From: Salpingoeca rosetta
Taxonomy: Eukaryota > Protista > Choanoflagellata
DNA length: 64,000 nt
Reading direction: 5' to 3'
Assembly: GCA_033442325.1 (NCBI GenBank)
Contig: JAWQFM010000010.1
Location: 230,930 to 294,929, forward strand
Shown here in pieces: positions 1 through 64,000 of the stretch. The translations under genes were made by a program, and so were the position numbers. The notes under the pieces are model-generated. The model had not been told where the DNA came from. It ran no database searches and saw nothing but the letters and a program-made list of their open reading frames with translations. How positions within the stretch are numbered: the first letter of the stretch is position 1; each line of letters opens with the position of its first letter.

Positions 1-2
1 AC

Positions 3-76
<74 letters not shown>

Positions 77-127
77 ATCCACGACACACCACCCAACACA
101 GCCACAACCACGGCATGAACGCATTAC

Positions 128-7047
<6,920 letters not shown>

Positions 7048-7193
7048 CGTCACAGGCAGCGAGGTGAGGTGGGTGTGTTGAGGTGGGTTGGTGGGTGTGA
7101 GCTGTTGTTGTTGTTGTCCAGCACTCTGTCTCCTCCCACAAAACGCCTCCGAAAATAGGAGAAGATTTCCTCACTTTTTCCACAAACAAGTTT

Positions 7194-7205
7194 GCTGACG
7201 TCAGC
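7194..7205. promoter_or_regulatory. CRE-like palindrome GCTGACGTCAGC in the anoctamin/KIF16B divergent promoter
   Basis: Perfect 12-bp palindrome containing TGACGTCA, within the ~415 bp between two head-to-head ATGs. Confidence 0.35.
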
Positions 7206-7463
7206 GGTTTTTGGTGCGCTTGTGTATTTTTCTTTTTCCTTCTCGCCCACACAGCACAGCAGCTTGTTGCCCTTTTTGTTTGTGTGTGCAGCGCAGCAGG
7301 AGGAGACAGACAGAGAGGACACGCAAGGCAAAAGCGAGCGAGCGAGCGAGTCAAAAGAAGCACGAGTGTTGTTTGGTGTGGTGGTGTGTTGTGTTGTTTG
7401 GTTTGGCCTCGCTGTCTGGCTGCCTTGTGGTGTTGATTTGTGTTGTCACCATCAGCAACAACC

Positions 7464-7545
7464 ATGAGCAACGCTGGTGCTGTGCGCGTCGCCGTGCGCG
7501 TTCGTCCCATGAACGACCGGTACGTAGTGTGGCTTCTTTGTGGTT

Positions 7546-7588
<43 letters not shown>

Positions 7589-8172
7589 GTTTGCGAACAG
7601 CCCAGCCTTGTACCACGTCATGTCATGTCACAACGCATCCTGCTCCCTCACGCACGCACACACACGCACACACACGCACACACACACGCACACAAACACA
7701 CACACACACACACACGTCTTTGCAATTCACTTTGATGCAGTGAGAAGAAGAAGAAGGCAGAATGTATCGTGGAAATGAAAGGAACCCAAACCCTGCTCCA
7801 CAACAAGGTGCGCACCATCTACTGGCTGCGTTGCAGCGACGCCTTGCTGCCAAGGCTTGAGCTCCATCCGCCCTCTTGCTCATCCTCCAGCAACCCCCTG
7901 TGCACTCACACACGCCACTCACTCACACACACACACGCACACACACACACACACACACACATACACATTGTCGCCCTTCTGCTGGAGCAGGACAGTCCTG
8001 GTGGCGATGATGTGAAGCGGTTCACCTTTGATCACAGCTACTGGTCCTACAACAAGTCTGACGCCCACTACACGCCGCAGGAGCAGGTTTGCAGCAAATC
8101 CATATGTGAATGCCAGCTGTGTGAATGTTGCTATGTGTGCACATGTTTCTCCTTGTGTGCATATTTCTCCGG

Positions 8173-8236
<64 letters not shown>

Positions 8237-9483
8237 ATCCAAGGCACGCCGTTGCCGCCTAACGCTGCGGAGCCCCTTTCAGCAGCAAAGCATCTCCACG
8301 CACAAATGCTGGACGGGCATGGACCGCACGACCTGCTTTTCCCCCATACACCTGCTCATGACCGTGGCCTTCCCTCTTTGGCTGTTTGCGACACGTGACC
8401 CGCAGGTGTTCAAGGACCTGGGCACAGACGTCCTGGATGCAGCGTTTGAGGGCTACAACGCATGTGTGTTTGCGTATGGCCAGACCGGTGCCGGAAAGTC
8501 CTACACCATGATGGGATACGGGGTAAGACGCGCGCCATCATTTTGAGCCCATCCACCGCTTGCATTTCTCCCTCGCGTGTGGACGCACACACTTAATAAT
8601 CACTCACCGCTTTCACGCTTGCTCAACCAGCATTCAAACACAGCGGTTCCTTACACGCACACACCCATACCCAACACACACACCCGCCCTCCCATCCCCT
8701 CATACCCCACCCTCATCCACACCACGCCAAATTGCCCACCACCATCGCCACCCCCACCACCACCACCACCAGGAGGAGATTGGGCTGATCCCGCGCATCT
8801 GCGAGGGCATCTTTGAGCGCGTGGTGGCAGAGACGGACGAGACAACAAAGTTTGTCGCCACCGTGAGCTATCTTGAGATCTACAACGAGCGTGTGCGTGA
8901 CCTGCTCACCAATTCTCCCGCCAAAACGCAGCTGAAGGTGCGCGAGCACCCAAAGACGGGCCCCTTTGTCGACGGCCTCTCCGTGCACGAGGTGACGGAC
9001 TTTGAGCAGATTCAGGAGCTGATGGACCTTGGCAATGACAACCGGACAACCGCGGCCACGGGGATGAACGACACGAGCAGCCGCTCCCATGCCGTGTTCA
9101 CGATTGAGTTCAAGCAGGCGTCGTTTGTCGCCGGCATCCCCTCGGAGAAGTCGAGCAAGATCAACCTGGTGGATTTGGCGGGAAGCGAGCGCACGTCCGC
9201 GACAAAGGCCACGGGCCAGCGCCTGGTGGAGGGCGGCAACATCAACAAGTCCCTCACCACGCTTGGGCTGTGCATCTCGGCGCTTGCTGAGCGCTCCAGC
9301 CCGTCAAAGAAGAAGAAGAAGGGCCACTTTATCCCCTACCGTGACTCCGTCCTCACGTGGCTGCTGAAGGAGTCCCTGGGTGGAAACTCCAAGACCATCA
9401 TGGTTGCAGCCATCAGCCCGGCAAACATCAACTACGGCGAAACCCTCAGCACCCTCCACTACGGTACTGCGTCGTCGTCGTCG

Positions 9484-9575
<92 letters not shown>

Positions 9576-10185
9576 GGGTGTGTGAACATTTGTGTGCAAA
9601 CGTTTGCTTGTGCTTTTCTTTTCGGCCTCCGTGTGAAAAGCAAACCCTTCAAAGAATCCCTGCATTCACGTCCGCGTCACCAACTCCCTCCCTCCCCCCT
9701 CCAACCAAACTACAGCCAACCGGGCAAAGAACATTGTCAACAAACCGATTGTGAACGAGGACGAGAATGTCCGGCTGATCCGCGAACTCCGCGCCGAAGT
9801 CGACAGGTGCCCCGATATCCACCATGTTCTCATGCTTTCGTGCGCCTTCCGTGGTTTGTGTGAGGGGGCGGGCTTTGTGTGTGCTGTGCTGATGACTTCA
9901 CTGCCACCCGCACATCAGCACCACCATAACCGTCATCATCACCCTCGTCATTCCACCTTCGTCGTCATGATGTTCAGGCTGAAGAAGCTGATTGGCGGGG
10001 ACGAGGAGATTGCGCGGCTTGAGCGAGAGCGGCGGGAGGCAGAGGCGCGCTTGACGGCCGCCACCACCGACGACGAGAAGCACGCCGCGCAACAGGCCCT
10101 CTCCCAGATTGACCAGGCCCTCACGGACGCACAGAGCGCTGACAAGGTATGTGTTTGTGTGTGTGTGGGGGAGGGGGTTGCCTCG

Positions 10186-10250
<65 letters not shown>

Positions 10251-12083
10251 TGCGTGGGTGTGTGTTTGTGCGTGGGTGTGTGTTTGTGCGTGTGTGCCTG
10301 TGTGTGCCTGTGCCTGTGTCTGTATGTGCGTGGGTGTGCCCCTGAAGGCGCTGTGTGTCGTATTGTGGTCCTTAATGTGTCTCACGCGCACACTTTTGCA
10401 CTGGCACGCGCTTTTGCCGTGCATGCAGTCGAAGCTTGAGCAGCAAATTGCTGCGAGCGAACAGATGATGAACGCCATGGTCAGCGACTGGAAGGTACGT
10501 CCACCATGGATGATCATAATGATGACGAATAAGATCGTCTACTCGCTCACTGTGTTGCTGGTGATGTGCACGAACAACTTGACTTTTGCTTGGTGAACAA
10601 GCTGATGTTTTGCTCGATCATCGCACGCACATCATGACACTCACTCACTCACTCACCCACTCACTCACTCACTCACTCACTCACCAAACACACAACATTC
10701 ATTCACTCACTCCATCGCACTCACACACGGCACGTACTTCATTCGTATCTGCAGGGCAAGTTTGATGCGATGCATCAGATCATGGAGGACCGCGGCCTTG
10801 CCTTCAAGGAGGCTGGCCGTGCGCTCACGGTCGAGTCTGAAATGCCACATTTCGTCAGCCTGAATCTCGATGACCCTCTGGCAACGGGCATTGTGCTGTA
10901 CTACATCCACGATGGCACGACGACGATTGGGCACAAGGGGGCGGATCCCGAGCCCGACATCAGCCTGGACCACTCGGATGTGCTCGATCGCCACTGCACG
11001 GTCGAGTTTACGGCCGACGACGGCGCCGACCGCGTGGTTCTGCACCCGTGCGAGGAGGCCATGGTGCTGGTTGACGGTGTCCCCGTCGACGGCGAGATTG
11101 AGCTGAACCAGGGTGTGACGGTGCAGCTTGGCAACGACACGCTGCTGCGCTTCAACCACCCGGCCCAGGCGGCCCGTCTTCGCGAGCAGCGCGCTGCACA
11201 GCAAGGCAGCGATGGTCGCAGGTGCGTATGTGTGTGCGTATGTGTGTGTGTGTGCGTATGTGTGTGCGTGTGCGTGTGCGTGTGTGCGTGTGTGTGTGTG
11301 TGGGCGTGTGTGTGTGTGTGTGTGGGCTGCTGCGTGCGTGTACGTGTGCGTGTGTTTGATTACTCCAGCTTCCACAGCGTGTCATGTCCCTATCGTCGCA
11401 TTGTCTCATCCATGACCCTACGCTTTCCATACCAATTCCCCAAACAAAAACAAAACACCAATCACACCTTGACCCCACAGGTCATCGAAGACGTGGGTGA
11501 TGCACGGGCGCGTGAAGCAGGAAGAGGAGCGAGCGCGCCAGGCCGAGGAAGAGCTGCGGAAACTTCGCGAGCAGACGCAGCAGGAGGCCGAGCAGCGGCA
11601 GGTGCAGGAAGCGGCAGCAGCGGAGGAACGCGAGAAGGAGGAGGCGAGGAAACGCGAGGCCGAGGAGCGCATGCAGGAGATGCAGCGGCGGATTCAGGAG
11701 CTGGAGGAGGCACGCAACCGCGCATACAGCGAGAAACAGCGCCAAGAACAGCAGCGGTGCGCGTGTGGGTGTGTGTCTGTGGGTGCGGGTGTGTTTGACT
11801 GAATGTGCGTGTCTTAGTGTCAGTATGTGTTTTGTTTGTCTTGTGTGTTTGGTGTGTGTGTGTATGCACAGATCATCTCATGTTTGTGTGTTTGTGCACA
11901 GGCAACATCTTGAGGAAGAGATGAAGACGATTCGGCTGCGGGAATCTGAGGAGCAGGACGAAGCAGCGCGACAGCACGAGGAGAGCCTCAAGCAGGTGCG
12001 GGCACGTTCACACGTGTGTGGGAGGGGTATTAATGTGTGCATGTATTTGTGTTTGTATGTGTGTATGTATATGTGCATGAATA

Positions 12084-12146
<63 letters not shown>

Positions 12147-12696
12147 CTTGTATATCAATAGCACACGCACGCTCACCTCCGCCGCGCCTTACCGCTTGCC
12201 CACTGTCCGTGCAAATTGCTTTGCCAGATTGACGACAGCATTGCGTCGACGATGGAGGATGCAGAAGAAGCGAAAGCGTCGCTGCTTGCAGCCGACCTCG
12301 AGGCAAAGGAGGTGTGGCATGTGTGTTTGTGTGTGTGCATGTGTGTGTGTGTGCTGTTCTTTGACCTCATGCTGCCGTGCGTATTGCTCCTGTGGCCTGC
12401 TCTCACCACTCTCCTCACCCTTCCCCCCCCCCCCCCAAAAAAAAAAAAAAAAACACTCACCGCCGCGTCTGTGTTGTGCACCTGTGGCGTGGTGCCGTGC
12501 ACAGCGCCAGCACGAGGAGGAGGTTCGGCGGCTGGAGGAAGAGAAGCAAGCGATGCAGCGGCAGCTCGAGGAGGCGCGAAAGGCCGAGGAGCGCAGGATG
12601 CAGTCAAAGGGATCCAGCAAACGAAGCTTCAACGAAGTCTGGGACATTAAGGTTCAGGAGGTAAGCCGCACGTACCTGTCTTGCCATTTGTTCGTG

Positions 12697-12758
<62 letters not shown>

Positions 12759-13312
12759 TGCGTCTGTGTCTGTGTCTGTGTGCCGTGTGTCTGCGTCTTG
12801 TGTCTGTGTCTGTGTCCGTATGTGTGTCTGTGTGTGCTGTAGTTTGGCGACTGCACTTTTTTGGCTGTGTATGCCACCCTTTCCTCTCACCTGTGTGTTT
12901 CTCTCGCTCATTCACACCCACACTCGCAGCACAAGCCGCGCGGGGACTTCCACGTGTTTAAGGTGGAGGTGACGCTCCTTGGCGAGCGGTGGTACGTCTG
13001 GCGACGCTTCAAGTACGTTCACAGACACGCCAATGTCCTCGATCCTCCCCCCCCCCCTCATCGCTCCGTTGTCGCTGGTTTCGCAGCTCTCTCATGCTCC
13101 ATCGTATTTGTGCATAGCTTTGCGTATCACCTGGATGTTCGGCCCATGGACTGACTTGTGTTGACTCACGCCACCATATGCATGTGTATGTGTGTGTGTG
13201 TTGCAGCCACTTTAAGGACCTTCATCGCTTGATGAAGAGCAAACTGCGTGGCATCGTCTCATACATCAACTTTCCGCCAGAGCACGTCAGTGAACAAACT
13301 CATCTTCATCTC

Positions 13313-13351
<39 letters not shown>

Positions 13352-13877
13352 CGGCCTGAAATGCACACACTTTATCCTCACCGCCCTCTCTCACACGTGT
13401 GGACCTTGCCCGTGTTGTGCGATGGTCCTGTCTTCTTCAGGTGCTGACGACGCGGCTGCGTAAATCGCGCATCAACAAGGATTTCCTCGACCAGCGCGCA
13501 CACGACCTGCAGGTGCAGCCACGCAGCCATCCCAGCGCACCACACTTTCAATACACACAACACATCGCCTAATCCAATGCACCCCAACCATCCAATTCGA
13601 TCCAACAACATGTGTGCCAACGTGCCTCGCTGCACTCTATGCTTGGGCATCCTTCCTGTTGTTCCTCATCTTCCTCTGCTTCAATTCCTACCCACCCCCT
13701 CACTCAAGTCCCCCCCCCCCTTTCTCTGCCTGCCTGCGTGTCCTTTTGCAACACCGCCAGGAGTACCTGATTGACCTGATTGCGAAGACGTACACGCTGC
13801 CCGGCTCGCCGTTCTTCGAAGTTGACCGCGGCCTTCTCGAGCGAAACGTCGCCTTCTTCCGCAAGGGCGGGCAGTAG
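7464..13877 (+). CDS. KIF16B: Kinesin-3 motor with FHA, coiled coil and C-terminal PX domain (KIF16B-like), multi-exon
   Basis: [78 protein letters not shown]; FHA ([29 protein letters not shown]...LLRFNHP); PX (WYVWRRF...FPPEH...[17 protein letters not shown]...FFRKGGQ*). Confidence 0.93.
9483..9576 (+). repeat. (GTT)n microsatellite inside a KIF16B intron
   Basis: About 31 GTT units directly after the donor at ~9464; source of the poly-L/V/C ORF artefacts. Confidence 0.95.
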
Positions 13878-14647
13878 TCACCCAGCCATCCCACCAACCA
13901 ACACGTGTCAACACGTGTCAACACGTGTCAACAGAGCAACCAGTGGGTGACAACCACCAAACCAATCACCGGTCGACTTGACTGAGACATGGGTCACGGG
14001 GTTTCCCCCTCCCCCTTCCTAAGCTGCTTTGAGTCTGTAGTTGCATGCCTCGTTGTGTTGTGGTTGTAGCGCCCCCAACCCCCTCTTCCAGTCACTGTTG
14101 CTGTAGTTGCTGTGTATATGGGCCGTCTTTGTGTTGCGTGTGCTGTGTTTGTTGTGTGACACCGGTCAGGCTTTCGCTTTCTGTTATCGTCCCTCGTTAG
14201 CTGCCCATTCCTGTGCTGATCCTCCTCTTGGTCGTGTTGTGCTGCTGCTGCTGTCTCGCTGTGTGCATGGGTGTGTGATTCCATCACATTACGTCATGTC
14301 ACGTGTTGATTGATGGCACAATTGGCTCACTCGTCCCTTCCACTGTTTTCTCTCCTAGTCATCTCTTCTGTTGTGTGTGTGTGTGTGTGTGTGTGTGCGT
14401 GCGTGTGTGCGTGCGTGTGTGCGCGTGTGGTTCTCAGTTCGTGTTAGACGTTGCCGTTCAGAATAAGGCCTCGCTAAGCTGCACCCAACGACAATGAGAA
14501 ATTGGGAGTGACAGAGAGACGAAGAGCGTTGCATTCACATCATTTATTAACTGCAAGGTAACAACGAGAACAATGGCAAATCGTAGTAGAAAGGGAGGGG
14601 GGAGCGAATACGTCAACCATTCAGAAGCAGGTCAGAAGTGTGCCACC

Positions 14648-14711
<64 letters not shown>

Positions 14712-14878
14712 AGCAGGAAGCAGGGACAAGCGAAAATATGTAGTGCAGTCAGGAACAAGGAGGGTGAAAAGAGTGATGACATGACAAAGTCAACAACGAC
14801 TTGCTGTTACAAATCATGATGCGGCAACACATCCAGGCCTGCGTGACATTACATTACGAGACATGACATTGATTGGCG

Positions 14879-15763
14879 CTATGCAAAGTCGGCGTACAGG
14901 GCGTGCTGCACCGTCATGCTTCGCTCCTCTTCATCATCGAAGCACTCGAGCTTGGCAAGACCAAGGTCGGGCTGGTAGTAGTACACCTCCTTGCGCGGTG
15001 GGCTCTCTGTGTCGCTGTTGGGGCCACGCTCAACATCAACATCCGTCTGGTGATGTGGATTTGGGAAATGAACGATTGCAAGATGGGGAGTTCAGGTACG
15101 TGAGGTTGACGAAACAAAGGCACACACAGACGGTGGCATTGAAACAGGCGTGCACACGAGGTGGAGGGGAACTTAATGACCACTTACATACATACGCACA
15201 CAAACACTCACACACATACATACACACACATACACACATACACACACACACCTCGCGACGAGGCTTTGGCTTTGGCTTTGGAGAGAAGATGAAGACTGCA
15301 ATAGCCAGGCCAAGCATGCCCACCGCCCACAGGTACCAGAACTCGAGCGTGACAACAACAGCGACGGTGATGACACCGAGCCATATCTGCAGCCCGCCAC
15401 CAAACTTGAGAAAATCCATGAACGTGTCTGCACAAGAGCGAAGACAAAACGAGATACAAGCAAGGATCATGGTGAGACACTGTGTGTCTGTCTGTGTGTG
15501 TCTGTGTGTGTGTCTGTCTGTCTGTCTGTCTGTCTGTCTCACTCCCTCATTCACTCACTGCTCTCACACACGCACACATACACGCATGCACACATCTCCT
15601 CCCTCCTCCTCCTCCCCTCTCCACTGCAGCACTCACATCCGCCCGGGCCGTAGACCATGAGATTGGTCTGGTATCCCGTTGGTGTCATGAAACTTGAGCT
15701 CGCCCCCATCATCAGCAGCAGAAGCAGCGGAAAGAAATCCTCCTGCGCAACGTGTGCAGACAT

Positions 15764-15845
<82 letters not shown>

Positions 15846-18182
15846 CGGTAATGATTGCATTGCATTGACATGCACGAGTGGGGTCAATGAAGACAGTTCA
15901 ACTCACACACACTCCCACACACACACACACACCAAAACGCGCCAACACGCATCGCACACGCTCAACCCAACACGAACCCTTCTCCCCCTCCCCCTTTTTT
16001 TCTTCAGTCGTCTCTCCGCTACCTCGAGATCCATGGCCGCTTGGAACGCGACGGGGAACATGATGGTGATGGCGGCATTGTTGGTGACAACGGCACTCAG
16101 CAGCACGGTGGTGAGATACACCATGATGTACAGCCCCGTTACCCCCGTTGGCTTGGACGCCAACACAACAGCGCGCGCCATGAGCTCGGCCGCGCCGCTG
16201 TTGACAAGGGCGTTGCTCAGCCCAAACGCAGCCGCAATCACCAGCAGCACCTCCAGGTTGATGGCGCTTCGAATCTCAGACGCAGACATGCAGCGGAAGA
16301 GCACGAGCCCAGCGGCCGCAAAGAGCGCGGCCGTGAGGAGGTCGATCACCTCTGCAACGCTGAGCGCAATCATGGCCACGGTGAGAATGACGGCAATCGG
16401 AGCCTTGTTCCACCGCAAATTGCGGTGTCCGTCGACCTCGCTCACGAGCGCAAAGTGGTCCTGGGACTGGTACAGCTTGACAAAGTCCTTGTTGGTGACG
16501 AGCAGCAGGGTGTCGCCCGCCTGCAGCACAATGTCGCCAATCTTCTGGTTGATGCGCACACCGTGGCGGTGCACGGCAATGATGGCGGCCTTGAACCGCG
16601 TGCTGCCCACGCGCGCACGACGATGAGGTGGTCAAGGGAAAGGGGGGGGGAGTGATTACGGGGTGAGGTTGGGACGAAAACGAGGCAGACGTACAATGGT
16701 GTGGTGTGGTGTGGTGTGAGCCAAAAGGGCACGCATATGAACATCTTTTCGCGCACGCGCACACAGCACAGCACAGCACAACACGACACAACACACACGC
16801 ACCGGAAGCGGGCGGCCTTGACGCTGCGGTGCACAAGGGCGGAGTGGGGCGCAACCACGGCCTCAACCAGGATGTCGTCGCCACGAAGCCGATTCAGGTC
16901 AACCTCGTGCTCCTGATGGTCACCAGTGATGGTGATGGTGGTGATGTGGTGATGTGGTGATGTGGTGAGAAACGAGGGCGGTGTCATGACGCCGCGTGAT
17001 AATGCGTAGGCATATGTGCAAGCATGCAAGGAAATACACACACACATACAAACATACATGCACACACAACACACAGACACACACAAAACACAAGAACACG
17101 CACACACACAACAAACACACACGCGCGCGCAAGGGTCCCCTTTTCTGTTTTCTTACGTCGTCCTCGGCGAGGCGCAAGCCGCGGACTTGGGAGAGGCTGA
17201 GCACGGAGTCGACCTTGCCTGCAAAGAAGAGCTTATCGCCACCCTGCAGGATACAATCTGGGCTGGGCGCAGTCACAATCACGCCGTTCTCACGCTCAAT
17301 CTGGATGAGGAAGAGGCCAGGCAGGCTACGCAGGCCGGCCTCAAGCACCGTCTTGCCCTCGAGTGTCGTGTTGGACGCCTCTGACGCCTTCTTCACGAAC
17401 ATGCACGTGATGTACTCCTTCGGGCGCACAATGGCGGTGGTCACAGACTGGCGATCCGGCAGCACGCGCGCGGCGAGCAGCAGGACATACGCAATGCCCG
17501 CAAACAGCACCGGCAGGCCCACCTGCCCAATCTCAAAGATGCCCATGGAGAACCCCTCAACGCGCTCGGAGACAAGGCCGACAACCACGAGATTGGTGGA
17601 TGTGCCGATGAGGGTGCACGTGCCGCCCAAGATGGAGGCGTAGCTGAGCGGGATGAGGAGCTTGGAGGGCGCCACGCCGATGCGCTGGCCCAGCTTCTCA
17701 ATCAGCGGAATCATCATGGCTACAACGGGCGTGTTGTTGAGGAAGGCGGAGAGGGCCGCGATGGGCAGCATGATCCAGGAGAGGACTTTTGGCACGCTGG
17801 CCAGCTCGCCGCGCGCGGGCCGTGTGCGGCGCTCAAGCAGCCGCCGCAGGGGCTCGACGGCGCCCGTCAGCTGCACGCCAGCGGCGACGGGGAACAGCAC
17901 GGCAACCGTGAGCATGCCCGTGTTGGAGAAGCCCTCCACGGCCTCGTTGATGGTGATGATCCCCATGGGGACGAAGAGCACGAGGATGCCCATCATGAGC
18001 ATGTCTGGCGGGGCCAGCTCCTTGGCCATGGCCACGAGCATCACGCCAAGCAAGCACAGCGTGACGATCCCTTGCCACAGCGGCGCGTCGTTGTCGTCAG
18101 CCATGATGTTGTTTGTCATGTTCATCGACGAGCTTGTCGTGGTTAGTGGCGCCGTGCTGATGCTTGCAGTCGTCGACGCCAT
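14879..18182 (-). CDS. SLC13/DASS-like (CitMHS / Na+:sulfate symporter, SLT-type) permease with TrkA-C (RCK_C) domains, 6 exons
   Basis: [47 protein letters not shown], TrkA-C segments ([22 protein letters not shown]; [12 protein letters not shown]...LQAGDTLLL), [33 protein letters not shown]. Final exon 14879-15046 ends ...HALYADFA*. Confidence 0.92.
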
Positions 18183-18794
18183 GATGACCGATGGTGTGTG
18201 TGTGTGTGTGTGTCTGTGTGTATGTGTGTGTGTGTCTGTATGTGTTGTGTGTGTTGGGTTGGGTTAGGGTGAAGCAGCAGTTGTCGTTGCTGTTGTTGTT
18301 GCTGGTGTTGCTGTTGTCGTTGCTGTTGTTGTTGCGGGTTCCCTCTGTGCCGTGCGACAAACGCGACGATGACAGGCCAAAGCGTGGCTCGAAGAGGGCA
18401 ACAGCAATGGGGGGGGAGTGAAGGAGGACACGCACAACACCCGCCCGATAGCAACAGTGCAGCGATGCCGCGAAGTGCGTGTGGGAGCTGGGTGCGTGGT
18501 CGTTGATCTGATGGTGATGGGCGGAGGAATTGAATGTGATGGCTGCTGGCTGGCTGGCTGCACAACGGAAAGGAGGGAGGCATTGCTTCGTGTATGCGGT
18601 TTGTGCTGTCGGGTACAGCAGCATTTTCCGGAACGCTGCGCGTTGCTGTTGTGCGTGCGTTGGCTGGCTGGGTGTGTGATGAACGGCGGAGGTGTGATGT
18701 GATGCGTGCTGTAGAGTTGTTGTTGTTGTAACAGTAACAGTCAAACACGGTGAGTGCTGCTGCGAGTGCATGTCTTGCAAGGTCACCCTGCACA

Positions 18795-20136
18795 ATGGAT
18801 GGCACACCGACGACAGTGGTTGAGAGTTGGCGGGCCAGACTGGACAGTGTGAGGGCCACCCTCGACAACACCGTGCTGGACGTGGTGGACGCGCTGCTGT
18901 GCACGTACATGCCATCCATCGTGCGCGCCTCTGTCACTGCACGCGACGGAGAGGAGGAGCAGGACGGTCGCGTGGCCCGCGTTGCTGCCGCTTCAGCGTT
19001 CCTCAAGAGCAACGACGCACACACAGTGTTGCAGGGTTTGGTATCGCAAAGCCATGGCGCGGGCACCATCGCGTCCGCTCTCAGGACACGCGCCTGGACC
19101 CTGTCCTCACGCCTGTCTGTGGTCGAGAAGGACCTTGCGTCAGCCATCAACCTGGCGCAGCTGGACGTGCATGACTACGCCGAGGCCCTACAAGCACAAC
19201 TGAAGATAGCGCGTATCTGTCAGGACCTGCACGCCATCTTAGAGCCTCTACAGCACGGGCTTTCGTCTGCCGGCACTAGACCAGAGTCATTGCACTCCCA
19301 TGCAGCTCATACACGGGAAAGCCACCCTGGTCTCCAAGCATCATCATCGTCATCGTCATCACCCTCTGCTTCAGACCCGCCGTCACACCTGTCTCGGACA
19401 CCCACGATCGTCACCCTGCATGACCAGGCAAGCGACACCCGCGCCACCGAGATAACACATTCCGATGACAGAGCTTGCATTGAGGAGATTGAAGATGTTC
19501 AGACGAGGCACGCGCTTCACAACGCCACCATCGACAACTACGACCACCATGATGATGATGACAGCATGGACACGACGCTTGACATGGACAGCCATGTCAT
19601 CAGCCGCCAAGCCAGCGCTTCACCCGTGCATGCTGTGCCCGTATCAGCTGCAGCACCACGTTCGTCTTCGCCCATCCTTCGTTCCAACCCATCAAGCACA
19701 CCGTCGTCGTCGGCAGCCTCGTCCTCACTCTCATCATCAGCACTGGTGGCGTCACTGTCACGCATGTTTGGCGCATTGCTGCCCCGTGCACAGAGAATGG
19801 ACCGTGATGCTGGCAACGAGAGCAGTGGTGGCGGTGGCGGTGGCGGTGGTGGTGGAATGGAGCGGGAGCTGCTGCGAGCACTGACAATGTTGAAACACGT
19901 GGATGTCCAAGACTGTGCAGCCATCCTGACATCGCACGGCATTGATACGTTTGGCCATCTTCTCACCCTGTCGCCGCACAAGCTGCGAGAGATTGCCGCT
20001 GCAATCCTCGCATCTGCCCGTCGGGTATGGCGTCCACCTGCACGTGTGTCTGTGTGTGTCTGTGTGTCTGTGTGTCTGTGTGTGTCTGTGTGTGTCTGTG
20101 TGTCTGTGTATCTGTGTGTGTGCTGAATTGTACATT

Positions 20137-20195
<59 letters not shown>

Positions 20196-21892
20196 GCATC
20201 TGCATTTTTGTGTTACAGTGCGTTGTGCCGTTATATCGATGCATCCGCCTAAAGCACCTCTTTCCCCCCCCCACCTTCGCTTGTGCTGCTCACCAACGCC
20301 ACGCACGCATCGCTGCTTCTGCCTCCATGTCACAGCAGCCACACCAACACCACCACCAGCAGCAGCAGCAGCATAACCGAGAGGGACGCAGCAGCAGCAG
20401 CCACGATATTGTGCTTGGCCAATCCGCCCTCAGTCCTATTGACCGGGGACTCGTGCGCGTCGACAAGACAGCCGTTGTTGGGTGAGCGGCGTGTTAACTT
20501 GTCTTGAGTCGTGCTGTGGTGCGGGATTTTTGGTGTGGTGCGGGATATTGTGGTGTGCAATGTGGTTTTTTTTTTTTTTTTTTGCGTCTCTGGCGTCTGC
20601 CGTGCCAGGAACAGCTTCGACAGGCACCTTCTGCCAGGCCAGCCCTCGTTTGTCACTGACAGCCACACACACACACGCTTGCAACCAACCAAACACATCA
20701 TCATGCCCTTTGCATTCGTTCACATCTGCTCACGTGCTGCTGCATGCATGCCGTGCAGGGCGGGCAAGTTTGGCAGCGTATATCTGTGTCGACTTGGCCG
20801 GGACGTCTTTGCCATGAAGATGGTCGAGGTGCGTACACACACGCACACGCAATGTGTATACTCTCACGCACACACACACACACACACATGCACGCGCACA
20901 CACACGCACACATGCACGCACACACACGCACACACACACACGCACACATGCACGCACACACACACGCACACACATTCACACACAGTATGCACTCTCTCAC
21001 GCGCACATCAAGCTACACACTTCATCCTCACGCACCCACTCCACCCCACTGCACATGACACATACACAACACAACAACACGCACACCCATGGGTAACTCT
21101 TGCACGTTGTTGCGCAGGTGAAAGCTGGGCCGCGCGCTGTTCAGCACACCATGGCGGTGGTGGAGGAGGCAAAGTTCCTCATGCACCTGCGCCACGACAA
21201 CGTGGTGCAGTATATTGACATCTTTGGGCACCAACACACGGACGCCAGCCTTGCCCGTGCGGCGGATTGCGTGTGCATCATCATGGAATACTGCGACAGG
21301 GGCACGTTGTCAGACATTGTGTTTGACACGCCCATCACGCTGGATGACGTTGTTGACATTGTGCGGCAGCTTGCGGATGCGCTTGAGTACATACACGGGC
21401 GCGGTGTTGTGCACTGCGACCTGAAGCTCGAGAACGTGCTCGTCAAGTCTCGGCCCGGCCCTAGGGACTTGGTGAAGCTGGGCGACTTTGGGCTGGCCCG
21501 CAACACAACCGGCGTGTTTGTCCCACGCCCACCCCATCCCAACACGCATCCGCACTCGCACGTGCACATGCACCCACAGCACAGCATGCTGGGTGCGAAC
21601 GATGATGCACGTGGCGGTGATGGTACTGGTGATGATGGCGATCACATGGCTCAGGGTGTTCGTACCCGTTCGCTTCCGTCTTGCTCTTGGGAGGATGGGA
21701 CACCTCGATGTGGGCGAGCATTGACCCCACCAACGTCGCCGTCACGACCGCAACCGGTCCTGCCCCCACACGCACTGCCATCACCACTGTCGACAGCAGC
21801 AACAAGTGTGCCAGCGGTGCCCACATCAATGACAACGGCGCTGTTGCAGACGCCTGGCCCGTTCCCACGCCGCCCACAGCCCACAGCACCGC

Positions 21893-21962
<70 letters not shown>

Positions 21963-21964
21963 GC

Positions 21965-22007
<43 letters not shown>

Positions 22008-22009
22008 GC

Positions 22010-22041
<32 letters not shown>

Positions 22042-22986
22042 GGTAACGTGTTCGGCCCGCAGTCGCTGCTGCCACACCACCACCAGTATGACGAGCACCA
22101 CCACCACCACCACCACCAGCATCCACCTCGTCCACAGAGCAGGGCAGGGCCGCTTAGCACGGTGCGCGGCACGCTGTGCTACCAGGCACCGGAATCGTTT
22201 GAGGGCGGCGAGCGCCTCATTGCACCAGAGTACAGGTGGGCCGTGGACGTGTGGTGCCTTGGCTGCCTGCTGTGGGAGGCTGGCACGCAAGACTGCCTGC
22301 CCATGGGCACACGGGAGCTGTACCTGGGGCGACAGGCCCTCGACCTCCCACACCCACAGTGGCAACGCGTGCGCGCGCACTTTGTGCAGCGGTTGGCGGG
22401 TGCGCTGACAGCCCTGCCTGTTCACCGGCCGCGTGCTCGCAGCGGTGATGGGCTGCGGTGGCGGGGGCAAAGCCATGGCCATGGCGAAGGCGAAGGCGAA
22501 TGCGCGAGGGACAGTGTGGACACGTTCGTGGTTGGAAGCGTTGGAGGAGACACGGGGGTTGAGGAGGAGGAAGCGGCGCGCATTGGGCTGTGCAAGCTGC
22601 TGGAGGCGATGTGGACCGTTGATCCGGCAGAGCGGCCGTCTGCGTATGACATTGGGCGGCTGCCGTTTCTTAAGGACGGGTTCATGTTCAAGGCTGCACC
22701 CGTGGTGGCGACAGCGGAGGAGGAGGTGGTGGAGGACAGTGGTGTTAGCGGTCATGAGGGCTTTGAGCCCGCTGGTCCTGCCAGCCCCACAGCAGCGGCA
22801 GTAGCAAGTGCACCAACAGCACCAACAAGTGCACCACGTGCAGCCCCAACAGCAAGCGCGGCTACAGCAGCAGTGACAGTCCACCCGCCACCAGTGCCAC
22901 CATTATCCTCGTCGCCGCTTGTCGCCTCCACAACCACAACCACAACCACAACCACGACCACAACCACGACAACACGTGCAGCGTGA
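18795..22986 (+). CDS. Ser/Thr protein kinase with N-terminal helical region, SAM-like domain and large poly-Q activation-segment insert
   Basis: Exons ~18795-20024, ~20336-20481, ~20759-20828, 21118-22986. Motifs: G.GKFGSVY, FAMK, EAKFLMHLRHDNVVQY, IIMEYCDRGTL, HCDLKLENVL, DFG, GTLCYQAPE, DVWCLG, DPAERPSA. SAM-like segment LKHVDVQDCAAILTSHGIDTFGHLLTLSPHKLREI. Confidence 0.88.
21892..22041 (+). repeat. Coding (CAA/CAG)n tract encoding ~50 Gln
   Basis: Lies in the open kinase frame between DFG and APE. Confidence 0.9.
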
Positions 22987-23134
22987 CTGTGTGAGTGAAG
23001 GCTGTGAAGTGCCTTTTGGGGGGGGGGGCGGGCGAGCTTGATGGTTATCTCACATTAATCAGCACCAGCAAACACGTATCTGATTGTGATGTGACCAACA
23101 GAAAGGCAGTGTGATCGCGGTGCTGTTGCTTCCA

Positions 23135-23192
<58 letters not shown>

Positions 23193-23264
23193 CAAAACAA
23201 AACACCAACAAAAAGGACTGTGCATTTTTGCATCCTCCCGATTGTTGTTGTTGTTGTTGTGACG

Positions 23265-24303
23265 ATGGGGGATGGTGTTGCTGCTGTGTGGCGTGGGCAT
23301 GCTCAGGAGAGTGCCCACTGCTGTCCTTGGACACTGGGCGCCCAGCAGCACACGGCATCGACAAGCACGAACACAGTGCACCACGACACAGCTTGTTTGC
23401 CGGACGACGGAGGCCCATCCACGAAACGAGCGGTGAGAGAGCACAGCGCGCGTTTGCATTTGAGTGTTTGTGAGGGGCAAACGCGCGGTTGTCACATTAT
23501 GTTACTGCCTTTCATTTTTGTCCGTTGTCATCATCACACGCTCATTGACGAGATGCGCACCACCGACACACACACACACACGCACGTGGACACTCCAGAA
23601 GCTGTGCCAGTCTACAGCACCGCACCAGCAGCAACATGAGGGCGCACAACAACACGCGACTGCAACAAGAACAGTGCCATCAACTATGGATGAAGGCGAG
23701 GACGCGCCGAGGATACCAGGCTCATCTATGCTCGGCCATGCGACGCCTCAACCACACACGCAGACTCCAGAGGCAACATCAGTCCAGTTCAGTGCATGTC
23801 AAGCACCAGAGCTGACGCTGGCCAACGCAAACGCCCACCACGGCCCCCAACACGCCGACACTGCCGGGTCACTCGCAGAGGTACGGCGGCGTGGACTTTG
23901 CGTGGTTGTGACATGCTGTTTGACCAACAACGACACCATCCCACGATCACACTTGCTCGCTTGTTCACTCTGTTTTGGGTGGTTCGCTTCCTCGCTTGCT
24001 TCTTCCCGGGCTACAGCTGTGGCAAGCGTACATGGACCAGCGGCTGGCCCTTGAGGAGCTGTGATGTGACGTGCGATGTGATGACAGATGACTTTGCCCT
24101 TTGATTTCAGCTTTATTCTTCGGGAGAGGCGTGTGTACGAGATAGTGCTTGGTGAGCACACGTGTGTTGTTTATTTCGCTGTTAAATGTTACATTGCAGT
24201 TGACGTGCGACGTTCGTTGCATTGCCTTTTCCGTGATCTGTGTGCCACTGTCCTGGGTTGGTCAGAGTGGCAGAAGCAGGAAGGCGCGATAACCGATGAT
24301 TAA
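23265..24303 (+). CDS. Putative small orphan gene (about 5 exons), no recognisable domain
   Basis: GT-AG joins keep the frame: MGDGVAAVWRG...PSTKRA | KLCQSTAP...GSLAE | LWQAYMDQRLALEEL | FILRERRVYEIVL | VDVRRSLHCLFRDLCATVLGWSEWQKQEGAITDD*. No family motif recognised. Confidence 0.4.
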
Positions 24304-24332
24304 ACGGTGCATTTCTGCCAAACGTGTGCTGT

Positions 24333-24354
24333 GCCGCGAATTTTGAAATTTGAA
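24333..24354 (+). promoter_or_regulatory. CDE/CHR-like cell-cycle element upstream of KIF22
   Basis: GCCGC-GAAT-TTTGAA-A-TTTGAA, 40-60 bp before the ATG at 24394. Confidence 0.3.
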
Positions 24355-24393
24355 GGCTTTGCTTCTTGCTTGCTTGTGAGACTTGGTTCGACC

Positions 24394-25585
24394 ATGGACT
24401 CGGGGAACGTGAGGGTTGCGGTGCGTGTGAGGTGCGTGCTGGAGCATGAGCAGGACGAGGAACTCTGTCTGACACAAGCAGACAAGGCCATCCAACTCTA
24501 CAACTGGAAATCCCCAACAGACACTCTCAAGTTCAGGTTGGACATGTGTGCGCACTTGTGTATGTGTGTGTGCGTTTGTGTGCATGCTTGTATGTATGTG
24601 TGTGTGCAAACTTGTGTGTGTCTGTCTGTCTATCTGTCTATCTGTCTATCTGTCTATCTGCCCATCTGGGTGTGTGTGCCTGTCTCCTTTCCACTGCCCC
24701 CTTTTCTTGTGGGTGCAAGAATCACGCTTGCACACTGACAAAAAACCCCGGGTGCAACAATGACACGACGACAAGACAAGCAGATTCGTCAAGTGTAGGC
24801 GACGCTCACCACATGTTGCTACATGTGATGCGTGTCTGTGTGTACAGATTTGATGCGTGCTACAATGAGGAGGCGAGCCAAAAGGAAATCTTCATGGGCG
24901 AGGTGAAACCTTTGCTGGATCTCCCACTCAAAGGATTCAACGCCACTTGTTTCGCTTACGGGCCAACTGGCGCTGGCAAGACCTTCACCATGCAGGGAAC
25001 CAAGCAACACCCAGGTGAGCGCCACAAACTACAGCCATGGCACGTGGTTCTCTGATGATGCTGACAAGTTGTTCTTGCTTTCAACAAAGCACGTCCGATG
25101 CCTACACCACAGCAACCAGTACGCTCACCATTGCGTCGCCATCACCACCATAGCACCACAAACTCACCATTGCATCCTCAACACTTAAACCCAACACGCA
25201 GGTATCATTCCGCGAAGCATCAAGCACATGTTCCAGCTCGTGAACAGGAGAACAAAGGACACACAGCAGTTTACCGTGTCCATGTCTTTCCTCGAGATTT
25301 ACCAAGAAAAGGTTGGTGGGGTGCACTGCCCACCTGCTTCCGGTGTCCACAACACACACACTCTCTCTCTCATACACACACACACACACTCACACATGAG
25401 CGCTCGAGCAGTGTGAGGGGCGTGTGAGAGGAAGAGACATCACAGGAAGGTTCTGCTGCAAATTCAACCTAATCATGCGTTTCTGTCATGTTTGATAAAG
25501 GTGTACGACTTGCTGGAACCGAAAGATCACGACCTCACTATTCTACAAGATGCATCGGGTTCCATTGTCGTGCCAGACTTGGCCG

Positions 25586-25645
<60 letters not shown>

Positions 25646-26603
25646 CTGTTCGTCTGCGTGTGTCTCTGTGTGTGTGCGTATGTGTGTCTCTGTGTGTGTG
25701 CGTGTGTGTGTCTGGAAAGGGGTATACACGCCACCTCTGTCTGTCTGCTTGCTTGTCTACCTGTCCGTCTGTCCGCGTACACACTTCTGTGCATATATCC
25801 CTTCTCTGAGTTGTGGTCTTTCTTTGCGTTCCGTCCTCGCAGCTTCTCACCTGTTGTCGCTTTCCATCTCAAAGGTCCCAATTCAAAGCGTCAAGGACTT
25901 CGAGGCGACATACAACAGCGGTCTGGAGCAGCGTGCAACGCACAGCACAGCACTCAACGCCCACTCAAGCCGAAGCCACGCTGTGCTCACCATCAAGGTC
26001 AGGCCAAGACTTACACGCACATATACACACACGCAGACCCATGCACACAGAGAGAGAGAGAGACACACACACACACACACACAGACCCGCAGACCCGCAG
26101 ACACACAGAGAAGTTGGGGTTTTCGATTTGGGTGTTGAGAGGTGTGAGTCAGCCTTTGTTGGGATGAAGAAGCTCATCGATTTGTGTCTGAACCACGTCG
26201 ACAGGTGTAATGTGTACTCTTGCAATCAAATGAATACACTCAACCCACGCATATATGCACAACCACATGCACATATTACCGCACGCACACACGCATGCAC
26301 AGGTGCAGTCGCGCGCATGCAAGAACGGCGAGTGGAACGCACGCGTGGGCAAATTGCACTTGATTGACCTTGCTGGCTCTGAGGACAACCGCAAGACGGG
26401 AAACGTTGGTGACCGCATGAAGGAGAGCACAGCGATTAACAAGTCACTGTTTGCCCTGAACCAAGTGGTGGACGCCATCAACAGAAAGCAGGCGCGAATT
26501 CCATACAGGGAAAGCAAACTCACCCGTTTCCTCCAGGTCGGTGCTGTCCGCGTGCGTGTGTGTGTGTATGTATGTGTATGTGTGCATGTGTATGGGTGTG
26601 TCC

Positions 26604-26638
<35 letters not shown>

Positions 26639-26640
26639 TT

Positions 26641-26681
<41 letters not shown>

Positions 26682-27644
26682 GTGAGGCTGTCTGCCTGCG
26701 CTCTTTCTCTCTATCCCGTACTCACATACATACATACATACATACATACATACATACATACATACATACATACATACATACATACATACATACATACATA
26801 CATACATACATACATACATACATACATACATACATACATACATACATACATACATACATACATACATACATACATACATACATACATACGCACACGTATA
26901 CACACGTACACACATATCCTCACACAAAACCACACAATCTCTGATTCACACGGCTCCGTTTCATATGTGCACGTGCAGGAGGCGCTTGGCGGAAACAGCG
27001 TTGCAAAGATCCTGACATGCCTCGGCCCCACCAAGAACATGTACTTCAACACGTACCACGCGCTCAACTTTGCGTCCAAGTCGCGGCAGGTTGTCAACAA
27101 ACCATTTGAGGCGAGGACAACGCGCGTAAACGCGGCAGGCAAGGCGCAGCCAACACCGGCAGCATCGACATCATCAGGGCCCATTGTGCGGCCGTCGCGC
27201 GCGAATGCGGGCGGGAAGAGGAGCGCAGCAGCCGCTGACGGCAGCGAAGACAACACCAGCAAGCGCGCAAACAGGAGACCGGCAGGTCCTTCATCGTCAG
27301 CATCGTCAAGAGCGCCACACGCGAGCAGTCTCCGCCGGGAAATTCAAACAGAGGGGAGCCGAAGGCCCACCAAACAGGCAGCGACAGCAACAGCAGGCAA
27401 AGGCAAGGACGGGTCGCTCACACAGCGGCTGGAGCATCGTGTGCAACAGCTTGAGAAGTACATGACAGATGTCATGTTGGCACAAATGAACGGGCAGCAA
27501 CAACAGCAACAGCAGCAACAAGACGCAGCTGATACAGCAACGGAGTCAGAGACGACGACCAGCGCAGTGCAGAAAGCAACCTTCTCCAGCAGCATGACGG
27601 AGGAACAGCGTGTGCATGTCGCCAAGTACGAGCCACACTTGCAC

Positions 27645-27692
<48 letters not shown>

Positions 27693-27959
27693 CAATCATT
27701 GCTGTGCTCTGATTGGGCTGTGATTTTTCATCGTTATTCTGTTTGGGCGTGTTGTTGGCTGTGTGTTCGTGTGTTGTCACTCCACACAACGCTTGCTCTC
27801 ATTCCGGACACGCTCCTGTGTTGGCTGCACCCGTTTTCTTCAGGTCCATCATCAAAGTTGCCAAGGCGTTCAAAAGTTCTGGAGATCTCCCTTCAGCCCT
27901 GCGCCACTACGAAGAGGTGATGGACATGTGTTCGTGTGCGTGCGTACGTGTGCGTGCGT

Positions 27960-28053
<94 letters not shown>

Positions 28054-28897
28054 GTACATGTTGAGGCGCGATGCGTTGACCTTGACGTACCCGCTTCACA
28101 ACTGCACCTCGCATCAAACACGCCGTCTTCCGTCTCTCATATGATGCAAACACACAACTGCCATGACAACAGGCGCTTGAACTGCTGCCCAAGCACGAGG
28201 GGCTGCGTGCGAAAGTGGAGGCGCTTCGCAAGAAAGTTGCCAACCGGGCCGGCAAGACCAATGCAGGCGAAGGGAAGAACGAATCAGACACGGCTAAGGC
28301 CGACAAGAACAGAATCCCAGCGGACCACATCGACAGCACCACTAGCAACAGCACAACTGCCACTGCTGCCACCACCACCAGTAGCAAGCAGAGCAAGAAG
28401 GGCGGCACAGTCACAGAAAAGACCACAAATCTGCTCCAGCAGAGCCGCCAGCGAATGGCAATGTTGGGCGGATCAACGTTTCGTGCCAGGGCAGCAGACA
28501 AGGGCAAGATGAAAGACACGCTTGGGCGAAAGAAGCTTGAGGTGTTTGATGAGTTTGCAACGCCCGTTCGTGGTCTTGGGGGTAGACCGGCAACACATGC
28601 ACAGGGTCACCCTGCTGCTGCCGCTGCTGCGAGGAAACCGCTTGCAAAGCGCAAGCCTCTTTGCCCGATTCAACACCCACCCAAGAAGGTCAGCCACATT
28701 GAACCTTGGGGCCGTGTTTCTGCATTGTGTGCTGAGGGAGGATGGTTGGGGATGCATGTCATGACAGTGCCGATGCGTGATGTGCCTGATGTAGCCGCAT
28801 ACACAACCACAGATACACCCAGATCACATAACACCAGCTACACCCAACACCTCGCTCATGATACCGATCAATGCTTGCTGTCGGCACTGTACAACCT

Positions 28898-28967
<70 letters not shown>

Positions 28968-29948
28968 CGCGCGTAAATACGCGTGTGTAGGGGCATCAGG
29001 ACAACTTGAATGATTCAACGCAAGAGGACCCCACTTGGAGCCCCGAGAATGAAGAGGAGGATGCTATGAATGACGGCATGCTGAAATATTTTGAGCCACG
29101 TGACAGTGTCCGTCGCAAGCGACCCAAAGTCGCGCATGTACCACCAACCCTCATGGCGACGCTCAACGAAGCAAACGTGCGATGGCGTTTGTTAAGCGTG
29201 TGAATATGTGTGCGCCTGTATGTGTACGTGTGAGTGTGAGAGAGACGGCGAGCGTACCTGAGAGGCCGTGTGTCTGTGCGTCTGTGCGTCTGTCTGTGAG
29301 TTTTCTGCTCGTTGTGGGTGAGTCAAATGGATTGCTGATGTGCTCGAGTTGTGCCATATCCGTGGTGCTCATCAGGATATGTCTAGGCACCTTTCAACTC
29401 CTCACACCACTATGCACGCGTTGACACAACCACGCTGGTATTTTGCTCACTGCAGGCGAAAGAGCTAATGGAGTTGAACGGCATTGGCAAGAAGCGAGCA
29501 CAGGCCATCCTCGCCCACAGACAACTCCGTGGCAACTTTGAATCTGTACGTTGAGCATGAGGTCATACGAGCCTGTGTGTGTGTGTGTTTGTTTGTGCCC
29601 GTGTGTCCATGTGTCCGTGTGTTCGTGTGTCCGTGTGTCCGTGTGTGTCTGTCTGTCTGTATGTGTGTGTGTGTGTGTGTTTGTTTGTTTGTGCCCGTGT
29701 GTCCATGTGTCCGTGTGTCCGTGTGTCCGTGCATAAGTTGATCCAATGCGGACCTGCGATTGACGAATCAGTCAGTCAGTCTGGCTTCCTGCCATCTGCC
29801 TGCGCAGACTCCCTCCCCTCGCTCTTGTCCCAATACAAGTTTGTCGTAGCTCACTCCAATCCCACACTGATCTGGTGGTGGCAACTTGTAGGTGGCAGAC
29901 CTGCACGAATGTGGTTTGACTGATGGCATCTTGTCACGCCTTGTCATG
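24394..29948 (+). CDS. KIF22: Kinesin-10 chromokinesin (Kid/KIF22-like) with TPR-like segment and C-terminal helix-hairpin-helix; terminal exon unresolved (~29950-30300)
   Basis: [90 protein letters not shown]. HhH: LNEA...[43 protein letters not shown] plus HhH is typical of KIF22. Confidence 0.9.
26726..26889 (+). repeat. (TACA)n tetranucleotide microsatellite in a KIF22 intron, following a (GT)n tract
   Basis: About 40 TACA units, seen directly. Confidence 0.95.
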
Positions 29949-30711
29949 GTAAGCGTCATGAAGACGACAGCCCTGCTGTTGCTGATAAAGCTGAGCATGT
30001 ATGGCCTTTGGTATTTGGTTGCCTTCTCCTCAATAGAGCAGTGTTCCTCGTGCATGAATTCCCCACGCCCCAAGATCTGCTCATGCTCACCACACATGCT
30101 TCGGTTTGATTGTGCTTTGTCGCTGTCGTGTTTTGTGCGCACAGACACATGTTGTCGTGTGAGGTGAGGGGAAACAGGTTCCCATGCATGCGAGGAAGTG
30201 GGGCTGACTATACCTCCATGCTGTACCAGCAATGACAACAGCAAGCATTCAATCATACACGGAATTGCACCAGCTCGAACCACAGAAAGTTCGAATTGAC
30301 CAAGCCATGTACACGACCGAGCAGGCTGACACTCGTCCTCTTCATCATCGCATGCATCCACACGTGCGTACATGCGCACTGCCTTTCTTTCACATTTCGA
30401 CATTCGCTTGTGACATTGTGTTTGCTCGCCGTATTGTGTTTACATGTGTGCGTTTGTGCTGTTTGTTCCATTGTTCGTTCATTTTCACTTCATAGCCGTC
30501 GCTCCCATCACGCCTTCAACAACCTTGCACACAAGACTCCAGCCCGCAGTAAAAGAGAGATGTTAACCATACGTGCTGAACAACATAACACAGAGCAAAT
30601 GCCCCCATTCAGGCGACCAGCAAAATGCAAAGACGATTGACAAGGGTGTGCCACACGATACAAACATGTGAGGGGTGAAGCGCACTGCACAGCAATATCA
30701 TGGCGCTCACG

Positions 30712-33700
30712 CTAGTACGGGCGGCCTGTGCGATAGAAGATTTCATGCCGGCTCTGCAAGCATGAGGTGATGGGTGGTTGATGTGTTGGTGGTGTTAGTG
30801 GTGTTGGTGGTGTTGGTGGTGTTGGTGGTGCCACAGGCCACGACCACAGCCAGGACGGGCAAACGAGCAATTGGCGTTATGTGAGGGTGAGAGGGAGACA
30901 GAGTGATGATGGCACTGATGACTCACACATGTACAAACACACATTCACGCACGTGGACTCATACGCATACACATGCATCCACACATCCACACACACATGC
31001 ATCCACACACACACAGGTGGACTCATACATACACACAAAACACACATTCACACACAGCCACATACCGGGCAGTAAATCTCGACCATGTCAGGAACAACGG
31101 CACGCGTCGTGGTTGTGTTCTGGTTGTTGGCGTTGATATTGATGTTGTTGTGCAGACTGGGGTTGTGCCCGATCCTGCGACGAAACGGCAGGGACACGTG
31201 CATGGGCGATTCAATCCGTGGCTTGTCTGTCAACCTCGCCGCCCTGCGTTTGCGGTATGCGTCTTTGTGGTGGTGATGATGGTGGCGGTGATACTCTTGT
31301 TGTTGTGACTGTGCCTGTTGGTGGCCGTGCACGTGTCCGTGCTGCTGGTGCTGGTGGTCGAGAATGAGGCGGCTGCTCTGGTGCTCGTCGTCGAGGTAAC
31401 CAACAAAGTGGTGATGAAGATGGTCCTTGGCGTGCCTCTTCTTGTGTTTCTTCTTGTGTTTCCTCTTGTGTCGCCTCTTTGCATTGGCGGGATACGAGTC
31501 AATCGCAGAGAGGTGCGCGAATACGCTCGTTCCGTACTGCGTCTCCGTTGGTATGCCCGCCGCTTGCTGCAGCTGCAGTTGTGGTGGCAGGTAGGTTGGC
31601 TCCTGCAGCTGGCCGTGGCGGTTTCTCCTTGCGTGCTCGCCATCGTCTCTCCTCTCGGTCGCCTGATGTGCCGCTGTTGAGATGTCATTGTGTTTGGAAG
31701 CGTCCGCGTCACCCCGGGTCACCTCTGGTAGCGCTGGCTGGGATTGCGAGTGCGACAGCTGAGTCTTCGTCGCCTTCGACACGCCATGCCTGTTCAGCTC
31801 CAAGTATCGATCATACAGGGATGCGCACTCCGTGTCGTCCTCTTCTTCGCCGTTCCCGCCCGTAGGTTTAAGTACCGCCTCAGTCCTCGTGTTGGTCTTC
31901 GTCATCCTCTCGTGCGCCTCGGCAGCTGCTTCCTTCGGCGTACCGTTGCTGTGCCCTTGTTTCTCCTCCTCCTCCCCTGCCCCTTTGCTGCTGTTTGCTC
32001 CTGGGACCGGTGCGTCGTTCTCACGCTTTGATCCTTTCCCTCCATCGCCATTTTCACCCCCACCAACGACTTCAGCTTCATCTCCTTGTGCCCGTGCTTT
32101 GTCCGCCTGCTCTTGCTCACCACCCTCCTTCGCGGGCTGTTGGTTCTGCTGCATGTGCTTGTCTGCCACGTCGTTGTTGAGGATGCTGGCGTTTGACTTG
32201 CTGTCGGACCCATCGATGTCACACGCCTCTTGGTAGACGGGCGAACGGGGCGACGATGTCTGCAGGAAGCCAAACGTGATGCTTGGCATCATGGATGGTG
32301 GCGACATCACCTCGTATCCTTGACTGTCCTTTCTGTGGTGCGTGCGCCGTTGTGGCGGGCGCACGTGTGGGCGGTGGTGACTGGGCTCTTTCGCCACCGC
32401 CATAGGAGGAGACATGGGGGCAACAGGGAAGAGTTGGTGTTGCGGGTGCGAGAGATGTGGTGATGAAGCGGCGTGCTGGTGTAGCGCGTCCATGCTTGTG
32501 ACTGTGGCTGTGGCTGTGGCTGCGGTGGTGCTGTTGTTGGCCTTGGCGGAATCTTGCGGGAGTGGGATGGCCATACGCGCGACCACGATACGAATGGAGA
32601 GGAGCGGGCATTCCTTGAGCGCGCGCTGCACCTCTGCATGCGTTGCGTATGTGACATCAATGTCCTCTGTCGCAGGCTGCTCGATGGCGTATTCCTTGCG
32701 CGGTTTCAGGCGCGGGATGATGAGGAGGCGGTCGTCTGTGCGCAGGTCTGCGACGGCAGCCGGGGAGTGGGGCTCTGTGTTCTGCACGTAGATGCCTGGC
32801 GCTGGCGCAACAGTGCGCATGTTGAGGCCCCATGGCTCGTGCACGTGTGTGCGGGTCAGGTGCACGGTGATCTGCGTGACGGGAGGCACGCCACGCAGAA
32901 GGAGGAGGTGGATCTTGTTTCCCGCCAACACCATGGCGTTGAGCACCTCTCGATAGGAGCAGTGCCGCACAGACCGCTCGTTGATGCGCAGCACAACCTC
33001 GTCCTCCCCGACCATCCTCTGTGAGTGTTTGCGAGTGTTGGTGTGTGTGTGTGTGTGTGCGTGTGCGTGAGTGTGAGTGTGTGTGTGAGTGAGTGAGTGT
33101 GTGTGTGTGTGTGAAGAGTGTAAGTGAGTGTGAAAGAAGAGAGAGTGTGTGTGAAGAGTGTGAGTGAGTGTGAGAGAAGAGTGTGTGAGAGATAGAGTGT
33201 GTGAGAAAGTGTGTGTTTGTGTGCGTGTGTGTATGTAGATGTGCACATGTGATTAGGTTTGTGGGTTTGTTAAATTATGGCATGCCGTGCGGTGCAGTTG
33301 GTTGCGTGTGGACACGCCACACCCTCCCACAACTAGGCCAATGCAAAACAAAAAGAGAATAGCGCGTGTCATGAAGAATCCCTTGACTGCCATGTACCTG
33401 ATCGGCTGGCACATCGTCGTTGTATTTGATTTGAATGCCATGCTGGCCCGTCTGGAACTTGAGCTGCGTTATGAACAGTGAAAAGATCACAACTGTCGTG
33501 AGGAGATGACGCGAGAATGATGCCTAGCTTGTCTTGTGCGCTTGTTTGTATGTGCATATGCGTTGCACACTCATGCTATTGTGGTTGTGTGTGGCGTGTT
33601 CGTGGTTGTGCGGGCGTGGTACCTTGAAGTTCCAGTCGGTGTGCCTGTGGAGGATGATTTCTCGGGTGGAGGGGAGCGTGTCCCGATCCACGCGCAGTCT

Positions 33701-34518
33701 CACGACAGACCCAGCCTTTTCCACGCACTTTTTGAACTTGCTTGGTGTCAACTTGAGCGTAGCTCGCCCGTTGATGGCCCTGATCCGATCTCCGGGCTAG
33801 TGGTGCATTGTGTGTGTGTGTGTGTGTTTGTGTGAGTGAGTGTTTGTGTGAGTGAGTGGGTGTGTGTGGTTGTGTGTGTTTGTGTGTTTGTGTGAGTGAG
33901 TGGGTGTGTGTGGTTGTGTGTGTTTGTGTGTTTGTGTGAGTGAGTGGGTGTGTGTGTTTGTGTGTGTGTGCGGCAAGAGAGATCAGCAAGCGAGGGTGAA
34001 GCGATGCGTTTTAGATCTACAGCCACTCAACGCATAGACACACACACACACACACACACACACACTGACTGCGATGCCGGCGCGGTGAGCGGGAGAGCAG
34101 TCGATGACTTCATGAACGAGAAATCCATCCGGGTGGATGCGCAGTGTGATCCCAAGCTCCTCGCCCTCCCTGTTTGCAACATGGCGTTGGTGACAGTCCA
34201 TGACGTACGTCCACAAAAGCCACCACGTTTGTTTCGTTCATGCATACATGCATCGATGTGGCAAGAAACAGCAGGTTCCAGAACACCCACCTGCACACAC
34301 ACACACACACACCTGCACACACACACACACAAGAGGAACAGCAGCAACTCGAGCAACAACAACAGCAGCAGTAGCAACTTCTGTCTGCTCTGTGCTTCCT
34401 GTTTGCTTTGATCCCCCTCTTCTCCCCTCCCCTTCCCCCCTCTCTGCCTCACGCACACATACCTTCGATGGATGACAGCCTCACGCACCCTCACTTCTTC
34501 TGGTGGTGACCCCATCAT
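30712..34518 (-). CDS. Multi-PDZ (probably three PDZ) scaffold protein with long low-complexity Tyr-containing tail
   Basis: PDZ1: EELGITLRIHPDGFLVHEVIDCSPAHRAGIA|PGDRIRAING...VRLRV. PDZ2 C-half: GEDEVVLRINERSVRHCSYREVLNAMVLAGNKIHLLL. PDZ3: EPWGLNMRTVAPAPGIYVQNTEPHSPAAVADLRTDDRLL...ATHAEVQRAL. Large exon ~31066-33018; putative last exon SRHEIFYRTGRPY* ends at 30712. The middle exon of PDZ2 is uncertain. Confidence 0.8.
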
Positions 34519-34537
34519 TGCTCTTGCAAGAGAAGAT

Positions 34538-34592
34538 TGCTTTTGCTAGTTTTGCTTTTGCTAGTTTTGCTTTTGCTAGTTTTGCTTTTGCT
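34538..34592. repeat. Tandem 15-bp repeat (TTTTGCTAGTTTTGC), ~3.5 copies, just upstream of the PDZ gene ATG
   Basis: tgcttttgctagttttgcttttgctagttttgcttttgctagttttgcttttgc, seen directly. Confidence 0.85.
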
Positions 34593-35029
34593 TCCCTTCT
34601 TCACGGCTTCGCGACAGCCGTGTACGCTCGGGCAATAAACTGAATTCAGTCGTATCAGTTGACAGATGGAAATCTTTCACCAATTGGCGTGGTTCGGAAA
34701 ATTAATCGGTGACTTCAACAAATTGTCTCGCGATATCTCCCCACCTGGTTGTGCTTGCAAGCAAACACACAAAACAAGCGAGCGAGCGAGCGTTGGCTGT
34801 TTTGTTTGTTTTGTTTTGTTTTGTTTTGTGCTTATGGCTTCTGGCTTGCTTGTTGCTGTTTGTTGTTGCTCGCCGCACACCATTTCCTCTCTTTGTTTGT
34901 TTGTTGTTGTTGTTGCCCCCCCCCCCACAAACTCTCAAACGCCCTTGCTCGACCGACCGTTCTCCCTCCGACCTCGCTTCCCTCCCCGCTTCCCTCCTCC
35001 TCTCCTCAACCAACCAACCAGCCATAGCC

Positions 35030-38000
35030 ATGACTGCTGTGGCTACGCTTTCCGCCACAGCCGTGCTTGCCACCACAGCTGCCATGCTCATGTGTTGCGC
35101 GTGGGTGCAGCCTGCGGCCGCGGCGCGCTTTGTGTGGCGTGGTTGTGACACCAACTGGAACCACAACCCCGACAACTGGCAAAACGGCGTCTCCCCTTCC
35201 ACGTCCTCGGACCCCATCACCACCGTGTTCTTCGGGCCCTCCACCGTCGAGGAGGAGGCCACCTGGAAGCCCGTGTCGTCGTTTGTGTCTGCAGGGTCGC
35301 TCGCCATGCACGAGCTTGTGCTGCCCTCGGACGGCATTTTGGAGCTGGATCCAGACGGCACGGAGCTTGTCTTCCTCGAGCGCGAGGACACCGTTGTGCC
35401 GGAGGCCAAGTTCATCGGCGGCCAGGGCTTCCGCGAGGAGTGCGACTTCAACTGCCACAAAAACTGGGAAACCATCGACGGCAGCGACGTGGACAGCCCG
35501 CCCTGCGCCGATGACATTGCCCAGTTTGACGGCAGCAGCAGCTACAAGCTCTTCGTGCGCGGCTTCACCCCCTTGGACACGCTCATCATGGGCGGCGCCC
35601 GCTTCGACAGCGACGACCAGCGCACCCTGCTTCCAGAGTACCAGTTCTCCCCAAACCCACGCGACCTCGAGGTCTTCTTCAAGTCGGGCGACCCCGTCGC
35701 CCTCACGCAGCGCTGCCAGGATGTTGGCCAGTACGACGCGTCCCGCGACGAGTGCGTGTGCTACTCCACATGCCCCGACGCCTCGCTGGGCCGTGACAAC
35801 AACGCGCAGATCCGCAGTGCCGGCAAGGCCCTGGCGGCAGAGAACCTGGCGGAGCTCACCGCAACAACCACCGTCCTCTTCCAGTACAAGTTCTCCTACA
35901 AGCTGCTCCTCAACACGCTGCCGCCGGACATTGTGGTGGATGCCTTTGACGAGGCGTTCACCCTCCCGGCCTCCGTCACGGGCATGGAGAACGCCATTGC
36001 CGACCTCATCACCGAGTCGTTTGGCGGCGCGGTGCAGGTGCAGGGCACCCTCACCAGGACGTCCACGCGCTTCACCTACATGGGCTCCGTCACGGGCCCC
36101 GCCATTGCCCTCAGCGGCCTCACGGCCTCGCACCTCGACAAGACCTTTGACACCACGTGGCCCTCCTCCGACCGCCTCTTTGCCCTGCACGCCTGGACAA
36201 CGGTAATGACCGAAGCCCTGCGTGGCCTCGAGCTCTCCTGCTCCATCGACCTGGCCGACGTCGAGACCACGTGCGCCAGCCAATTTGGCTCGGCCTGCTC
36301 CGATGTGGCCTACCTCCTGCACACCGCGCAGCCGGGCAGCGAGCTGGCCAACGCCCTCTCCGTCATGTCGCAGATCAGCGACTACCTCGTGTCCATCAAC
36401 CACGTCGTCACCACAACGACCACCGTCAGCACCACCACCACCACAACAACAACAGCGGCCACAACAACAACAACAACAACAACAACAACATCCACAACAG
36501 ATGCATCGACAACATCATCAGCCAACGTCAACGCAACAACAGCATCCGCAACAACCACGACCACATCAACCGCTGGTGCGCAGAGCACAACCACAACCAC
36601 AACCACGCCAGCCGACACCACGACCACCGCAGCCACCACGCCTCCGCCGTTTGTGCTGGACATGTCTGGCCTTGCGCTCATGTCAAACGTGGACGTGGAC
36701 GAGTTCCGCGCCACGGTGACCGCGTTTGCCCTGGGCTCCTTCGCCTCTGTGCCGCAGCCGTACCGCAACTCTGTGGTGGGCACGTACCTGCTGCAGGCTG
36801 TGCGCTGCCTGGATATTGATGCCGCCTCCTCTGACGCACAGGCCCTGTCAACCGTGGAGGAGCAGGAGCACACCATCAGCTTTGTTGTCGGCACGCTCCT
36901 GCCACAGTCAGACGTGTTTGCCATGTTCCAGAGCTGGAACTACGACCGCTTCACCAGCATGCTGTGCCAGCGCCTGAAGGGCCTCCCGCCACTGGAGGGC
37001 ATTGACTGCGACAACGTGCAGATTAGTCTGTACACATACGGGGACCAGCAGCAGGCCCAGAGCAACGCAGCGGCCCGCCGCCGCCGCTTCAACGCCATTG
37101 ACCTCCTGCGCATCACCATCACCTACACCATGCTGGTGGACGTCAGCCTGTGCGCCCCGGGCCGCGTGCATCCGAGCTGCCCGCTGGTCGAGACGCAGGA
37201 CGCCAACAGCCGCTACACGGAGCTCCTTGACTTCATCACCAGCCTCACCAGCGACTTTGAGGTGAAAACGGCGTCGTCGTGCGTGTCGCTGGAAGACGGC
37301 ATCCTGCCAAACTGCCTCGTCTCCACCATCTACCAGGACCTGTTTGACCAGCTGTGGCCAGACGGCACGCGCCCACGCGCTTCCACGCCGTCGCGTGGCT
37401 CGTGGCCAACCCTCATTGAGCAGCAGTTCTACTCGCTCATTGGCAACTGCGGCGTGCGCTGTGCCAGTGACGGCACCTCCTTCCTCACGACGCAGGACGA
37501 GGCCGACGCTGCCGCCACCCTCAACTCCGTCTCAAACCAGGTCATTGCCATGATTGACGCCTTCATCGCCTCCAGCACAACAACCACCACCACAACCACC
37601 AACGCAGGCGACACCACGACGACCACCAACGGCGGTGGCAACAGGGGCAGCGGCGCAGCGTCGACGGCATCGGTCCCTGTTGGTGCTGTGGGCGGTGCTG
37701 CTGGTGGCGCGGTGGTGCTCATTGCCGTGATTGTCCTCGTGGTCATCATGCGTCGTCGCGCGTCCAGCTCCGGCGGCGGCTCGGCCGGCAACAAGAAGCG
37801 GGGCGCCCTCAACGAGCGCCAGGTTGTCAGCTTTGAGAACCCCATGTACGACGACCCCATGCCCGTGCAGCAGGCCATCTACTCCGACGCTGGCGTGGGC
37901 GATGCCGAGGAGGAAGGCCTGTACGATGAGCCTGCCTTCGCCATGGGCCAGGACAAGAAGCAGAACCCGCTGTACCAGAGCTCGGAGGACCTGCTTGCTG

Positions 38001-38314
38001 ATGAGTACGACGACGTTGCCGGTGAGGGCGATGAGATGGGCGGTTACCTGGACGTGGCCCCAGATGATGCTCCTGGCGATAACGACGACGATGGCGATGA
38101 CGGTGACGATCTGGGTGCCAACGGAGGTTATGACAACGCCGCCAATCTCGGCGTCAAGGCAGAGAACGGGTATGGGTTTGAAGAAGGTGGCGACGGCAGT
38201 GGCGATGGCGATGGGAATGCGCAGGCCACGCCACCACAGCAGCCCGTGTACGACACGCCGGATGCCGATGTGCCCCAGCCAATCTACGGCACCATCGAAG
38301 ACGAGGACGAGTGA
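35030..38314 (+). CDS. Intronless type I membrane protein with amnionless-like N-terminal domain, Thr-rich mucin stretches, RRRR-containing SEA-like module and FxNPxY/Tyr-rich cytoplasmic tail (~1094 aa)
   Basis: Signal peptide from ATG 35030; FVWRGCDTNWNHNPDNWQNGVSP, LVLPSDGILEL, CHKNW, PPCADDIAQFDGSSSYKL resemble amnionless motifs; TM VGAVGGAAGGAVVLIAVIVLVVIM-RRR; tail SFENPMY, NPLY, LYDEP, GGYLDV, VYDTP, IYGT. Confidence refers to the CDS; the amnionless assignment is about 0.7. Confidence 0.9.
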   Translation: MTAVATLSATAVLATTAAMLMCCAWVQPAAAARFVWRGCDTNWNHNPDNWQNGVSPSTSSDPITTVFFGPSTVEEEATWKPVSSFVSAGSLAMHELVLPSDGILELDPDGTELVFLEREDTVVPEAKFIGGQGFREECDFNCHKNWETIDGSDVDSPPCADDIAQFDGSSSYKLFVRGFTPLDTLIMGGARFDSDDQRTLLPEYQFSPNPRDLEVFFKSGDPVALTQRCQDVGQYDASRDECVCYSTCPDASLGRDNNAQIRSAGKALAAENLAELTATTTVLFQYKFSYKLLLNTLPPDIVVDAFDEAFTLPASVTGMENAIADLITESFGGAVQVQGTLTRTSTRFTYMGSVTGPAIALSGLTASHLDKTFDTTWPSSDRLFALHAWTTVMTEALRGLELSCSIDLADVETTCASQFGSACSDVAYLLHTAQPGSELANALSVMSQISDYLVSINHVVTTTTTVSTTTTTTTTAATTTTTTTTTTSTTDASTTSSANVNATTASATTTTTSTAGAQSTTTTTTTPADTTTTAATTPPPFVLDMSGLALMSNVDVDEFRATVTAFALGSFASVPQPYRNSVVGTYLLQAVRCLDIDAASSDAQALSTVEEQEHTISFVVGTLLPQSDVFAMFQSWNYDRFTSMLCQRLKGLPPLEGIDCDNVQISLYTYGDQQQAQSNAAARRRRFNAIDLLRITITYTMLVDVSLCAPGRVHPSCPLVETQDANSRYTELLDFITSLTSDFEVKTASSCVSLEDGILPNCLVSTIYQDLFDQLWPDGTRPRASTPSRGSWPTLIEQQFYSLIGNCGVRCASDGTSFLTTQDEADAAATLNSVSNQVIAMIDAFIASSTTTTTTTTNAGDTTTTTNGGGNRGSGAASTASVPVGAVGGAAGGAVVLIAVIVLVVIMRRRASSSGGGSAGNKKRGALNERQVVSFENPMYDDPMPVQQAIYSDAGVGDAEEEGLYDEPAFAMGQDKKQNPLYQSSEDLLADEYDDVAGEGDEMGGYLDVAPDDAPGDNDDDGDDGDDLGANGGYDNAANLGVKAENGYGFEEGGDGSGDGDGNAQATPPQQPVYDTPDADVPQPIYGTIEDEDE

Positions 38315-38847
38315 TTGACGATTGGAGATTGCATGTGCGCGTGACTGGTGGCTTGATGGTGCACGGGCATTTCAACTGGGGCACTTCACTGCCTCACTGT
38401 TTCACTGCGCGCTTGTCCCCTGTGGCCACAACTCACACAACTCACCCATTTCTGTGTCTTGTCGCCTGCAAGCAAAAGCAAGCGCACTTTATTTCTTTCT
38501 GTTTGTTGTGCGGCGGTGCGTATTGCCTTGGCTGCTTGCTTATCATCACTGCTTGCGCATGGGCGTCGTTGTCATTCGCCCCCGTTTTTTCTTTTTCCGT
38601 GAGCACGCTGTGCTGTGTGCGTGCTGACCTTGTGTTCCCCTTCTGCCACTTCACTTGCGCATGCTCGTTGTTGTGGGCTGTGTGACATTCATTTCCGTTG
38701 CATTACACATGACAACATCAACAACATGAACAACAAAGAGCAAGACACACCACCAAAAGGGGAGGAGGACGCTCCCAACATGCAGAGAAAGGAGGTGAAG
38801 AGGGTGGAAGTAGGTGCACAGCAAACAGACAGCAACCTGGCCTTCAC

Positions 38848-38961
<114 letters not shown>

Positions 38962-39010
38962 ACACGAACACACACACACACACGCACATCTGCGTACGGC
39001 CGGGTGTTGG

Positions 39011-40090
39011 TTAGAGGTCAGCAAGAGGGTCCGAGTTGTCGTTGTTGTCGGCCTTGCTGGCCTTGCGCGATTCCTCGTATTCCTGCTGCCGTTTCCACTG
39101 TGCGGCGCGTTGCTCAGCGTCCAGCTTCACACCAATCACCGTAAACTCCTGCTTCTTGTTGGCAAACAAGTGCAGCACCTGCACGTGCCCAAACCCAAGT
39201 TGCCTGCAGAACAGGGGAAACAAACGCGAGGTGTGTGCGTGCGTGTGCGTGAGTGCGTACATGCGTGCGTGAGTGATGTGGTGTTATGTGATGCATGTCT
39301 GAGCATGCATCAGTGAAGCATGCATCCGTGCAACGATGATGCAATACTCCGGAAGGAGGCAGTGCGGACGGCCACATTCAGTGTTATCATGAAAGTCGCA
39401 ACCACGACAGGTTGGAACGCACCTGATCTTGGTCTGCGCGTCACGAATGGCGACGAGCGAGTGTCTGGCCTTGCGGAAGAGCTTGACAGTGACAACCTTT
39501 CAATGTCCATCCACAGCAGTGACAGGCGTGTGTGTTTGTGGATGTGTGTGGATGTGTGTGGATGTGTGTGGATGTGTGTGGATGTGTGTGCGTACGTATG
39601 TGAGCGTGCCGGGATGTGGAGGCGTGCGAGCATGCGTGACTTGACCAAGGTCATCCGTGACTGTCCAGCACCACCATCCATCGCACATTGAAGAGGCCCC
39701 ACATGCACTCCAAGCGCCCCATCTGCACCTCAACCTCCAAGCCCTCCCCCCTCTCCTCCTTGCTCCCTCGTCTGTGCCCACCGTGAGAGCGCCAACAGCG
39801 AGGTGCGGGAACACTTCTGCCAGCAGATCCAGCACGACGCCAAACTCGACGTTCATGTCGCACGTGTACATGTGCAAAGGCCCAAACTCCTCCAAAATGG
39901 CGTGGGAGTCCTGCATGCGCTTCTGGATGTGGATGATGGTTCCAGGCTCGCTCGGGCTGCATGTGCGTGCGAATGGATACGTGATTGTGCAGGGGTGCGC
40001 AGGGGTGTAAATGGATGGAGTTCATGTGTGAATGGATGCGTGATGGTGCATGTGTGAGTGAGTCAGTGTGAAAGGACACGAATCCCTGCA

Positions 40091-40168
<78 letters not shown>

Positions 40169-40684
40169 GCACACACCGCTTCATGCCCGGGGTGTAAGGG
40201 ATATGGGGAACCTCAATGGCACCAGGATCGACAGCAAGTACCAGCCCAGCTTGCTGTTGTTGCGGGATGCAAGTGGGTTTGAATGTGTGAGGATGTGTTT
40301 GCGTTTGTGTTTGTGTGGGGTTCAGTGCGTGAGGATGTGTTTGGGCAGTCAGTGGAACCAAGCAGCAAACACACATCAGCCATTGCCATGAAAAAACAAC
40401 AACAAAAGAACAAAAACAAAAAACAACAACAGCATCAGCATCAGCATCAGCATCAGCAGTAAGCCCTTTCCCCAAAGCTCAGACCTTGGCCATGCACTGG
40501 GACCATCCACCCGGCGCCGCCCCAACGTCGATTGCCGTCATATCCCTGCAATGCAGCACAGCAGCGCGCACAGACAGGTGACTTAGCGCCAACACGTCAA
40601 CAGTGCCACCTTCCCTTCCTGCTCCTCCTTATCCCTCCACCTCAGCTATCACCACGGCCATCAATCGCTGCCGCAACCACGGTC

Positions 40685-40753
<69 letters not shown>

Positions 40754-41148
40754 CCGTCATGACTGTTTGTACCTGGTGAGTGTGAATGAACGGCGCAGGA
40801 GCACCTCGTTCAGCTTGAAGTACGCGCGAGAAATGGGTGTCCAGTCCCCCTACGTGCAGCCAAACCCAACATCATGCCACGCCAAGCACGAGAGGTGAGC
40901 GGTTGTGAGCTCTGTGAGGACTCACAGGGCAAGCTCGAGGTACAGACACCCAGGGGCGGAGGGTGCAGGAAGGCGGGGAACAGCCAGACACAGGCACAGC
41001 CAGAGGCGGTGAAAGACAGGCAGACAGGCAGGCACAGGCACACTGGAAAGGCAAACAGAAAACACAAGGCAAACAGACAGACAAACAGACAGACAAACAG
41101 ACAGACAAACACAGGCAGACAAACACAGACAGACAGACAGACAGACAG

Positions 41149-41196
<48 letters not shown>

Positions 41197-42288
41197 CTAC
41201 ACCCCCCCACCCGCACACAACAGTCTCACCAGCGCCTTTGTGTGGATGATGTGGTCTGATCCCTTGCGGTCGAAGAAGGGCTCAAAGGCGGGCCGCTCTG
41301 CGAGGGAGACGAGCCAGCGGTGCTTCCAGGGTACAATGGTGAGCATGTGGGTGCACTGCGCCCAGCGAGGGTCCGGGTAAATGGAGATGTCCTCGGAGTC
41401 CAGGAGTTCATCCGCCAGCGTGAACTCGTGCTTGCGAGGGGCGCTCAGCAGACGCACGTGTGCATCGTCCGGCAGGTCCATGCTCTGCGAGAGGGCCTTG
41501 ATGTCGCCCTCCGGGCACGACGTGATGATGGGGAAGATGCGGATGCTGTGGGCGAGCGGGCCCATGACCCGGTCCTGGCAGATCTTGATCATCAACATGT
41601 GCATGACGCAGCGACGGAACCGCTCCTGATCCCGCTCCCGATCCCGCTCCTCCTCAGCTGCGGTAGCGGTGGCGGTGGCGGTGGCGGTGGCGGTGGCGGT
41701 GGCGGTGGCGGTGGCATGGTCCTGGCCGTGCGCCTGCGCCTGTTGCGGTGTGTGGGAAAAGCCAATGTCCAGGCTGTGTGCAAAGTGCTGCTCTGTTGCT
41801 GTTGCGTACGCCGGCATGCTCTTTGTGCGATCCACGTCCACCTTGGCAAAGAGCAGCTCGTTGCTGTAGCCGACAAACTCCAACGGGTACTCCTGGTGCA
41901 CCCAGCGGATGAAGCGGCGCAGGTGCGGGTCTGAGATGCGGAAGATGAGATCGGGCGTGACGTTGGCCGGCGGTGGGCGCCGATCCTCGCTCAATGTCTG
42001 CAGGTATGCCTCATCCGACATGCCGGCGCCCTTTGCTTGTGTCTTGTTGGCGTTCTTCTCCTTCTGCTTCCCTCCCTTTTCCTTCTTCGTCATCTCCTCT
42101 TTCTCTTCTTTGCTCACGTCCACCTGTGCGGGTGGAGCCTTCTTGTCTTCTGTTGATGCTGTATCCATCATGGACGTGTCACCGCCGCTCTTCTGCTGCT
42201 GATCCTGCTGCCGTGCCTGCTGTGCTTGCTGATCCTGATCCTGATCCTGCTTTGCCTTTTTCTGCGCCAGCATCGTGCTCTCGTCCAT
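39011..42288 (-). CDS. FtsJ/RrmJ-fold SAM-dependent 2'-O-ribose RNA methyltransferase, RlmM(YgdE)-like, multi-exon
   Basis: Spliced core: GDWTPISRAYFKLNEVLLRRSFTLTR|DMTAIDVGAAPGGWSQCMAK|AGLVLAVDPG...TCDMN...VVTVKL...QVLHLFANKKQEFTVIG. All four K-D-K-E tetrad positions are recognisable. Large first exon 41230-42288. Confidence 0.85.
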
Positions 42289-42312
42289 AATGCCTCCTCG
42301 TGCACAGCTCCG

Positions 42313-42399
42313 ACTGATTCCAGTTTTGCCCACAAATGCCAACTGATTTCAGTTTTACCCACAAGTTGACCGATTTTACCCAACCTGATTTTACCCACC
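42313..42399. promoter_or_regulatory. Four-fold repeated TTTT(A/G)CCCA motif in the methyltransferase/NBN divergent promoter
   Basis: cagttttgcccacaa, cagttttacccacaa, gattttacccaac, gattttacccacc within ~80 bp. Confidence 0.45.
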
Positions 42400-42636
42400 G
42401 GTTCCGAGAAGCAGAGCAAACGTGAACAAACGCGTTGTCCGCAAAGTCTGCAGCACTCGGCGCACCGTGCGCCAGCGTCGTGCTCCCCACAAATGTCGGG
42501 AGACTTGTTTCTGCGCTGCGGCGTGGGGAGGAGGGGAGGGCGCGCGCCGACGCCATTCACACCACTTAACGCGGAGACGCACACAGACACACACACGCAC
42601 ATCCTCCTCCTCCTCCCCTCCAACGCGAGCCACTTG

Positions 42637-42706
<70 letters not shown>

Positions 42707-42718
42707 CACACACCAGCC

Positions 42719-47988
<5,270 letters not shown>

Positions 47989-48461
47989 TGACGACGACGA
48001 CTACAGGCACCATCCTTCCGCCATGTTGTTGCGCGACCGCCTGCTTCAAGCAAGCACGGACATATGTACAAATATGCAGATGTGTGTGTGTGTGTGTGTG
48101 AGTGTGAGTGAGTTTGTTGTTGATACATATCGTGAATGAAATTGTTTTTCATGTCACACAACCCCTTTTTTTTTCTTACTCTGTCGCATAAACGAGCAAC
48201 CCTCGCCACACTCAAGTTGCACCCGCATCCAGTAGCAATGCCTCTTTTGTTCTGTTGTTTGTTTATGCGTCCCTCCCGGTATGCAGTGATGGGTATGGTA
48301 TGTACATGGTTTTGGCTGGTTGCAGCAGCAGCAAACGGGGAGAAAAAGAGGGGGAAAAGAACAAGGAGAAGAGGGGGGCAAGGCGCTTGTGCGTGTGTGC
48401 GTGAACAAGGCAAAGGCCCGGGTATGTTGCTACGAGGCAAGTCGGTGCTGACGGCATGTTG

Positions 48462-48660
48462 TTATGACTTGATTGGCTTTGATCGCATCTTCATCGGTTC
48501 AGTTGCCGCTGCAAGAGCACGAGTAAAGCAGAATAAAAAACGGCGGTACATGCATGAGCACGCGCAAGTGTAGATGGCAACGCCGTACAGCTACACACAC
48601 AAACAGAGAGACACATAGGCACAGACCCAGACACACACACACAGACAGACAGACAAGACA

Positions 48661-48698
<38 letters not shown>

Positions 48699-48909
48699 AT
48701 GTTCATGTTTGACTGACCTGGCGGATGGCAAGTCATGGATTCAAAGTTGATGACAACACAATCGCTGTTGAGAAGCGAAAGTTCAATTGGATCATCAGGG
48801 GAGCCCGCTTTCTTCCACGCCCTTCACATGTACACATACGCAGAGTGTCGGGCGACATACCAATCAGCTGCTCAAGTACGAACATCATGGCGTAGCATTC
48901 CAGGCGGTT

Positions 48910-48993
<84 letters not shown>

Positions 48994-50934
48994 ACAAACA
49001 CACACACACGCAGACGCACGCGCGCACACACAGATAGGCAGACAGAAAGACACACCTGTGCGCAGCTGAAAGGGTTGTGGCGTCGTGGATCGAGAAACTC
49101 ACAAAGCGGGTTCCGTCCTGTCGTGAACAGGGAATCACATGCAGGAGTCACTCAGCAGATAGACATGTCGAGTGTTGTACGATCACATGCAGGCATGCAT
49201 ACATACGCATACGTACATACATCTTTCTACACACACACATTCACTACGTTCTACACGCAAGTACACACACATACACACGCATACACACATGTGTACAAGA
49301 CCTTGTATTGCCAGTCGCGGTCGCGTGTGTCCGCCTGCTGGGGCTGCTCGTCCAGGTGATGGTGATGGTGATGGTGATGGTGCGTCACAGGAAGCGATGA
49401 CGACGATGATGCCACTGCGCTCGAAGAAGTCGCACTCGCATGCAGATGTTGTGGCGGTGGCGGTGGCACGGACACGCTCAGAACTTGATGCGTGCTGCTT
49501 GGTGGCTGCATGTCTTGCTGGTGTTGCTGGTGCTCTGCATTGCTCGCAGTCTCAGCAGGCCTGTGCAGTTGTTCTCGATCGTGCTCTCCCGGCTGCTGTT
49601 CCTGCTGTTGCTCATACAGCTGGCTCGCGTCATGGTCGTGCGGGGGCACGTGTTGTTGTGCCACGCTGGCGTGGTGATGTGACGGTATGCTCTCAGATGC
49701 CACTGGCATGTGACTGGCCAGTGTTGTGTGGTGCGTTGGCGCCGTGTACGCGTCGACAGCGCCATGTCCGTGCACATGCGAGTGTGTATGTGCGTGTGAG
49801 TGTGGCAGTGCTGAGTGCTCCGTGGGCGCAAGTGGCGGTGTTGGCGGTGGCAGGGATGCTGGGTGCGCTGCTTGTCTGTGGTCGTGAAACGTGAGCGACG
49901 CGGGTGGAAAGTGCTGGTGGTGATGTAAACTTGGTGGCGGTGGCGGTAAGAGCGAGGGCGCATCTGATACAGACGGCCGCTGCTGCTGCTGTTGCTGCTG
50001 TTGCTGCTGCTGTGGAGGGGGAGGAGGCGGAGGCGGAGGCGGAGGAGGAACTTGTGGTTGTTGTCGTTGGTGGTGGTGCTGTTGTTGCTGCTGTTGTTGT
50101 TGCTGTTGTTGTTGCTGCTGTTGCCGCTGTTGTTGGGGCTGTTGTTGCTGTGGTCCGTGGTGGTGATGATGGTGCACGACGACTGATGGCTGCGTTGTTG
50201 CTGATCGGACGTCTATTTCTGGTGTATGCGCCTCTTCCTCTTCGTGTTGTTGCTGTCTCTGCTGCTGCTGTTGTTCTTGGTGACTTGCTTGTAGTGCGGT
50301 CTCACTTGACGGCAAGCGAGTGGCGGAAGCACGTGACCCTTCATCACCTTTGCTTGCGTTTTCTCGTCCCTGCTGCTGTTGTGATTGTGGTTGTGGTTGC
50401 TGTTGTGGTTGTGGTTGCTGCTGCTGCTGCTGCTGCTGCTGCAGCTGTTGCTGTTGTTGTGGTAGTTGTCCTGGCTCTGATGGTACTTGTGATGCCTGCG
50501 AGCTTCGCTGTGGCTGGGATGGTTGCTCCTGATGTAGCTGCTGTTGCTGAGAGGGCTGGCTGCTGGACGGGACACTGTCACCGTGGCGCTGCTGCAGCTG
50601 CGGCTGTGGTGCTTGGGCAGCACTCACCGCCACGCCTTCGTGTTGGGTAACGTGAGCAAAGCCACCAGCATGCGACCCGTACTGCTGCTCTTGTTGTTGT
50701 CGTTGTTGCTGTTGGTTGTGGCTGTCGTGGTGGTGTGGTTGTTGTGGGTACTCGTGTGGTTGATGTGTTGCGTGTGAATGCGGGGTTGTATGCGGATGTT
50801 GATGCGCCATGTGGTGTTGCGGCGGCTGGGGTGGTGGCGGCACGTGTGGGCTTTGCATGGGATAATACGGCTGCTGACCAACATGCACGTGTTGCATGTG
50901 CTGGTGAGGATAGTGGGTCTGCTGCTGCTGCGGC

Positions 50935-50971
<37 letters not shown>

Positions 50972-53900
50972 GGTGTTGCGAGAGCGGGTAATGTGAGGGC
51001 AGGTGCTGCTGTTGAACAGCATGGGGAGGAGGCGGGTGTGGATGGTAATGTGCGTCAGGTAGCTGTGGGTGCGGAGGCAATGATGCTGGCGGCGGTGGCG
51101 GAGGCGGAGGTGCATTGTTAAAGGTCTGTGGAAGAGGGGCATGTGGGTCGTGTGCCATGTCTGGGTGTGGTTGAAAGTGCGGTTGCGGGTGGTGGTAGTG
51201 CTGCTGCTGTTGCATCTCATGTTGTTGTTGCTGTTGTGGGTGCACCACCGCTGCTGCTGATGATGAAGACGGCACTGCAGCGAACGGCTCTGCTCCAATC
51301 CAGTCCTGTCCACGTGCATTGACATCGCCGCCATCGTGTGAGCGAAACGGTGGCTGAAATGCGGGAAAAGGGAGGAGAGTTCGGGTCAACTCAGGGAATG
51401 AGTGCGCCGATGGCATATGGAGTCATACAGAGAAGGTGCATGGGACCAAAACGCCACGTGATGAGATGTCATGCATCACATAAAAAAAAATACAGGTGGA
51501 CCAGGGGAGAGCGTGCAAGGGTAAGAGGGGGGGGGGTGTCACAACCAAACCCAAACCACCGACACCACTGCTGCGACCACCGACACCACGAACGGCAACA
51601 ACACCAGCGAGAGCAAGGAATGACAAGCGCACCCTCCATCCTTCCGTGTGTCTGGAGGGTGAACTGTATTGACCACTGCCGTCGGGTTGAGCTGTGGACA
51701 CGGCTGCTGCCGCCGCAGCACTGCTGGTAGCCTGTCAACAGGGCATGAGTGAGTGAGTGAGTGAGTGAGTGAGTGAGTGAGTGAGTGAGTGAGTGAGTGA
51801 GTGAGTGAGTGAGTGAATAAGTGGGTGGAACACATGAGGTGCGCGGCCAAGGCTTGTGTACGTGTTTCCTGTGTGAGAATGTTGCAGCCATGCACTGACA
51901 CCACGACCGCACGGCATACGAACCGCGGTCGATGACGGGGACTGTTTGTGTCGGGGATGTGCACTTGAGGGCCGCATTCGTTCCAACTCGGCCCGCTGGT
52001 GCTCGGGCATCGACTGCACAAACGCCTCCCACTCCTCATCGTGCTGCATCCGGCAACACAGGGTTGGTGGTGGCGGTGGTCAAGGGGCAGGTGGTGCCAG
52101 GAAGAGTTGTTCCATGGCGCAAAGCGGAGAGCGTGGTTTCCAAAACACAGAGAGAGTCAGGCACACAGCGCCCAGAGACATGACCAGTGAGCTGGGCAGA
52201 TGCATTACACAACGCCAAGCGACGTCACGCACTTGAACCCCCCCCCCTCCAACACCCCCCCCCCACACACAAACAAATGAAACCAACACACAAATAGATG
52301 CAATTCGCACCTTTGACCACATCTGGTCGAGGCGGCGTGCATATGACGCCTTGACCTCCTCGGAGAGCGCCTGCCACTGCGCCGCAATGTGACGCACCGC
52401 ATCCGCTGCAACGGGAAAGGGCGTTGATAGTGGTGGCGGTAGTTGTGTGGAAGTGAGGATGGTGGTGTCATTTCAAGATGTGGTGAGCAACGAGCTAACG
52501 AAAGAGCACGCACGCAGCTAACACAGACACAGAGACACAGAGACACACCGACACACAGACACACACACAGACAAACACAGACACACACACAGACACACAC
52601 ACACACACACACGCGTGCACGCGTATGCAGGCACAGGCACAGAAGACATGAATGCTCTCGATGTATGACGTACTGAATGGGACATCTGGCATGGTGGACC
52701 GAACTTCCTGCAAGAAGAGCAGGTAGCCGGATCGTGGGGGCGGTTTTGGAGCGTCGAGGGTCAGTTTCGGCTTCTTGGCCTGTTCCATGAGCAAAGCAGC
52801 GAGGGTGTGATGACCTTGTTAGCAGATGAAGCATGCGCGACTCGAAGTGGCGGACATAACAACAAGAACAAGAACAAGAGCAAGAACAAGAGCAAGAACA
52901 AAACTGCCATGACATACGGGAAGTCGTGCAAGCTTCTTGTCAACTTTCGCTTCCGGATGCACGTGCTGTAAATTTCATGAGCACCAAGAAGATACATGTG
53001 AGCGCGTGTGCGTGCATGCGCGTGCATGCATGGCTGTTATTTGCATTCAAGGAGGTGTGCCCACAGGTCCACGTTGCCTTACGTAAAACTTGTCCATTTC
53101 CGCGTAGTAACGCTCCATGGCCTCCGCAGCGCGCTGCTTGTACACGTCCTGACCACAACGCAACAGTCAAGCAAGTGGTCGTTGAAAGTCATCATACGCA
53201 CGTGCGTAATCCAACATAAATCAGACATGTCAGCACATGAACACACACCCACACACCCACACCCACCCACACCCACACCCACACCCACACCCACACCCAC
53301 ACCCACACCCACACCCACACCCACACCCACACCCACACCCACACACACACACACATACACACGCGCACACACACACACATGTGCACGCGTAGAGTGAGCA
53401 GGGCACCTTGACGTTCTCTGGGATGTCACGCCATCGCTCGCCGAGGACGCGTTGGATGACACGCGCTTGTGCATCCGGCATTTCCACGCGTATTGACTCT
53501 CGTTGGTCCTGACACACACACAAACACACGCAGACACGCAGACACACACACACACACACACACACACGTAAACACACACACACACACACACACAGTAAAC
53601 ACACACATGCATGGATGTCAGAGCGTGCTCGTGTGTGTGTGTGTGTTTGCGGCAACAAGCAAAGCAGGTTCTTCTTGTGCGCGCATCGGTCCGTTGGTGC
53701 ACGTGGCCGGCGAAGGAGTGGCATGCAACAGATCAGACAGAGCACGCGCAGGAACACCGCACCTCTGCCCAGAGGAAGAATGCAGACATGGGCCGCTTCG
53801 GGAAGTCTGGGTAGAGCTATCATCGTGCAGCACAGGCGAGGCAGCACGAAGTAAGCACATCCCCATGTTGGTCTTCACGTGAATCAAAACGTGAACAGCC

Positions 53901-55067
53901 ATGTCACTCCCATTCACCAACTCCTGCAAGTACACACGCAGCCAGCCCGCCAGACAGATACACAGGCAGCACGCCAGACAGTCAAACAGACACAACACAC
54001 AGTCACATACACAAACAGCCAGACACATGCATAGACACGTACGTCTTGCGCCTTTAAGCGCTGGGGATGTCTGCGCATGTTGGCAACCTTTGTGTACTGT
54101 GTTGGCGTCAGGACGTTCCCCTATGATTCAAAAAGCACATCACAGGAGTGTAAGGTCGAATTCAAGCGCGCGTGCACATGTCAGCAGGCAAGCCATCAAG
54201 TGTCGCAGCTTGCAGGCCATCAGGTGCTCGCTGGGACGACATGCCATACCGTCGCTTTGGCTCCGTTGAAGTTCTTCTGCACGATCCGCGCAATCTCCAA
54301 GTTGGTTCTGCGTTTGGGGACCTGTTGGTGTGGCACACGCAAGCCAGCACACGTTGTTATGTGAGTCGGGGTCATGCAGATACGCGTGACTGTGTGTGTG
54401 TGTGTGTGTGTGCGTGTGTGCGTGTGCGCGTATGCACGTGTGTGCATGTGTGTGCACGTGTGATACAGGTCGAGTTCAACAACAGTTGTACCCGTCTTAA
54501 CACCCACACCCACACCCACACCCACCCACACCCACACCCACACACACCCACACATAAAACACACACACACACATAAAACACAACACAACACAACGTGCAC
54601 ACCTCTTTTGCGAGGTGCTCCCAACGCTCCTTGGCCTCTTGCCCCGACATGCCCTCTGGGGCAATGGCGTCCCAATCCACCCAGTCGTTGTCTCGTGCAT
54701 ACTGTCGGCCGTGTGCGTTTTGTGCGGCGGATGGCGTGTGATGTGAGTTGTTGGGTGTGGGTGTGATGTGAGTTGTTGGGTGAGTTGGATCCATTGTGCG
54801 CTGTACTGTGTGGCCAGTGTGCCATGTGATGGCAGCAATAGGCATAGGCGTGAGCACGAGGCTGGGCCGATGGTGCGTGCAGACTACACGCTGCAGTTGG
54901 TGCCACGTACGCAGGCGTCGGCGTCGGCTTCCTCCAATGCGGAAATCACGCCACGAATGATCCGCTGATCCGTCTCGCACCACCACACTGCCAGCCGCAC
55001 GCACGGTGACATGGCAAACAAACGTGAGTGCACGGCAAACAAGCCGGCTGCGCCCTAGTCCTTGCAA

Positions 55068-55105
<38 letters not shown>

Positions 55106-55155
55106 AATCACTCACATGGGAAGCGGGCGTCCGCAGAGCGTTTCTTCTTCCCCAT
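48462..55155 (-). CDS. UBF (UBTF)-like HMG-box protein: N-terminal SANT-like dimerisation domain, two HMG boxes, Q/H/P-rich region and C-terminal WWE-like domain (~17 exons)
   Basis: Exons join in frame: MGKKKRSADARFP|LWWCETDQRIIRGVISALEEADADAC|YARDNDWVDWDAIAPEGMSGQEAKERWEHLAKE|VPKRRTNLEIARIV..|..|LYPDFPKRPMSAFFLWAE|DQRESIRVEMPDAQARVIQRVLGERWRDIPENVK|DVYKQRA..; box 2 PKPPPRSGYLLFLQE...IAAQWQALSEEVKASY; end WQYKDGTRFVSFSIHDATTLSAAHRAWKKAGSPDDPIELSLLNSDCVVINFESMTCHPPAATEPMKMRSKPIKS*. Confidence 0.85.
53243..53341. repeat. (CACACC)n hexanucleotide repeat in an intron
   Basis: Seen directly; source of the PTPT/VWVW/CGCG ORF artefacts. Confidence 0.9.
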
Positions 55156-55178
55156 GACTGCTGTCGCTGCTGTCTGTG

Positions 55179-55209
<31 letters not shown>

Positions 55210-55678
55210 GTGTGTGTGTGTGTGTGTATCAACCACTCTTGCTGTTGAAGGCTGACTCTCTGAATCACAGTCCTCAACACGGGGGTGACACCAGGAAGAG
55301 GAAGGACGTGCGCAGCGAGCGGGTTGGTGCTTGTAGAAAATTTATGGGCAACGTGGCAACTCGTCCCAACTCATGAGAACATGAGACCAGCAACTGTCTC
55401 GCAACACACACACACACACATGTACACACACACACACACAAGCAACACGCAACACGCAACACACAACACAACACAACACAACACACATACACACGCACGC
55501 ACACACACACGCACGCACACACACACACACATCCAATTGGGAGGAATCAACAGGCATGAGGAAACAAGGGCAAAAGAACAAGCGGGTAACTAAGAACTGC
55601 TCGTGTGCCAACTGGCGAAAAGAAAGCGGGCACACACCGCATCAACAACAGACACCACCGCCATCTCTCAAACGCAAA

Positions 55679-63920
<8,242 letters not shown>

Positions 63921-64000
63921 CAGCCATCAACCCCGCCCACACACATGTGTCCTTCCTTGTCCGAATCCAAAGCAAGTAACAAGTAAGTCTGCGTGTTCTT

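Follow-up and report, generated by a model that had tools for sequence, protein, structure and literature searches.

Based on a family profile and a predicted structure, we propose that a large choanoflagellate cell-surface protein begins with a true relative of the domain with which animal amnionless (AMN) anchors its partner. The protein, P0001, has 1094 residues and comes from Salpingoeca rosetta. The evidence supports the view that its residues 32-249 are an evolutionary relative of the AMN double beta-helix. These residues comprise beta-helices 1 and 2 and are encoded at 35123..35776 on the + strand of the window, the whole 64,000-nucleotide stretch of DNA that was analysed. The resemblance of the P0001 N-terminus to AMN is far beyond chance, as the profile search, Foldseek and VIA-align each returned AMN with no second match nearby. 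An amnionless-like ectodomain had been suggested in an earlier note on this DNA; the profile match, the Pfam matches of the relatives and the unique structural match all bear it out. P0001 and its family possess the AMN domain and an AMN-like tail and are not one-to-one copies of AMN.

The gene (35030..38314, +) is a single-exon open reading frame of 1094 codons plus a stop and encodes a type I membrane protein. The reading frame spans 34709-38314 (+) and the ATG at 35030 yields the 1094-residue product. The public S. rosetta gene model (GCA_000188695.1, GL832963.1) is identical, with one exon and 1094 residues, so that the enlarged form of about 1094 residues announced in the earlier note holds for both translation and gene model. 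The strings quoted there are all present, among them FVWRGC from residue 34 (window position 35129) and SSSYKL from residue 169 (35534), and its description of an apparently unicellular holozoan was essentially right, the source being a colony-forming choanoflagellate. In contigs from public runs, 34932-36415 and 36502-38800 are each free of gaps and joints, artefacts at Thr-codon repeats being the exception. Transcript support is thin: of two RNA runs, one contained a small number of reads in sense orientation. The protein starts with a signal peptide (residues 1-31, 35030..35122, +), in which the hydrophobic residues 3-26 are followed by AAAAR; its relatives start alike. A transmembrane helix at residues ~886-908 (37685..37753, +) coincides with the hydropathy maximum of 2.85 and is directly followed by RRR. 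A signal peptide and one transmembrane segment indicate a single-pass type I topology. A CA repeat lies downstream of the gene at 38852-38959.

The case for homology rests on the family profile and the predicted structure, since P0001 alone finds AMN neither in Pfam nor among PDB sequences. The Pfam Amnionless model (PF14828; profile length 442, gathering score 30.4 bits), with which the earlier note had proposed to check the assignment, gave no match even at E ≤ 10 when P0001 was searched whole and as two N-terminal pieces. The sole Pfam match of the protein is a sub-threshold hit of 13 residues to DUF7921, located at the CxC cluster described below. A single-sequence PDB search gave no AMN match; VPS9, which appeared there at E 0.07, was taken as chance. 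The family profile A2, whose alignment has P0001 as its first row, matched human AMN (6GJE_A) at E 1.9e-7 and 34.1 bits, aligning profile positions 14-168 with chain residues 7-158. Human AMN was the top scorer among 177,635 PDB sequences; the runner-up stood at 0.073 and nothing else fell below 0.05. This family match, together with the significant and unique structural match, outweighs the missing Pfam match of P0001.

Relatives of the protein provide a further, transitive link to AMN. A phmmer search with residues 25-560 against 1.84 billion representatives returned 28 matches, 27 of which contain the N-terminal domain; bilaterian AMNs are absent from these single-sequence matches. Fifteen of the phmmer relatives match PF14828, and seven do so above 30.4 bits: P0004 (37.0), P0007 (37.7), P0011 (45.2), P0013 (32.0), P0014 (32.7), P0026 (58.2) and P0027 (31.7). 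The match falls inside profile positions 3-202, the beta-helix part, in six of these seven, the seventh being P0007, which matches profile positions 9-51 only, at its own residues 126-171 and out of register with the N-terminal domain. P0001 thus reaches P0004 at E 1.8e-33 by phmmer, and P0004 reaches PF14828 at 37.0 bits. Word-index protein searches with P0001 and its region 25-540, with the Oscarella protein P0026 and its region 13-243, and with alignment A3 returned self or one Oscarella paralogue only. A Branchiostoma pentaxin (P0022, E 1.6e-5) showed 31% identity over 100 residues, counted five times over five repeats; the pentaxin reading was rejected as chance, and P0001 has no Pfam pentaxin support.

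The domain is rich in shared motifs. Residues 32-249 carry W..(N/D)TN(F/W)....NW, L.LP.DG.L.L, CDFxCHxNW and PPCxxD, and the motifs common to P0001 and AMN (NT.F....NW; L.LP.DG.L.L; PC..DD..F) occur in the same order in both. The human AMN strings quoted in the earlier note do stand in that order in the 6GJE_A alignment. Beta-helix 2 is followed by a cysteine cluster, C229...C242-x-C244...C248-P (35714..35776, +), which closes the AMN-like domain. The C...CxC...CP pattern at residues 229-249 is conserved, with column counts in alignment A2 of 23/24 for C229, 19/21 for C242, 21/21 for C244 and 19/21 for C248. In AMN a cysteine-rich linker comes after beta-helix 2; as the alignments to AMN end near AMN residue 223, the cluster of P0001 is at most a candidate equivalent of it.

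Structural comparison points to the same protein. An AF2 model of residues 28-272 (pLDDT 92.3, pTM 0.86) presents two N-terminal three-faced right-handed beta-helices as in 6GJE. In a Foldseek search of the PDB the model matched 6GJE_A at E 2.2e-7 (probability 1.00, TMq 0.57), the next entry lying at E 0.46. VIA-align, run against 48,161 chains, placed 6GJE_A at Z 14.7 with an rmsd of 3.2 Å over 171 residues, superposing model residues 5-222 on AMN 20-223; the next chain reached Z 2.1. The AlphaFold comparison suggested in the earlier note has 6GJE_A as its sole match. An ESM Atlas shape search retrieved a chordate cluster named 'Protein amnionless' (TM 0.64, runner-up 0.33), and the ESM feature search gave the Amnionless cluster 0.90 with 170 features in common. 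The likeness extends to the presumed partner face. L96, L98, L104, L106 and F115 of P0001 align with Met69, Leu71, Leu77, Leu79 and Phe85, the hydrophobic centre of AMN that docks cubilin (PMC6283879), and at these positions 23-26 of the 26 relatives have a hydrophobic residue. As the same residues build the core of the helix, their conservation is no proof of a partner.

The 27 relatives with the N-terminal domain come from choanoflagellates, a sponge and unattributed metagenome or transcriptome contigs. The named species are S. rosetta (PTSG_07871, P0003), Monosiga brevicollis (MONBRDRAFT_24720, P0005), Hartaetosiga balthica (P0004), Choanoeca perplexa (P0027), C. flexa and Mylnosiga fluctuans, with Oscarella lobularis (XP_065836307, P0026) as the sponge. 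The choanoflagellate and sponge proteins have the N-terminal domain in common with P0001 at E 1e-11 to 1e-36, and their long forms also possess a second ectodomain region and a tail cassette, whereas identity to P0001 is 25-35% in the named species. The highest identity, 56%, belongs to an unattributed TARA fragment (P0002). Short forms of 357-465 residues do without the extra ectodomain and are closer to animal AMN in appearance. S. rosetta itself contributes two or more proteins to the family. A tree of the domain with 20 rows has long branches and no deep resolution and shows only that P0001 and PTSG_07871 did not arise by a recent duplication, which makes them old paralogues.

Between the beta-helices and the membrane P0001 departs from AMN. 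Some 600 ectodomain residues have neither an AMN counterpart nor a recognisable fold. The middle ectodomain (residues 250-455, 35777..36394, +) is predicted to contain helices and beta-alpha-beta-beta units, with AF2 block pLDDT means of ~35-77, and gave no significant fold, Pfam or ESM-feature match. It is followed by a Thr-rich, mucin-like linker 1 (residues 459-540, 36404..36649, +), recognised from translation and composition and modelled as disorder, where reads of other Thr-repeat genes accumulate. The second ectodomain region (residues ~541-847, 36650..37570, +; AF2 block pLDDT means ~45-89) is kept in long choanoflagellate forms. Local jackhmmer recovered it in P0003, P0004, P0005, P0007, P0014, P0015, P0017 and P0023, with weaker, partial matches to P0018 and P0037 (E ~1e-5). 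A beta-alpha-beta-beta-alpha module at ~609-747 is modelled in this region with moderate confidence, and the fold matches of the region are generic alpha+beta sandwiches only (Z 5-6). When the non-AMN ectodomain was folded with 13 relatives, pLDDT reached 61; the model gave no Foldseek match below E 0.2, VIA Z values of at most 7.1 and blank ESM feature searches. In AMN a SEA domain directly precedes the transmembrane helix (PMC6283879). No such membrane-adjacent domain is demonstrable in P0001, for which the Pfam search gave no SEA match and the SEA domain 2e7v_A scored Z 5.2 against the ectodomain model, within noise. A polybasic RRRR (residues 683-686, 37076..37087, +) falls in a loop that lies between two strands and is modelled with low confidence (model residues 412-427, pLDDT <50). 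Of 13 relatives, 9 have an RR(R)R-type cluster at the equivalent place in the alignment, and we regard RRRR683-686 as a candidate proprotein-convertase site at which the protein might be cleaved. A second Thr-rich linker (residues 848-866, 37571..37627, +), evident from the translation, adjoins the membrane.

Animal AMN is internalised through FxNPxF motifs in its tail. The acidic cytoplasmic tail of P0001 (residues 909-1094, 37754..38311, +) contains two signals of this type in which the final Phe is replaced by Tyr. These are FENPMY (residues 935-940, 37832-37849, +) and QNPLY (residues 978-982, 37961-37975, +); the SFENPMY (residue 934, 37829) and NPLY (residue 979, 37964) named in the earlier note are thus in place, and they are conserved in relatives. 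Two further motifs, GLYDEPAF (37916-37939, +) and GGYLDV (38039-38056, +), accompany them, as do additional tyrosines in PVYDTP and PIYGTI. Thirteen tails keep FENPxY and GYLDV; GLYDEPA occurs in 12 and as M/I variants in two others; the second NPxY is absent from the tails of P0018 and P0023. Sponge tails read F.NPLY and the Choanoeca perplexa tail FNNPIF. Three tails, those of P0003, P0005 and P0023, show a weak match to the C-terminal part of the Pfam Amnionless model (E 3e-4 to 2e-3).

How does the whole protein compare with known receptors? Cubam, the receptor of which AMN is the anchor, serves to take up vitamin B12 in the intestine and to reabsorb protein in the kidney. Like AMN, P0001 is a single-pass type I protein in which the signal peptide is directly followed by two stacked three-faced right-handed beta-helices, and its tail has a pair of xNPx[YF] signals, of which the first forms part of an F-x-N-P sequence. 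It differs in its length, 1094 residues against the ~450 typical of PF14828, in ~600 ectodomain residues beyond those of AMN, in a pair of Thr-rich stalks, in a longer, acidic tail with the extra conserved GLYDEPAF and GGYLDV motifs, and in falling below the Pfam gathering score by itself. A second comparison is with LDLR and megalin/LRP2. LDL-receptor-family proteins carry FxNPxY tail signals that are read by PTB adaptors, and megalin is commonly described as the co-worker of cubam in animals. P0001 is likewise a type I protein with FxNPxY signals, whereas Pfam detects no LDL-A, EGF or YWTD domains in it. As this likeness is limited to short linear motifs, it is a functional analogy only.

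The explanation that we consider best, and judge to be probable, is that P0001 is a cell-surface type I glycoprotein that carries an AMN-related domain outermost and operates by docking and endocytosis. The outermost ~220 residues are the relative of the stacked three-faced beta-helix domains of AMN. The ~600 lineage-specific residues and the two Thr-rich, probably O-glycosylated stalks would space this domain from the membrane. The open hydrophobic end of beta-helix 1 may dock a beta-strand-rich ligand or partner, much as AMN receives the cubilin trimer. The membrane-proximal F-x-N-P-x-Y signals would recruit PTB-domain clathrin adaptors, so that receptor and cargo are internalised, and GLYDEPAF and GGYLDV could in addition bind AP-2 or act as phosphotyrosine docking sites.

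Choanoflagellates are rich in phosphotyrosine signalling, a process in which NPxY and YxxP motifs function as well. An alternative, which we regard as possible though rather unlikely, is that P0001 is a stand-alone receptor for adhesion or phosphotyrosine signalling. Its AMN-type domain would then make direct contact with prey, matrix or another cell, and its NPxY, YDEP and YLDV tyrosines would, once phosphorylated, attract PTB/SH2 proteins in order to signal and not to take up cargo. SH2/PTB proteins classically dock on YDEP-type and NPxY motifs, tyrosine kinases are numerous in choanoflagellates, and the tail offers four conserved tyrosine motifs and further tyrosines in an acidic context. 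The long mucin-like ectodomain also recalls adhesion or sensor proteins. However, the membrane-proximal position of FxNPx[YF] is common to the sponge relatives, and the roles in signalling and uptake are not exclusive.

The earlier note went further and read the protein as part of a cubam module older than animals. A true pre-animal cubam would have P0001 anchor a secreted, trimeric cubilin-like protein for endocytic nutrient uptake, docking it through an N-terminal intertwined beta-helix and coiled coil of the cubilin kind. The conservation of an AMN-type beta-helix 1, of the hydrophobics equivalent to the cubilin-docking residues and of the FxNPxY signals is in keeping with such a complex. 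[quoted passage not shown] On the other hand, no cubilin-like gene was found among the neighbours of the P0001 gene or of its S. rosetta and M. brevicollis relatives. The family is moreover multi-membered and its proteins are far larger than AMN, which fits diversified receptors better than one dedicated anchor. A literature search combining cubilin, amnionless or PF14828 with choanoflagellates or early animals found nothing relevant, the supplements of Richter et al. 2018 included; the cubam architecture itself has been traced 'from insects to man' (PMC6283879). We consider a pre-animal cubam unlikely. The amnionless-like ectodomain of the earlier interpretation stands, whereas the cubam module does not find a hint in the neighbouring genes and has to contend with the ~600 residues foreign to AMN. 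The weakest alternative, a chance or convergent likeness to a generic right-handed beta-helix of the G8, pectate-lyase or autotransporter type, could appeal to the failure of P0001 alone against the Pfam model and to a G8 cluster at rank 27 (0.78) of the ESM feature search, but it is very improbable and effectively refuted by the uniqueness of AMN in the profile search, by the lack of any other beta-helix protein above VIA Z 2.1 or below Foldseek E 0.46, by the seven relatives that pass the curated Pfam cut-off and by the lack of a G8 Pfam match in P0001, so that the better G8 or autotransporter match against which the earlier note had warned did not emerge.

What does an AMN-type domain in a choanoflagellate imply for the history of cubam? 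Because a choanoflagellate protein begins with a true relative of the AMN domain, the AMN-type anchor domain, on the strength of sequence and model, predates animals. Choanoflagellates possess the double beta-helix and the predicted endocytic tail, and possess them in expanded form, which moves the origin of the module before animal multicellularity. Our tentative scenario, which we hold to be a serious possibility though not the likelier outcome, is that the AMN double beta-helix and the FxNPx[YF] tail, rather than being an animal invention, belonged to a diversified family of large, mucin-stalked surface receptors in the last ancestor that choanoflagellates and animals share, where they may have helped a phagotrophic cell to capture particles or nutrients, and that animal cubam arose when one of these receptors was trimmed to an anchor and paired with cubilin; a cubilin-like docking partner may exist in choanoflagellates too. 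S. rosetta offers a genetically tractable unicellular system in which to seek the ligand of an open-ended beta-helix receptor and to ask whether feeding-related endocytosis was its first role. The database records of the relatives all read 'hypothetical' or 'uncharacterized', and the present analysis assigns a domain to such proteins, namely the product of the P0001 gene, PTSG_07871 and MONBRDRAFT_24720, which are blank or sub-threshold in Pfam.

Domain homology and tail signals support a reading of the window protein as an AMN-type double beta-helix and an endocytic tail on a far larger, mucin-stalked receptor. The stretch flagged earlier (35030–35800) is the beginning of a single long plus-strand ORF, which runs from an ATG at 35030 through 1094 codons to a stop at 38312–38314, and all the strings quoted in the earlier note lie in the translation where it had placed them. 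A signal peptide (residues 1–31) is followed by an N-terminal domain (32–249) with a conserved cysteine cluster at its end, a poorly predicted helix plus beta-alpha-beta region (250–455), a Thr-rich mucin-like linker (459–540; window 36404–36649), a second ectodomain region (541–847), a short second Thr-rich linker (848–866; 37571–37627), a transmembrane helix (886–908) and an acidic tail of 186 residues. The tail carries FENPMY (935–940), GLYDEPAF (963–970), QNPLY (978–982), GGYLDV (1004–1009) and two more Tyr motifs.

Is the N-terminal domain that of amnionless? A Pfam scan of the window protein alone, relaxed to E≤10, gives no Amnionless match, and PDB sequences searched with the single protein yield nothing real. 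The earliest positive lead came from a feature search of the ESM Atlas, in which the cluster ‘Amnionless domain-containing protein’ ranks first (0.90, with 170 features in common). An exhaustive phmmer search with residues 25–560 against 1.84 billion representatives found 28 proteins, all but one of which (27/28) share the N-terminal 245 residues. When relatives were scanned individually, 15 matched the Amnionless family PF14828, seven of them above its gathering score of 30.4 bits: P0026 of the sponge Oscarella lobularis (58.2), P0004 of Hartaetosiga balthica (37.0), P0027 of Choanoeca perplexa (31.7), and P0011 (45.2), P0007 (37.7), P0014 (32.7) and P0013 (32.0). Six of the seven align inside profile positions 3–202, the beta-helix part; P0007 matches positions 9–51 only, at its residues 126–171, out of register with the N-terminal domain. 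The Pfam test proposed in the earlier note therefore fails for the window protein by itself and succeeds for seven of its relatives. When the domain alignment, headed by the window protein, is turned into a profile, it retrieves human amnionless (6GJE_A) from PDB sequences at E 1.9e-7, the next sequence being at 0.073, and the human motifs quoted in the earlier note are paired exactly in the printed profile alignment.

The predicted structure leads to the same protein. An AlphaFold2 model of residues 28–272, with the domain alignment as input, has a mean pLDDT of 92.3 and a pTM of 0.86. Foldseek against the PDB finds 6GJE_A as the sole significant chain (E 2.2e-7, probability 1.00, TMq 0.57, 227 columns), rank 2 having E 0.46. 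VIA-align, which is independent of Foldseek, places model residues 5–222 on AMN 20–223 among 48,161 representative chains (Z 14.7, rmsd 3.2 Å, 171 residues), with no other chain above Z 2.1, and when the ESM Atlas is searched by shape a chordate ‘Protein amnionless’ cluster comes top (TM 0.64; next 0.33). The crystal structure divides AMN residues 20–357 into beta-helix 1, beta-helix 2, a cysteine-rich linker and a SEA domain (PMC6283879), and in the model the match spans both beta-helices. A better match to generic G8 or autotransporter-like repeats, raised earlier as the competing explanation, was not found; together with the AMN profile and structural match, this makes a chance or convergent likeness very unlikely. 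The missing direct Pfam match is outweighed by the family profile and the structural match, and the amnionless-like ectodomain stands as domain homology.

In AMN the trimeric beta-helix of cubilin docks onto a hydrophobic centre made up of Met69, Leu71, Leu77, Leu79 and Phe85 (PMC6283879). The profile alignment equates these positions with L96, L98, L104, L106 and F115 of the window protein, which are hydrophobic in 23–26 of 26 relatives. The sequences are compatible with a retained docking face, but are not proof of one, since the same residues form the helix core.

Outside the N-terminal domain, no part of the protein is as conserved as the tail. FxNPx[YF] motifs are internalisation signals of LDL-receptor-family proteins; they had been put forward as the internalisation signals of AMN too, and the SFENPMY and NPLY noted earlier in this tail are indeed present. 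Long-form choanoflagellate relatives, those with the extra ectodomain, keep the order VV(A/S)FENPxYD, GLYDEPAF, NPxY(Q/D)S, GGYLDV: 13 tails retain FENPxY and GYLDV and 12 retain GLYDEPA, while the second NPxY is absent from two relatives, P0018 and P0023. In the sponge proteins the signal reads F.NPLY and in Choanoeca perplexa FNNPIF, and the C-terminal part of the Pfam model weakly matches three long-form tails. GLYDEPAF (37916–37939) and GGYLDV (38039–38056), almost invariant in the long forms, resemble SH2 (YDxP) and YxxPhi sites, which suggests possible phosphotyrosine docking beside NPxY-driven uptake. Such YDEP- and YLDV-type motifs could also be SH2 or AP-2 sites.

The remaining ectodomain is unlike AMN. 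Folded with 13 relatives, residues 262–882 reach a pLDDT of just 61, with no Foldseek match under E 0.2 and a best VIA-align Z of 7.1, within the stated noise; ESM feature searches with the ectodomain outside the N-terminal domain were blank. A module at about residues 609–747 recalls generic alpha+beta sandwiches only (Z 5–6; SEA domain Z 5.2 by VIA-align), so that an AMN-type SEA domain may or may not be present. The second ectodomain region is common to the long choanoflagellate forms. A polybasic RRRR (residues 683–686; 37076–37087) lies where a disordered loop connects two strands of a predicted beta-alpha-beta-beta-alpha module, and RR(R)R is kept there in 9 of 13 relatives. We speculate that it serves as a proprotein-convertase site and that the module around it is SEA- or Notch-HD-like, by analogy with furin S1 cleavage in the SEA-like HD domain of Notch. 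Kinship with pentaxins, by way of the Branchiostoma protein P0022 with five pentaxin repeats (residues 329–425, E 1.6e-5), was rejected as probably chance, because a 100-residue match at 31% identity is multiplied by the five repeats and the window protein has no Pfam pentaxin signal.

The window protein belongs to a choanoflagellate–sponge family. Named sources are S. rosetta itself, which has PTSG_07871 as its second gene, and Monosiga brevicollis, Hartaetosiga balthica, Choanoeca perplexa, C. flexa, Mylnosiga fluctuans and Oscarella lobularis; all other relatives come from contigs of metagenomes and metatranscriptomes (JGI/IMG, ENA, Logan, TARA). As relatives with a recorded organism include no filasterean, ichthyosporean, fungus or other eukaryote, an origin near the choanoflagellate–animal ancestor is suggested, though not proven. 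The domain tree, whose rows do not include bilaterian AMNs, has no depth resolution; in it each S. rosetta gene is closer to environmental relatives than to the other. PTSG_07871 (10001–13102 of its locus, GL832973.1) and MONBRDRAFT_24720 of M. brevicollis (10001–13439 of its locus, CH991548.1) share the domain order and tail cassette of the window protein, are named hypothetical or uncharacterized, lack a precomputed Pfam family, and have introns, as neither locus translates straight to its protein. A second O. lobularis PF14828 protein, P0038 (499 aa, named ‘cadherin-related family member 5-like’), bears FNNPLY and QNPIF in its tail, so sponges too have more than one AMN-domain gene.

What are the implications for cubam? 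A pre-animal cubam is a hypothesis. No cubilin-like partner is suggested by the genes that flank the window-protein gene, PTSG_07871 or the Monosiga relative. AMN architecture has been described as conserved ‘from insects to man’ (PMC6283879). We found no literature mention of amnionless or PF14828 together with choanoflagellates, choanoflagellate transcriptome study supplements included, and only passing ones of cubilin alongside them, in two papers, in the available portions of the literature. Some choanoflagellate proteins may already be auto-annotated as Amnionless.

GL832963.1 (GCA_000188695.1) carries a gene for an identical protein; its 1094 residues are encoded by one exon and bear no Pfam annotation. 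Contigs of public runs span 34932–36415 and 36502–38800 gap-free, consistent with a single exon. The gene is likely transcribed but low in the sampled RNA: two 2026 RNA-seq runs hold only sparse reads, and in run X23 reads are spread along the ORF, reach a depth of at most about 3x and have their first mate on the minus strand, the orientation that most stranded libraries give for plus-strand RNA. Depth peaks and ‘joints’ at 36494–36639 and 37516–37661 stem from Thr-codon repeats common to other genes. Many of those genes contribute reads and ends of contigs at these ACC/ACA repeats (36404–36649 and 37571–37627), producing false ‘joints’ of about 970 bases, depth spikes and broken transcript contigs. 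Adjoining genes encode a kinesin, a PDZ-domain protein (upstream, minus strand), an unannotated 571-aa product and an FHA/BRCT protein. Long CA/TG microsatellites lie on either side of the gene (31048–33246 on the minus strand, 33576–34500 and 38800–39000); ORF lists render them as THTHTH or CVCVCV.
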